Below, piece after piece: positions 1 to 64,000 of a stretch of 64,000 nucleotides of DNA. Each line of letters starts with the position of its first letter. Position 1 is the stretch's first letter. The notes under the pieces are model-generated. The model was not told the DNA's origin. It did not search any database and saw only the letters and a program-made list of their open reading frames with translations. Source of the DNA: an uncultured Gemmatimonadales bacterium (GTDB taxonomy: Bacteria > Gemmatimonadota > Gemmatimonadetes > Gemmatimonadales > GWC2-71-9); assembly GCA_963730185.1 (NCBI GenBank), contig CAVSQW010000012.1, positions 64,001-128,000 of the forward strand, in the 5' to 3' direction. The translations under genes and the position numbers were made by a program.

Positions 1-828
1 GCCGGAGTCGACCGCGCCTTTGACGGCGCACTCCGGCTCGGGCCGGTGGTGGCAGTCGGGGAACTTGCAGTGGTCGATAAAGGGACGCATCTCGGGAAAG
101 CAATGGGCCAGGTCGCGGGGGGCGATGCCCCAGATTCCGACGTCACTGAACCCGGGCGTGTCGACCAGATAGCCGCCCCCGTCGAGCGGGACCATCACCG
201 CGGCGGTGGTGGTCTGGCGGCCTCGCCTGATCCGGGCTGAGACCTCGGCGGTGCGAAGCGCCAGGCCCGGCTGGATCCGATTCAGCAGACTCGACTTGCC
301 CACGCCCGACGGTCCGGTCAGCAGGGTGACGTGACCGGACAGCTCGGCGGCGAGGGCATCGATCCCCTGACCGGTCAGGATGCTGACGGGCCAGAAGGGA
401 TAGCCGGCGTTCCGGTAGCGGGTGCTCAGGTCGGCATGGCTGGCCAGGTCGATCTTGGTGATCACCACTCCGGTGGGGATGCCGTTGGCCTCGGCGATCA
501 CCAGGAGCCGATCGGTGAGCTGCGCCACGGGGTCGGGATCGGCGACGGCGACGAGCACCAGGACTCGATCGAGGTTGGCCGCCACCGGGCGGACGCCGCG
601 CCCGTTCGGGGTCCGCCGGGTGAGCACGTTGCTCCGCTCCTCGATGCTCAGGATCCGGGCGGTGCCCGACGGGTCGGCCCGATCGAGAAGCACCCGATCG
701 CCGACGACCACCCGGTCACGGTCGGCCCGTTTGGTGGTGCCGCGGAGCACGGCGGTCACCTCGCCGGTGACCGTGGCGCACCGGTAGGTCGAGCCTTCCC
801 GGGCCAGCACCAATCCGTGACGGGGCAT
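1..828 (-). CDS. rsgA: Ribosome small subunit-dependent GTPase A (3' end runs off window)
   Basis: Manual minus-strand translation: start MPRHGLVLAREGSTYR, P-loop LLTGPSGVGKSSLLN, RGRQTTT, YLVDTPGFS, C-terminal Zn-site C-x4-C-x-H-x5-C pattern; ATG overlaps the upstream TAA (TAATG at 826-830). Confidence 0.93.
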   Translation of the reverse strand, partial: MPRHGLVLAREGSTYRCATVTGEVTAVLRGTTKRADRDRVVVGDRVLLDRADPSGTARILSIEERSNVLTRRTPNGRGVRPVAANLDRVLVLVAVADPDPVAQLTDRLLVIAEANGIPTGVVITKIDLASHADLSTRYRNAGYPFWPVSILTGQGIDALAAELSGHVTLLTGPSGVGKSSLLNRIQPGLALRTAEVSARIRRGRQTTTAAVMVPLDGGGYLVDTPGFSDVGIWGIAPRDLAHCFPEMRPFIDHCKFPDCHHRPEPECAVKGAVDSG

Positions 829-1145
829 TACCAGTCCTCCGCGCTGGTGGCGATGGCTTCGTCGAGGGCGGCCTTGACGTCGAAGAGCGACCAGGCGCCG
901 AGTCGGGCCTCGGCCTCCTCCGTGGTGGCGCCGTATACCAGCGGCCCGGTTTCGACGTGGCCCACGGGGTGATGGCCCGTCGGGTCCCACCGGACGAACA
1001 GCAGCGCGGCGCCGTAGAGACCCCGCCCGTCGGGTGTGTCGTCGACGTAGATGGCGCACGAGTAGGCCTGGCCGTCGGCCCCGGCAAAGGCGACCGCGCG
1101 GTCGTGGACCTGCATGTATCCAGCCAGCGTCACCTCGCGCTTCAC
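828..1145 (-). CDS. Small hypothetical protein (~105 aa) translationally coupled between proline dehydrogenase and rsgA
   Basis: C-terminal part of ORF 828..2138 is protein-like (VKREVTLAGYMQVHDRAVAF...LFVRWD...DEAIATSAEDW); GTG at 1143-1145 overlaps the TGA of the upstream gene. Confidence 0.75.
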   Translation of the reverse strand: MKREVTLAGYMQVHDRAVAFAGADGQAYSCAIYVDDTPDGRGLYGAALLFVRWDPTGHHPVGHVETGPLVYGATTEEAEARLGAWSLFDVKAALDEAIATSAEDW

Positions 1146-2077
1146 GATCGTCCGAACCCCTCCTTGAGGACGTTGCCGAGAATGAAGGCGATGTTGGCGG
1201 GCCGCTCCGCCAACCGCCGCATCAGATACGGATACCACTGGGTTCCGAACGGCACGTAGACCCGGACCCGCCAGCCCCGACCGAGCAGCCGCTGCTGGAG
1301 ATCGCGACGCACGCCGAAGAGCATCTGGAACTCGAACCGCTCCGACCCGAGGCGCAGCCGCTCGGCCGTGGCGACGGTGGCGTCGAGGATCCGTTCGTCG
1401 TGGGTCGCGATCGCCGGATAGCGCCCCGCCTCCAGCAGCCGTTCCATGAGCCGGACGAACTCGGCGTCGACGTCGGTCTTGTCCGGAAAGGCCAGGTCGG
1501 GCGGCTCGAGATACGCGCCCTTCACCAGCCTGACCCGGGCGCCGAGCCCGATCAGCCGCTCCACATCCCCGGCGGAGCGCCGGAGCATCGATTGGATTAC
1601 GACGCCCACGTGCTCGCCGTACTCGCCCGCCAACCGGTCCTCGAAGAAATCGAGGGTCCGGTCGGTGTAGTCGGACCCTTCCATGTCGATCCGGACGAAG
1701 CCTCGATGATCCCGGGCCCGTTGCACGATGCCGGTCACGTTCCGGCCGCAGAGGTCGGGATCGAGATCCAGCCCCATCTGCGTGAGCTTGAGCGAGGCAT
1801 TGACCTCGCGTCCGGCCTCGGCCAGACGGTCGAGCAGACCCCGATACTGTCCCGCGGCCGCCGCGGCATCGGCCGCCTGGTGGACGCTCTCGCCGAGGAG
1901 GTCGAGCGTGCTCCCGAGGCCCTTGCCAGCCAGGTCGCCGGCCACCCGGATGGCATCGTCGACGGACTCGCCGGCCACGAACCGGGCGGCGAACGAACGG
2001 GCCAGCCGACTGGAGCGAACCAGCTTGAACAGGGCGTCCCGTTCCGAGAGCCAGAGCAGCCCGCGCCGGAGGATCAC
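1142..2077 (-). CDS. Monofunctional proline dehydrogenase (PutB/ProDH family)
   Basis: RFVAGE, SLKLTQMG, VRIDME, VRLVKGAYLE, ATHD, VYVPFG...YLMRRLAERPAN motifs; 311 aa. Confidence 0.93.
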   Translation of the reverse strand: MILRRGLLWLSERDALFKLVRSSRLARSFAARFVAGESVDDAIRVAGDLAGKGLGSTLDLLGESVHQAADAAAAAGQYRGLLDRLAEAGREVNASLKLTQMGLDLDPDLCGRNVTGIVQRARDHRGFVRIDMEGSDYTDRTLDFFEDRLAGEYGEHVGVVIQSMLRRSAGDVERLIGLGARVRLVKGAYLEPPDLAFPDKTDVDAEFVRLMERLLEAGRYPAIATHDERILDATVATAERLRLGSERFEFQMLFGVRRDLQQRLLGRGWRVRVYVPFGTQWYPYLMRRLAERPANIAFILGNVLKEGFGRS

Positions 2078-2152
2078 GGCCCAACTCGCTTACCGGCTTG
2101 CACTTAGACGACCGCCGCCCGGTGGTTGACGGGTGCAAGCTAACGCCGTCCG

Positions 2153-3493
2153 TTAGGCGCGGCCATCCCTCGAAGGCGGCCCCGCCGGGAGCCAGACCCG
2201 GGCCTCGACGCCGGGACCGTCGGGGCGGTTGGCCAGCGAGATCTTTCCGCCGTGGGCTTCGACCACCTGCCGGCTGAAGACGAGGCCGATCCCGGAACCG
2301 CTGGGTTTGGTGGTGAAGAACGGGACGAAGAGGTTGCTGCTCGAGCTGAGGCCGGCGCCTTCGTCGCGGACCAGGACCTCGACTCCGCCAGCGGCTTCCC
2401 GCCAGGTGACCTCGACTCCGCCTCCGGTGGACTGGACCGCGTCGATGGCGTTCTTGACCAGGTTGATGAGCACCTGGTCGAGCTGGTCACCGTCGGCCTC
2501 GATAACCGCGGGCGGGCCGGGGAGGACCTTTACCGGCAGGCGGGGGTCGAGTTGGGTCACCCGCCAGACCCATTCCCCGACCTCGACCGGACCGAAGGTG
2601 GGCGGCGGGAGCTTGGCGAGCCGGGCGTAGGAGGCCATGAACCGATTGAGGGCATCGGCCCGAGCGGCCACGACCGACAGGCCGCTCCGGAGATCGTCCT
2701 CGAGGTCGGGCGGCCGGGGCTCGCGGTCCAGCATGCCGGTCAGGGTCCCGGCGACCGACTTGATCGGGGCGAGCGAGTTGTTGATCTCGTGGCTCAGCAC
2801 CCGGACGAGCCGCTGCCAGACCTGACGTTCCTCGGTGCGGAGCACCCTGGAGATGTCGGTGAGCATGACCAGATCCAGCGGCAGGCCCCCCTGCCGGAAC
2901 CGTCGGCGCCGGACCTCCCAACGACCGCTGCCGCTCGAAGGCAGGGTGATCTCGACGATTCGCGGGGTCTCGCCCTGAAGGCAGGGCTCGAGCCCAAGGT
3001 AGTCGGCGGTCCGGCCCAGGACCCGCTCGATCGGTTGGCCCAGGAGCCGCTCGCCGGCGCGATTGGCGACCCGAAGCATGCGGCCGGCGTCGAACGCGAA
3101 GACGGCGACGTCGATCTCTTCCATCAGCCGCTTGAGCAGGGCGTCGGCCTCCAGCGCCCCGAGTCGCTGCTCCTTGAGCGTCTCACTCAGCACGTTGAGC
3201 TCGTGGCGAACCTCGCCCAGCACGTCGTGGACCGGCTCCTCGCGGGCCCGGATAGTGAAGTGGCCTTCCCGGAGCCCCGCGATGATGTTGGCGATGACCT
3301 GGAGCGGGCGGACCACCCGGACCTGAGCGGCGCGCGCCGCGCCGAGCCAGAGGAGGATCAGGGCGCCGAGCAGGGTACCCCGGAGCAGCCCGGTCGCCGG
3401 CACCATCCAGAGCAGGATCCCGGCCGTCCCGAGCGCCGGCAGTCCGGCGGCGAGGGCCAGAAGGAGGATCCGGCGGTCGTGGGACAGGGCCAT
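2153..3493 (-). CDS. Membrane sensor histidine kinase (2 TM, HAMP/PAS-like, HisKA, HATPase; NtrB/NtrY-like)
   Basis: H-box LSHEINNSL, N-box QVLINLVKNA, DEGAG, FVPFFTTK, GSGIGL; start taken at MALSHDRR. Confidence 0.92.
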   Translation of the reverse strand: MALSHDRRILLLALAAGLPALGTAGILLWMVPATGLLRGTLLGALILLWLGAARAAQVRVVRPLQVIANIIAGLREGHFTIRAREEPVHDVLGEVRHELNVLSETLKEQRLGALEADALLKRLMEEIDVAVFAFDAGRMLRVANRAGERLLGQPIERVLGRTADYLGLEPCLQGETPRIVEITLPSSGSGRWEVRRRRFRQGGLPLDLVMLTDISRVLRTEERQVWQRLVRVLSHEINNSLAPIKSVAGTLTGMLDREPRPPDLEDDLRSGLSVVAARADALNRFMASYARLAKLPPPTFGPVEVGEWVWRVTQLDPRLPVKVLPGPPAVIEADGDQLDQVLINLVKNAIDAVQSTGGGVEVTWREAAGGVEVLVRDEGAGLSSSSNLFVPFFTTKPSGSGIGLVFSRQVVEAHGGKISLANRPDGPGVEARVWLPAGPPSRDGRA

Positions 3494-3531
3494 GGGCTCG
3501 ACGGTTGGACGGGCTGGGGAAGGGGCTGGGA

Positions 3532-4908
3532 CTACTTGTCGAGGGAGATGCCGTGCCGCTGGAGCCGCCGGTAGAGCGCGGAGCGGCTCAGGCCGAGCGT
3601 CTTGGCGGCGAGGCTCACGTTGCCCTCGTGCTGGGCCAGCGCGGTACGGATGGCTTCGCGCTCCAGCTCGTCGAGGCTCCGGGGCGCCTCCTGTGCGCCA
3701 CCGTCCCGGCCCGGGGGAGAGAGCGCGAGGTCCCAGGCCTCGATGACGTCGCCCTGGGAGAGCAGCACCGCGCGCTCGACCGCGTGATCGAGCTCGCGGA
3801 CGTTGCCGGCCCACTCGTAGCGGAGCAGCGCCTGGGCGGCTTCGTCGCTGAAGCCGGCGCGCGGCCGGTTGTAACGGGCCGCGTAGCGGGCCAGGAAGTG
3901 CTGGGCCAGGGGCAGAATGTCCTCGCGCCGGTCGCGGAGCCGGGGGAGGTGAATCTCGATGGTGTTGAGGCGGTAGAGCAGGTCCTCGCGGAACCGGCCC
4001 GAGCGGACCTCCTCCCGGAGGTCGGCGTTGGTCGCGGCGATCACCCGTACGTTCACCCGCCGGGTCTGGGACGACCCGACCCGCTCGAGCTCGCCGATCT
4101 GGAGCACCCGCAGCAACCGGGCCTGTTGGGACAGTCCGATGTTGGCGATCTCGTCGAGGAAGAGCGTGCCGCCATCGGCCATCTCGAACCGTCCCATCCG
4201 GTCGGCCTTGGCATCGGTGAAGGCGCCTTTGACGTGGCCGAAGAGCTCGCTTTCGAACACGCCTTCCGGGAGCCCCCCCGCGTTGACGATCACCAGGGCC
4301 TTCTCCCGGCGGTTGGAGGCGGCGTGGATCCAGCGGGCGACGACCTCCTTGCCGGTCCCGTGCTCCCCGGTGATGAGCACGTTGGCGTCGCTCGGCGCGA
4401 TCCGCTCCATCACTTGAAGGATCGGACGCATCACCGGCGACTCGGCGATCAGGTCGGGGAAGCCGTCCTTCCGCAGGAGGCGATTCTCCTGCTCGAGCCG
4501 CTGGGCCGAGCGGAGGGCGCGGGAGAGGTCGACCTGGGTCCGGAGCATGCTGAGCAGCCGGGCGTTGTCCCAGGGCTTCTCGATGAAGTCGCGGGCGCCC
4601 AGGCGCATGGCCTCGACCGCCTTGTCGACGCTGCCCCAGGCGGTCATCACGATCACCGGCAGGGTGGGGTCCTGGGCCCGCATCCGGGAGAGCAGATCCA
4701 TGCCCTCGCGCCCGGAGGTGGTGTCGCGGGTGTAGTTGAGATCGATCATCGCCGCGTCCACGTCCTGCCGTTCCAGGATGGCCATCACGCCCTCGGGCAC
4801 GTGGGCGGTGACGGTCCGGTACCCTTCGGCCTTGAGCAACAGGCGGAGGGCCTCGACCACGTCGGGCTGGTCGTCGGCGAGCAGGATGAGGGGATGTTCG
4901 GTCGTCAC
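3532..4908 (-). CDS. Sigma54-dependent response regulator (REC-AAA+-Fis HTH, NtrC family)
   Basis: LLADDQ/AMIDLNY receiver, Walker A GEHGTGKE, ESELFGHVKGAFTDA, LFLDEI, FREDLLYRLN, WAGNVREL, HTH AAKTLGLSRSALYRRL; GTG start inferred at 4908. Confidence 0.95.
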   Translation of the reverse strand: MTTEHPLILLADDQPDVVEALRLLLKAEGYRTVTAHVPEGVMAILERQDVDAAMIDLNYTRDTTSGREGMDLLSRMRAQDPTLPVIVMTAWGSVDKAVEAMRLGARDFIEKPWDNARLLSMLRTQVDLSRALRSAQRLEQENRLLRKDGFPDLIAESPVMRPILQVMERIAPSDANVLITGEHGTGKEVVARWIHAASNRREKALVIVNAGGLPEGVFESELFGHVKGAFTDAKADRMGRFEMADGGTLFLDEIANIGLSQQARLLRVLQIGELERVGSSQTRRVNVRVIAATNADLREEVRSGRFREDLLYRLNTIEIHLPRLRDRREDILPLAQHFLARYAARYNRPRAGFSDEAAQALLRYEWAGNVRELDHAVERAVLLSQGDVIEAWDLALSPPGRDGGAQEAPRSLDELEREAIRTALAQHEGNVSLAAKTLGLSRSALYRRLQRHGISLDK

Positions 4909-4927
4909 GTCGAGCTCCGGCCCCGGG

Positions 4928-5605
4928 CTAGCGGGGGGTTTCCTCGCCCACCACCCAGCCGTCCTTGAGCTGGACGATACGGTGGCTGTACCGGGCATTG
5001 TCGTCCGAGTGAGTCACCTGGATGATGGTGGTACCCTCCCGGTTCAGCCGGGTGAAGAGCTCCATGATCTCCCGGGCCTGCTGCGAATGGAGATTGCCGG
5101 TCGGCTCGTCGGCCAGAATGAGCTTGGGCTTGGCCACCACCGCCCGAGCCACCCCCACCAGCTGCTGCTGCCCACCGGAGAGCTGGCTGGGAAAGAGGTC
5201 CTTCTTCCCGACGATCTGAAACCGGTCCAGGATGTCGGCCACCATCGCCTGGCGCTCGCCCCGCGAATAGTCCCGGTAGGTGAGCGGGGTCTCGATGTTC
5301 TCGTACACGGTCAGGGTATCGATCAGGTGATACTGCTGGAACACGAAGCCGATGTGCGCCTTGTTGAGCTGGGCCCGATGCTTGGGCTTCAAGGCATGCA
5401 CCGGCTCGTCCAGGAACCAAAACTCCCCGCTCCAGGACGCGTCGAGCATGCCCAGGATCCCGAGCAGGGTGGACTTCCCGGCTCCCGAGGGGCCCATGAT
5501 GGTGACGAATTCTCCCTGCTGGATCTCGAGCCCGACCTGGCGCAGGACCCAGGTCCGGGTCGAGCCCGCCTGGAAGAACTTCTCGACGTTGTGGAGCCGG
5601 ATCAT
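4928..5605 (-). CDS. ABC transporter ATP-binding protein (MacB/LolD-like)
   Basis: GPSGAGKST, LSGGQQQ, LILADEPTGNL, VTH. Confidence 0.95.
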   Translation of the reverse strand: MIRLHNVEKFFQAGSTRTWVLRQVGLEIQQGEFVTIMGPSGAGKSTLLGILGMLDASWSGEFWFLDEPVHALKPKHRAQLNKAHIGFVFQQYHLIDTLTVYENIETPLTYRDYSRGERQAMVADILDRFQIVGKKDLFPSQLSGGQQQLVGVARAVVAKPKLILADEPTGNLHSQQAREIMELFTRLNREGTTIIQVTHSDDNARYSHRIVQLKDGWVVGEETPR

Positions 5606-5611
5606 GGCATC

Positions 5612-5664
5612 GTGAGTGGTGATTGGTGAGTGGTGAACAGGGAGTGAGTGGTGAGTTGGGAGTC
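5612..5664. repeat. Degenerate heptamer tandem repeat (GTGAGTG-like, about 7 units) in intergenic gap
   Basis: GTGAGTG GTGATTG GTGAGTG GTGAACA GGGA GTGAGTG GTGAGTT GGGAGTC read directly. Confidence 0.6.
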
Positions 5665-5682
5665 GGGGGCCACCCCCGAAAC

Positions 5683-6603
5683 TTAGGGCGCCAGCCAGCG
5701 GATTGCTTGGCGGACGAAGCGCCAGTTCTGGGGGGCGCTCGGCACGTTCATTCCCATGGGTCGGCCTCGGGCCAGCTGGGCGGTGAGCATCGCGGCTTCC
5801 CCGGTGACGACCACCCGGCCCCGGCCGACCTGACCGGCGGCGGCTTGCACCATGCCTTCCGCCGACTCGCGGGTGGTGGTCGAGTCGAACTCCCAGGCTA
5901 CCTTGGGAAGGTAGTTGACCGCACCGGGCCCGAAGACCATCAGCGGCGTGAACCCTTGAGGCACCCGGAATCCCTCGCCCGTGAACGAGCGAACCGAGTC
6001 GATCCGCTCGCCAGGCGCCTGGCCGTCGGTGATCGGGTGCGACCGGAGGGTCCCAGCGGCTCGGGTGAAAGCCGGGACGCCGTGGCCGGGGGCCGAGTCG
6101 AAAACGAAGCCGTTCGTCAGGGTCACGCCGAACGCGGCGGCCAATGGGCCCGCCGCGCCGGGGAACGGCATGTGATCGGCGGCCAGGAGGAGACCGCCGC
6201 CCCCTCGGATAAAGGCGGCAATCGTACCGATCTCCTGATCGGTGAACGCCGACGGCGTCGGGAGGGCCCAGCGCTGGAGATTGGCCTCGGCCAGGGCGTT
6301 GGCGATGACGAGGATCTTCACGCCACGGAGCGATTCGGACGTGACCGGGCCGTCAAGCGACCGGACCCGATAGCCATCGTCGCGCATCAGCTGGGCAAAG
6401 GCCCGGAACCGCCCGTCGGCGGTGTGGAAGTCGTGGTGGCCGGCGTCGATTGCCACGACCGGACCGGTGCCGGCGGCGAATCGGGGCCGCTCGATCGGGG
6501 CCCGGAAGACGGTATCGGACACCTGCTGCGCCGCCAGGGCGCCGGTCCAGGCGACCGCCAGGAGCCCGACCAGTCCCGCCAGACGGGGGGCCTTACCCGG
6601 CAC
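5683..6603 (-). CDS. Secreted protein, probable class-I GATase-like fold (DUF4350-like)
   Basis: Signal peptide ending ALAA-QQ; VAIDAGHHDFHT, LLLAADHMPFPGAA, GRGRVVVTGEAAM; GGAGG SD 6 nt before GTG at 6603; family label is inference. Confidence 0.7.
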   Translation of the reverse strand: MPGKAPRLAGLVGLLAVAWTGALAAQQVSDTVFRAPIERPRFAAGTGPVVAIDAGHHDFHTADGRFRAFAQLMRDDGYRVRSLDGPVTSESLRGVKILVIANALAEANLQRWALPTPSAFTDQEIGTIAAFIRGGGGLLLAADHMPFPGAAGPLAAAFGVTLTNGFVFDSAPGHGVPAFTRAAGTLRSHPITDGQAPGERIDSVRSFTGEGFRVPQGFTPLMVFGPGAVNYLPKVAWEFDSTTTRESAEGMVQAAAGQVGRGRVVVTGEAAMLTAQLARGRPMGMNVPSAPQNWRFVRQAIRWLAP

Positions 6604-6682
6604 GCAGCACCTCCACGGGATCGACCCGGACGCCAGGCCGGAGGGCCAAGCGGGCCGCCGGTCCTGAAGTAGGTCGGTCATC

Positions 6683-9082
6683 TCATTCCGCCTTGAGGGC
6701 GACGATGGGATCGACCCGAACTGCCCGCCGAGCGGGCACCAGACTGGCGACCAGGGCGACCGCGACGATCAGGAGGCCGATCACACCGAACGTCAGAGGA
6801 TCAGCGGGGCTCACGCCGAGGAGCAGGCTCTTGACCAACTGGCCGACGCCGACGGCCAGCGCCGCGCCGATCGCCCCGCCGATCACCGCCAGCCGGAGGC
6901 CGTCGAGCATCACCAGGCGCGCGACGTCGCCGGTGGCGGCGCCGAGCGCGACCCGCACGCCGATCTCGCGGGTCCGCTGCGCCACCGAATAGGCCATCAC
7001 CCCATAGATCCCGATGGCGGCCAAGAGCAGCGCGAGCCCGCCGAACACCGCCAGCGACTTGGACCCGAGCTGCTGGCCGATGGTGGACTGGAGCATATTC
7101 TCGCTCAGCGTCCGGGGACCGAGGAAGGGCAGGTCGGCGTAGACCGCCCGGACTTCGGCCCGGATCGGCTCGATCATGGTCCGGGGATCGGCGACCGTCC
7201 GGACGTGGATGGTCGTTCCAGGATTGTAGGCGAGCCAGTAAGGCCGGTAGATGAGCGGGAACGGCGAGTCGGTCAGCTGCTGATAATGTCCGTCCCGAGC
7301 CACCCCGACCACGGTCCAGGACCGGCCTTGCTGCTGGAACTCCCGACCGATCGCCTCTTTCCCGGGCCAGAACCGGCGGACGAACGCTTCGTTGACCACG
7401 GCCACGTCTTGGTCGTCAGCCGCGATGCCCCGGCCCTTGACCAGGTCGATGCCCATCGTCGCGAAGTAATCCGAGGAGACCCGTGAATACACGATCGACA
7501 TGTTCTCGTCTTTGGCCGGCTCGTAGCCGTCGATCCGGATCGACGACGACGAGCAGCAGCTCCAGCTCAGCGGCACGAAGGTGGCGCTGGTCGCGTTCCG
7601 GACGCCGGGCATGGCCCGGATCCGGGTCAGGATCCGGCGCATCATCTCGGGGCCCAGGCTGTCGGGGACGCCGGCCACCTGAAAATCGGTCGTGACCAGG
7701 AGGACGTGATCCGGGTCGGTGAAGCCGGGATCGATCCGCTTGATCTGCTGCATTGCCCGGAGGAAGAGCCCGGCCGACACCAGGGAGACCACCGCCAGCG
7801 CCACCTGTCCCACCACCAGGGCATTCCGTCCACCCGAACGGCCCCGACTGCCGGTGGTGACGTCCTTGAGCACCGACACCAGGTCCGGGCGGGTGGCTCG
7901 GATGGCGGGCCAGAGCCCAAAGATCAGCACCGTGAGTGACGTCAACCCGGCCGCGACCAGGAGGACCCGCCCGTTGACCTGGAAGTCAAAGGAGAGCGGG
8001 AATGGGGTGGGCGGCAGGGCGGCGGCCAGCAAGTTCCGGCCCCAGGCCGCGAAGAACACGCCGGCCGCGCCGCCGACCAAGGCGAGCAGCGCGCTCTCGG
8101 TCAGCAGCTGCCGGACGACCCGACTTCGGTCTGCGCCAACGGCGAGCCGGACGGCGATCTCCTTCTCGCGGGCGGCGCTCCGGGCCAAGAGGAGGTTCGC
8201 GACGTTGGCGCACGCGATGAGGAGAATCAGCCCGGTGATCCCGAGCAGGGACAGGAAGATCGGTCGCATCGTGGCGGCCGGGCCTCGATCGGTGAGCCCG
8301 GAGATGACCGCATGGTTGGCGTTGTCCGGGTAGACCTTGTCCAGCTCGTTGCCGACCCGGTCCATGTCCGCCCGGGCCATGGCCATGGTGACGCCCGGCT
8401 TGAGCCGGGCGACTCCCTGCATGAACTGCGACCCCCGGTGCTCCAGCGGATTGGCGTTGAAGAGGATGGGATAGGTGGTGACCAGGACGTAGACGTCGAA
8501 TTCGAGCCCGACGTAGCTCCCCCCGAATCGGGGCGGCATCACCCCCACCACCGCGAAGTCGTGCCCGTTGAGCGTGATCGTCCGCCCGACGACGGTGGAG
8601 TCCGAGTCGAACCGGCGCTGCCAAAAGCCGTACCCCAGAACGGCCACCGGGGCGGCCTGGTGCTCTTCCTCGGCCCGAAAGGTCCGCCCCAGCATGGCCC
8701 GGACGCCGAGGACATCGAACACGTTGGCACTCGCGACCGAGGCCCAGGCCCGCTCCACCCCCTGCCCCATCCGGACCCCGACCTGCTGGGCCGACTGGAC
8801 CGTCATGCCCTCGAACGAGCGGTTCCGTTCCGACCAATCACGGTAGGAGGGATAGGAGACCGACCAGGTGGAGCCGCCCGGTGCCTGGGTCAGGAAGGTG
8901 ACCAGGCGGGAAGCGTTCTCGACCTCGGGCAGCGGATTGACCAGGAACCGATCGGTCCAGGTGTACACCGTGGTGACCGTGCCGATCCCGAGCCCCAGCG
9001 AGAGTAGGGTCACCCCCAGAAACCCCGGCGTCTTCCCGAGGGAGCGGAGCGCCACCCTGATGTCGTTGCCCAGACCTCTCAT
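6683..9082 (-). CDS. ABC permease with duplicated MacB_PCD/FtsX domains (ADOP family)
   Basis: 799 aa; LLIACANVANLLLAR..REKEIAVRLAVGA, QRTREIGVRVALGA, ends PARRAVRVDPIVALKAE. Confidence 0.93.
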   Translation of the reverse strand: MRGLGNDIRVALRSLGKTPGFLGVTLLSLGLGIGTVTTVYTWTDRFLVNPLPEVENASRLVTFLTQAPGGSTWSVSYPSYRDWSERNRSFEGMTVQSAQQVGVRMGQGVERAWASVASANVFDVLGVRAMLGRTFRAEEEHQAAPVAVLGYGFWQRRFDSDSTVVGRTITLNGHDFAVVGVMPPRFGGSYVGLEFDVYVLVTTYPILFNANPLEHRGSQFMQGVARLKPGVTMAMARADMDRVGNELDKVYPDNANHAVISGLTDRGPAATMRPIFLSLLGITGLILLIACANVANLLLARSAAREKEIAVRLAVGADRSRVVRQLLTESALLALVGGAAGVFFAAWGRNLLAAALPPTPFPLSFDFQVNGRVLLVAAGLTSLTVLIFGLWPAIRATRPDLVSVLKDVTTGSRGRSGGRNALVVGQVALAVVSLVSAGLFLRAMQQIKRIDPGFTDPDHVLLVTTDFQVAGVPDSLGPEMMRRILTRIRAMPGVRNATSATFVPLSWSCCSSSSIRIDGYEPAKDENMSIVYSRVSSDYFATMGIDLVKGRGIAADDQDVAVVNEAFVRRFWPGKEAIGREFQQQGRSWTVVGVARDGHYQQLTDSPFPLIYRPYWLAYNPGTTIHVRTVADPRTMIEPIRAEVRAVYADLPFLGPRTLSENMLQSTIGQQLGSKSLAVFGGLALLLAAIGIYGVMAYSVAQRTREIGVRVALGAATGDVARLVMLDGLRLAVIGGAIGAALAVGVGQLVKSLLLGVSPADPLTFGVIGLLIVAVALVASLVPARRAVRVDPIVALKAE

Positions 9083-9100
9083 CGATCGTCTCCCATCGAG

Positions 9101-11551
9101 TCATTCGCTGCGGAGAGCCTGCACCGGATCGACGCGGGTCGCGCGGCGGGCCGGGACGTAGCAGGCGAGGAACGCGACCGCCGCGAGGATCGCGGGGGCG
9201 ACGACGAAGGCCAGGGGATCCCAAGGGCTCACGCCGTAGAGCCAGGCGTCCAGCAGGCGGCTCCCGATCGCCGCCAGCACCAGGCCGGCCCCGAGCCCGA
9301 CGGCAACGACGCTCATCCCCTCGCGGAGCACCAGGGCCACCACGTCGCGCACGTGGGCACCCAGCGCCAGCCGGATCCCGAGCTCCCGGGTCCGCTGGGT
9401 CACGCCGTGAGCGATCGCGCCGTAGAGCCCGAGACACGCGATGGCCAGGCCGACCAGACCGAGCGCCATCAGGAGTCCGGTCGCGAACCGCGCGGGCCAG
9501 AGTCCCATCACCACCCGATCGCTGAGCGGTCCCGACGCGATCACGCTCAGCCCCGGATCGACCTCATCGAGCGCCGCCCGGACCCGGGGGAGGGCGGCGC
9601 CCGGGTCGCCGGCCGTCCGGGCGATCAGGGTCAGGTAGCTGTCGTAACGTTGGAGCACGGAGTAGTAGATCGCCGCCGTCGGCTCCTCACCGGGGGTATT
9701 GACCTTCACGTCGTGCACCACGCCGACCACCTCGTACCAGTGGTTGGGACCCGTGTCGAAGCTGTTGGCAAAGCGCTTGCCCATGGCATCCTGACCCGGC
9801 CAGAGCTGGCGGGCTGCGGTCTCGTTGATCACCGCGACTCTGGGAGCCCCCGGCCGGTCGGCGGCCGCGAGATCCCGGCCGGCCACCAGGGTCGCCCCGA
9901 TGGTGTGGAAGTAGGCCGGCCCGACGCTCGCGACCTGCACGAAGGGCGGCCGCTCTTCGCCCTGGAACGCCCGTCCCTCGATCCGGACCTCGTCCGAGGA
10001 CAGGTTGAGATCGAGCGGGGCCCGGTTGGTGACCGAGGCCGCGACGATCCCCGGCTCGCTCGCCAACCGGGCCAAGGCCTGTTCGACGAACCGTCGGCCG
10101 TCGTCGCCGCCGAAGCCTTGGTGGGCGAGGTTGAACTGGAGCATGGCGGCATGGTCGGGTTGGAACCCGAGATCGATCCGCTGGGCGCCCCCCAGTCCCC
10201 GGACCAGCAGCCCGGCCGCGACCAGCAGCAGGACCGACACCGTGAGCTGGCCGGCCAGGAGCAGGGCCCTGACGCGGGACCGCCGCCGCCCCCCGCCGAC
10301 CCGTCCTTGGTGGAGATCGAGGGCGACCTCCACCCGACCGGCCCGGGCCGCCGGAATCACACCGAACCCGATGCCGGCCAGCATGGCGACCGCCGCAGTG
10401 AACGCAATCACCCGCCAATCGATCGCCAGATCGAGCGAGAGCGGCAGCGGGATGGGCGGCTGGAAGGCCACCAGCGCACGGGTCGACCAGCCCACCAGCA
10501 ACAGACCCAGGGCGCCGCCGAGCATCGCCAGGAGCACGTTCTCGGTCAGCAGCTGTCGAGCCATCCGCCCCCGGCCCGCGCCGAGGGCCAATCGCACCGC
10601 GAACTCGCGCTGCCGGCCGGCGGCCCGGGTGAGCTGCAGAGTCGCCAGGTTGGCGCAGACGATCAGCAGCACCAGCGCGGGGATCGCGAGCAGGACCAGG
10701 GCGGCTCCGGTGATGACTCCGTCGATCATCGGGTTGATCACCACCGTGGCGGTCGAGACGCCCGTGAACGACAATCCCGCATTGGTCGTCGGATACTCCG
10801 CGGCCAGCTGCCGACCGATGGCGTCGAGATCCTGGCGGCCTTGCTCGACCGTGGCGCCGGGCTTGAGCCGGGCCTTGACGAACCCCGAGTGGTTCGACCG
10901 GTCGGTCAGCAGGGTCGTTCCAGGGTACAGCTGGGTCTGGGCCGCGGCCGGAATCCAGGCACCAGGGACCAGGCCGCGAACCATGCCCCCGAAGCTGGGA
11001 GGCGCCACGCCGATCACGGTGAACGGCCGGCCGTTCAGCCGGATGGCCTTCCCGACCGCCGCCGGGTCGGCGCCCAGCATCCGGGTCCAGAACTGATGAC
11101 TCACGACCACCGTCAACGGCGCCCCCTCCACGTCGTCCCTGGCCGGGTCGAACGTCCGGCCCAGCCAGGGCTTGACCCCCAGAACGTCGAAGTAGTTACC
11201 GGTGACCGTCTCGGCCCAGATGGTCCGGATCTCGTCGCCGGTGCCGTACCCCAGGCTGCCGAGACGGTAGAGCATCGCGTCGGCGAACACCCGACTCCGT
11301 TCCCGGAGGTCGCGGTAGTCGGGATACGACATCGAGCCGAAGGCGAAAGATTTCGAGCGGAGATAGACGTCCATCAGCCGCGCCGGCTCCGCGTAACCGC
11401 GGGGCCGGAGGAAGACGCCGTTGACGACGTTGAAGAGCGTGCTGGTGGCTCCGATGCCAAGCCCGAGCGTGAGCACGGCGACCAGGGTGAAGCCCGGCGC
11501 CTTGAGCAGCTGGCGGGCCGCATACCGGAGGTCGTGGAGCAGGGTGTCCAT
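9101..11551 (-). CDS. ABC permease with duplicated MacB_PCD/FtsX domains (ADOP family)
   Basis: 816 aa; MDTLLHDLRYAARQLLKAPGF, REFAVRLALGA, ends PARRATRVDPVQALRSE. Confidence 0.93.
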   Translation of the reverse strand: MDTLLHDLRYAARQLLKAPGFTLVAVLTLGLGIGATSTLFNVVNGVFLRPRGYAEPARLMDVYLRSKSFAFGSMSYPDYRDLRERSRVFADAMLYRLGSLGYGTGDEIRTIWAETVTGNYFDVLGVKPWLGRTFDPARDDVEGAPLTVVVSHQFWTRMLGADPAAVGKAIRLNGRPFTVIGVAPPSFGGMVRGLVPGAWIPAAAQTQLYPGTTLLTDRSNHSGFVKARLKPGATVEQGRQDLDAIGRQLAAEYPTTNAGLSFTGVSTATVVINPMIDGVITGAALVLLAIPALVLLIVCANLATLQLTRAAGRQREFAVRLALGAGRGRMARQLLTENVLLAMLGGALGLLLVGWSTRALVAFQPPIPLPLSLDLAIDWRVIAFTAAVAMLAGIGFGVIPAARAGRVEVALDLHQGRVGGGRRRSRVRALLLAGQLTVSVLLLVAAGLLVRGLGGAQRIDLGFQPDHAAMLQFNLAHQGFGGDDGRRFVEQALARLASEPGIVAASVTNRAPLDLNLSSDEVRIEGRAFQGEERPPFVQVASVGPAYFHTIGATLVAGRDLAAADRPGAPRVAVINETAARQLWPGQDAMGKRFANSFDTGPNHWYEVVGVVHDVKVNTPGEEPTAAIYYSVLQRYDSYLTLIARTAGDPGAALPRVRAALDEVDPGLSVIASGPLSDRVVMGLWPARFATGLLMALGLVGLAIACLGLYGAIAHGVTQRTRELGIRLALGAHVRDVVALVLREGMSVVAVGLGAGLVLAAIGSRLLDAWLYGVSPWDPLAFVVAPAILAAVAFLACYVPARRATRVDPVQALRSE

Positions 11552-11590
11552 GGCTCTGGCCTCCCGGAATGAGGCCCGGGGTTCCCGGGC

Positions 11591-12292
<702 letters not shown>

Positions 12293-12343
12293 GGCGTCTC
12301 CGGGGCAGTTGGGTAAGGGGCACGGTCGTTGGTCAGTCGTTGC

Positions 12344-13591
12344 TTACTTGATCTTCACCCGGTCCACGTTGTCCCACCGGGACATGTCGGACAGGATGAT
12401 CTTGTCACCGACGTTCAAGCCGTCGAGGATCTCCACCCGGCTCACCGAGGTCCGGCCGAACTTCACCTGAACCCGGTCGGCGTAATGGCCGTCGGGGGTC
12501 AGGCGAAAGATGGTACCCGGACTGTTCTGCTGCGCCAACGGGGGCCGCGAGACGTTGAGCACGTTGTCGAGCCGTTCCAGCTCGACCACCCCGTCGACGC
12601 TCAGGTCGGGTCGGGCGCCGTCCGGCGGCGTGCCGTCCAGCCCGACGTCCACGGCCACGGTCCCGTTGATGGGCGCGGGATCGATCCGGGTCACGTGTCC
12701 AGCCGCCAAACCGTTGCGCGTGTCGATCGTGGCCTTCTGGCCGATGGCCAGGTCCTTGGCCTGGGTCTCGGGGATCCGGAGCACGGCCTTGAGGCGGATC
12801 GGGGTCGGGACCACCTTGGCCAGCACCGCCCCCGGGAGTGCGTACTGCCCGACCTGGAGCGGCACTTCGGTCAGCACCCCGGTGGCGCCGGCCTTGACCG
12901 TCATCGACTGCACCAGGCCGTGCTGGAACGCGGCGATCGACTTGAGCCGGGCCACCTGCTCCTGCTGCACCCTGATCTGGTCCTCGATGGTCGAGGACAA
13001 GAGCTCGAGCCGCTCCCTCTCGATCCGGAGCCGCTCGATCAACGAGGTCGAGCGGTCCTGAGCCTGCTGCTGATCCAGGGGAATGATCAGCCCTTTCTTG
13101 AGCAGCTCCGCGCCGGCCTCGGCCCGCCGCTTGGCGTCGGCCGCCTCCTGCTCGGTCTGGGCAACCGTGGACTGCTGGTTGAGCTTGTTGTTCTCGAGAT
13201 TCGTTCGGAGCGTGACCAGGGCCGCCTCGGCGTCGGTGAGCAGCCGATCGGCGTTGAGCTGCTGGATCTGAACGTCGGGATTGGCCAGCTCCATTAGGAT
13301 GGTCTCGGGCTGCACCGTCACGCCCGGCAGAAAGTGGATCCTCTCGATCCGCCCCGCCGTCACCGCCGAGATCCAGCGAATCTCCTCGGGAATCAGGGTG
13401 CCCGGTCCCCGCACCTCGCGCACCATCTCGCCCTTGACCACTGAATCCGTGTAGATCGTGCTCCCGTCCACCGAAGGGGCCGCCGGTTGGAGTCGCGCCA
13501 GGGCCACGGTGACGGAGGCAAGCGCGATGACGCCCACCCCGATCAGGATCATCTTCTTCTTGCTTCGCGGCTTGTCGCGAACGATATCCAC
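12344..13591 (-). CDS. Periplasmic adaptor / membrane fusion protein (HlyD/MacA family)
   Basis: N-terminal TM, lipoyl-like halves around a coiled coil, C-terminal VKFGRTSVSRVEILDGLNVGDKIILSD; GTG start inferred. Confidence 0.9.
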   Translation of the reverse strand: MDIVRDKPRSKKKMILIGVGVIALASVTVALARLQPAAPSVDGSTIYTDSVVKGEMVREVRGPGTLIPEEIRWISAVTAGRIERIHFLPGVTVQPETILMELANPDVQIQQLNADRLLTDAEAALVTLRTNLENNKLNQQSTVAQTEQEAADAKRRAEAGAELLKKGLIIPLDQQQAQDRSTSLIERLRIERERLELLSSTIEDQIRVQQEQVARLKSIAAFQHGLVQSMTVKAGATGVLTEVPLQVGQYALPGAVLAKVVPTPIRLKAVLRIPETQAKDLAIGQKATIDTRNGLAAGHVTRIDPAPINGTVAVDVGLDGTPPDGARPDLSVDGVVELERLDNVLNVSRPPLAQQNSPGTIFRLTPDGHYADRVQVKFGRTSVSRVEILDGLNVGDKIILSDMSRWDNVDRVKIK

Positions 13592-13645
13592 CCAGACGCT
13601 CCCGCTTCGAGTCCATTGAGAGCCACCTAACCGAGATGGATCAAG

Positions 13646-13660
13646 GGAACTTTCGTGCCG
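13646..13660 (-). promoter_or_regulatory. Candidate sigma54 -24/-12 promoter for the exporter operon
   Basis: Minus strand CGGCACGAAAGTTCC vs consensus TGGCACG-N4-TTGC; -12 reads CC, so imperfect. Confidence 0.5.
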
Positions 13661-13734
13661 TCGGACCACCCGCCACAAAGCTTTGCCTGGCAACGGATTG
13701 CGATCTTCGGGCGCGCTTCAGGCCCGAGCGTGGT

Positions 13735-13769
13735 GTCCGAATGTGGGACGGGAAGTCCCACTCCCGAAC
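13735..13769. promoter_or_regulatory. Tandem palindromic sites, candidate enhancer (UAS) for the NtrC-like regulator
   Basis: GTCCG-N5-GGGAC and GTCCC-N5-CGAAC 20 bp apart; also perfect IR GTGGGAC-N5-GTCCCAC (13743-13761). Confidence 0.55.
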
Positions 13770-13901
13770 GAGGCGTCAGTGTCCGGGTCGGATCGGCTGG
13801 TTCACCCTTCCTTACGATCCGAGGCCGTCGCCGGAGCCCGAGGCAGACAGCCGGCCCACCAGGCCTTGCTGGGACGGCCTCCTTTGGTACCATTCCAGCC
13901 C

Positions 13902-14945
13902 ATGACGCCGGAACCTCGAGGCCAGCCGTCCGGCACCAGCGAATCGCGCTGGCAGGCCCTGACCCGCGGCGTGCCGCTCTACGTCGCGACCTTCTCGTGT
14001 GATGGCTACCTTACCTTCCTGAACCGGGGCCAGGGAATCGACGACCCCGCGCCGTTCCTCGGCCGCCACATCTCGGAGCTCCTCCCGCTCGGCGACGGGC
14101 TCGACATCCGAGACGCCATCACCGAGGTGGTTGGCGACGGCTCGCCGGTGCGGCTCGAGATCCCGGCGATGCTCCAGGACAGCCGGATGCGCTGGCTGGA
14201 GCTCCACCTGGCGCCGCTCCGCGAGGACGATCGCATCGTCGGAGTGCTCGCGGTCGGGCTGGACGTCACCGACAGCCGGCAGTCGGCCATCGAGCTCCGG
14301 ATGAGCGTCAACGCGCTCCACCGGGTCATCGAGTCCCGGGAACAGCTCGAGGCCGACCTCCACGACAGCGTGCTCCAGTCGCTCTTCGGCGTGGGGCTCC
14401 GGCTCGAAGCGGCTCGCGCCGCGGCCCGCTCGAGTGGCGGCCCGGGGGGCGGGCACCTCGATCTGGCGGTGGCTCAGCTCAACGCCACGATGAAGGAGAT
14501 CCGGCAGTTCATCGCCGAGGGGCACTCGAGCGCCCCACCGGGGACTCGGTGGGACGAGGCGCTGGCCGGCATTCTCCGGGGGCTCGAGGTCGAGAACGGC
14601 CCCCGGATCCAGCTACGGGTCGATCCCAAGGCGGTGGCCAGGGTGTCGCCGCCGGACCAGAGCGACGTGGTATCGATCGCCCGCGAGGCCGTGAACAACG
14701 CGGTGCGCCACGCCCGGGCCGGGCAGATCGTGGTCCGGCTCCTGGACGACGGGCCCGACATCCGGCTCGAGGTGGAGGACGATGGGATCGGCTTCCGACC
14801 CGACCAGGACGTGCGGGGACTGGGCATGCTGACCATGACCCGGCGGGCCAGCCGGATTGGCGCGATGCTGACGGTCCAGAGCTCGCCCGCCATGGGGACG
14901 CTGATCCGCCTCGACCTTCCCGTGGAGGCAGTTGATGGCGGCTGA
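13902..14945 (+). CDS. Cytoplasmic PAS-domain histidine kinase, HisKA_3 (NarX/DevS-like)
   Basis: PAS/PAC-like N-term, ADLHDSVLQSL, REAVNNAVRHA, VEDDGIGF, GLGM. Confidence 0.9.
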   Translation: MTPEPRGQPSGTSESRWQALTRGVPLYVATFSCDGYLTFLNRGQGIDDPAPFLGRHISELLPLGDGLDIRDAITEVVGDGSPVRLEIPAMLQDSRMRWLELHLAPLREDDRIVGVLAVGLDVTDSRQSAIELRMSVNALHRVIESREQLEADLHDSVLQSLFGVGLRLEAARAAARSSGGPGGGHLDLAVAQLNATMKEIRQFIAEGHSSAPPGTRWDEALAGILRGLEVENGPRIQLRVDPKAVARVSPPDQSDVVSIAREAVNNAVRHARAGQIVVRLLDDGPDIRLEVEDDGIGFRPDQDVRGLGMLTMTRRASRIGAMLTVQSSPAMGTLIRLDLPVEAVDGG

Positions 14946-15603
14946 GAGCCCGATTCGAGTCCTGCTGGTCGACGACAGCGCGGTGGTTCGCATCGGGCTC
15001 AAGGAGGTCCTCTCGGCCGATCCGGCGATCGAGGTGATCGGCGAGGGCACCACCAGCGACGAAGGACTGGTGAAGGCGGTCGAGCTCCAGCCCGATGTCG
15101 TCCTGCTCGACGTTCGGCTGCCGGAGATCGGCGGGATCGAGACCTGCCGCCAGCTGCTCGAGACGATGCCCGGCGTCCGGGTGCTCTTCCTCTCGGCCTT
15201 CGCCGATGAGGAGCTGGTCCGGGCGGGGATCCTAGTGGGCGCCCACGGTTATCTGCTCAAGGAGATCGACGCCGCCCTGCTGGTCGATTCGATCAAGCGG
15301 GTGGCGGGCGGCGACTCGATCCTGGACCCGACCCTGCGACAGGGCATGCTGGACTGGGTCCTCCGGAACGTCCCGGCCGGCGTGGCCGACCAGGCCGCCG
15401 GCGCGGCGCTCTCGCCTCAGGAGGAACGGATCGTGGCGCTGGTGGCCGACGGGAAGACCAACAAGGAGATCGCGGCGATCCTCGAGCTCTCCCCCAAGAC
15501 GGTGAAGAACTACCTCCACAACGTCTTCGAGAAGCTCGGTATCCGCCGCCGCTCCCAGGCGGCGGTGCTGCACGCCCGACGAAAGTTCGGCCGGGGCCTC
15601 TAA
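14935..15603 (+). CDS. NarL/DevR-family response regulator (REC + LuxR HTH)
   Basis: LLVDD, VVLLDVRLP, GYLLKE, LSPQEERI..GKTNKEIA..LSPKTVKNY. Confidence 0.94.
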   Translation: MAAESPIRVLLVDDSAVVRIGLKEVLSADPAIEVIGEGTTSDEGLVKAVELQPDVVLLDVRLPEIGGIETCRQLLETMPGVRVLFLSAFADEELVRAGILVGAHGYLLKEIDAALLVDSIKRVAGGDSILDPTLRQGMLDWVLRNVPAGVADQAAGAALSPQEERIVALVADGKTNKEIAAILELSPKTVKNYLHNVFEKLGIRRRSQAAVLHARRKFGRGL

Positions 15604-17738
15604 CCCGGGTAGTACCGGGCCCCGGCCGCGACCTGGCGGCGGAGGGCCTCGCAGGGCTCGAACCGGGGGCCGAGTCGACCCGCGAGCTCGTCGAGCACCC
15701 GAACCACCTCCGCCGCGCCCACCCCGTCGATCATCCGCAGCGGTCCGCCCCGGAACGGGGGGAAGCCGATCCCGAAAATCGCGCCGATGTCGCCGTCGCG
15801 TGGCTGGCGCACCACGCCCTCGTCGAGGGCCCGGGCCGCCTCGTTGAGGAGCGGATAGGCCAGGCGGCGCTGAATCTCGCCCGCGTCCACCTGCGCCAGC
15901 GGCTTGACTCCCAGGAGCGGGTAGACCGCCGGATCGGGCTCGGTCCTCTTACCGTTCTCGTAGCGGTAGAAGCCCTTCCCCGCCTTCCGTCCGATCCGCC
16001 CGTCCTCGAGCATCCGAGTCAGGGTCGGCGCCGGCGCCAGCCGATCGCCGAAAGCCTCGTGCATTACGCCCGCCCCTTTGCCGGCAACGTCGAGCCCGAC
16101 CTCGTCCAGCAGCGCGATCGGACCGACCGGAAAGCCGAAATCGAGCATGGCCCGGTCGATCGCCTCGATCGGGGCGCCCTCCAACACCACTCGCGCGGCT
16201 TCCGCCAAGTACGGAGACAGGATCCGATTGACCCAGAACCCAGGCCGATCGGCGACCACGATCACGGTCTTGCCCATCCGACGGCCGAGGCGAACGGCGG
16301 TGACGACGGCGTCGGGGCCGGTCCGCTCGCCCGGGATGACTTCGAGCAGCGGCATCCGATCGACCGGCGAAAAGAAGTGCATCCCGAGCACCCGTTCCGG
16401 ATGGGCGGCCCCTTCGGCGATTCGAGAGATCGGGATGGTCGAGGTGTTGGTCGCGAAGATCGCGTCAGGAGCGAGAACGGCCTCGAGCTCGGCCAGCACC
16501 TGGCGTTTCACGGACAGGTCCTCGAAGACGGCCTCGATCACCAGGTCGGCCCGACGGAAGCTGGCCAGATCCACACCGCCGCTGACCAGGGCCGCGAGGC
16601 GGGCCTGCTCGAACCGAGTGATCCGCTTCCGCTTGAGCCGTCCGTCCACCAGGTCGAGGGCCCCCTTGACCCCTCGACCCACCCGGACCAGGTCGGCGTC
16701 CTTGAGCCGCACCTCCACCCCCGCGGTCGTCACCGCGGTGCCGGCGATGGCCGAGCCCATGAACCCGGCCCCGACGACGCCGAGCCGGCGGACCTCCCGG
16801 GCCGTGCCGGCGCCGGGGGAGACCCCGTCGTCCTTCTTCAGCGCGGTCGTGGCGAAGAAGATCCGGACCAACTCGCGCGAGACCGGCGTGACCGCCAGCT
16901 CGCCGAAGGCGCGAGCTTCGGCCGCGAGGCCGGCCTTCATCCCCCGCGCCAGCCCCGTCCTCACCACGTCGAGCGCCCGAAGCGGCGCCGGGTAGTGGCC
17001 GCGGGTCCGTTTCATCACCTGCTTCCGGGCGGTCCGGTACACGATGGCCCGGCCCAGAGCGGTCCGGTCCAGGAACGCCCCTTGCCACCCGCCCTTCGGC
17101 GTCCGGCGGGGCGGCCCTTCGCGAGCCAGCCGGTCGGCCGCCTTGACCGCGATCTCCTCGAGGATCGGAGGCGGGACCAGTTCGTCGACCATCCCCAGGC
17201 GATGAGCCTTCTGGGCCCGCTCGCTCTTACCGGCGAGGATGATGTCGAGCGCCGCCCGAAGCCCGATCGTCCGGGGCAGGCGGTTCGAGCCGCCCGCGCC
17301 GGGCAGGATGCCCAGCTGAATCTCGGGGAGACCGAGCTGGGTCTTGGGATGGTCGGTGGCCACCCGATAGTGGCACGCCAGCGAGAGCTCGAGCCCCAGG
17401 CCGAGGCAGGTGCCATGGATGGCGGAGACGATCGGCTTCGGGAAGCGGGCCACCCGGTCCAGGAAGGCGTGCCCGGCGGCGCTCATCGCCTCGCCGTCGG
17501 CCGCGGTGGCGATCCTGGTGAACTCGTTGATGTCCGCGCCGGCGATGAAGCTGTCCGGCTTGCCCGAGATCAGCACCACCCCCCGGACCGCCGAATCGTC
17601 CCGGAGCGTCGTCAGGACCGCCTCGAACTCCGCCACGGCCGGCGGACCAAAGGTGTTGACCGCCTCACCCGGCACGTCGAGCACGACCACCGCGATCCCG
17701 GGGCCGGCGGAGCGAACCGTCATGCGCCGCTCGGCCAT
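15600..17738 (-). CDS. fadJ: Fatty acid oxidation complex alpha subunit (enoyl-CoA hydratase/3-hydroxyacyl-CoA dehydrogenase)
   Basis: FIAGADI, LGLPEIQLGILPG, GVVGAGFMG, EAVFED, NTSTIPI, GMHFFSPV, PFRGGP. Confidence 0.92.
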   Translation of the reverse strand: MAERRMTVRSAGPGIAVVVLDVPGEAVNTFGPPAVAEFEAVLTTLRDDSAVRGVVLISGKPDSFIAGADINEFTRIATAADGEAMSAAGHAFLDRVARFPKPIVSAIHGTCLGLGLELSLACHYRVATDHPKTQLGLPEIQLGILPGAGGSNRLPRTIGLRAALDIILAGKSERAQKAHRLGMVDELVPPPILEEIAVKAADRLAREGPPRRTPKGGWQGAFLDRTALGRAIVYRTARKQVMKRTRGHYPAPLRALDVVRTGLARGMKAGLAAEARAFGELAVTPVSRELVRIFFATTALKKDDGVSPGAGTAREVRRLGVVGAGFMGSAIAGTAVTTAGVEVRLKDADLVRVGRGVKGALDLVDGRLKRKRITRFEQARLAALVSGGVDLASFRRADLVIEAVFEDLSVKRQVLAELEAVLAPDAIFATNTSTIPISRIAEGAAHPERVLGMHFFSPVDRMPLLEVIPGERTGPDAVVTAVRLGRRMGKTVIVVADRPGFWVNRILSPYLAEAARVVLEGAPIEAIDRAMLDFGFPVGPIALLDEVGLDVAGKGAGVMHEAFGDRLAPAPTLTRMLEDGRIGRKAGKGFYRYENGKRTEPDPAVYPLLGVKPLAQVDAGEIQRRLAYPLLNEAARALDEGVVRQPRDGDIGAIFGIGFPPFRGGPLRMIDGVGAAEVVRVLDELAGRLGPRFEPCEALRRQVAAGARYYPG

Positions 17739-19030
17739 CAGCTCCGCTCCAGCACGAGCGCGAACCCCATCCCGCCCTGGGCACAGATCGAGATCAGGCC
17801 GAACTCTACGTCCCGCCGGGTCATCTCGTTGGCGAGGGTGGTGACCAGGCGGGCGCCGGTCGCGCCGAAAGGATGCCCGATCGCAATCGAGCCGCCGGTC
17901 ACGTTGGTTACCTCCCAGTTCACCTCGCCGGTCGGCGCCGACCGCCCGAGCCGATCCGCCCACGCCTTCGAGCCCCAGGCCTCGACGTTCGAGAGCACCT
18001 GGGCGGCGAACGCCTCGTGGATTTCGACCAAGCCGAGGTCCTTCCAGGTAATCCGGGCCCGGTCGAGCGCCTCGGGCACCGCGAAGACCGGCCCCATCAG
18101 CAGCTGCCAGCCGGGATCCACGGCAGTCACCGCGTAGCTCCGGACCGCCGCCAGCACCGGCAGCCCCAACGCCTCGGCCTTGCCCCGCGCCATCACGATG
18201 ACCGCGGCCGCGCCGTCGGTGAGCGGCGACGAGTTCCCGGCGGTGACGGTCCCGTACTTCCGGTCGAAGGCCGGCCGGAGCTCGGCCAGCTTCTCCAGAC
18301 TGGTGTCGGTCCGGATCCCGTTGTCGGTGATGACGATCTCGTCCATCCCTCGGCCGCCGAACCAGGGCGCGATCTCGGCCGTGAGCCGCCCGTCGGCGGT
18401 CCCGGCCGCGGCCCGCTGGTGGCTCATCAGGGCCAAGCGATCCTGTGCCTCCCGCGAGATGTGGTTCTCCTTGGCCATCTTCTCGGCCGACTGCCCCATG
18501 GTTTCGCCGGTCGAGGGCTCCGCGATGGCGGGAGTGACCGGGATCAGGTCACGCGGTCGGATCCGGGCGAAGGTCGCGAGCCGCTGCGCCAGCGTCTTGG
18601 CTCGGCTCGCCGCCACCAGGATCTCGCTCATCCGCCGGGAATGGAGGATGGGGACGTCGGAGAGCACTTCCACCCCGCCAGCAATAACGGTGTCGGCGTG
18701 CCCGAGCACGATCTGATCCGCGGCCGAGGTCACCGCCTGCGCGGCCGAGGCACAGGCTCGATTGAGGGTGTAAGCCGGGACCGTCTTGGGGAATTGCGGG
18801 AGGAGGCTCACCTCGCGGGCGACGTTGGGCGCCAGCACGGACGGCACCACCTGGCCGAAGATCACCTGGTCGACCTCGCGGCCGTCGAGGCCCGAGCGGG
18901 CCATGAGTTCGCGGGTGGCGAATCGGGCGAGGGCGACGCCCGAAGCCTCCCGGAGCACGGTACCGGCCCGGGCGAAGGGCGTACGAAGGCCAGCGACGAT
19001 CACGGGCTGGCGTTCGCGCGAACTGGCCAT
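17738..19030 (-). CDS. fadI: Acetyl-CoA C-acyltransferase (3-ketoacyl-CoA thiolase)
   Basis: GLRTPF, NRACAS, EIHEAFA, GGSIAIGHPFGATG, ICAQGGMG. Confidence 0.93.
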   Translation of the reverse strand: MASSRERQPVIVAGLRTPFARAGTVLREASGVALARFATRELMARSGLDGREVDQVIFGQVVPSVLAPNVAREVSLLPQFPKTVPAYTLNRACASAAQAVTSAADQIVLGHADTVIAGGVEVLSDVPILHSRRMSEILVAASRAKTLAQRLATFARIRPRDLIPVTPAIAEPSTGETMGQSAEKMAKENHISREAQDRLALMSHQRAAAGTADGRLTAEIAPWFGGRGMDEIVITDNGIRTDTSLEKLAELRPAFDRKYGTVTAGNSSPLTDGAAAVIVMARGKAEALGLPVLAAVRSYAVTAVDPGWQLLMGPVFAVPEALDRARITWKDLGLVEIHEAFAAQVLSNVEAWGSKAWADRLGRSAPTGEVNWEVTNVTGGSIAIGHPFGATGARLVTTLANEMTRRDVEFGLISICAQGGMGFALVLERS

Positions 19031-19033
19031 CGG

Positions 19034-19594
19034 TTACTTTCTTCGTTGAGCGAGTACGCTGCCGAGCGCGGCCCATTGGGCATTGTCGGCGGGTTCGAAC
19101 GCTTCTCGGCCGTGGATCACGGCGAGCGGGGCGACCAGCGTGGCCAGCTCGCCGGTGCGGAGCAGGTGCTCGTCACGCGCGGGACCCCACCCCAGCTGCC
19201 GCTGAATCTCGAGATAGGTCTCGAGAAGGAGCAGGCCGCCGGGACGGACTTGGTCGACGACCTGGCGGATCCGGGCCCGATCGAGATAGTTGAACACCAG
19301 CACGACGTCGAAGGTCCCGAAATCAGGCCAGGTGCGCTCGAGATCCGCCTCGACCCACTCGATCGGGAGCGAGCGGCGGGACGCCTCGGAGCGGGCGGCG
19401 TCAAGCTTGGCCCGATCGCGGTCTACCGCTACGACGCTCGCGCCGCGCTCGGCCGCCGCCAAGGCATGGCGGCCGCTCCCGCAGGCCAAGTCCAGCACCC
19501 GCGTGCCCGGAGTGATTCGGGCCGCGTGCCAGATGAACCAGTAGCTCGGGCGCTGCTCGAAGCCCGCCTCGGAGCCCGGAGAATCAGTCGACAG
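19034..19594 (-). CDS. Class I SAM-dependent methyltransferase (TehB-like)
   Basis: VLDLACGSGRH, VVAVD, FDVVLVFNYLDR, PGGLLLLET; frame stays open upstream to CTG at 19594; start uncertain. Confidence 0.85.
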   Translation of the reverse strand: MSTDSPGSEAGFEQRPSYWFIWHAARITPGTRVLDLACGSGRHALAAAERGASVVAVDRDRAKLDAARSEASRRSLPIEWVEADLERTWPDFGTFDVVLVFNYLDRARIRQVVDQVRPGGLLLLETYLEIQRQLGWGPARDEHLLRTGELATLVAPLAVIHGREAFEPADNAQWAALGSVLAQRRK

Positions 19595-19596
19595 AG

Positions 19597-21273
19597 ATGA
19601 ATCCTTCCGTAAGGGCGACGATCTGGGACCTCGCCAACCGCCCGCTCGACGTCCTCGTCATCGGTGGCGGCGTGACCGGCGCCGGCATCGCCCGGGAGGC
19701 GGCCCTCCGCGGCCGATCCGTGGCCCTGGTCGATCGCCACGACTTTGCCTGGGGCACGAGCTCCCGTTCGAGCCGTCTCATCCACGGCGGGCTACGCTAT
19801 CTCGAGCACCGGGAGTGGCATCTGGTACGGGAATCCCTGACCGAGCGGAGCATTCTGCTCCGTCTGGCGCCCCATCTGGTGCGTCCCCTGGAATTCCTCT
19901 TCCCCATCTTCGCCAGCGACCGGGTGTCCCGCCTCGAGCTCCAAGCCGGCCTGATCGTGTACGATATCCTCGCGCTGGGCGGTAATGTGCGCCGCCACCG
20001 GACTCTGGGCAAGCGAGCCGTCCTCGACCAGGAGCCACTGCTCCGCGATCGCGGCCTCAAGGGCGGGGCGCTCTACTGGGATGCCCAATGCGACGACGCC
20101 CGGCTCACCCTGGCGACCATCCGGTCGGCGGTGGATCACGGGGCCCTGGTCGCCAACTATGCCTGTGTGACCGCCCTCGAGCGGGTCGACGGTCGGATCA
20201 CCAGCGCCGTGATCGAGGATCAGCTCACCGGCGCCCAGGCCACGATCACGGCCCGGGCCATCGTCAACGCGACCGGCCCCTGGTGCGACCTCCTCCGGGG
20301 CATGGAAGACCCCGGCGCCACCCCGCTGCTCCGCCCTACCCGGGGGGCCCACGTCATGGTCCCTCGGGCCCGGCTCGGCCACCATCACGCCATCACCTTC
20401 TTGAGCCCGGTCGACGGGCGGGTGATGTTCGTCCTCCCCTGGGGCGACCGGTCCTACATCGGCACGACCGACACGGACGACTCGGTGGACCCCGAAGGCG
20501 TGGCCCCGACCGACGAGGATGTCCTCTACCTCCTCCGCTCAGCCAACGCGCTCTTTCCCGGCGCCCGCCTCGGCCCCGAAGACGTAACCATGAGCTGGGC
20601 CGGCCTTCGGCCCCTCATTGCGGCGGCCGACGCCCGCGGTCCGGACGCCACCTCACGCGAGCACCGAGTCGAGGTGGGTTCGGGCGGGATGATCAGCGTG
20701 GCCGGCGGCAAGCTCACCACCTACCGGCGGATGGCGGTGGAGGTGGTGAACCGGGTCGACCAGGCGCTCGACCCGGACCGGAAGCTCCGCCCCGCCAAGC
20801 CCGGCACCGAGCCGAGTGCGCAGGAGACCCTTCCGGGCGGAGGTCGGTTCGATCGGGGGCGGGTCTTTGCCCAGGGCGTGGGCCGGGGTCTCTCCGAGGC
20901 GACCGTCGCCCACCTGGTGGGGCAATATGGAGACGAGACCCCGACCTTCTACGCCCTCGCGGCCGAGCTCGCGGAGCTCTCCGAGCCGGTCCACCCCCAC
21001 CACGGCGCCATCGGCGCGGAGGTCGTCTTCGCGGTGCGGAGGGAATTCGCTCGGCGGCTGGACGACGTGATGGTGCGCCGCTTGGCGCTGGTCTACGAAA
21101 CGCCGGACGCCGGGGTGGCGGCCATCCCCACGGTCGCGTCAATCATGGCCCGGGAGCTCGGTTGGGACGAGACCCGGCACCGGGAGGAGATTCAGCGGTT
21201 CGAGCATTTCCTGGCGTCGGTGCCCCACGCTCGGCCAGCCGCGAGTCCGGATCCAGGCTCCCCCGACCGATAA
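19597..21273 (+). CDS. glpD: FAD-dependent glycerol-3-phosphate dehydrogenase
   Basis: IGGGVTGAG, GTSSRSSRLIHGGLRYLE, DDARL, GTTD, WAGLRPL, GGKLTTYRRMA. Confidence 0.94.
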   Translation: MNPSVRATIWDLANRPLDVLVIGGGVTGAGIAREAALRGRSVALVDRHDFAWGTSSRSSRLIHGGLRYLEHREWHLVRESLTERSILLRLAPHLVRPLEFLFPIFASDRVSRLELQAGLIVYDILALGGNVRRHRTLGKRAVLDQEPLLRDRGLKGGALYWDAQCDDARLTLATIRSAVDHGALVANYACVTALERVDGRITSAVIEDQLTGAQATITARAIVNATGPWCDLLRGMEDPGATPLLRPTRGAHVMVPRARLGHHHAITFLSPVDGRVMFVLPWGDRSYIGTTDTDDSVDPEGVAPTDEDVLYLLRSANALFPGARLGPEDVTMSWAGLRPLIAAADARGPDATSREHRVEVGSGGMISVAGGKLTTYRRMAVEVVNRVDQALDPDRKLRPAKPGTEPSAQETLPGGGRFDRGRVFAQGVGRGLSEATVAHLVGQYGDETPTFYALAAELAELSEPVHPHHGAIGAEVVFAVRREFARRLDDVMVRRLALVYETPDAGVAAIPTVASIMARELGWDETRHREEIQRFEHFLASVPHARPAASPDPGSPDR

Positions 21274-21357
21274 TCCGGACCGGGTCGAGCCGTTGTCGCG
21301 GCGGTCGGGCCCGCGGGAACGGTTATCTTGCAAGGACTTGGCAAGGGAACACAGGGC

Positions 21358-24300
21358 ATGACGGACGCATTCCAGGATCCCAACGTCTTCGAGACCGCCA
21401 ACGCCGGGTTCGCGCAAGCGCTGTACGAAGACTTTCTCAAAGACCCGAGCACCGTCGCTCCGGAGTGGCGGCGCCTCTTCGAGGCGGGGCGGGTCGGCGA
21501 AGCGCCGCCGCCCGCCCCGCCCACCTCGGGCAACGGCGCGGCCGCCCCCACCGGCAACGGGACGGGCAAGGCCGCCGCCGAGGCGGCGCCGCCCAACGCG
21601 ACCCTGATCAAGGGTCCGGCCGCGCGTCTCGCGGCCAACATGAACGAGAGCCTCTCGGTCCCCACCGCCACCACGTTCCGGGAAATCCCGGTCCGGGTGC
21701 TGGAAGCCGAACGCGCCTCGCTCAACACGGCCTTGAAGGCCGCTGGCCGCGCCGAGAAACTCTCGTTCACCCACCTGATCGGCTATGCCCTGGTCCGGGC
21801 GCTGATCCGCCACCCCGCCCTGACCCACACCTTCCAGCTCATCGACCGGGCGCCCTTCCGGGTCACACCCACGGGCGTGCACCTCGGCCTCGCGGTCGAC
21901 ATGGAGCGGAAGGACGGCTCGCGCGGGCTGGTGGTCCCGGTGCTCAAGCATGCCGAGGGCATCGAGCTTCGCCGAGTTCCACAGGGCGTATGAGTCGTTG
22001 GTCGAGCGGGCCCGGACCAACAAGCTCGATGCCGGACGACTTCGTCGGTGCCACCGTCACCCTGACCAACCCCGGCGGGCTCGGCACCGTGGCCTCGGTG
22101 CCCCGCCTGATGGCGGGTCAGGCCAGCATCATCGCGGTGGGGTCGATCGGCTACCCACCCGAATACGCCGGGTTCGGCAAGGAACGGATCGCCCAGCTCG
22201 GGGTGGGCAAGGTCATGATGCTCACCAGCACCTACGACCACCGGGTGATCCAGGGCGCCGAGTCCGGGGAGCTCCTCCGGACCCTGGAGGACCTCCTCAC
22301 CGACGAGGAGGAGTTCCAGGGCATCGCAGCCGACCTGGGAATCGGGCAGCCCGGCGGCGCCCTCCGGGCTCCCCGCCCCAGCGTGGCGATTCCGATGCCG
22401 GGCTCGCCCCCGCTCACCACGACGCTGGCGACGGCCCCGGCCTCCACCGAGGACCTGGCCCAGGTGGCCGCCGCGATGGCGCTGGTCAAGGCGTTCCGGA
22501 CCCACGGGCACCTCGCCGCGCACCTCGACCCGCTGGGCAGCCCGCCGATCGGCGACCCCGCGCTCGATCCCGACCTCCTCGGCCTCACGCCGGAAGTCAT
22601 GGCCCGAATTCCCGCGAGCGTCCTCCGGATCGCGGTGCCCGGCCCGACCCTGGCCGATGCGCTCCCCGCCCTTCAGGCCACCTACTGCGGCACCATGGCT
22701 TACGAGGTCGAGCACATCGCCAGCCACGAGGAACGGGTCTGGCTCCGGGCCCAGATCGAGTCGGGCGCCCACCGGACTCCGCTCTCGACCGAAGAGCGGG
22801 TGGCGCTCTACCAACGGCTGGTCCAGGTGGAGTCGTTCGAGCGGTTTCTCCACAAAGCCTATCTGGGGCAGAAGCGGTTCTCCATCGAGGGGCTCGACCT
22901 GCTGGTTCCGATGCTCGACCTGACCGTCGCGCTCGCCGGTGACCAGGGGGCCCGGGAGATGGTCCTGGGCATGGCCCACCGAGGCCGCCTCAGCGTGCTG
23001 GCCCACAACCTCGGCCGCCCCTACGTCACGATCTTCTCCGAGTTCGAGGGCAAGAAGCCCGGCAAGGAAGGCGAGGACGAGGGCACCGGCGACGTGAAGT
23101 ACCATCAGGGCGCCGAGGGCGCGGTGCAGACGCCATCCGGCCGCTCGGTGGCGATCACCCTGGCGAACAACCCGAGCCACCTGGAGTTCGTCGGCCCCGT
23201 GGTCGACGGCCGGGCTCGGGCCCGGCAGACCCTCCGCACCACCGGCAACGGCTATCACGATCCCTCGGCCGCCCTGCCCGTGGTGGTCCACGGCGACGCC
23301 GCGTTCGCCGGCCAGGGCGTGGTCCAGGAGACCCTCAACCTGGGCTCCCTGCTCGGCTACCGGACCGGTGGCACCATCCACGTCATCGCCAACAACCAGG
23401 TGGGCTTCACCACCGATTGCGACGACGCCCGGTCCACCCGCTACGCCAGCGACCTGGCCAAGGGCTTCGACATTCCGATCGTCCACGTCAACGCCGACGA
23501 CGCCGAGGCCTGCCTGGCCGCGGTCCGGCTGGCGATGATGTATCGAGAGAAGTTCGCCAACGACGTGCTGATCGACCTGGTCGGCTACCGCCGTCACGGT
23601 CACAACGAGGGCGACGAGCCGGCCTACACCCAGCCGCTCATGTACGAGCGGATCAAGAGCCACCCGACCGTTCGCCAGCTGTACGCCGAGACGCTCGCCG
23701 CCGACGGGGTGCTCGCCCCGGACGCGGGCGCCGCCCAGTACGACGCCGCCTACCAGCATCTGGTCGAGCTCCAGCAGGGCTTCAAAGCATCGCTGGCCCA
23801 CGCCCCGCCGGCCGACCCGGCGCCGGCCCGGATCATTCGTACCGATCATCCGCCCACGGCGGTGCCGGCCGAAACCCTCGAGGCGCTGAACGAACAGCTG
23901 CTGACCTTCCCCGACGGGTTCACCGTCCACCCGAAGCTCAAACGCCAACTGGAGCGGCGGCGAGCGGCGCTCGGCCCCGAGGGCGGCATCGACTGGGGGC
24001 ACGCCGAAGCCCTGGCGATGAGCTCGCTCCTGGTGGAGGGGATTCCGATCCGGTTGACCGGTCAGGATACCGAGCGCGGCACCTTCAGCCACCGGCACGT
24101 GGTGCTGCACGACGCCGTCACCGGCGAGCACGTCTGTCCGATGCAGCGGCTCCCGGGGGCGCAGGCCTCGTTCGAGGTGCACAACAGCCCGCTCTCGGAG
24201 CTGGCGACGCTGGGCTTCGAATACGGATACAGCACCGCCGCTACCGAAACACTGGTGATCTGGGAGGCGCAGTTCGGCGACTTCATCAACAGCGCCCAGG

Positions 24301-25019
24301 TGATCGTCGATCAGTTCATCGCGGCCGGCTGGGCCAAGTGGGGCGTCACCTCGCGGCTCACCCTGCTCCTCCCGCACGGGTACGAGGGCCAGGGGCCCGA
24401 GCACTCGAGCGCCAGGTTGGAGCGGTTCCTCCAAATCGCCGCCGAGGGCAACATCAGGATCGCGAACTGCACCACGGCGGCTCAGTACTTCCACCTGCTC
24501 CGTCGCCAGGCCCGCCGGAGCCGGCAGCGGCCGCTCGTGGTGTTCACGCCCAAGAGCCTGCTCCGGCTCCCGATGGCCAACGGCCGGCTCAGCGACCTGA
24601 CCAGCGGGGAATTCCATCCTGTCCTCGACGACGCCCACGCCCGGGGGCGGGCCGACGAGATCCGCCGAATCGTGCTCTGCTCGGGCAAGGTCTACTACGA
24701 CCTCCTCTCGGGCGCCGAGCAGATGGAGACCGGACGGCCGGCCCTGATCCGGATCGAGCGGCTCTACTCGTTCCCGGAAGAGGAGTTGCTGGACGTGCTC
24801 CGGGAGTATCCCGCCGCCCGTGAGGTGGTCTGGTGCCAGGAGGAGCCGCGGAACATGGGGGCCTGGTCCTTCATGGAGGCCCGCCTGGCTCAGCTGCTCC
24901 CCGGCGACGCAACCCTTCGCTACGTCGGCCGACCGGGCCGGGCCAGCCCCGCCGAGGGATACCACGACGCACATAACGCCGAGCAGGCCCGTCTGGTGAC
25001 CGAAGCGCTCGCTCGCTGA
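21358..25019 (+). CDS. kgd: Multifunctional 2-oxoglutarate dehydrogenase, fused E2 (succinyltransferase)-E1, Kgd/OdhA type; two frameshifts near 21963 and 22027
   Basis: E2-like LTNPGGLGT and STYDHRVIQGAESG, then E1 KRFSIEG, GMAHRGRL, GDVKYH, HGDAAF..GQG, RRHGHNEGDEP, WEAQFGDF, PEHSSAR; joined from three reading frames. Confidence 0.9.
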
Positions 25020-25073
25020 GCCGGGCTCGATCAAGTCCGTGCGGGGGCGCCTGAAGCCCGGCTAGGTTTCGGC

Positions 25074-26468
<1,395 letters not shown>

Positions 26469-26470
26469 CG

Positions 26471-27503
26471 ATGGATGCCTCGAACTCCGGGTGATCTGGT
26501 TCGTCCTGCTCGGCGCGATCTGATACGGCTACGCCGTGCTCGACGGCTTCGACCTGGGCGTCGGGATCCTGCACACCTGGCGCTCCGGGGCGACGAGGAG
26601 CGCCGGCTCGCCATCAACGCGATCGGGCCGGTCTGGGACGGGAACGAGGTCTGGCTGGTGGACGGGAGGGGCGCGCTGTTCGCGGCGTTCCCCGAGGTCT
26701 ACGCCAGCGTCTTCTCCGGGTTCTACACCGCGTTCATGCTGCTGCTCCTCACCCTGATCTTCCGGGCCGTCGCCATCGAGTTCCGGAGCAAGCGACCCTC
26801 GCCCGCCTGGCGGCGCGGGTGGGACTACGCGTTCGCGGGCGGCAGCGCGGGCGCGGCCCTGCTGGTCGGGCTCGCGTTCGGCAACGTGGCCGCCGGCGTG
26901 CCGCTCGACGCCGACCACAACTCTCCGGATCGGGCTGCTCGGCCTGCTCCGGCCCTACCCGATGCTGGTCGGCGATCACGACGATCGCGCTGTTCGCCCT
27001 GCACGGCTGTCTCTACCTCGATCCTCAAGACTGGAGGGCGCCCCGCAGGCCCGGGTCCGCCGCTGGGTCCAGCCCCTGATGATCGGCTTCATCCTCTGCT
27101 TACGCCTTCACCACGGTGGCCACGCTGCTCTATCAGCCCCACCTGGCCGAGCGATTCCGCGGCCAGCCCGCCTGGTTCGTGGTGCCCGCGCTCACGATCC
27201 TGGCCGTGGCGAACATCCCTCGGGAGCTCCACCTTGGGCGCGAGTTCCGGGCCTTCCTCTCCTCCGGCGCGGCCATCGGCCTGCTGATGTCGCTGGTGGC
27301 GATCGGGCTGTTCCCCGTCATCGTCTTCTCCGACCCACATCCCGAGCGGAGCCTGACGATCTACAACTCCGCCAGCTCCGACGCGACCCTCCGCACCATG
27401 CTGGTGGTCGCCGCCGTCGGGATTGCCGCTGGTGATCGCCTACACGGCGATGATCTACTGGATCTTCCGCGGCAAGGTCCGGCTGGACCCACACAGCTAC
27501 TAG
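26471..27503 (+). pseudogene. cydB: Cytochrome bd ubiquinol oxidase subunit II, many frameshifts
   Basis: LDGFDLGVG, IGPVWDGNEVWL, AFPEVYASVFSGFY, LTIYNSASS, ends IYWIFRGKVRLDPHSY*. Confidence 0.88.
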
Positions 27504-27543
27504 CGGCGTCCGGCTCGCGAGCCCGGCACCCCACCAAGCCCAA

Positions 27544-27571
27544 GCGGGCCGACCCGAGAGGGCCGGCCCGC
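27544..27571. terminator. GC-rich hairpin between convergent genes, possible terminator
   Basis: GCGGGCCGACCC-GAGA-GGGCCGGCCCGC; no long U tract. Confidence 0.5.
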
Positions 27572-27596
27572 CAGGTTCGGTCGCCGTACCGGTGGC

Positions 27597-29630
27597 TTAC
27601 TGCGTCTTGACCTCGACGTCGAGATACGAGCTCCCGCCTCGATCGAGGCCCCGCACCGCAAGCACGTGGCTCCCGGCCGACACCCCGCTCACGGTGAAGA
27701 CGAAGCTGTCCAGCGTCGGACATCCGTCATGGGTCCTGAGCCCACCGCTGACGTCGACGCCGTCGAGGTACACCTGGACGTCGTTGTCGATCGCCACCGC
27801 GATCCGGAGCGTCGCCGTGGTGGGGAGGGTCAGCGTTCGACGCAAGAGGATGCCGCGGTTGATTGGCCAATCAGTCACGACCCCGGCGTTCAGAGCGCAT
27901 CCGCTCGGGCTGCCAAACGCCGCGGTCCCAAGCGAGTAGGCCGAGTCGTCGTAGCCGGGCTGCTCCCAGCCGGGAGGCGGCGTCGTCTCGCGCTGGAACT
28001 TCCACCCACCGCTGCCGTACGCCACGAGCGTATTGGTGCCGGTGGCGTGGAAGGTCTGCGTTCCCGTCTGGAGGCTCACCGGCATCAGCGGGTTGGGCAC
28101 CGGATCGTTGGCCGGGTTGAAGTAGGGCTCGATCGCCATGAACGGATCGAAGATCGAGCGGGGGCCGTCGGCGTTGGCCCCGGCGATGCCCCGGCCACTG
28201 GCGATCAGCTGGTTCGATCCGGTCCCGATGGTCCAGGCGGTGCTGGCCAGACCGTCGACGGCGGTGACCACCGTCCCCGGGGTGGCCGAGCCGTTCCCGG
28301 AGAAGCTTACCCGGGCGCCCGGGCAGGGCTCGTCGCCGAGATCGGTCACCAGCACCGTCGGATTGACGGGGAGGGTCGATCCCGCGGGCACCGTCTGCCC
28401 GTCGCCGGCGGTGATCTGCATCTTGCAGGGCAGCGCGAACTGGAAGTCGCTGAACCCCGCCACCAAGCCGCCGCCACCCCGGTGTAGGGCCATCAACGGC
28501 GTGGGGCCGACCAAGCTGGCCAATTGCTCTCCCGCCGAGCCCCAATCGCCCCGCACGAGCGAACGCACCGCTCCCCGGAGCTGGCCCAAGGCGCCGACGA
28601 CCGGGGGAGTGCAGTCGGCCTGCCCGTGGGGCACGGCCTCGACCACATTGTCGCTCCGGAGCCGGTGCAGGGTCACCCGCTCCTCCTGGGTATGCGGCAA
28701 GGCCGACACGTCGGGCGGATAGTCGCAGATGAACACCGTGGCGGGCGGATCGAGCGGCTGGGCCAGCAGCGGGGTGGTCGAGACGTGGAGGCACCCGCCG
28801 TAGGTCGGCAGGTCGATGACGCGGGGGTTCAGGTCGGGGCAGGTCTGCACCGTGACCGTGACCGGCTGCGTCTGAGTGTTCTGAGGCGGGAAGCCCACCC
28901 CGCTCGGAGCGTCCAGCGGATTGGTGACGACCGACACCGTGCCGCCGGTGCCGAGGTTCACCACGGCGGTGGCACAGGGGTCGGTCCCTCCCGGATTGGC
29001 GCAGAGCGCCCGGTTCTCGATCCGGAACTTGATCTGGGCCGTCTGGCCGTCCTTCCGGGCGATGAACTCGCCGGTGTTGACGTTCTTGAGGTCCTTCCCG
29101 CCGGTGACCGAGTGAACGTCCGCGAAGCCCAGCACGGTCGTGCCCACCAGGACCCGGACTCGGTAGAACGCGTCGCTCGAGGTGGGAGCCCGCCACTTGA
29201 CGTGATAGTGGCCACCGCGGTCACCGTCGTCGTCGGCATCGTCGTCCTCGTCGCCGTTCCGGGGCGCATGGAGGCGGACGCCGTCGTTGCCGCTGGTCAC
29301 GAAGGGGAAGCTCACGGCATAGCCACCGGACCGGCAGGGCGTTCCGAACTGGACGTCCGATTCCTGGGCGGTCGAAGGCAGATCCAACGCGCAGACCGTC
29401 ACGGTCGGCTGGAGGCCGGCGTTGAACCCGTCGGGCGACCAGTTCGGACTGTGGCGCGGGTTGGGTACCAAGGGCGGAAGGAAGAAGAAGTCCGGGTTGC
29501 CGACCTGCCCGTGGGCACCGTCCGAAATCACGAACGACGGGGCGTTGCCAGGGGTGGCAGGGTTCTGGACATCGCCTTGGCAGCCAGCTGCCAAAACGAC
29601 CAGAACGGAGACGGCCAGGCGTCGATCCAT
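27597..29630 (-). CDS. Large lipoprotein with a Big_1-like Ig module and a C-terminal galactose-binding-like jelly-roll
   Basis: Lipobox LAAGC; AGDGQTVPAGSTLP..VLVTD Ig motif; GWEQPGYDDSAY...LLRRTL..IDNDVQVYLDG; domain labels inferred. Confidence 0.78.
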   Translation of the reverse strand: MDRRLAVSVLVVLAAGCQGDVQNPATPGNAPSFVISDGAHGQVGNPDFFFLPPLVPNPRHSPNWSPDGFNAGLQPTVTVCALDLPSTAQESDVQFGTPCRSGGYAVSFPFVTSGNDGVRLHAPRNGDEDDDADDDGDRGGHYHVKWRAPTSSDAFYRVRVLVGTTVLGFADVHSVTGGKDLKNVNTGEFIARKDGQTAQIKFRIENRALCANPGGTDPCATAVVNLGTGGTVSVVTNPLDAPSGVGFPPQNTQTQPVTVTVQTCPDLNPRVIDLPTYGGCLHVSTTPLLAQPLDPPATVFICDYPPDVSALPHTQEERVTLHRLRSDNVVEAVPHGQADCTPPVVGALGQLRGAVRSLVRGDWGSAGEQLASLVGPTPLMALHRGGGGLVAGFSDFQFALPCKMQITAGDGQTVPAGSTLPVNPTVLVTDLGDEPCPGARVSFSGNGSATPGTVVTAVDGLASTAWTIGTGSNQLIASGRGIAGANADGPRSIFDPFMAIEPYFNPANDPVPNPLMPVSLQTGTQTFHATGTNTLVAYGSGGWKFQRETTPPPGWEQPGYDDSAYSLGTAAFGSPSGCALNAGVVTDWPINRGILLRRTLTLPTTATLRIAVAIDNDVQVYLDGVDVSGGLRTHDGCPTLDSFVFTVSGVSAGSHVLAVRGLDRGGSSYLDVEVKTQ

Positions 29631-29705
29631 GGAATAGACCTTCCAACTATGCAGATCATGAAAGCGGCGGAGAGGGACTCCCTCAGCCGATGGAGAGGTG
29701 CTGTA

Positions 29706-29720
29706 GCAAGTCTAGTGCTT
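29706..29720 (-). promoter_or_regulatory. Candidate sigma54 promoter for the lipoprotein gene
   Basis: Minus strand AAGCACTAGACTTGC(T): GCAC and TTGC at consensus spacing, -25 G replaced by A. Confidence 0.45.
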
Positions 29721-29757
29721 GAACATTAGCCAGGCTAGGGCCGTTCGGCCCCAATTG

Positions 29758-29781
29758 TTCTGTTGCGTCCGCGCAACAGAA
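29758..29781. promoter_or_regulatory. Perfect 10-bp inverted repeat (contains TGT-N12-ACA), candidate activator site
   Basis: TTCTGTTGCG-TCCG-CGCAACAGAA. Confidence 0.55.
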
Positions 29782-29844
29782 AATGGCTCCGAGACGCCGC
29801 ACCAACCTGGGAGGCCAACGGGCACTCCGTCCTGGAGTGCGGTC

Positions 29845-32429
29845 TTACCGGCGGGCCATCACCTGCTGGAAGTCCGGGTCGTTCCGAAGATCCCGCCACC
29901 ACCAGTGGAGGTTCCCCCCCACCTGAAAGGAGTGGTCCGGGTTGACCGCGACGTATCGCCTGAGAAGCTGGATCGCCTCGGGGTAGTCACCCATCTGGGT
30001 CCGCATCACCGCCTCGTAGCCGGGAAGCTCCTGGTGCGGATCGACATCCAGCCCGGCCCGCGCGCCCTTGAGCACCCGGTCGGCGCTGTCTGCCAAGGCC
30101 TTGTGTCCCGGGCCGGCGGGAGTCGCTTTGGCCGCCCGCCCGATTACCCCGCCCACGATCAGCTGGGTCAGATGCGACTCGAACCGCCGATCGGTGGAGT
30201 CCGCGAGCGAGTCCGTCAGGCTGGCGAGCCGCCAGGCTGAGGCGATATCGGGCTGGGTGCCGGGAGTCAGCAGGTTCCAGAGCTGGCACTCGCCGAACCG
30301 AACATCCTTGGGGAACCGTCGATGACCTTCGCTGCACCACTTCACGGCGTCGGCGAACTGGTCGGTATCGTACGACGCCCAGAAGAGCCGCTCCAGAATG
30401 AGATCGGCCATGCTCAGATAGGCGTCCGCCTCGTACGCATTCCGGGCCGCGCGGAGCGCCGCGTAGATGTCGACCGACTCGTCCGCATAGTACACGAAGC
30501 TCAACTGGGCATAGGCCGAGGCGAGCGACGGGTCCAGCCGGACGGCGGCCTCGAGGTCCTTCCGGGCGGCCGCCAGCTGAGCCGCCCGCACCACGGGGTC
30601 GGGCGTCTGGGCCAGGCGCCACCCGGCGAATCGCAGCTCGCCCCGGAGCGCCAGGGCCGGCGCGCTCTGGGGATCGATGCCGAGGGCCTGCTCGGCCAGC
30701 GCCTCGCCGGCGTGAATCAGGTCGGTTTGCCGCCCCCGATCGCCGCCCTGCCGGGCCCGCTGGTAGGCGATCTCGCCGCGGAGGACGATCGGCGCCACCC
30801 ACTTCGGGTCTTCCCGCTGCGAGGCCGCCAGCAGGGTATCGGCCTCGGTGAGCGCTTGGACCCAGACCGAGTCTCCGACAGTCGCCTGGTCGGCTCGCTT
30901 CCGGATCCGCTCGGCGCGGTTGTAGAGCGTCCAGGCCGTCTGGTTCTCGGTTCCGGCCTGGGCCTCCCGGACTTCGATCTCGCCGCCCAAAAACTCCCGG
31001 AGCGTTCGTGACACCTCGCGGGCCACCGAGTCCTCGGCCGAGAAGAGCCGGTCGCGGGGAATGACGACGCTGGTTCGTTTGTTCAAGTCGGCGCCGGTGC
31101 CGTCGAGCAGCCGGGTGCTGATCCGGACTTTGTCCTTCCCTTCCATCTCGACCGATCCGTCGATCAAGGTGCCCGCGCTCAGGGCCCGGGCGATGCTGTC
31201 GACCGGCACCGTTCGGTCGTGGTAGAGCTCCACCCCGTTTCGAGAGACTACATTCAGCGCCCGAACCCGGGAGAGCGCCCGAATCAGGCCTTCGGTGAGT
31301 CCGTCGGCGACCGGGGCGAGCTCCGGGTTGTCGCCGGGGTTCCGGAAGTAGAGGACCGCCACCCGGTCGGGCGGAGCGGTGAGACCCAACGCCGAAGCAC
31401 GGGCCGCGGAGGCGTTGGGGCGGAGGAGCCCGGTACCCGATCCACCCAACGGCCACGAGGATCACCGCGGCGAGCCCCAGGACCCAGGGCCGACGCCAGA
31501 GCGGGGTCCCGGCCGCGGTAGCCGGCGAAGGTCGGCTGGGTCGGCACCCGGCGACTGGCCGTGGCCCGGATGGAGGTGCGCCGGCTCGCGGTCGCGCCGA
31601 TCGGAAGCCCCAGGAACTCGGAGAACTGCGCCGCCGTCTGCGGGCGGTCCGCCGGCACCTTGGCCATCGTCGCAAAGATCGCGTCCTCGACCTCCTCGGG
31701 CACCGTGTTCCGGACGATCCGGATGCTCGGAACCGCTTCCATGGCATGGCGCGCCATCAGGGCCTGGGCGCTCTTGGCCGTGAAGGGCGGCTCGCCCGCG
31801 AGCATCTCGTAGAGGACGCAGCCCAGGCTGTAGAGATCGGCCGTCGGCCCGACCGTCTCGCCCACCGCCTGCTCGGGCGCCATGTAGACCGGCGTCCCGA
31901 CGGCCATCCCGGTCTGGGTGAGCTTCTGGCCGCCGCCTTCGGTCACGGCTCGAGCGATCCCGAAATCGGCGACCAGGGCGTGACCGCCGGACAGGAGCAC
32001 GTTCTCCGGTTTGATGTCGCGGTGGACGATCCCCAGTTGATGGGCGTAGCCGAGGGCGTCCGCCACCTCGAGCGCGACCTGCAGGGCGTCGTCGATCGGG
32101 AGCTGGCCCTCGCGATCGAGCCGGTCGCGGAGTGACTCGCCCTGCACGAACGGCATCACGTAGTAGAGGAGGCCGTCCGCCGCGCCGGAGTCGTAGAGGC
32201 CGAGAATGTGCGGATGCTGGAGCTTGGCGGCGAGCTTGATCTCCCGCTCGAACCGGTCGGCGCCGATCGTCGCGGCCAGCTCGGGGTGGAGCACCTTGAT
32301 TGCGACGTCGCGGTCGTGCTTCAGGTCCTTCGCCAGGAAAACGGTGGCCATGCCGCCCCGGCCGAGCTCCCGCTCGATCGCGTACTGATCACTCAGCAGA
32401 GCCCGGAGCCGTTCCTGGATCGTGGACAT
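29845..32429 (-). CDS. Hanks-type Ser/Thr protein kinase with TM helix, TolB_N/CsgG-like domain and TPR region; two frameshifts near 31515 and 31430
   Basis: [51 protein letters not shown] in a second frame; [21 protein letters not shown] and helical repeats in a third. Confidence 0.88.
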
Positions 32430-32543
32430 GGCTTTCGCAGCGGGATTGGAAGATATCGGGCGATCAAGGATCGCCGGATAGAATATGCCGATCGCCCGAA
32501 TGCGCGCCAGCAATGCCCGGAACCGGGGGCTGGCCGGCTTCGG

Positions 32544-32936
32544 CTACAAGGGCTTTTCGACCAGCCCCCGCACCGTCTCCTTGATCCCGTCGGAGAGGTG
32601 CTCGCCATAGTGGAGCAGGAACACGCCCCGCGATCGGCGGGCCAGGATGAACCCGAGGAACGGCATGTCCGCCTTGGCGGCGTTGCAGGTCTTGCAGGCG
32701 AGGACGAGGTTGTCGGGGCGGTCGTAGGCCGACTTGCCCCGGCGGGGCTGGACATGATCCAGCGTGATCTCTTCGAGCCGATAGGTCAACCCGCAGTACG
32801 CGCACACGGGCCCGTGCACCTCCATCAGTGCGTCACGATGGGCCTGGTACGAGCGGCTGCCGGTACGGCGAAGAGTCTTGGAGACTTGCGGGGCCGCGGT
32901 GACTCCGCGGCGGCGCGGACGAGGGCTTCTACCCAC
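32544..32936 (-). CDS. Small HNH endonuclease-family protein
   Basis: [27 protein letters not shown]; start uncertain. Confidence 0.85.
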
Positions 32937-33080
32937 TCTATTGATTCACTCCGAACATACGCCGTAAAGCTAAGCGACCAGGGCTGGAAAGGACAGGGAC
33001 GACCCTGCGGCGCCCTTTCCCGCCTGTTATCCTTCGGAAGCGTCCCGCCGTTCCACCCCAACCGAGGAAAGGAGCGCGCC

Positions 33081-35116
33081 CTGTCGGTTCCAGCCGCTTC
33101 TCCCACCAGCCCCACCGCCACCGCCGACGCCACCGCCTGGCTCGCGATCAATACCATCCGCACCCTTGCCATGGATGCCGTGGAGGCCGCCAACTCCGGC
33201 CACCCCGGAACCCCCATGGCGCTCGCGCCGGCCGGATACGTCCTCTGGACCCGCTTCCTCGAGCACGCCCCGTCAGAGCCCGGCTGGGCCAACCGCGACC
33301 GGTTCGTCCTCTCGTGCGGCCACGCGTCGATGTTGCTCTACTCGTTGCTCCACCTCACCGGATACGACCTCCCGCTCGAGGAGCTGAAGGCCTTCCGGCA
33401 GTGGGGCTCGAAAACGCCCGGACACCCCGAGCGCGGGCACACGGCCGGCGTCGAGACCACGACCGGCCCTCTGGGACAGGGGCTCGGTAATGCCGTCGGG
33501 ATGGCCATGGCGGAGCGGTTCCTCGCGGAGCGGTTCAACCGGCCGGGCCACGAGCTGATCGACCACCGGACCTGGGTGTTCGCGAGCGACGGCGACCTGA
33601 TGGAGGGCGTCGCCAGCGAGGCGGCGTCCCTGGCCGGCCACCTCCGCCTCGGCAAGCTGGCGGTGGTCTACGACAACAACCACATCACCATCGACGGGTC
33701 CACCTCCCTCTCCTTCAGCGAGGATGTGGGACGCCGGTTCGAGGCCTACGGGTGGCACGTGCTCCGCTTGAGCGACGGCAACGACCTGGCCGCGATCGAC
33801 GCCGCGCTGGCCGCAGCCCGGGCCCAAACTCAGCGTCCGACCTTGATCGTGATGCGGACCATCATCGGGGACCCGGCGCCCACCAAACGGGACACGCCCG
33901 GAGCGCACGGCGCTCCCCTGGGCAAGCGAAGAGGTGGCCCGCACCAAGGAGATCATGGGCTGGCCCGCCAAGACCTTCTATGTCCCCGACGAGGCGCGCG
34001 CCGACATGGGCGCCTGCCGGACCCGGGGCGAAGCCCGGGTGGCCGAGTGGAACCAGCGCCTCGAGGCGTACCGGGCCGAGCACCCCGACGCCGCGGCCGA
34101 GCTGGACGCGTGGCTCGAGGGACGCCTCACCGACCGACTGGGATGCCGTCCTGCCGGCGTTCGGCCCCAAGGACGTGCTGGCCACCCGACAGGCGTCGCA
34201 GAAGACGCTGGTTCCCCTCGCCGATGTGCTCCCCAACCTCGTCGGCGGCTCCGCCGATCTGGCCGGCAGCACCGGCACCGGCATCAAGGGTGCGGCCGAC
34301 TTCGGCCCCGGCTCGGCCGGGCAGACGATCCACTGGGGCATCCGCGAGCACGCGATGGGCTCCACCATGAACGGCATGCTGGCCCACGGCGGGGTCCGCC
34401 CGTATGGGAGCACGTTCCTGGTGTTCGCCGACTACATGAAGCCGGCCATCCGGCTCGCCGGCCTGATGCACCTGCCGGCGATCTACCTCTTTACCCACGA
34501 CTCCATCGGACTCGGTGAAGACGGCCCCACCCACCAGCCGATCGACCAGCTGGCGATGCTCCGGGCCATCCCCAACCTGACCGTGATCCGGCCGGCCGAC
34601 CCCGGCGAGACCGCCCAGGCTTGGCGAGTGGCCCTGGAACGGACCGACGGGCCCACGGCCCTGGTCCTGACCCGGCAGAAGATCCCGGTCTTCGAGCGCC
34701 AGCACGGCCCCGACGGGCTCCAGGCCGGCGGCTACGTCGTCGTCGACCCGCCCACGCCGGCCGAGGCAATCGTCATCGCCACCGGGTCCGAGGTGGAGCT
34801 GGCGTCCCGCGCCGCGCGGAGCCTCACCGAGAGCGGCCTTCCCACCCGCCTGGTCTCGCTCCCGTCGTGGGAGCTCTTCCAGCGGCAGCCGGCGGCCTAC
34901 CGGGACGCGGTGCTCCCGCCGGCCGTTCGCTGCCGGGTGTCGGTCGAGGCCGCGTCCACCTTCGGGTGGCGCACCTGGGTCGGCGACCAGGGCGAAACGC
35001 TGGGCATCGACCACTTCGGCGCCTCGGCCCCGGCCGAGCGTCTCTTCCAGGAATTCGGCTTCACCCCAGAGCGCATCGTCGAGCTGGTCCGGCGGTCGCA
35101 CGCGCGGAGGTCCTGA
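33081..35116 (+). CDS. tkt: Transketolase; frameshifts near 33925 and 34135; apparent CTG start
   Basis: [67 protein letters not shown]. Confidence 0.93.
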
Positions 35117-36228
35117 TGAGCACCAATCCCCTGATCCGACTGGGCGAGCTGGGACAGAGCCCCTGGCTCGACTTCATAACCCGTGACCTGGTCGCCTCCG
35201 GCGAGCTGGCCCGCCTGATCGACGAGGACGGTCTCCAGGGCATGACGTCCAACCCGACCATCTTCGAGAAGGCCATCACCGCCAGCGCCGACTACGACGC
35301 CGACATCCGCCGGCTCACGGCCGACGGCCGAGACCCCGCCCAGGTGTTCGAGGCGCTTGGCCATCCACGACGTGCGGGCCGCCTGCGACGCCTTCCTCCC
35401 GCTCTACCGGAAGACCGACGGCCGCCACGGCTTCGTGTCGCTCGAGGTGTCGCCCACGCTGGCCCACGACACCGAGGGCACCATCGCCGAGGCCCGCCGG
35501 CTCTGGAAGGAGCTGGACCGGCCCAACGCGATGATCAAGATCCCCGGCACCAAGGCCGGTCTTCCGGCCGATCACCCGGGCGCTGACCGACGGGATCAAC
35601 GTCAACGTGACCCTGCTCTTTTCGGTGGACCGCTACCGGGAGGTCATCGAGGCGTTTCTGGGCGGGCTCGAAGCTCGGGTCGCGGTGGGTGACCCGATCG
35701 GCCACCTCGCCTCGGTCGCGAGCTTCTTCGTGAGCCGGGTGGACGGGAAGGTGGACGCCCGGCTCGACCAATCGGGCGATCCTGCACGGGCTCCGGGGCA
35801 AGATCGCCATCGCCAACGCGGCGATGGCGTACGCCACCTTCGAGCACCTGCTCCGGACCGATCGGTGGTCGGCGCTGGCCGACGCCGGGGCCCGGCCCCA
35901 GCGGCCGCTCTGGGCCTCGACCAGCACCAAGGACCCGAAGTACCCCGACGTCTACTACGTCGAGGCGCTGATCGCGGCCGACACCGTCAACACCATGCCA
36001 CCCGAGACTCTCGACGCCTACCGCGACCACGGCAAGCCGATCCACCGAATCCAGTTCGAGATCGACGGCGCGCCGGCCCGGCTCGAGGCCTTGACCGGCC
36101 AAGGCATCGACCTGGGCGAGGTGACCCGGCTCCTCGAGGACGAAGGGGTCAAGAAGTTCGCCCAGTCCTACACCTCGCTCCTGAGCGGGATCGAGGCCAA
36201 GATCGGTGCGGTGGCGGGGCGTCAGTAA
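35116..36228 (+). CDS. tal: Transaldolase; frameshifts near 35357, 35565 and 35785
   Basis: [67 protein letters not shown] overlap with tkt. Confidence 0.92.
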
Positions 36229-37493
36229 CCCGGCGGCCCCGCCGGCAGCTGCCCCTCGCTCTTCGCCACCCAGAGGCTGGTCAGGAGATCGCCCGTCACG
36301 TTGGGCATGGTCCGGGTCATGTCGAGGATCCGGTCCACGCCCAGGATCAGGGCGATCCCCTCGCCCGGCACCCCGACCATCCCCAGCACCATCACCAGGA
36401 GCGGGATCGACCCGCTCGGCACCCCGGCCACGCCCACGGCGGTGATCACCGCCATCACGACCACGATCAGCTGGGTGCCGAGGCTCAGGTGGACCCCGAA
36501 GACCTGGGCCAGGAAGAGCACCGTGATCCCCTCGAACAGCGCGGTGCCGTTCATGTTCATGGTGGCGCCGATCGGAAGCACGAACCCGGCGATCTCGCGG
36601 GGCACCCCGAACGCCTCCGCCGTCCGGATCGTGGTGGGCAGGGTGGCGTTGGAGCTCGAGGTCGAGAAGGCGGTGACCATCAGGTCGCGCGCCCCGCCGA
36701 AGAACCGGCGCGGGCCGATGCCTACCAGGAGCCGCGCCAGCCCACCGATCACCAGGAACTGGTGGATCAGCAGGGCCCCGATCACGGTCAGCACGTAGAC
36801 CAGGAGCGACCGGAGCAGGTCGAGCCCGAAGCGGGCCGTGACCGAGAAGATCAGGCAGGCCACGCCCAGCGGGGCCAGCCGCATGGCGAAGCCGATCATC
36901 ACCACGACCGCGTCGCTGATCCCCTCCAGTACCCGGACCACGGGCGCGCTCCGTTCCACCGGAATGAGGGTGAGCGCGATGCCGAACACGAGCGAGAAGA
37001 AGATCAGCCCCAGCATGTCGCCGTTCGCGGCCGACCCGACCGGATTCCGGGGCACGATGTTGACGAAGGTGTTGACGCCGAACCCGGTCTGTCCGGCCGC
37101 CGCCACCCGCTCGCCCGCCTGCTTGGAGAACTGGGCCATCAGCGACTGCTGCACCGCCGGGTCGATCCCGTCCCCGGGCCGGACCAGGTTCGTGATCGTC
37201 AGCCCGATCGCCACCGCCAGGGCGGTCGTGACCAGGAAGAAGAGCAGGGTCTTGGCCCCGATTCGCCCCACCCGGCGCACGTCTCCGAGCGAAGCCACCC
37301 CAAGCGAGACCGACGTGAAGACCAGGGGCACCACCACCATGAACAGCAGGCGGAGGAAGATCTGGCCGATCGGCTGGGTGACGGTGTCGATGGTCCAGTC
37401 GAGGGCGCCACGACCGCTCCAGAGCAGGTTCGACAGGACGCCAAGGACGACGCCGGCCACCAGGCCGAGGAGGATCTTGGTGTGCAGGGGCAT
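36222..37493 (-). CDS. Dicarboxylate/amino acid:cation symporter (DAACS, GltP-like)
   Basis: AFSTSSSNATLP, PIGATMNMNGT, GVDRILDMTRTMPNVTGD. Confidence 0.93.
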   Translation of the reverse strand: MPLHTKILLGLVAGVVLGVLSNLLWSGRGALDWTIDTVTQPIGQIFLRLLFMVVVPLVFTSVSLGVASLGDVRRVGRIGAKTLLFFLVTTALAVAIGLTITNLVRPGDGIDPAVQQSLMAQFSKQAGERVAAAGQTGFGVNTFVNIVPRNPVGSAANGDMLGLIFFSLVFGIALTLIPVERSAPVVRVLEGISDAVVVMIGFAMRLAPLGVACLIFSVTARFGLDLLRSLLVYVLTVIGALLIHQFLVIGGLARLLVGIGPRRFFGGARDLMVTAFSTSSSNATLPTTIRTAEAFGVPREIAGFVLPIGATMNMNGTALFEGITVLFLAQVFGVHLSLGTQLIVVVMAVITAVGVAGVPSGSIPLLVMVLGMVGVPGEGIALILGVDRILDMTRTMPNVTGDLLTSLWVAKSEGQLPAGPPGY

Positions 37494-37659
37494 GCCCCCG
37501 CGATTGGTTTCGCTGGTCACGGGATGGCCGGTCGCTGGGGAACAGGGTGGGCGCCGAAGACGACGGGAACGCCGAGCTCCGGCCCGCGAACCCGCCACGA
37601 AACCGGCGCTACAAGCTAGCGCCGCGGGAGGGCGGCGCCAGTCCCCGATCGGAGATCGA

Positions 37660-38948
37660 TCAACCGGCGGGGGCGCCCTTGGGCGGCGGCACCAGCGACT
37701 CGCCCTCGCTCCGGGCGATCACGGCCGCGGCGGTCAGGTCGCCGGTCACGTTGAGAGCGGTGCGCATCATGTCCAGGATCCGGTCCACGCCCAGGATCAG
37801 CGCGATGCCCGCCTGCACCTGCCCACCCATCCCCACCGACTGGAGCACGATGATCAGGGTGATGATGCCCGCGCTCGGCACCCCGGCCGCCCCGACCGAC
37901 GCCAGCGTGGCGGTGAGGACGACCGTCAGCTGCGCCCCGAATCCGAGCGGGATCCCGTAGATCTGGGCGATGAACATCACGGCGACCGCCTGGTAGAGGG
38001 CGGTGCCGTCCATGTTGATCGTGGCGCCGAGCGGGAGGACGAAGCTCGAGACCTCGGGCGAGACCCCCACCTCCTTCTCGGCGGTCTCGATGGTGATCGG
38101 CAGGGTCGCGTTCGACGACGAGGTCGAGAACGCGATCAGCGGAACGTTCCGGATCCGCTTGAGGAAGGTGATCGGGTTGAGCCGGGCCAGGAACCGGAGG
38201 GCGAGGCCATAGGTGATGACCAGATGGAGCAACAGGCCCACAACCACCACCAACGAATAGAGCAGCAGGCTCCGGAGCACGTCCAGCCCGAACCGGGACA
38301 CGATCCCCGCGATCAGCGCGAAGACGGCATAGGGCGCCAGCTTCATCACCCAGTCGATCACCGTCATCGAGGCGTCGTTGACCCCCTCGAAGAAGGTCAG
38401 CACCGATCGGCGGCGGTCCTCCCGGCACGGTGCTGATCGCCGCGCCGAAGATGATGGTGAACACGATCAGGGGGAGGAGATCCATCTCCGCCGCGGCCTG
38501 GATCGGGTTCCGCGGGATCATGTGGAGCAAGCGTCTCCACCGTCGACGGCTTCTCGGCCGCCAGGCTCACGTCGCCCGCCGCCTGGTCCGCGAACTGCGC
38601 CGACAGCGCATCCCGGGTGCCGGGGTCGATCCGCGACCCGGGTTGAATCGCCTGCGAGAGCACCAGACCGATCGTGACCGCGATCGCGGTGGTCAGGATG
38701 TAGTACACGATCGTCTTGCCGCCGATCCGCCCCACCTTCCGGAGATCACCGAGCGACGCCGTGCCGACCAGCAGGCTGGCCACCACCAGCGGGATCACGA
38801 TCATCGTGATGAGCCGGATCCAGCCGGTCCCGAACGGCTCGATCGCCGCGAAGACCCGTTGGAGCGACTCGATCCCCAGGACGTTGGCGAGAACCCCGGC
38901 GAGAACCCCCGCCACGAGGCCAATCAGGATCTTGGTGTAGAGTTGCAT
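37660..38948 (-). CDS. Second DAACS symporter; frameshifts near 38530 and 38410
   Basis: MQLYTKILIG, IPRNP, AFSTSSSNATLP, PLGATINMDGT, DRILDMMRTALNVTGD. Confidence 0.9.
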
Positions 38949-39153
38949 GGGCCGGCGTCACCTCGGCGAGAGACAAGGGAGCGGGAGCGGGCCGGCATCG
39001 TGTCGGAGCGCGCGGAGCGCGCCCCGGCCTCTCGAACACCGTGCCTCGGCGGAAACCAACGGACGGGTGGACGGCCGGGTCGGGCCGACCCGGCCGGCTG
39101 GGCAAGTTATTCCGTTTCGCGGCCGACGCCAGAGCGGCGCCGGACCATTCCGG

Positions 39154-39963
39154 TCAGGCCAGCGGACCCGCGGCCCGTGGCACTGTGCGGGTGGTGTCCG
39201 GGGCCGGCTTCGGCTTGGGCTCCTTGGGCCGGCGCGGCGGCGGGGTCCGGGTCCAGATCACGATCACGCCACACCGGGCCTGGTAGCTCTCGAGCTCGGG
39301 AGGCGTCTGGGCCGGCCCCGAGTAGATCTCCACCCCCTCGACTTCCTGGATCGGCGTGAGCCAGGCGATCGCCGGGTCCGAGGGAACACCGTCCATGAAG
39401 AAGGCCGGGTTACAGCCTCGGGGCGCCCGGGTCATCCGGACCGCGCACTGCATCCCGTTTCGGCACTCCACCCGGACGCCCGGAACCATCCGCATCACGT
39501 CCGGCAGAGTCGCCGCCTGCCGCCGCTCGATCTCGGCCCGGTCGATGTAGCGCCCCCGGCCTTCGCTCTTTCGGCGGAGCCAGTCCATCGGCCCGTTGGT
39601 CGCCTCGCCTTCCACCGTGACCTCGGGGAGGTTGACCGCCTCGGCCTCGGTGTTGAACTCGAGGTCCATGGTCTGGCCGCTCTTCAGGTCGATCGGGGTG
39701 GTGACCGTCGCATACCCGATCGCCGCCACCCGGATCAGGTAGCGGCCGGCCTCGAGCCCGGTGAACTCGAAGCCCCCCGTGGCACCGGTCCGGGTCGCGA
39801 CGGTGGTGCCGACCAGCGAGATCCGCGCACCTTCGACCGGCCGACGCTCCCCGGTCGTCAGCAGCACGCCGCGAATCACTCCGGTCGACTGGGCCTGGAC
39901 CGCTCCGGGGCCGAACGCCCCGGCCGCCAGCGCCGCGATCACTCCAATACCGATGGTGCGCAT
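39154..39963 (-). CDS. Secreted carboxypeptidase-regulatory-like + TonB-plug-like protein, no beta-barrel
   Basis: Signal peptide AVQA-Q; PVEGARISLVGT..TGATGGFEF; LPEVTV; DVMRMVPGV; EVEGVEIYSG; CGVIVIWTR then short Pro-rich tail and stop. Confidence 0.82.
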   Translation of the reverse strand: MRTIGIGVIAALAAGAFGPGAVQAQSTGVIRGVLLTTGERRPVEGARISLVGTTVATRTGATGGFEFTGLEAGRYLIRVAAIGYATVTTPIDLKSGQTMDLEFNTEAEAVNLPEVTVEGEATNGPMDWLRRKSEGRGRYIDRAEIERRQAATLPDVMRMVPGVRVECRNGMQCAVRMTRAPRGCNPAFFMDGVPSDPAIAWLTPIQEVEGVEIYSGPAQTPPELESYQARCGVIVIWTRTPPPRRPKEPKPKPAPDTTRTVPRAAGPLA

Positions 39964-39981
39964 GTTCCCTCCCTCCGCGCC

Positions 39982-40749
39982 CTACGGCGCGAGCCCCCGG
40001 CGAGTCCAGATCACGATCGCGCCGCCACAGCGGGCCGCGTCGACGTTGATCTCCGGCGGGGTCTCCGACGGACCGCGGTAGATCTCCAGTCCCTGCACCG
40101 AGCTGGGGCTGGTGGCTTCCAACACGGCCATCGTCGTCTGGACGTCGTCGATGAACACCGCGGGCCCGCAGTCCCGCGGGTCGTGGTTGAGCCGAACCTG
40201 ACAGGTCAGGCCGTAGCAGTTGGTCCGGACGCCGGGGAGGAACCGGATCAGATCGAGCAGGCGGCTCGGATTCCGCTGGCGGATGTCGTCCCGGGTAATG
40301 AAACGGCCGGTGCCGGTCGCCTGACGCCGCTCGAACTTGGTCAGCACCTTGATCAAGGTCGGGCGCGACTCGCCGTCGACGTAGATCGTCGGCAGAAGCT
40401 GGCCCGCGTCGTCGGTCCGAAACTCCACTTCCTTGGTACCGCCCGCCGACAGATTGACGACCGCGGCCAGGGGCGTGAGCCCGATCAGCGCCACCTCGAG
40501 CTGATAGACGGAGGGCTTCAGTCGCTCGAAGGTGAACCGCCCCAGCGAGTCGGTCGACACCGACTTGCGGGCGCCGAGCAGGGTGACCCGAACGCCGGCG
40601 ACGGGCGTTCCATCCGTGGACGTTACCACCCGCCCGACGATGGTGCCGTGCTTGTCTTGTGCTTGGGAGCACTTCGGAAGGACGCCCAGCAGAGCGACGA
40701 GGGCCAGCGCCCTCGAAACCCAACGTCCTACGCTACCGCGATCCATCAT
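39982..40749 (-). CDS. Paralogous carboxypeptidase-regulatory-like + TonB-plug-like protein, no beta-barrel
   Basis: PVAGVRVTL..TDSLGRFTF; GRFITRDDI; DLIRFLPGV; GLEIYRG; CGGAIVIWTRRG; start uncertain. Confidence 0.8.
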   Translation of the reverse strand: MMDRGSVGRWVSRALALVALLGVLPKCSQAQDKHGTIVGRVVTSTDGTPVAGVRVTLLGARKSVSTDSLGRFTFERLKPSVYQLEVALIGLTPLAAVVNLSAGGTKEVEFRTDDAGQLLPTIYVDGESRPTLIKVLTKFERRQATGTGRFITRDDIRQRNPSRLLDLIRFLPGVRTNCYGLTCQVRLNHDPRDCGPAVFIDDVQTTMAVLEATSPSSVQGLEIYRGPSETPPEINVDAARCGGAIVIWTRRGLAP

Positions 40750-40777
40750 ACCACACCCCGGGGGGCGGGGGTCCGAG

Positions 40778-40849
<72 letters not shown>

Positions 40850-40955
40850 GGGTCCGGGAAAGTGCCATCCCGCCCCATCGATGGCAAGGTGTTTGGCGCC
40901 GGCTATATGGCTCGGTTCCACACCCTACGGAACGGAGCCCGAATGGGGTTCGATC

Positions 40956-43551
40956 TCACATTCCGGGGCCCAGAAACACGGCGTTCGCGAAGAGGGGGAG
41001 CAGCCCCCGCCAGAGATCCCGAAAGTTCGGGTCGCCCGCGAACGCGATGACCCGGCCCCGTCCCACCCGCTCGGTCCAAAGGAAGGGGGTACCCCCAAGC
41101 CGGGCTGGCACTTCGGGCCAGAGATAGCCCGCCAGCCGGAGCCTCGGCGCCGGCTCGTAGGCCACCACCACCTCGCCGGGTTGGACATCCTTCGGCGGAT
41201 CCAGGATCAGGCCGCCGTCGGCCATCACCGCAAGCTCCGCCGTCTCGAGTCCGGCCGAGAGCCGTGACAGGGTATCGACGGTAGCCCGGACGATCGCGCC
41301 GGGCACGTTGGACGGGAGCGGAGCCTGTCCGCCCGAGGCCGAGTCGCGCCGGATCCGGAGCCGGCCGATGCCCGAACGCTCGCTCGCCAGCCAGGCGGTG
41401 GCTCCCGCGATGGTCACCAACGTCCCGCCGGCGGCGACCCATTCACGGAGGTGAGCCCGGCCGTCGTCGCCCAGCAGCCGGGCGAAGGCGCCGGCCTGGA
41501 GGGTGGGCAGCACGATGACGTCGTACCCGCTCAGATCGGCGCCGACGAGGCGGTCGGCGTCGATCGTGGTCACCGGATACCGGAGGCGCTGATCGAAGGC
41601 GTACCAGGCAAAGCCGAACCCGTTCCCCGACACTGGCGAGCCCCCGACCAACGCCACCGTCGGCGCTTTGACGAACCGGACGCTGTTGCTCCCCAGATCG
41701 GTGCCGCTGTCGGCGGCGGCGGTATTGAGCGGCTGCACCCGGGCGCCGCTTTCGGTCGCCACCCGGCTCATCACCTCGTGCACGCTGTCGGGGTTCGCCG
41801 CCACCCGGACCAGGAACGCGCCCCGCGGAAAGGAGGTGCCGCCGACCGCGAACGCCTTGGGCGCGAACCAGACCCGGACCCCGCCGGCCAGGAGTCCGGC
41901 CAGCATCCGGAGGCTCGGCTCGGAGCCCGGCTCGAACGCGTAGGCGGCCCGGGCGCGGTCGATCGACGACGGCCGGGACGTGATCCACCCCACCGGCTCG
42001 TGGGCGGTGGGCATCGTCCCCAGCGACCAGGCCCGAACCCGGAAGGTGTAGGGCAACGACCAGGCGGTGATGTCGTAGAACCGGTCGGGCTGCCCGGTGC
42101 GCCGGCTCTCCAGCTCGGCCGCGATGAACGACGAGTCGAGCTTGGCATCCGGCTCGAGCAGCGCCTTGGCGAGCCGGCCTTCGGGCTGCGCCAGGTCCAC
42201 CAGGTAGGTCCCGGCCCGGAGCCGGGTCGGGCGCGCGGCGGCCTCGCCGTACCCGGTGGCCGGGACGGTCACGTCGGTGGTGAGCCGGGTGACCGCGATC
42301 CCGTTCCCGGCCAACCGCTGGGCCAGCGAGTCGGCCCGGCCGTCCCGGTCCCGTTCGAGGGCGACGGCCCGGAAGGACGAGGCCAGGGCGTCGGTGACGG
42401 CGCTTTGCCGGAAGGCCAGGAAGTCGGAGACCCGCTCGCGGGCCCGCCGGGCCGCCGTGACCAGCGTGGCCCAGGCGGTGGTGTAGTGGTGGAGGGCGGC
42501 GTCGTGCAGCGTCAGCACCGTTCCGTCGCGCCGGAGAATCGCGCCGCCGCGGCTCGAGGCCTGCTCGTAGGTCATCCCCACCGCCCCGGTGAGGATCGGC
42601 CACGACACTCCATAACCCGGGTAAAACTCGTCGTAGCCCTCACGCGCGGAAGTAGGGCCACCCCCGGGCGTCGAAGGCCCGGGCGTTCGAGGCGGCGAAG
42701 ATGTCCCACCACTTGAGGATGGTCTGGTGCACGTTGGGGTTGATGGGCTCCATCGGCGGGGCGAAGAAGTAGCTCGCCTCGCTGCCCTGCTCATGGAGAT
42801 CCACCGCGACCTGGGGCCACCAGCGGAGGAAGGTCCGAACCCGGCCGCGGGTCTCCGGGTGTGACTGGATGAACCAGTCCCGATTGAGATCGAAGTCGTA
42901 GTGGCTGGTCCGCGCCCCGGGCCAGGTTCCCTGGTGGATCATCGCGAGCGGATCGGTCGGCACGCCCCAGGCGCCCCGGGCCCGGATCACGTCCTGGACG
43001 TGGCGCTCGTGCCCGTCGGGATTCTGGGCCGGATCGATCAACACCACGGTGCTGTCGAGGACCATCCGGGTCAGGTCGTCGCGACCGGCGGCCAGCTGAT
43101 AGAGGAGCGCGATCCCCGCCTCCACCCCCGAGGCTTCGCCGCCGTGAATCGAGAAGCCCAGCCAGACGATCGCCGGGAGACGGGCGGCGGCGGCCGCCAC
43201 CTCCCCCTCCGGCGCCCCCACCGGGTTGGCGACCAGGCCGGCGTCGTGACGAATGGCCTCCAGCCGGCCCTGGTTCGCTTCGCTCGTCACCACCACCAGC
43301 ATCACCTCGCGGCCTTCGAACGTCGTCGCCACGGTATCGAGCCGGACCCGCCGACTGGTCGCCGCCACCCGCTCGAGATAGCGCATCAGCAGAGCATGCG
43401 GGGTGAAGCGCTCCCCCACCGAGTAGCCGAGCACCGACGCCGGGGTCGGCACCGCGGAATCGAACGGCCCGTCGGGGTTGAATGCGTGCTGAGCCCGGAC
43501 GACGGACGGAACGGCGAGCAGGAACGCGAGCAGAAGAGCCTTCATGACCAT
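40956..43551 (-). CDS. Secreted M14 zinc carboxypeptidase-family protein with C-terminal extension; one frameshift near 42645
   Basis: SIHGGE, QNPDG, DLNRDW, VDLHE, then EGYDEFYPGYG..GMTYEQAS in the next frame. Confidence 0.88.
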
Positions 43552-43580
43552 GGGGGGTAGGGGCGGAACGAGGACGACGA

Positions 43581-44042
43581 CTACTGCGAGTCGGCCGGGA
43601 CCAACCGAAGGCCGTCGACGAAATAGTGAGTCAAGCCGAAGCAGGTGGTCGGCACCCCACGGTGCTCGGTGTAGTGGAGCGCCACCTTCCGGCCCAGCGC
43701 CTCATTGATCTGCCTCGCCACCACGGCATCCCGAACCGAGAACTCCCAGATCTGGGGCGGCACCCCGGGGTAGGTAGGCATGGCCAGCTCACCCTCCCAG
43801 GTCTTACAGAGCCAGCCTTTGTGGGAGAACTTCTGGACGATGCCCGCTCGGTCCCCGTCGGAATAGCTCCAGGTCAGCACCAGCCAGGTGTACAGGGACC
43901 CGGCGACCAGCGGGGTCAGGAGAACGAGGGCCAGCACCCACCGCCACGGAACGTGTCGCCGGGGCGGGCGCGGCTCGGCCCGGGGCTGGGATGCCGCCGG
44001 GTCGGCGGCCGTCGGGTCGTTCGGGGAGGCGTCGTCAGGCAT
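43581..44042 (-). CDS. Hypothetical single-TM membrane protein
   Basis: TM WRWVLALVLLTPLVAGSLYTWLVL, then YSDGDRAG..KGWLCKTWEGEL..LHYTEH..CFGLTHYFV. Confidence 0.78.
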   Translation of the reverse strand: MPDDASPNDPTAADPAASQPRAEPRPPRRHVPWRWVLALVLLTPLVAGSLYTWLVLTWSYSDGDRAGIVQKFSHKGWLCKTWEGELAMPTYPGVPPQIWEFSVRDAVVARQINEALGRKVALHYTEHRGVPTTCFGLTHYFVDGLRLVPADSQ

Positions 44043-44196
44043 GGTGGTTGCAAACTGGATGAAAGGTGGAGCCCGCCGTCACCGGGGGCAAGAGCGGGCC
44101 CGGATAGATTTGGGGCGGTGACCGGTGGCGGAGAATCGGTCGGGCAGCGGGCCCGAGATCGCCGCCCCCCGCGAGACAGAGGCGAGATCGGGATCG

Positions 44197-44955
44197 ATGC
44201 ATCGTTCGAGCTGGTGGATACTGATCATCACGGCCGTCGCGGCCTGCCGCGCCAGCGGACCCGATACCGGCGAGGAAGGCGGCCGGTTTCGGGCCACCTA
44301 CGGACCGGCGACGGCGGAATTCGCCGAATTCCGTGATCGGTTGGTCACCAACCAGTTCCTGGACACCGTTGCCATCCGGCTCAACGACTCGCTCCGAATC
44401 CCGAAGGACATCACCCTGGCGACCTCGCACTGCGAGGAACCGAACGCGTCGTACGACCCGATCACCCGCCGGGTCACCCTCTGCTACGAGCTGTTCGAGA
44501 GCCTCGGCGAGCAGTTCGGCTCCGAGACCGGGGGCGAGTATCTCGTGGCGGGGACGATCGTGTTTGCGCTCATGCACGAGACCGCGCACGCCCTGATCGA
44601 CGTGCTCGACCTGCCCACCACGGGTCGGGAGGAAGACGCCGCCGATCAGCTGGCCACCCTGCTCCTCCTCGACGAGGGCGCCACCGGCGACTCGCTCGCC
44701 TTCGGCGCGGTGGGCTGGCTGGCCACCAACGCGCACGCCAACCCGCTCGACACCCTGGCGTTCGCCGACGATCACGCGCTCGACATCCAGCGGGTGTACA
44801 ACATCCTCTGCCTGATATACGGACGTGACCCGTCGAAGTACCCGGAGGTAGTCGAGGACGGCTGGCTCCCGGTCCAGCGGCGCGACCGCTGCCCGGCGGA
44901 ATACCAGCGCCTTCGCGACAACTGGCGCCAGCTGCTGGCTCCCTACCACCGCTGA
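44197..44955 (+). CDS. Lipoprotein zinc metallopeptidase (DUF4344-like)
   Basis: Lipobox VAAC; NASYDP..LCYE; HETAHALID (HExxH); GREEDAADQLA; H..DIQRVYNILCLIYG. Confidence 0.82.
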   Translation: MHRSSWWILIITAVAACRASGPDTGEEGGRFRATYGPATAEFAEFRDRLVTNQFLDTVAIRLNDSLRIPKDITLATSHCEEPNASYDPITRRVTLCYELFESLGEQFGSETGGEYLVAGTIVFALMHETAHALIDVLDLPTTGREEDAADQLATLLLLDEGATGDSLAFGAVGWLATNAHANPLDTLAFADDHALDIQRVYNILCLIYGRDPSKYPEVVEDGWLPVQRRDRCPAEYQRLRDNWRQLLAPYHR

Positions 44956-44967
44956 CCCGGCTCCGGG

Positions 44968-46569
44968 CTAGCGATTCAGCCGCCCCGAGGTGTTGAAGAC
45001 GAAGCCCTTCCCGATGGCGAGCTCCCATCGCGGCCGGCCGATGCCATCGCCGCCGATCCGGGCCAGGTCCACCCGAACCGGCTCGAGCCCCGAGGCGATG
45101 GTGAGGCCGAACCGGAGCCCCACCCCCACCGAGTAGCCGGTCCTCCGGGGCGAGCCATGATACCAGGCCCCTCCGTAGTCCGCGAACGCCGCCAGGCCGA
45201 GCCCCGCCGAGCGGAGCAGGTTGTCAGTCAGGGTGTAGCGATACTCGGTCGTGAGCAGGAAGGCCCGGTCGCCGGTGAAGGCGTGGGCGTTGAACCCCCG
45301 TGGGCCGACGTCCAGCCCGAGATCGAACTCGGCCCCCGGCGCCGGGCGCCGCTGCCATCCGTGGGAGGCGTGGAAGACCACCATGTTCCGAGGATTCGGC
45401 TTGATCACCGCCATCCCGCCGACGCTGACCGACCCGGAGTCGAGCCCGGCGCTCGTGAACCGTCCCAGCGCCGAGGCATTGAGCCGGGCGAAGCCGCCCC
45501 GCCAGCCGATTCCGGTCCCCAGGACGACGTTGGGCACCACCCCATCCTCGGCATACCCGAATGCCCGGGGCGTGAGGTAGACGCCGACGTGCACCAGGGT
45601 GCTCAGGTCGATGTCCTCCTGCCGCCCGAAGCCGGCGAACCCCTCGCTGACCAGAAAGCGCGCCGACCGCCACTGGAGGTAGGCGCCGACCGCCCCGGTC
45701 AGGGTGTGGGCCAGCGTGTCGCGGACTCGCTCCACGGCGTAGTCGTCGCGGCGAATCTGGCCCGCCACGCCCCACCGGACATAGCCCCTGGGACTCGCAA
45801 TCGGCGCGAACGACACCCCGGCCGACCCGAGCCAGAACCGCCGGGACAGGGTATCCCGCGCCACCGGGTTGCCCTCGAAGAACCGAAGGATCCGCTCGTC
45901 CCGCTCTTCGCCGGTCGCGTACCAGCTCATCGGCGTGGAGAGCGAGAAGAACGGCTTGGTCAGGGCCGCGTATTCCACCCGCCCGTCGGAGCGGCGGTCG
46001 TAGAGTGCCGAGATCCCCACCGTACCGGCGATCAGCCGCTGGCGCTGGAACTGGGTCAGGACCGCGGTCCGGTCGGGCTCCTTCCGGTAGCGAACCCCGA
46101 GCAGGGTGGCGGTGCCGAGGAGATTGAGCTCGTCCAGGGCCACCGACCAGGTGGTGCTGCCACCCGAGAGCTTCAGGCGGGCATCGGCTCGGGTGCTGAA
46201 CGCGTCGCGGGTCCGGACCTGGAGAATCAGCCCCGAGTCGGTCCGGACCGAGTCGATCCGCACCAGCTGGAACACCCGGAGCGCCCGGAGGTTGCGCTCG
46301 GTCTCGGCCACCCGGGCGGAGTCGTACACGTCGCCGGGGCGGAGGAGGAGCTCCCGCCGGACGATGCCGTCCCGGGTGGTAAAGTGGAGTCCGTTGGCGA
46401 GAGCGGGGATCAGCCCGTGCGCCTCGGAGTCGGGGAAGACGTCGTCGGTCCGGATCTCGATGGCGCGGATTCGCGCCGAGCTGGAATCAGGTGTTTGCGC
46501 CGCCGCGGTCCGGGCGCCGAGAACAAGGGCGACCAGCGCTCCGATCGGGGCGAGTCGAGACGGCGTCAT
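44968..46569 (-). CDS. Omp85/BamA-TamA superfamily outer membrane protein (single POTRA + barrel)
   Basis: Signal peptide; TTRDGIVRRELLLRPGD..ETERNLRAL POTRA; ELNLLGT; PRGF; AFADYGGAW; SVGVGLRF. Confidence 0.78.
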   Translation of the reverse strand: MTPSRLAPIGALVALVLGARTAAAQTPDSSSARIRAIEIRTDDVFPDSEAHGLIPALANGLHFTTRDGIVRRELLLRPGDVYDSARVAETERNLRALRVFQLVRIDSVRTDSGLILQVRTRDAFSTRADARLKLSGGSTTWSVALDELNLLGTATLLGVRYRKEPDRTAVLTQFQRQRLIAGTVGISALYDRRSDGRVEYAALTKPFFSLSTPMSWYATGEERDERILRFFEGNPVARDTLSRRFWLGSAGVSFAPIASPRGYVRWGVAGQIRRDDYAVERVRDTLAHTLTGAVGAYLQWRSARFLVSEGFAGFGRQEDIDLSTLVHVGVYLTPRAFGYAEDGVVPNVVLGTGIGWRGGFARLNASALGRFTSAGLDSGSVSVGGMAVIKPNPRNMVVFHASHGWQRRPAPGAEFDLGLDVGPRGFNAHAFTGDRAFLLTTEYRYTLTDNLLRSAGLGLAAFADYGGAWYHGSPRRTGYSVGVGLRFGLTIASGLEPVRVDLARIGGDGIGRPRWELAIGKGFVFNTSGRLNR

Positions 46570-46596
46570 GTCCCGGCACCGCGCCCTGGGCGCGGG

Positions 46597-46866
46597 TCAG
46601 GCGAGGCTCTCGAGCAGCCGCCACAGCTCCTGGGCGCTGAACTCGTTGAATCGTCTGAGCAGATCGTCCTCGGTCCACTCGACGAAGATCCAGCCGGTCG
46701 AGCGAGAGGCGTCGTCGTCACCCACGAAATGCACCCGGGCGCGGACCGGCCGGGTGTCGGTTCGGGTCTCGAGATACACCCGCCACGCCGCCCCACCTCG
46801 GGCCAAGTCGCCGAGGTGTCGCGCGCCGGGAAGATTGGGGAGCTCTGCGGGCGACGTCTGGGTCAT
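46597..46866 (-). CDS. Small hypothetical protein (89 aa)
   Basis: Protein-like C-terminal part of ORF 46597..47814; GGAG SD and TACCAT -10 upstream of ATG. Confidence 0.72.
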   Translation of the reverse strand: MTQTSPAELPNLPGARHLGDLARGGAAWRVYLETRTDTRPVRARVHFVGDDDASRSTGWIFVEWTEDDLLRRFNEFSAQELWRLLESLA

Positions 46867-46977
46867 GGCGGACTCCGCGAGAGTGCTCTGGATGGTAGCG
46901 GCCCCACGGAGGCCAAACAAGCGGCCCGGACGGGACGCTGGCTCCGATCCCCCTGTCGGGACTAGATTTTCGGCCCC

Positions 46978-47748
46978 ATGACCGCTCCCGTTACCACCCC
47001 GTGTCCCAACTGCGGCGCGCCGACCTCGGGCAACTTCTGCACCGAGTGCGGTACCCCGGTGGGACGACGCCGCTGCCGGGTCTGCGATGCCGACCTGAGC
47101 CCCGGCGCCCGCTTCTGTCATCGTTGCGGTGCCGAAGACCGACCCGGCGTCGCGCCCCGGCGCGAAAAGACCGCCTGGTACTTCGCCGCCGTCGCCTCCC
47201 TGCTCGCTGTGGCCCTGGTCGGTTATTTCCTCGGCCGCGGCAACACCCCCAAGCCGGTGGTCCCCGACATGGAGAACGCCGGGAACGCCGGGGGCGTGAC
47301 CAGCGCCCGGGCGCCCGACATCAGCCAGATGACCCCCCGAGAGCGGTTCGACCGCCTCTTCGACCGGGTGATGGGCGCGGCCGAGCGTCAGGCCACCGAC
47401 ACCGTCACCATGTTCGCGCCGATGGCGATCGGCGCCTACCAGCAGCTGCCCCAGGTTGACGACGACGCCCGCTATCACGCTGCCATGATCTACCTGGCCG
47501 TCGGCGAAATGGCCCAGGCCAAGGCCCTCGCGGACACGATGTTGACCGACGTGCCCAACAACCTGCTTGCCTACATGGTCCGGGGTGAGGCGGCCGAGCG
47601 CGAGAACGACAAGGCGGCGCTGGCCAAGGCCTACCAGGGCTTCCTGACCCACGTCGACGCCGAGCTCAAGTCCGGCCGGCAGGAATACGCCCAACACCGG
47701 CCGGTCATCGACGATTTCCGGATCCGGGCCGAAGCCCAGACGCGGTAG
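46978..47748 (+). CDS. Double zinc-ribbon + TM + TPR-like protein
   Basis: CPNC..CTEC..CRVC..CHRC, TM AWYFAAVASLLAVALVGYFL, helical C-terminus. Confidence 0.82.
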   Translation: MTAPVTTPCPNCGAPTSGNFCTECGTPVGRRRCRVCDADLSPGARFCHRCGAEDRPGVAPRREKTAWYFAAVASLLAVALVGYFLGRGNTPKPVVPDMENAGNAGGVTSARAPDISQMTPRERFDRLFDRVMGAAERQATDTVTMFAPMAIGAYQQLPQVDDDARYHAAMIYLAVGEMAQAKALADTMLTDVPNNLLAYMVRGEAAERENDKAALAKAYQGFLTHVDAELKSGRQEYAQHRPVIDDFRIRAEAQTR

Positions 47749-47767
47749 CCCCCAGCCCCCGACTCGC

Positions 47768-48604
47768 ATGCTGATTCGCGTTGCCCACAGCCCCGACTCC
47801 GACGACGCCTTCATGTTCTACGCCCTGGCCGAAGGGCTCGTCGACACCGGTGATCTCGAGTACGTCCACGAGCTCTCCGACATCGAGTCCTTGAACCGGC
47901 GGGCCCTGGCCGGGGAGCTGGAGGTGACGGCGGTGTCGATCCACGCCTACGCCCATCTCGCCGACCGCTACGCCCTGCTGAACAGCGGCTCGTCGATGGG
48001 CGACGGCTACGGCCCCCGCCTCGTGTCCAAGGGCCCGGCGCCCACCGACCTCCGGGCCGCTCTCCGGGGCCAGCGGGTCGCCGTGCCGGGCACCCTGACC
48101 ACGGCGTATCTGGCCCTGAAGCTCCTCCAGCCCGACATCGAGCCGGTGGTGATGGCCTTCGACCAGATCGAGGACGCGGTCCTGGCCGGCAAGGTCCCGA
48201 TCGGCCTTCTGATTCACGAAGGCCAGCTCACCTACACCGACCTGGGCCTGAATCTCTGGGGCGACCTCGGCGCCCTCTGGCTCGAGGAAACCGGCCTCCC
48301 CCTCCCCCTCGGCGGCAACGTCGTCCGCCGGGACCTGGGGCCCGAGGTGATCGCCCAGATCGCCCGCGACCTCAAAGCGAGCATCGAGTACGCCCTCGAT
48401 CATCGGGCGGCCGCGCTGAGCCATGCCAAGCAGTTCAACCGGGGCATCAGCGACGAACGGACCGACACCTTCGTCGGGATGTACGTCAACCAATGGACGG
48501 TCGACTACGGGCCCCGGGGCCGGGAGGCGGTCCAGCGGCTGCTCGATCGGGGGTTCGAGGCCGGCCTCCTGCCCCGCAAACTCGAGGTCGACTTCGTGGG
48601 CTAA
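47768..48604 (+). CDS. mqnD: Futalosine-pathway menaquinone biosynthesis protein, MqnD-like
   Basis: HSPDSDDAFMF, DIESLN, VAVPGTLTTA, LIHEG, PLPLGG, MYVN. Confidence 0.8.
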   Translation: MLIRVAHSPDSDDAFMFYALAEGLVDTGDLEYVHELSDIESLNRRALAGELEVTAVSIHAYAHLADRYALLNSGSSMGDGYGPRLVSKGPAPTDLRAALRGQRVAVPGTLTTAYLALKLLQPDIEPVVMAFDQIEDAVLAGKVPIGLLIHEGQLTYTDLGLNLWGDLGALWLEETGLPLPLGGNVVRRDLGPEVIAQIARDLKASIEYALDHRAAALSHAKQFNRGISDERTDTFVGMYVNQWTVDYGPRGREAVQRLLDRGFEAGLLPRKLEVDFVG

Positions 48605-48693
48605 CCCCACCCCGAGCCTTGCCGCCCCGGGGCAAACCCAGCAGATTCCGCCACTTAGACCTGACCGCGAGCCTGCCAGTGGGATCGACTCCC

Positions 48694-49791
48694 GTGGAGT
48701 CAGCTGCAGCGCCATATCCGTCGCTTTCGGGCGGCCACAAGGGTCCGGTCACCGTCCTCGTGGTCGACGACGAGGAGCCGATCCGGAGCGCCCTCAAGCG
48801 CTTCCTGTCGCAACAGAGCTTCGAGGTCTTCACCGCCGCTGACGGGGTGGAGGCGCTGGAGGCCCTGGAGCGCCACAAGATCGCGTGCGTCCTGCTGGAC
48901 GTCAGGCTCCCGGACGCCAGTGGGGTCGATCTCGTCCCCAAGGTGATCGAGCTCGAGCCCAACGTGGCCGTGCTCATGCTCACCGCGGTGAACGATGCGG
49001 CCAGCGCTGCCCTCTGCATGCAGCGGGGGGCCATGGACTATCTCACCAAGCCGGTCGACCTCACCGACCTGCTCCGCGCCATTCAGCGGGCGCTCCGACG
49101 GCGGGACACGATGATCGAGAGTCAGCAGATCAACCACTGGCTCAAGGAAGAGGTCGCCATCCGGACCGCCGAGCTCCGGATGGAGCGGGCCAACCTGGAG
49201 CGGATCTCCGTCGCGACCCTCGAGGCGCTGGTCAACGCCCTGGAGGCCAAGGATCCCTACCTCCGCGGCCACTCCGCCCGGGTGGCCGACCTTGCCGCCA
49301 CCGTGGCGGCCGAGCTCCGACTCGACGAGGAAGAGGTGGAGCTGGTTCGGACCGCCGGCCGGCTCCACGACATCGGCAAGATCGGGATTCGCGAGGAGAT
49401 CCTGAACAAGCAGGGTCCGCTGACGGACGAGGAGTTCGAGCACGTCAAGCACCACACCATCACCGGATCGCAGATCCTGGCGCCGCTCGCGCACCTCAAG
49501 CACATCATCGACATCGTCCGAAGCCACCACGAGCGGTGGGACGGCAAGGGCTATCCCGACGGTCTGACCGGCGAAGCGATCCCCCTCGGCGCCCGGATCA
49601 TCGGCGCGGTGGAGATCTACGACGCGCTCACCACCTCTCGACCGTACCAGGAAAAGATGGTCCCCGAGCTCGCCATCGAGCGGCTCCGCGACCTGGTCGG
49701 CACCGTCATCGACCCGAAGGTTCACCGCGCCCTCCAAGCCGTCGTCGCCCGCCGAGAGGCTCTGATCTTCCTCGACGACTCGCGTGGCTGA
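48694..49791 (+). CDS. REC + HD-GYP cyclic-di-GMP phosphodiesterase (RpfG-like)
   Basis: VVDDE/VLLDV receiver; KDPYLRGHSARV, LHDIGKIG, HHERWDGKGYPDGL, RPYQ; start approximate. Confidence 0.92.
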   Translation: MESAAAPYPSLSGGHKGPVTVLVVDDEEPIRSALKRFLSQQSFEVFTAADGVEALEALERHKIACVLLDVRLPDASGVDLVPKVIELEPNVAVLMLTAVNDAASAALCMQRGAMDYLTKPVDLTDLLRAIQRALRRRDTMIESQQINHWLKEEVAIRTAELRMERANLERISVATLEALVNALEAKDPYLRGHSARVADLAATVAAELRLDEEEVELVRTAGRLHDIGKIGIREEILNKQGPLTDEEFEHVKHHTITGSQILAPLAHLKHIIDIVRSHHERWDGKGYPDGLTGEAIPLGARIIGAVEIYDALTTSRPYQEKMVPELAIERLRDLVGTVIDPKVHRALQAVVARREALIFLDDSRG

Positions 49792-50836
49792 TCCCGCCGC
49801 CCTCCGGGTCCTCGTCGTCGAAGACGACCCCGCGATGGTGGCGATCGTTCGACATCTGCTCCAATCGGCTGGGTATCAGCGGATCACCACCGTGACCACG
49901 GGCGCGGAAGCGCTGGCGCGGGCGGACGACACCGACCTGGTCCTGCTCGACCACCAATTGCCCGACACCACCGGCATCGACCTGGTGCCCCGTCTGGTCG
50001 CCCGGCCCGATCCGCCGTCCGTCATCATGGTGACCGGCGCGGGCAACGAGACCCTGGCGGCGGCCGCGCTTCGGGCCGGCGCCGAGGACTACCTCGCCAA
50101 GGACGGCAACCTCCGGGCCCTCCTGCCCCAGATCGTGGAGCGAACCCGCCGGCACCGAGCCCTCCGCGAGGCCCAGACCGCGGTAGAGGAAGAGCTGGTC
50201 CGGGCCGAGCGGCTGGCGGCGATCGGCGAGATGACGGTCACGCTGCACCACGAGATCAACAACCCGCTGATGACCGCCTCGGCCGAGGTGGAGCTGCTGC
50301 TGGCCGATCCCGGTTTGGACGAGGCCCGGCGAGAGTCGCTCGACTCGGTGCGGCTCGCCCTGGGCCGGATCCGGGACATCATCCGCCAGGCCGGCGAGCT
50401 CCGTCAGGCGGCGAGTGACGACTACCTGGCCGGACTCCGGATGATCCGGCTGTCGTCGGACGCCGCGACGATGCCGCATCGAGGTCGGGCCCTGCTCTGG
50501 ATCGCCGACGAAGAGGTGGCCCGGCTCACCGCGCTGTTACTCCGCCACCACGGGTTCACGGCCGAGCGGGTGAGCTCGCCCCGCGAGCTGGCCACCGGGG
50601 CGGAGCGACTGGGGGTCTCGCTGGTAGTGTTGTCCGCGGCGGGCTCCGCCGACCCGGCGGATGCGCTCGCCGGCTTCACGCCCGCTCCCGAGCGGAGCTA
50701 CGCTCTGGTGGCCCTGGTCTCCGGCGACCTGACCGGCGCGCGGGCGGCCGGCGCCGACCGAGTCGTCTCACTCCCCTTCGATCCCGCCACCTTGGCGGAC
50801 GAGCTGGTCGGCGCGGTCGACGGACCGCGGGGCTGA
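49784..50836 (+). CDS. REC + HisKA (no HATPase) + degenerate REC signalling protein
   Basis: LVVEDD, LVLLDHQLP, DYLAK; ERLAAIGEMTVTLHHEINNPL; C-terminal GADRVVSLPFD. Confidence 0.85.
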   Translation: MADPAALRVLVVEDDPAMVAIVRHLLQSAGYQRITTVTTGAEALARADDTDLVLLDHQLPDTTGIDLVPRLVARPDPPSVIMVTGAGNETLAAAALRAGAEDYLAKDGNLRALLPQIVERTRRHRALREAQTAVEEELVRAERLAAIGEMTVTLHHEINNPLMTASAEVELLLADPGLDEARRESLDSVRLALGRIRDIIRQAGELRQAASDDYLAGLRMIRLSSDAATMPHRGRALLWIADEEVARLTALLLRHHGFTAERVSSPRELATGAERLGVSLVVLSAAGSADPADALAGFTPAPERSYALVALVSGDLTGARAAGADRVVSLPFDPATLADELVGAVDGPRG

Positions 50837-50846
50837 GGCCGGCCAG

Positions 50847-52286
50847 TCAGGCGCGGGCCAGCCGCGGGAGCGACGGATCGTCGCCCGCGGTCGGGCTCCG
50901 TTCCCAACGGCGCTCCTCGGGGACCAGGTGCCGGATGCTGTTGGCGTAATACTCCAGCAGCGGGCGCGCTCCCGGCTGGATTACCAGACTCTCTCCTTCG
51001 CGCATCACCCACCGCCGCCGGTGCAGGGTTCGCCAGGCCCGGTCCCAGAGGTCGGCCGAGGTGCGCTCGGCGCCGACCAACCGGGAGTTGAAGGCGCTGA
51101 GCCATTGGCGGAGCTGGTCGATCCGCGGCCCCAGCGCCGCGACCGGCACCACGCTGGCCTGGAACGAGAGGAGGGCCGCCGCCACCAGGGGCACCGGCGT
51201 CACCGGGAGAATCGCGCCGATCCGCGCCATCAGCTCGTCGGCCAACGCCCGGACGGCTGGACGCCTGGCCTCCCAGGCCTGGTCGAGCACCCCAGCCCGC
51301 CCGGATCCGAACCAGGCCCGCACCGAGACCGGAACGCCGACGTTGACCGCCACTCGCCCGTAGCGCCGGCGCTGGCCGACCAGAAGCCGAACCAGGTTGC
51401 CACCCACGAAGCCCAGCACGCCGAACAGCTGGGCCCCTCGTGAGGGCGGCCGGTCCCCGACCACAAGCTCCCGGGTCAGCGATCGATCCTCCAGCACCCG
51501 GTCGTAGTTGAGGCCGATCGGCACCAGCCAGACGTCGCCCTCGAAGGCCGGGTCCCGAATGGTGCGGACCACCGCGTCGAGCAGGCCCACCTTCGGCGGA
51601 CGGAGGGTCCCGTCGCGGGTGAGGCCGCCTTCGGGAAAGATGCCCTGGGTAACCCGGTTGCGGGTGATCAGCTGCACGTACCGCTCCAGGACCACGTGGT
51701 AGAGCGGCTCCCGGAACCGGCGTCGCACGAAATACCCCCCGCAGGTCTTGAAGAGGTACTCCAGCGGCCAGGTCCGGGCCCACTCACCCACCGCCCAACT
51801 GATGCTCACCAGGCCCGCCAGCACGTAGACCAGCACGACGTAGTCCATGTTCGAGCGGTGATTCACGAGGTAAACCACCACGTCGCGACGGGGGAGAGTC
51901 CGGATGCGCTCCTCGTCCTCGTAGTCCACCGACACCCGGTAGAACAGCCGGCTCAGGAAGCGCGACACCCCGTAGGCGAGCTTGTAGTAGGAGAGCACCT
52001 TGAAGAACGGGACGATCTCGTCGACGTACCGCTCGACCTTCCGTCGCGCCTGGTCCGGCGCGACCCTCTCGGTCTCGACGTGCCGCCGGGTCGCCTCGAG
52101 GACGAGGGGGTCGTCGAGCAACGAGGTGCGCACCACCCGGCGGTCTTCCAGCTTGTAGCGGTCGAGCCGGGCCCGGAACCGGAGCACCGTTTGCCGGGCG
52201 TTACGGCGGAGCCAGCGGCGGAACAGCACGGCCAGCGCCAGGAGAGCCAGCAGACCGCCGACGGCAAGGGGAACGAGTGGCGGCAC
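50847..52286 (-). CDS. Glycerol-3-phosphate/lysophospholipid acyltransferase (PlsB/GPAT-like)
   Basis: NHRSNMDY (HxxxxD), GGYFVRR, IFPEGGLTRDG, VPIGLNYDRVLE. Confidence 0.85.
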   Translation of the reverse strand: MPPLVPLAVGGLLALLALAVLFRRWLRRNARQTVLRFRARLDRYKLEDRRVVRTSLLDDPLVLEATRRHVETERVAPDQARRKVERYVDEIVPFFKVLSYYKLAYGVSRFLSRLFYRVSVDYEDEERIRTLPRRDVVVYLVNHRSNMDYVVLVYVLAGLVSISWAVGEWARTWPLEYLFKTCGGYFVRRRFREPLYHVVLERYVQLITRNRVTQGIFPEGGLTRDGTLRPPKVGLLDAVVRTIRDPAFEGDVWLVPIGLNYDRVLEDRSLTRELVVGDRPPSRGAQLFGVLGFVGGNLVRLLVGQRRRYGRVAVNVGVPVSVRAWFGSGRAGVLDQAWEARRPAVRALADELMARIGAILPVTPVPLVAAALLSFQASVVPVAALGPRIDQLRQWLSAFNSRLVGAERTSADLWDRAWRTLHRRRWVMREGESLVIQPGARPLLEYYANSIRHLVPEERRWERSPTAGDDPSLPRLARA

Positions 52287-52300
52287 GCCGGCGGCGCGGC

Positions 52301-53314
52301 TCAGGCGCTCACGGCCTTCGCCTGCTGATAGGCCATGCCCTTGAGCCGGGTCACCCGCTGGGCGATCGCCGGGTGGCTGGCGAAGGCGCCCAGGAAGCCC
52401 TCCTTCTGCGCCAGCCGGCTGGCGGCCGGATCGACGATGCACATGTGAGCGGCGCCCCGAGCGATCGAGCGGGTCGGCGCCGTCGCGGCGTCGAGCTTCT
52501 CGAGGGCGCTGGCCAGGGCCATCGGATTCCGAGTGAGCTGCGCCCCGGTGGCGTCGGCGAGGAACTCCCGCTTCCGGCTCACCGCCATGGCCAGGAGCCG
52601 GGTGACGATCGGAGCCACCAGCAAGGTGATCAGCCAGAGGCCGAGCACGATCAGGCCGAGCGGGTTACCACCCTTCTTGCCGCCCCCGCGCGACCCACCT
52701 CGACCGCCCATCCGGCCGCCGAACCGGAGAAAGTTGCGCATCAAGTCGGACATCAGAACGATGGCGCCGATCATTCCGGCCAGCAGCGTCATCAGCCGCA
52801 CGTCGTAGTTCCGGATATGGGCCATCTCGTGGGCGATCACGCCTTGGAGCTCGTCCCGATTGAGCGCCTGGAGCAGCCCTTCGGTGACCGCGATGTTGGC
52901 CCGCATCGGGTCGGCCCCGGCCGCGAAGGCGTTGGGATCCGGATCGGGCACGATCCAGATCTTGGGCTTGGGCGTGCCCGACGCGATCGCCATCTCCTCC
53001 ACCACGTTGACCAGCTGCTTCTGCTCGGGCGTCGCCGGCTCCATCAGCTCCCACGCCCCCGCGGCCTTGAGCACCTGGTGAGCGCCGTTGTGCCAGGAAA
53101 ACCAGGCGATGCCCGCGGCGAGCCCCATCGCCGCGAGCCCGATGAAGGGAATCACGTGGTGGTAGCGGTCGGGCGGCAGGTCGCGGGTCAGGAGATAGAA
53201 CGCAAGATCGCCACCGAACCCGACCCAGGCGGTGAAGAGGACGAACCCCACCGTGAGCCAGGTCGAGCGGCGGCGATTCGCGGCCTGCTGCTCGAATAGG
53301 TTCGGTTCGTTCAC
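52301..53314 (-). CDS. htpX: M48 zinc metalloprotease HtpX
   Basis: PNAFA, IAHEMAHIRNYD, SRKREFLADA, FASHP. Confidence 0.9.
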   Translation of the reverse strand: MNEPNLFEQQAANRRRSTWLTVGFVLFTAWVGFGGDLAFYLLTRDLPPDRYHHVIPFIGLAAMGLAAGIAWFSWHNGAHQVLKAAGAWELMEPATPEQKQLVNVVEEMAIASGTPKPKIWIVPDPDPNAFAAGADPMRANIAVTEGLLQALNRDELQGVIAHEMAHIRNYDVRLMTLLAGMIGAIVLMSDLMRNFLRFGGRMGGRGGSRGGGKKGGNPLGLIVLGLWLITLLVAPIVTRLLAMAVSRKREFLADATGAQLTRNPMALASALEKLDAATAPTRSIARGAAHMCIVDPAASRLAQKEGFLGAFASHPAIAQRVTRLKGMAYQQAKAVSA

Positions 53315-53886
53315 GCCGCCGGTGGCTTATTGAACCCCAGGTCGACCTTCGGCACTGCGCGCTCCGACTCGTCCTCGATCTGCCACAGCTCCGCCGGTGA
53401 CGCCTTGGCGAGCCCCGCGACCAGGTTGGTCGGGAACTGCATCTGCTTGGTGTTGTAAAGGGTTGCCTCGTCGTTGTAGAGCTGACGGGCGAACGCGATC
53501 TTGTTCTCGGTGCTGGTCAGCTCCTCCTGGAGCTGGGCCACGTTGCCGGTGGCCTTGAGGTCGGGATACGCCTCGGTCAGCGCGAAGAGCCGGCCCAGGG
53601 CCTGGGTCAGCTCACCCTCCGCCTTGGCCGTTTCCTTGACGCCCTGCGCGCCGATGGCGCGGTTCCGCGCGGAGATGACCGCCTCGAGAGTCTCCTTCTC
53701 GAAGTTCATCGCTCCCTTGACGGTCTCAATCAGATTCGGGATCAGATCGTGGCGCCGCTTGAGCTGCACGTCGATCTGCTTCCACGCGTTGAGCACCCGG
53801 TTCTTGAGCGCGATGAGGTTGTTGTAGGCGCCGATGACCCAAAACACCAGCACCACCACGACCACCAGGAAAATCAGCATCCCCAT
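53311..53886 (-). CDS. lemA: LemA family protein
   Basis: N-terminal TM; IDVQLKRRHDLIPNL, EAYPDLKA, TENKIAFARQLYN, FPTNL. Confidence 0.94.
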   Translation of the reverse strand: MGMLIFLVVVVVLVFWVIGAYNNLIALKNRVLNAWKQIDVQLKRRHDLIPNLIETVKGAMNFEKETLEAVISARNRAIGAQGVKETAKAEGELTQALGRLFALTEAYPDLKATGNVAQLQEELTSTENKIAFARQLYNDEATLYNTKQMQFPTNLVAGLAKASPAELWQIEDESERAVPKVDLGFNKPPAA

Positions 53887-54050
53887 CGTGGAGGCCTCCA
53901 CCTCGAAGGTGAACCTGCCAAGCTGCGACCGACCGACCACCAAAGATGGGGCACCCGGCCCCGGGGGGGGAGGGGCGGCCGCGCAATCGGGGTCCGCGCT
54001 GTACAAAAAGGATGACGGCGCGGGGGGTCCGTCGCCCGATGTTGCCTAGC

Positions 54051-54491
54051 ATGGATCGCGGAACTCGAGGTATGACGCTTCTGGAAGTTCTTGTGGCGCT
54101 TTCGCTTATTGGCGCTTTGGCCGGGCTTGGGTTCGCCACCGCCGCCCGCTGGCGCGACCGGGAGTCGGTGGAGACGGCAGCAGGGCGGCTGCTCGAAGCG
54201 TACCGGAGGACCCAGTCGGTGGCGCGCGCCTGGGGTCGGCCGGCGGAGCTTCTGGTCACGCCGGACTCGCTGATCATCCGGGCGGTCTGGCTGGGGGAGT
54301 CTACCGAGGTCTGGCGGGGGCCCGGTCCGGGGCTGGCGGGCGTCGGGCTAGCTCCCAGCCGACACGTCGCCGCGTTCCTCCCGAGCGGACTGGCCACCGG
54401 GGCCTCGAACGTGACCCATGTGTTGACCCGTGGAGCGGCACACCGACGGGTGGTGGTGTCGCGGATCGGGCGGGTGCGGGTGGGGCCGTGA
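54051..54491 (+). CDS. Prepilin-type (GspH/FimT-like) protein
   Basis: Class III signal RG|MTLLEVLVALSLIGALAG; C-terminal VVVSRIGRVR. Confidence 0.8.
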   Translation: MDRGTRGMTLLEVLVALSLIGALAGLGFATAARWRDRESVETAAGRLLEAYRRTQSVARAWGRPAELLVTPDSLIIRAVWLGESTEVWRGPGPGLAGVGLAPSRHVAAFLPSGLATGASNVTHVLTRGAAHRRVVVSRIGRVRVGP

Positions 54492-54565
54492 TGTCGGGCG
54501 GGGCCGAAAACCGGCGCTCGGGCCGGGAGTCAGCCGGCCCGAGCGTCGCGAGTCAAGAGTCGCGC

Positions 54566-54997
54566 TCAGCTCCGCGAGAGCGCCGAGTCCCGGTCCAAGC
54601 CGTACTTACGAATCTTCGCAAGCAAGGTGGAGCGGGCGATGCCGAGCAGGTGGGCCGCGTTGCGCCGGTTACCGCGCGTGTGGCGCAGCATCGCCCCGAT
54701 GTGCCGCTTCTCCACGGCCTCGAGCGACTCAGGCTGGCCGCCGGCCCCGGAGAGCACGGCCCGGAGCTGATCCCAGTCGAGGCCGGGCAAGCTCGGATCG
54801 ATCAGGACGGCATCGATGGCCGGCGACGCCAGCGCCGCGCTGGCGCCCTCAGCGGTCTCCTGGACCACGGGCTGATGTCCCTGGCTCCGGATCGCGTCCG
54901 CGAGCGATTCGATGACCGGAGCCCGGGCGCTGGCGATCAGCACGTTGAGCCGCCGGCCCGTCGTAACCTCCGGGATGGTTGAACCAATCATGAGCAT
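54566..54997 (-). CDS. Degenerate REC-like + Fis-type HTH protein, no AAA+ domain
   Basis: NVLIAS..AIDAVLIDPSLPG; ESLEAVEKRHI..TRGNRRNAAHLLGIARSTLLAKIRKYGL. Confidence 0.85.
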   Translation of the reverse strand: MLMIGSTIPEVTTGRRLNVLIASARAPVIESLADAIRSQGHQPVVQETAEGASAALASPAIDAVLIDPSLPGLDWDQLRAVLSGAGGQPESLEAVEKRHIGAMLRHTRGNRRNAAHLLGIARSTLLAKIRKYGLDRDSALSRS

Positions 54998-55139
54998 AAT
55001 CCTCGAAGCCGGGGTGGATCGCAATGCCGGGACCCCACTGGCGCCCGGGATGTGACGAATGCTGGTCGATGTAACTTATGACGTTCGAGGCGGGGTGATC
55101 TTGTACGCGCCAGGTTGAGCGTCAGGATTCTAGACTGAC

Positions 55140-55186
55140 AAAAAAGTGAACGGCCGCACAGGCTTGTGACCTGTCGCGGCCGCTCA
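55140..55186 (-). terminator. Rho-independent terminator
   Basis: Minus: TGAGCGGCCGC-G-ACAGG-TCACAAG-CCTGT-GCGGCCGTTCA-C-TTTTTT; a G.U pair on minus would be an A.C mismatch on plus. Confidence 0.85.
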
Positions 55187-55533
55187 GCGGACGGACTACC
55201 CGAAGTCGGGGCTTTCACCGCCGTTCTTCTTCCTGCCGCCGCCTCGAAGCTGATCCGCTCCGGAGGTAGGGCACAGGAGCTTCGGGATTCGATTCCCAGG
55301 CCGGAGGGCCTCCCCCACCTGGTTCATCCATCCCGGCGCTGCGAGTCGGATCGGGTCGCGGACCGACCCTTCGCACTGCACCCCGAGGCGCCAGATCGGG
55401 GCGGGTGAAGCACGCGACCGGCTTCACCAACTCGACCGGAGTGATCACCGGGATCGACGGTCCCCCCACGAACGGGTTCGACTGGGGTCCCTCCCCCGAC
55501 TGTTCGATCGAGCCGCATCTCGCGGTTCGCGTC
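55140..55533 (-). ncRNA. Candidate ~400-nt structured non-coding RNA (unassigned family)
   Basis: Bounded by a sigma54 match and a terminator; multiple perfect hairpins; long-range stem 55204-55211 / 55494-55501; no convincing ORF. Confidence 0.55.
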
Positions 55534-55544
55534 GTGGCCGGAAA

Positions 55545-55559
55545 GCCACGACCCTGCCA
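55545..55559 (-). promoter_or_regulatory. Sigma54 -24/-12 promoter candidate
   Basis: Minus TGGCAGGGTCGTGGC(T): GG-N10-GC with TGGCA. Confidence 0.6.
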
Positions 55560-55697
55560 CGCGACGCCCTTCCAAGCTAGGGGCTTCCGAAAACTCCGCA
55601 AGCGCCTTTGTTTCTTCGGGTTACGTCATTCGATGTGCTTCGGTCAGGAGCCCGGAATGACCCCGCCGACACGGGCTTACGACGCTTCACCACGCCG

Positions 55698-55719
55698 TGT
55701 GGAAATGTGTATCCACATT
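55698..55719. promoter_or_regulatory. Overlapping palindromes, candidate protein-binding site
   Basis: TGTGGA-N8-TCCACA and AATGTG-N4-CACATT. Confidence 0.55.
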
Positions 55720-55776
55720 GCCAGTGGAGAACTTCCTGCTGGGAGGGAGAAACCGCGGTCCCGTGAGCTGCGGCGG

Positions 55777-56391
55777 TCAGCTCTCGAGGCCGACTTCGAC
55801 GTACCGGTAGGACGCTTCCTCGTCCTTCGGGGCGAAGAGCGCACCCGCCGCCGTGGCGGCGAACCACCCTCCCACCCAGGGCCGGGGCGCATCGAGCTGC
55901 TCGACGATCGCCCGAAACCATCGGTGGATGTGCCGCACCTCCGGCGCCCGTCGTCCCAGCAAGGCCAGCAGGGCCCCAGCCCCGGAAGTGGCCCGAAGGA
56001 AGTGCGCCAGGGCATGGGCTCGCTGCGAAAACTCGACCGCCTTGACCCCCGGCTCGTCGAACAGCACCCGGCCCTCGAAAACATCCATCGGCGGGGCGTC
56101 GAGCCGGGGACCGAGATAGACGTAGTTCCGACCCTCCGGCGTCCGCCGCTCCACGACCGCCGCAGCCGTCTCGCTGGTGAGGCGAACCGCCTGCACCATG
56201 TCCTCGTCCTGGAGGATCCCCACGGCCTGGGTCCACTCCAGCGCCGCCAGGGCGGTCTCGATCGGGCAGCCCGTCGCGTCGTCGAAGGCGATCAATCGGG
56301 GGGCCTCGCCCGCCCGGAGCAGAAAATGGGACAGCCCCTCGGCTCGGTCCAGAAAGGTGCGAACGGCGAGGCTCCCAGGGGTCGGTGTCAT
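55777..56391 (-). CDS. Hypothetical protein (204 aa) with internal two-fold repeat
   Basis: AVRTFLDRAEGLSHFL ~ KAVEFSQRAHALAHFL; RNYVYLG ~ YRYVEVG; TATCAT -10 just upstream of ATG. Confidence 0.8.
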   Translation of the reverse strand: MTPTPGSLAVRTFLDRAEGLSHFLLRAGEAPRLIAFDDATGCPIETALAALEWTQAVGILQDEDMVQAVRLTSETAAAVVERRTPEGRNYVYLGPRLDAPPMDVFEGRVLFDEPGVKAVEFSQRAHALAHFLRATSGAGALLALLGRRAPEVRHIHRWFRAIVEQLDAPRPWVGGWFAATAAGALFAPKDEEASYRYVEVGLES

Positions 56392-56449
56392 TCCGCAATG
56401 ATAGACGCCGGGAAGCCGGCGCGCGAGTGGGCGGGGTCTCGAGTCGTTA

Positions 56450-56478
56450 TTGACAAACCCCTAACCGCCGGAGACTAT
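56450..56478 (+). promoter_or_regulatory. Sigma70 promoter of the cold-shock gene
   Basis: TTGACA-N17-GACTAT, giving a ~120-nt 5' UTR. Confidence 0.65.
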
Positions 56479-56606
56479 ATCGAAGCGAGCAAGCCTTTCC
56501 GTCTGAGCCCAAGCGCCCGCACCCGCGCGGCCAATCCGGCCCGGAGTCAGGTGTACTCCGGCCACGTTTCGAGCCCCTGGCTCCAACTCTGACGAGGTCG
56601 ACTGTG

Positions 56607-56816
56607 ATGGCCAAAGGCACCGTCAAGTGGTTCAACGATGCAAAGGGATTCGGCTTCATCTCTCAGGACGGCGGCAAGGACGTCTTCGTCCATCACACCG
56701 CGATCATGATGGACGGCTTTCGCTCCCTCGCCGAGGGCGACCAAGTGGAGTTCGAGGTGGTGGATGGTCCCAAGGGCGGGCAGGCGTCGCACGTCAAGCG
56801 ACTGCAGCTGAACTGA
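56607..56816 (+). CDS. cspA: Cold-shock domain protein
   Basis: [35 protein letters not shown]. Confidence 0.95.
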
Positions 56817-56834
56817 CGGGGCGGGCCCGGCCCG

Positions 56835-57254
56835 CTACTTGGCGCGGCGGCGGCCCGCGGGCTTCTTGGCGGCCTTGACCGCCTTCTTGGCCCGGGAGGC
56901 CGGCTTGGCCTTGGCCTTGGGCTTGGTCGGCGCCTTGGCCTTGGCCTTGACCTTGGCCTTCGAGGCTCCGCTCTTCCTGGCTTTCTCGCGCTCCGCCGCC
57001 CGTTCGGCCCGCTTCTCGGCGGCCGCCTTGACCTCGGCGACTACCCGCTCGGTTTCTTCCTCGGCCATCAGGTTGCGCCGAACCGCGTAGTGGAGGACCT
57101 CCTCGGCGTCGGCGATCTGGAACTCGCCCATCCGGGCAGCGGCCTTGATGAGCCCCACGAAAGCATCAGCGACCGGGTTGCGCAGCACCGACGCGATCCC
57201 CGGCAGGGTTTCCAACAGCGACGTGATCTGGGTGCCGCCTAGCTCCGTAGCCAC
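56835..57254 (-). CDS. Small protein with Lys/Ala-rich (histone H1-like) C-terminal tail
   Basis: AAGGAGG SD before GTG; tail KAKVKAKAKAPTKPKAKAKPASRAKKAVKAAKKPAGRRRAK. Confidence 0.85.
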   Translation of the reverse strand: MATELGGTQITSLLETLPGIASVLRNPVADAFVGLIKAAARMGEFQIADAEEVLHYAVRRNLMAEEETERVVAEVKAAAEKRAERAAEREKARKSGASKAKVKAKAKAPTKPKAKAKPASRAKKAVKAAKKPAGRRRAK

Positions 57255-57294
57255 GAGCCCTCCTTAGCCGACCGTCCCGTCCGATCGGGGGGGC

Positions 57295-57324
57295 AACGTA
57301 TCACGCGGGACGGCGCCCCGTCAA
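57295..57324 (-). promoter_or_regulatory. Sigma70 promoter candidate for the Lys/Ala-tail gene
   Basis: Minus TTGACG-N18-TACGTT with extended TG. Confidence 0.55.
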
Positions 57325-57353
57325 GAAACATCGTTAGGCGTGCCTGGGAGTAG

Positions 57354-58463
57354 TTAGAACGACTTCCGAAGAAACACCGAACCACCGATCCCCTTGATGC
57401 TCTGGCCCACCCCGGATACCTCGAGCCTCCCGGTGTCGATCCGGGCCGCCGGTGAGAGCGTCAGCCCTCCGCCCAGCTCCAGCCCCAGACCCACTTCACC
57501 ACCGCCCATCCAGCCCGTGGCCGGTCCCTGGCTGGTCCAGCGAGCTCCGAGCCCCAGCTGGACACTGACCCGCGGTCCCTGATCGATCCTGAGGATCGCA
57601 TCGCCGGCGGTCAGCTTCTCCGCGTTCGCGACCACGACGCCTACGGTATCGCCTTGGCTCCGCTGAAAATGCCACCCGCTCAAAGTCAGCAGGGCCCGCC
57701 GGCCCACCGGGGCCGTGACCGAAGCCTCGCCGATCCACCGGGGGCCCGGTTGATACAGTCCCTCGGCCGCCGTTCCCGACGAGTACTGGTCGGTGCCGAA
57801 GGTGCTGTAGGTGAAGCCGCCTTCGATCCGGGACCTGCCGATCGAGCGGTCCACCCCGACCCGGATCCGACCTTCGACCCCCGGCCGATAGCTCAACACT
57901 CCGGTCGGGTCGTCGAACGGGGTATACCGGCTGCTCACCCGCACGCTCCCCGCCAACCCGACGTTCCAAGCCCCGGCCGGCAGCGCCAGCGCCAGTCCGC
58001 TGGTGGCGGAGAACCCGCTCCCGTAGGCGTTGACCGGGAGGGCCAGAAAGCTCGAGGAGATCGCGCCCAGGACCGGAAAGTCGGCGAGGGTCAGCCGGTC
58101 CAGCCCGGTCGGGAGGTTGAGCATCACCGTGACGACCGCCAGGTCGCGGCCGAGCGTCAGGCTCCCCCGCACTTGGGTATCGGTCAACCCGGAGAGGGTC
58201 CGCTCGCCGCGAGGCCCGAGGGAGAGAGTGCTGGACGCGTACCCGCCGCCGATGTCGACCACGAACCGCCCGAGCGTCGCCACGGCGCCGAAGGGGACCA
58301 CCGACTGGCGGACCGTCGCCCCGGTGGAGTCGTCGCCGATCTTGAAGCGGCGGAACTCCGCCCCGGCGACGACGGCCGAGCTCCGCACGGGCGCTTGGGC
58401 GCGCACCGCCCCGGGCAGGGCCAGCCCTCCGGCCAGCGCCACGACCAGCCTTCGCCGGATCAC
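57354..58463 (-). CDS. Hypothetical outer-membrane beta-barrel protein
   Basis: Signal peptide AVRA-Q, amphipathic beta strands, C-terminal GGSVFLRKSF (BAM beta-signal-like). Confidence 0.75.
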   Translation of the reverse strand: MIRRRLVVALAGGLALPGAVRAQAPVRSSAVVAGAEFRRFKIGDDSTGATVRQSVVPFGAVATLGRFVVDIGGGYASSTLSLGPRGERTLSGLTDTQVRGSLTLGRDLAVVTVMLNLPTGLDRLTLADFPVLGAISSSFLALPVNAYGSGFSATSGLALALPAGAWNVGLAGSVRVSSRYTPFDDPTGVLSYRPGVEGRIRVGVDRSIGRSRIEGGFTYSTFGTDQYSSGTAAEGLYQPGPRWIGEASVTAPVGRRALLTLSGWHFQRSQGDTVGVVVANAEKLTAGDAILRIDQGPRVSVQLGLGARWTSQGPATGWMGGGEVGLGLELGGGLTLSPAARIDTGRLEVSGVGQSIKGIGGSVFLRKSF

Positions 58464-59788
58464 GGGCGGGGGATGGTGATGAGGATGTCGCCGAGCGCCC
58501 CGATCGTCGACGGGTCGTCCTGCCCCAAGGCCTCGCTCAGGCGCGACTTGACGAGCGGGCTCCGGCTCAGCATTCGCTGACCCAGCCGCCCGCCCAAACT
58601 CGGCGCGATGACCTGGAGCGCATCGCGAAGCGACTGGATCCGACCGATCCGGATGCCGTCGAGCCGGGGGATCTGTCCGGCGGCGATCCCGGCGAGAATT
58701 CGAGCCGGCTCACGCAGGGCGGCCGAGAACCGGATGGCGTCGCGGGCCCGGGCCCGGGCGGCACCGAACGACGGATCGCGGCGGGCGGCGGCGTCGAAGG
58801 CGGCGGCCGCCGCCGTGTAGTTGCCCCGGTCTTCGTCGAGCAGGCCCCGGCTGAAGGCCAGGAACGCCTGGAGATCCTGGGTCGGGCGCTCGGAGATCGC
58901 CTGGCGCTCCACCGGCGAGAGCGTGACGCCCAGCTGATCCAGCAGGGAAAACACCACGGTCTTTTCCATCGCGAACAGTTGGGCCAGCTGGTCGGTCGCG
59001 CTCCCGCTCGCCGCCACCGCCCCCGAGGTCGTCGTGACCGCGGAGGCATCGAGCCGGAGCCCGCGCTGGCCGCCGGCCTCTCGGAGGGTGCCCTCCACGA
59101 CCCGCGCCGCCCCGAGCAGCCGGCCGGATCGGGCGGCGGTCCGGGCATCGACGCGGGCGCCGTCCCCGAGCTTCAGCTCGTCGACCAGGGCCTGGACCCG
59201 CTCGCGCTCCAACAGGCGGAGCGAGCGCACTTGGGAAAGATCGGTGACGACCAGGTGCGCGAGCCCCCGTTCCAGTGGACGGAGCGAATCGGCGCTGCCG
59301 AGATACGTCCACGGCAACACCGCGATCGCGTTCGGGACGGGAGCCGCCCGGGACAGCTCCCGCTCGCGGGCGATCGCATCGCGCGCCGCCTGCGACAAGG
59401 CCTGTCGGGTCACCGCGATCCGCCGCGTCTCGAGCTCCCGCCGCTCGTCGCCGGAGCCGGCCAACGGCTCCGCTCGCTGATAGACGGCCAGGGCGCTGTC
59501 GAACCGCGCCAGTCCCTCGTAGCTCAGCCCCAGATAGGTGAGCATTGGAAAGGAGGGGTGGAGCGTCGCCCCGGCGGCGAGCACGTCGCGCGATCGCTCC
59601 AGCTGCCCGGCGCGGTAGTAGGCAACGCCCAAACGGAGCTCGAGCTGGGCGTCGTTGGGGTGCTGGGCGTGATCGGCTTCGAGAGCCGCGAGCTCCGAGG
59701 GAGACGGCGCGACGTCGGGCGGCCGGACGGCGGAGGCACAACCGACCAGCGGAAGGGCGAACCAGGAGAGGAGGATTTTCGATCGCAT
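58460..59788 (-). CDS. Lipoprotein with TPR repeats and a CsgG/TolB_N-like domain
   Basis: Lipobox LVGC; LGVAYYRAG / YLGLSYEG TPRs; IAVLPW..TDLSQV..LLERERVQALVDELKL..AARSGRLLGA. Confidence 0.8.
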   Translation of the reverse strand: MRSKILLSWFALPLVGCASAVRPPDVAPSPSELAALEADHAQHPNDAQLELRLGVAYYRAGQLERSRDVLAAGATLHPSFPMLTYLGLSYEGLARFDSALAVYQRAEPLAGSGDERRELETRRIAVTRQALSQAARDAIARERELSRAAPVPNAIAVLPWTYLGSADSLRPLERGLAHLVVTDLSQVRSLRLLERERVQALVDELKLGDGARVDARTAARSGRLLGAARVVEGTLREAGGQRGLRLDASAVTTTSGAVAASGSATDQLAQLFAMEKTVVFSLLDQLGVTLSPVERQAISERPTQDLQAFLAFSRGLLDEDRGNYTAAAAAFDAAARRDPSFGAARARARDAIRFSAALREPARILAGIAAGQIPRLDGIRIGRIQSLRDALQVIAPSLGGRLGQRMLSRSPLVKSRLSEALGQDDPSTIGALGDILITIPRP

Positions 59789-59866
59789 GGGCGTAGGCGA
59801 CCGCGATCGGTCGAGTCCTCGGGAAGTTAGGCCGGCCGCCGGCCTGGTGAAAGGCCGTGCGAGACG

Positions 59867-60565
59867 CTATTGAGGCACCGTGAAGAGGCGGCCCCAGCGC
59901 ACGTTGGTGATAAAGGGCAGCGGCTTGTAGGTGTCGGGATTGTAGCTGAAATAGACCAGGAGCGGGCGACCCCGGACGTTGCCCCGGGGGAGAAAGCCCC
60001 AGTAACGGCCGTCGTACGATCCGTCCCGATTGTCTCCCATCATGAAGAAGGAGTCGGCCGGCACCACGATCGGGCCCCAATTGTTGGCATCCGGGTGGTA
60101 GCTCGCCGTGTCGCCGCCGAGGTAGTGGCCCAACTGCCAGCGCCGCATCTGGGCCCGACCGAGCGGATCGGCATTGGCCGTCGGGTCGGTGCGGATGACC
60201 CAGGGCTCCTTGGCCTGATGACCGTCACGGTAGAGCAGCCCGTTCTCCATCATCAGAGTGTCGCCGGGCACGCCGATCAGCCGCTTGACCACCTTGAGGC
60301 CCTTTTCCTCGACCGAGTCGAAGACCAGGATCTCGTTGCGGCGGGGCTCCCGAACGGCCGGCAGACGCTCGTGCACCAGCGGGATCTCGGCGCCGTAGAG
60401 CAGCTTGTTGACGAACAGGAAGTCGCCGATCAGCAGGGTGTTTTCCATGCTGCCCGACGGAATCCGGAACGCCTCGACCAGAAACGTCCGGAGGAAGAAC
60501 CAGACGATCAGCGCGACGACGATCGACTTGAGCCATTCCCAGAGCCAGCGGCCTGCGCGTGACAT
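59867..60565 (-). CDS. lepB: Signal peptidase I
   Basis: FRIPSGSMENTL, GDFLFVNK, VKRLIGVPGD, MGDNRDGSYDGR. Confidence 0.95.
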   Translation of the reverse strand: MSRAGRWLWEWLKSIVVALIVWFFLRTFLVEAFRIPSGSMENTLLIGDFLFVNKLLYGAEIPLVHERLPAVREPRRNEILVFDSVEEKGLKVVKRLIGVPGDTLMMENGLLYRDGHQAKEPWVIRTDPTANADPLGRAQMRRWQLGHYLGGDTASYHPDANNWGPIVVPADSFFMMGDNRDGSYDGRYWGFLPRGNVRGRPLLVYFSYNPDTYKPLPFITNVRWGRLFTVPQ

Positions 60566-60577
60566 GCGGTTCCCGTC

Positions 60578-61681
60578 CTACTCGACCCAGTCGGCGATGA
60601 AGAGGTTGGTCTCGTGGGGCGAGTTGCCGTGGCGGTTCGACGCCCACACCAGCTTCTTGCCGTCCGGGCTCCACATCGGGAAGCCGTCGAAGCCCTCGAA
60701 CGTGGTCACCCGCTCGAGGCCGGTGCCGTCGTCGTTGACCAGGTAGAGGTCGAACTTCCCGCTGTGCGGCTCGGGGTGGTTGCTCGAGAAGATGATCCGA
60801 TGCCCATCGGAGTTCCAGAACGGCGCGAAGTTGGCGCCGCCCAGGTGGGTGATCTGGTGGGGATCGCTGCCGTCGGCGTTGGCGACCCAGAGCTCCACCT
60901 TCGCGGGCCGGACCAGGCGCCGGGCCAGAAGCTGGAGGTAGTCGGCCGAGTCGGCCGCGGTGACCGGATACCCGGCCCGCCACACGATCCGGGTTCCGTC
61001 GGGAGAGAAGAACGCGCCCCCGTCATACCCGACCCGGTTAGTGATCCGCCGGACGTCGGTGCCATCGAGGTTCATCGTGTAGAGCTCGATGTCGCCGTCG
61101 CGGGTGCTGGTGAAGATGATCTTCTTCCCGTCGGGCGAGACCGTGGCTTCGGCGTCGTAGGCGCTGTCCGAGGTCAGCCGCTGGAGATCGGAGCCGTCAA
61201 GCTTGGAGGTGAAGATGTCGAAGTAGCCGAGCGGCCAGACGTAGCCCGCCGACTGGTCCGGCGGCGGTGGGCAGGCCGAATCGTGCTGAAAGCTGGAGCT
61301 GTAGAGTACCCGGGTGTCGTTGGCGTAGAAGTAGCCGCAGGTCGTGCGCCCCAGGCCGTTGGAGATCCGCCGCATGCCGGAGCCATCGACGTTCATGATG
61401 TACTCCTGATCGCACGCCGAATCCACCTTCTCCTGGCGCTGGAAGATCAGTTTGGTGCCCGAGCCAGAGAAATACGACTCGGCGTTGTTCCCGCTGAAGG
61501 TCATCTGCCGGATGTGCTCGAGGTGGGTCTCGCCCGAATCGGGGTCGACGAAGACCTGGCTCGCCGCGGAGCCGCCCGCGGTGTCGGCGACCGAGGAAGA
61601 GCCGGCATCGGAGCGCCCCGAGCCGCCGCAGCCGATCATCGCCGCGAGGCCGAGCACCGACGCCATCGAGAATGTACGCAT
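60578..61681 (-). CDS. TolB-like PD40 beta-propeller lipoprotein
   Basis: Lipobox MIGC; repeated SPDGKKIIF / SPDGTRIVW / SPDGKKLVW blades. Confidence 0.88.
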   Translation of the reverse strand: MRTFSMASVLGLAAMIGCGGSGRSDAGSSSVADTAGGSAASQVFVDPDSGETHLEHIRQMTFSGNNAESYFSGSGTKLIFQRQEKVDSACDQEYIMNVDGSGMRRISNGLGRTTCGYFYANDTRVLYSSSFQHDSACPPPPDQSAGYVWPLGYFDIFTSKLDGSDLQRLTSDSAYDAEATVSPDGKKIIFTSTRDGDIELYTMNLDGTDVRRITNRVGYDGGAFFSPDGTRIVWRAGYPVTAADSADYLQLLARRLVRPAKVELWVANADGSDPHQITHLGGANFAPFWNSDGHRIIFSSNHPEPHSGKFDLYLVNDDGTGLERVTTFEGFDGFPMWSPDGKKLVWASNRHGNSPHETNLFIADWVE

Positions 61682-61735
61682 GTATTTGACAACCCTGGCC
61701 GAGAGAAACCGGCCGCAATATAGAGGCATCGGCCG

Positions 61736-63907
61736 CTACGGCGCGACGACCTGGAAATGGGTGAGATGACCGGCGGGGCCACTCGCCTCGACGGAGACGA
61801 GGCCGGACGCCCCCGGCGTGAACCGGACCCGGGCCTGACCCTGGGCGTTGGTGGTGCTGGATGGCACGTCGAACGAGCCGCTGGGCGCGCTCCAGAACAC
61901 AGTGACGCCCGGGATCGGGTTCCCGAAGCCATCCACCACGAGGACGACGAGATCGGCGCCGAGCGGTGTTCCGACCGCGCCGCTCTGCCCGTCACCGGCG
62001 AAGGGATCGAGGTTGCTCACGCCGGCGGGCACGATGTCCCAGATGCCGACCGCCGCGACCCCGCTCACCGGCTCACTGACCCGTCCCACCTGGCGGCCGG
62101 CAACCGGCCCCGCCGTGTAGGTCTCGACCGACTGGCCGCTGCCGTTGGTCACGGCCGGCAGTGGGGCGAACAACCCGCCGCCCGTCGCGACCGACCAGGT
62201 CAGCGGGACGCCCGTCAACGGCCCGAAGTCGGAGTCGCTCAGGTCGGCAACCACCGATGACGGGAGCGGCTGCCCCACCACCCCGCTCTGGCTCGCGCCC
62301 GCGACCATCGCGATCCGCGTGTTCGGCGTCCCCTGCGAGATCGAGAAATCGGCGAAGGCGGTCGGCGTTCCCGAGACCACCACCCGGGCTACGCTGCTCC
62401 CGCCATTGACGTCCGGCTGGAAGGTCGCGCCGACCAGTCCTCCGGCACCCGAGGTCGAGCTGGCGCTCAGAAAGGCCCCGAACCCCGAGGGCAGTTGCCA
62501 CACGACGGGAACACCGGAGACCGGATTGCCGAACCCGTCGCGGACCTGGGCCAGGAGGCCGACCGTCGGCGCGCCCTCGGTGTCGCCGGAGCCGGCCAAC
62601 GGCACGACCGCGCCCGCCGGCCCCGGCCGGACCAGCGCGGCGAAGCGATACGCGAGAGTGGTGCCGGCCGCGGCCGCGGCCGCCAGGTTCGCGACGGGCA
62701 GCGAACCCGCCGTGAGCCGGGCCCGGGCAACCCCCTGCCCATCGGTGAGACCGGTCGAGGGCGTCACGCTGCCGCCACCCGCCACCGCCGACCATTGGAT
62801 CGTGACGCCCGGCACCGGATTGTCGAACTGGTCGAACGCCTGGACCGCGAAGAGCGTCCCCAAGGGCGTCCCGACCGTACCGGTCTGACCGGCCCCGGCC
62901 GCCGGACTCAGCCGGCTCACCAGCCCCGGGTCGGCGGTGAGATGGAACGTGGCCGTGTCAGCGAGCCCGGCGACCGTCGCGGTCACCGAAGCGGGGCCGG
63001 GCCGGATGCCCAGCGTGACCGGGAGTGAGGCGGTCCCGTCGACCTGGGTGGTGACCACCACGTCGGAGGGGGTGATGCCGGCGCCCGCCTGGAACCGGAC
63101 CGCCGCCCCGGGCACGCCACCACCATCGAGCGCCGCGACCCGGACCACGAGCGGCAGGGGAAGCGCGGCGCCCACGAAACCGTGCTGATTGTCGCCGCCC
63201 GTGATCGCGAAGGAGGTGGCCGGCGGCGCCACGAGGATGGTGGTGGTCGCGGACACGCCGGTCGGCGTCCGCGCCTCAATGGTCACCAGGGCGCGGTCGG
63301 ACGGGAGTGCGATCTGGCCGTCGAGGCCGACCGTGACCCGGGGATCGGACGAGCTCCAGCTGAGGTAGAAGGCCGGCACGGGGCTCCCCGAGGCATCGAA
63401 TCCCGCGGCGCTGAGCGTGAGGGTCGACCCCGGCGCGACGGTCGGGTCCTTCGGAGTGATCACCAGCGAGGCCACGTTCGCGCCGGGCCCGACGTACTGC
63501 AGCGGGATGGTCGGTCTGGCGGGCGAGCCGCCTCGCTCGGCGCTGACCTCCACGGGCGCGCTGCCGGCAAAGAGCAGCGTCGGACCGCCGAGCAGGGCGA
63601 GACTCACCTGGAGCCGCTCGACCCGGGACTCGAGCGGGACCCGGAGGGAGAGAGAGATCGAGGCGGCCGAGGCCGGAAACGCCACCGTCGTGTCGAGCAC
63701 CACCACGGTCCCGCGCTGCACCCGCACTCGGGCGGCGTCGACCACCAGGCCGGCGAACGTTCCCGCCGCGGCCGCCGGGTACTCGGGCACGACGGCAAGT
63801 TGGCCGACGAACGGCCCTTCGGTCGGAGCTCCGTCACCGGCGCACGCCAACGCACCCGCCAGCAGCGCCAGCGCCGGAACCGCGCGGGAACGGACCCGGA
63901 CCCTCAC
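61736..63907 (-). CDS. Surface lipoprotein with multiple bacterial Ig-like (Big_1/Big_2) repeats
   Basis: Lipobox ALAC; repeats GDNQHGFVG, GAGQTGTVG..DQFDNPVPGV, GASQSGVVG, GDGQSGAVG..DGFGNPIPGV. Confidence 0.85.
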   Translation of the reverse strand: MRVRVRSRAVPALALLAGALACAGDGAPTEGPFVGQLAVVPEYPAAAAGTFAGLVVDAARVRVQRGTVVVLDTTVAFPASAASISLSLRVPLESRVERLQVSLALLGGPTLLFAGSAPVEVSAERGGSPARPTIPLQYVGPGANVASLVITPKDPTVAPGSTLTLSAAGFDASGSPVPAFYLSWSSSDPRVTVGLDGQIALPSDRALVTIEARTPTGVSATTTILVAPPATSFAITGGDNQHGFVGAALPLPLVVRVAALDGGGVPGAAVRFQAGAGITPSDVVVTTQVDGTASLPVTLGIRPGPASVTATVAGLADTATFHLTADPGLVSRLSPAAGAGQTGTVGTPLGTLFAVQAFDQFDNPVPGVTIQWSAVAGGGSVTPSTGLTDGQGVARARLTAGSLPVANLAAAAAAGTTLAYRFAALVRPGPAGAVVPLAGSGDTEGAPTVGLLAQVRDGFGNPVSGVPVVWQLPSGFGAFLSASSTSGAGGLVGATFQPDVNGGSSVARVVVSGTPTAFADFSISQGTPNTRIAMVAGASQSGVVGQPLPSSVVADLSDSDFGPLTGVPLTWSVATGGGLFAPLPAVTNGSGQSVETYTAGPVAGRQVGRVSEPVSGVAAVGIWDIVPAGVSNLDPFAGDGQSGAVGTPLGADLVVLVVDGFGNPIPGVTVFWSAPSGSFDVPSSTTNAQGQARVRFTPGASGLVSVEASGPAGHLTHFQVVAP

Positions 63908-64000
63908 GGGGTGTCTCCGTACTTCCGGAGGTGCGCCCGCCGGGCCGCCGCCATCCAATCGTCACGCCGAATCCGGTGCCCCACCGCCCCGAGCGCCCGG

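Follow-up and report, generated by a model that had tools for sequence, protein, structure and literature searches.

A conserved RNA with a double-pseudoknot core, encoded beside an orphan two-repeat protein gene in two families of Gemmatimonadales

Our analysis covered a stretch of 64,000 nucleotides from an uncultured Gemmatimonadales bacterium (the window), in which a gap between two minus-strand genes is the gene for a structured non-coding RNA of about 430 nt that is real and conserved (Table 1). An earlier note on the window had placed there an undescribed, multi-branch non-coding RNA of about 400 nt on the minus strand, and this was borne out by covariation in 70 homologs and by the lack of an Rfam match. 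The downstream neighbor, encoding a Fis-type protein, occupies that position in just 33 of 75 loci and does not belong to the RNA unit. A protein-coding reading of the gap was rejected, as the best frame was stop-free in at most 27 of 55 homologs and the homolog lengths modulo 3 were distributed 14/16/25. As the earlier note expected, Rfam gave no match to the RNA: at the gathering score the whole window contained only a tRNA, at E 10 the RNA region gave chance rows only, and at E 1 nothing was reported over the RNA in eight homolog loci. The RNA is not RNase P RNA, tmRNA or SRP RNA, each of which has its own match elsewhere in the genome, the first two by model matches and SRP RNA by a 97-nt match below the large-SRP cut-off. 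Elsewhere in the window ARAGORN reported a tRNA-like gene whose anticodon loop is unassigned (17697-17787, minus strand), for which no Rfam entry was found at the gathering score.

Table 1. Features of the RNA locus, in positions of the window.
Feature	Position	Strand	Remarks
RNA gene	55140..55567	minus	~428 nt, 5' end predicted; BLAST 143/150 family genomes; fold z -4.4; metatranscriptome contigs 55144-55538
204-aa protein, two homologous alpha/beta halves, candidate RNA partner	55777..56391	minus	no known family
152-aa protein, C-terminal Fis-type helix-turn-helix (PF02954)	54566-55024	minus	downstream of RNA
Inverted pair of TCCACA boxes, part of DnaA-box-like array	55698..55717		upstream of RNA promoter
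A-rich element just 5' of -35	55611..55623	minus	159/183 promoter-bearing loci
-35 hexamer TTGCGG, sigma70-type	55596..55601	minus	TTGC motif with 16-nt spacer in 43/44 loci
-10 hexamer TAGCTT, sigma70-type	55574..55579	minus	TAnnnT in 41/43 loci, CAACCT in 2
5' hairpin P1	55515..55567	minus	variable sequence; distal stem 8/8 pairs with double changes
5' arm P2-P3-P4 with kink-turn	55430..55513	minus	P2, P3, P4 87-95% paired
Junction hexamer UGAUCA, predicted intermolecular contact 1	55442..55447	minus	self-complementary in 107/124 six-nt forms
Three-hairpin core locked by two pseudoknots	55335..55428	minus	38 pairs, 95.5% paired, 29 with double changes, 0/500 shuffles
P5	55428-55404	minus	core hairpin
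P6	55403-55379	minus	core hairpin
P7	55375-55340	minus	core hairpin
PK1, loop-loop kiss	55418-55413 with 55360-55355	minus	end pair covaries
PK2, P6 loop with bases just after P7	55392-55388 with 55339-55335	minus	C-G to U-A in 49/235
3' domain closed by long-range P8	55189..55333	minus	inner helices 87-97% paired
P8	55333-55326 with 55196-55189	minus	8/8 pairs with double changes
P9 loop GGCC, predicted intermolecular contact 2	55307..55310	minus	palindrome switches
Intrinsic terminator	55140..55186	minus	stem covaries; untemplated A-tail joins at 55144

The fold was derived from 70 aligned homologs and contains 116 pairs, with 93.2% of the cells paired. The covariation check proposed in the earlier note found double changes in 90 of these pairs; none of 500 shuffles equaled the fold and slid controls stayed at or below 42%. 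This covariation control is lenient, because the structure was drawn from the same sequences and the shuffles ignore kinship, and the stronger evidence for the fold is the many pair types seen per helix. Folding energy, compared with shuffles as the earlier note had proposed, pointed the same way: the 396 nt delimited in that note fold at a z of -3.1 and the 428-nt unit at -4.4, with none of 100 shuffles as good in either case, while 11 homologs without the terminator ranged from -0.4 to -4.7. From 5′ to 3′ the RNA consists of hairpin P1, a kink-turn arm, a three-hairpin core, a 3′ domain with a long-range helix, and the terminator. P1 is missing from the short forms and from many paralogs. 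In a kink-turn, two helices are separated by a 3-nt bulge and the tandem G-A pairs that follow it. Its parts are found in the 5′ arm as GGA (55494-55492), the bulge (55458-55456) and GA-U (55455-55453); in 46 of 55 homologs the 5′ strand has GGGGAG, together with the matching bulge-GA-U strand, and the flanking helices covary. Throughout the RNA, invariant positions sit in tertiary contacts and junctions and not in repeated loop motifs. The long-range closing stem that the earlier note had drawn between 55501-55494 and 55211-55204 did not survive the comparison: 71% of its cells are paired, its count of double changes was equaled by 474 of 500 shuffles, and each of its arms covaries with other partners.

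The core spans about 95 nt and is retained in all size variants of the RNA, which range from 155 to 430 nt; covariation within it was scored on 30 diverse cores. Its three hairpins had been recognized from the sequence, and in the 70 homologs 98% of cells are paired for 55428-55404, 98.6% for 55402-55380 (CCCCGA/TCGGGG) and 96% for UGCGA/UCGCA (55375-55340). The inner register GGGTCG/CGACCC suggested for the last of these was replaced, as it would consume four bases of the kissing-pair loop; the register kept, 55368-55363 with 55354-55349, is 95.9% paired. At the end pair of PK1 we counted G-C in 186, A-U in 28, C-G in one and a wobble or mismatch in 17 of 232 scored sequences. Natural short forms of about 155-350 nt retain the promoter, the core and the terminator; two of them are without the PK1 kiss, and all keep P6 and PK2. 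HDV-like ribozymes have P3/L3 and a J4/2 cytosine within a nested double pseudoknot. We rejected this identity for the core, in which PK2 follows directly after P7 and the P6 loop is without an inner helix, and which has no Rfam match. In the 3′ domain two three-way junctions carry invariant GAAC, GGAU and AGAAGAAC segments. Three further elements of the earlier note were recovered in the 3′ part: CCAGG/CCUGG (55322-55296), paired in 90% of cells in the 70 homologs; the AAGAAGAA tract at 55231-55224, which is single in the RNA and partly base-paired; and the minus-strand terminator (55186-55140), on which sequence and covariation agree. A simple terminator scan made no call at this last position, where the stem has an internal loop.

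Parts of the stretch were found in 20 metatranscriptome runs. Contigs from four of the runs cover 55144-55538, such contigs giving no start, strand or level; among them one of run X1 spans 331 nt with three differences and one of run X2 140 nt with none. Depths reach the hundreds to thousands in some of the contigs, depth here not being equal to expression level. In contigs of runs X2 and X3, which count as one because their depths are identical, an untemplated A-tail joins at 55144, and this is consistent with a minus-strand RNA ending in the terminator. The aligned RNA contigs extend over neither flanking gene, which says nothing on the expression of those genes.

Transcription is predicted to start from a conserved housekeeping sigma70 promoter, whose elements were counted in 44 loci (50 minus six truncated or paralogous ones). 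The complete pattern of -35, 16-nt spacer and -10 was matched by 183 of 240 unique loci, and the other loci of the 240 include paralogs with different promoters. From the -35 at 55601-55596 and the -10 at 55579-55574, the +1 is therefore predicted near 55567; the A-rich element at 55611-55623 appears to be UP-element-like. The earlier note had instead derived the transcript from a sigma54 promoter with a +1 near 55533. The letters of that site exist, but its -12 part reads TGGCT, just 8 of 55 homologs have GG..GC in the same columns, and the full form TGGC-N7-TTGC occurs in none of the 240 loci; the sigma54-like site is one arm of hairpin P1 and lies inside the transcript, whose predicted 5′ end is about 35 nt farther upstream than the +1 proposed then. 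One relative's contig matches to 55538, five bases past that +1, a weak hint against it.

Farther upstream lies an array of TCCACA boxes, of which at least two are present in 161 of 166 loci. They resemble relaxed DnaA boxes. The array of one genome (G039) holds a perfect TTATCCACA, and the strict DnaA 9-mer consensus occurs in only 5 of the 183 promoters. In inverted loci the array stays with the RNA promoter and not with the protein gene. Control of the promoter by a DnaA-type protein, which would tie the RNA level to growth state, is a possibility that these boxes raise and that we hold to be somewhat doubtful. We also considered the array as part of oriC and rejected this: the GC-skew switch is located at dnaA on another contig (C9), and therefore the locus is not oriC. 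The distance between the RNA gene and dnaA is 36-135 kb in four well-assembled relatives. A denser TCCACA cluster was seen at G000:C15:291640-291910, beside an AT-rich tract and between two divergent genes, one of which looks pyruvate-kinase-like by eye; there is no GC-skew switch at this cluster, which possibly is a DnaA-binding cluster away from the origin.

The stretch was recovered by BLAST in 143 of 150 genomes of its own family (f1). A covariance model of the ~99-nt core, used for the genome search, found it in 67/68 genomes of f1 and 11/12 of a second family, f3, with 0/70 in f2, which is probably the type family, and 0/101 in f7. A model of 139 positions of the RNA gave 71/72 in f1, 2/2 in f3, 0/31 in f2 and 0/44 in nine other families. 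The carriers are these two Gemmatimonadales families, f1 and f3, and some genomes have two to three copies. Weak BLAST matches in other families (four genomes) were discarded, as the RNA models give no support at the family level; one of these loci, L228, was checked directly. The covariance models describe the range within the phylum, and the range beyond it comes from pattern, BLAST and protein searches only. Seven true pattern matches were found among the 119 genome matches listed (L109, L117, L137, L140, L141, L143 and L175), and the first six of these are Gemmatimonadales genomes assembled from metagenomes. In viral contigs all 38 pattern matches listed were due to chance, with no true match to the RNA, and the RNA was not found in phage and plasmid collections. 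The tallies include unpublished genomes (G014, G068, G134, G182 and G211), of which G182 also contributed loci to the RNA alignments and to the promoter, box, paralog, flank and Rfam tests; the conclusions are independent of these genomes. The 6S RNA model (RF00013) gave no match in any of the 105 genomes sampled from the order, and none in most of the class's remaining families; three families in other parts of the phylum did give matches. We found no description of the RNA in the literature, subscription journals and the supplements of bioRxiv 10.64898/2026.10.21.760802 and PMC5737381 being outside the scope of the search. The accessible main text of bioRxiv 10.64898/2026.10.21.760802 does not mention Gemmatimonad, and its database and supplements, like the supplement of PMC5737381, may list the motif. 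Within the large orphan RNAs of bacteria, taken as a broad kind, we rate this RNA as a new family.

The gene for the 204-aa protein adjoins the RNA in 62 of 75 loci, 60 times upstream on the same strand and twice inverted, and the 13 loci without it are mostly extra RNA copies. Among metagenome loci with at least 900 nt upstream, 45 of 50 show the same adjacency. It persists despite inversion and intervening genes: in L036 and L217 the gene is inverted but still adjacent, and in f3 each of the seven genomes where both were located has the gene next to the RNA in convergent orientation. The protein was found in 109/113 genomes of f1 (one match being a weak fragment), 3/3 of f3 and 0/134 of other families, a distribution that agrees with that of the RNA. 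Both RNA and protein are absent from G022 and G340, which may reflect one assembly gap in each because the genes are adjacent. In three genomes of genus g19 (93-99% complete) and in G039 (92% complete) the RNA is present and the protein was not detected; in G079 (85% complete) the protein and the box array are present and the RNA was not detected. A range shared among kin is weak evidence of partnership. In many loci (L005, L007, L030, L213) an ORF of about 190 aa with a signal-peptide-like start lies between the 204-aa gene and the RNA promoter; it is absent from the window. About 1.7 kb from the RNA in another locus we noted a long, near-perfect hairpin with several weak matches to microRNA models (L252:1470-1553).

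The protein is not basic in composition (21 K+R vs 27 D+E) and has conserved Arg/His/aromatic motifs. Among 1.84 billion representatives it had 126 matches. Its two halves align at E 2e-5, and its structural model (pLDDT 86) consists of alternating short strands and helices. No meaningful match was obtained in Pfam, NCBIfam or PDB sequences, no usable one in the ESM Atlas, and none by Foldseek at E 0.001 for the whole model. The best structural match to the whole two-half model had a Z of 5.6, with an rmsd of 3.3 over 70 aligned positions; rows for WGR, AP2 and microcompartment folds (Z 5.0-5.6) were set aside as not meaningful. Whether the protein directly binds the RNA is in our judgment an evenly balanced question; if it does, it would most likely do so on the core, because this is the sole part kept in all protein-adjacent size variants.

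Two loops of the RNA are palindromic. The central adjacent bases of the junction hexamer are AU in 79 sequences, GC in 22, GU in seven and AC in one, and a rough tree places the GC form on about 10 separate branches. The P9 loop is GGCC in 170, GAUC in five, CGCG in four and CAUG in one of 211 sequences, with GAUC on at least three branches and no other column switching along with it; in protein-adjacent copies 126 of 128 gap-free loops are palindromic. The AU/GC covariation is not intramolecular, because adjacent bases cannot pair within one chain. According to the accessible parts of PMC12286853, a switch among GGCC, GAUC and AGCU is evidence for the intermolecular loops of OLE and GOLLD that were proven by cryo-EM. 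The palindromic loops here switch among the same GAUC, GGCC and AGCU, and because this matches the switches at the OLE and GOLLD bridges (accessible parts of PMC12286853) we infer dimerization: the RNA probably dimerizes through the two loops. Neither contact is universal, since the hexamer is longer or missing in 87 of 211 sequences and most paralogs have a non-palindromic, GCAA-type P9 loop; the minimal forms are without both palindromic contacts. Additional RNA copies whose 5′ part is shortened lie in unrelated neighborhoods (L220, L222-L224, L227, L229, L230, L260-L268). In most of them the kissing pair is A-U and the P9 loop is of the GCAA type, and the copies show at least two promoter types, one of them not sigma70-like.

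The explanation that we tentatively prefer, while rating its chance at a little under even, is that of an OLE-like ribonucleoprotein scaffold, in which a self-dimerizing double-pseudoknot RNA acts with the co-inherited 204-aa protein. The RNA would be transcribed from the housekeeping promoter, its level perhaps set by DnaA, and would fold around the pseudoknotted core; it may pair with a second copy through the palindromic loops, and the orphan protein may bind the core. The most likely job of the RNA would then be to hold and tune this protein. A bolder version seems to us rather unlikely: a new class of RNP machine, in which the self-dimerizing RNA and a two-repeat protein of new fold would be under DnaA control and essential enough to explain near-universal retention in the two families, with a core that is possibly catalytic. 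We also think it unlikely, if worth serious attention, that the RNA acts independently of the protein, as an RNA-only assembly or as a ribozyme based on the double-pseudoknot core, with the protein being a co-acquired neighbor or a DNA-binding regulator of the box array at the promoter. The intact RNA without the protein in g19 and G039, the protein and boxes without the RNA in G079, the paralogs with their own promoters in unrelated neighborhoods and the invariant junction bases would all fit such an RNA, and ROOL and GOLLD assemble without protein (accessible parts of PMC12286853). However, the adjacency of the RNA and protein genes outlasts inversion and intervening genes, the box array follows the RNA promoter and not the protein in inverted loci, and none of the known ribozyme models scores.

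The remaining alternatives account for less of the data than the protein-associated scaffold that we favor. The transcript looks abundant and is of sigma70 type, and RF00013 detects no 6S RNA in its own genome (82% complete), in f1 (0/72) or in f3 (0/2), so that a stand-in for 6S RNA, binding RNA polymerase, might be envisaged. 6S RNA is a hairpin of about 190 nt with a central bubble. The fold here is multi-domain and pseudoknotted, not a long hairpin of this kind, and 6S RNA is also undetected in families without the RNA (f2 0/31, f7 0/16); we regard this role as improbable. Descent from a domesticated mobile element, such as an intron, a retron or a transposon guide RNA with a protein changed beyond recognition, would suit the narrow range, the scattered extra copies and the modular gain and loss of domains, but we give it little credence: among 54 proteins flanking paralogs and protein-less copies there is no transposase, reverse transcriptase or nuclease, phages and plasmids gave no match to the RNA, the 38 viral pattern matches listed all being chance, and no Rfam intron or guide-RNA model matched. 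Very improbable, finally, is the role proposed in the earlier note, by analogy with CrcZ, Qrr and Csr RNAs, of a sigma54-dependent sponge for an Hfq/Crc- or CsrA-type protein or of a base-pairing regulator. It could point to the one AAGAAGAA tract and a few GGA triplets, but these sponge motifs are not repeated in loops and are partly paired, the sigma54 site is not conserved, and Hfq was found in 0/5 and CsrA in 1/5 carrier genomes.

Few large RNAs with intricate folds occur in bacteria, and most of them lack an assigned function, even those whose structure has been solved (accessible parts of PMC12286853 and PMC12968392). The RNA described here adds an unrelated fold that lends itself to direct tests in vitro: the core is defined by natural minimal versions of about 155 nt, the two palindromic loops offer a built-in break-and-rescue test of dimerization, and there is one specific candidate protein. 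If the preferred scaffold reading is true, RNA self-assembly through palindromes has an origin independent of OLE, GOLLD and ROOL, and almost all genomes of two large families in an abundant environmental phylum have retained an RNP.

With CrcZ, Qrr and CsrB the RNA shares a stand-alone transcript with a terminator and one A-rich tract, but here there is no conserved sigma54 promoter, motifs are not repeated, and the cognate proteins were mostly not found. It differs from 6S RNA, which has no RF00013 match in its own genome, in its multi-branch, pseudoknotted fold. The accessible parts of PMC12968392 describe raiA as an orphan, abundant RNA with a compact two-pseudoknot core, optional peripheral stems and natural minimal versions, all of which is reminiscent of the RNA here; however, both raiA pseudoknots arise from one linker and its P1 joins the ends (same source), and raiA is monomeric according to the accessible parts of PMC12286853, whereas here PK1 is a loop-loop kiss, PK2 pairs a loop with a tail, the ends are unjoined, and there is no Rfam match. 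The symmetric kissing loops with covarying adjacent bases recall those of GOLLD and ROOL, RNAs that are larger, ROOL being found in phages and prophages near tRNA islands (accessible parts of PMC12286853); the RNA here is, in contrast, encoded on the chromosome, is present in almost all genomes of its families and had no match in the phage and plasmid collections. It differs from OLE in being shorter, in its double-pseudoknot core, in its phylum and in having no Rfam match, and its neighbor is predicted to be a soluble alpha/beta protein and belongs to no known family, unlike the membrane protein OapA of OLE. Yet like OLE, going by the features given in the accessible parts of PMC12286853, it is a large, structured, stand-alone RNA with a kink-turn and with protein partners, the partner here being a candidate, and two of its loops are palindromic with covarying adjacent bases, as the same source describes for OLE. 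Despite these several similarities to OLE, the RNA does not belong to that family.
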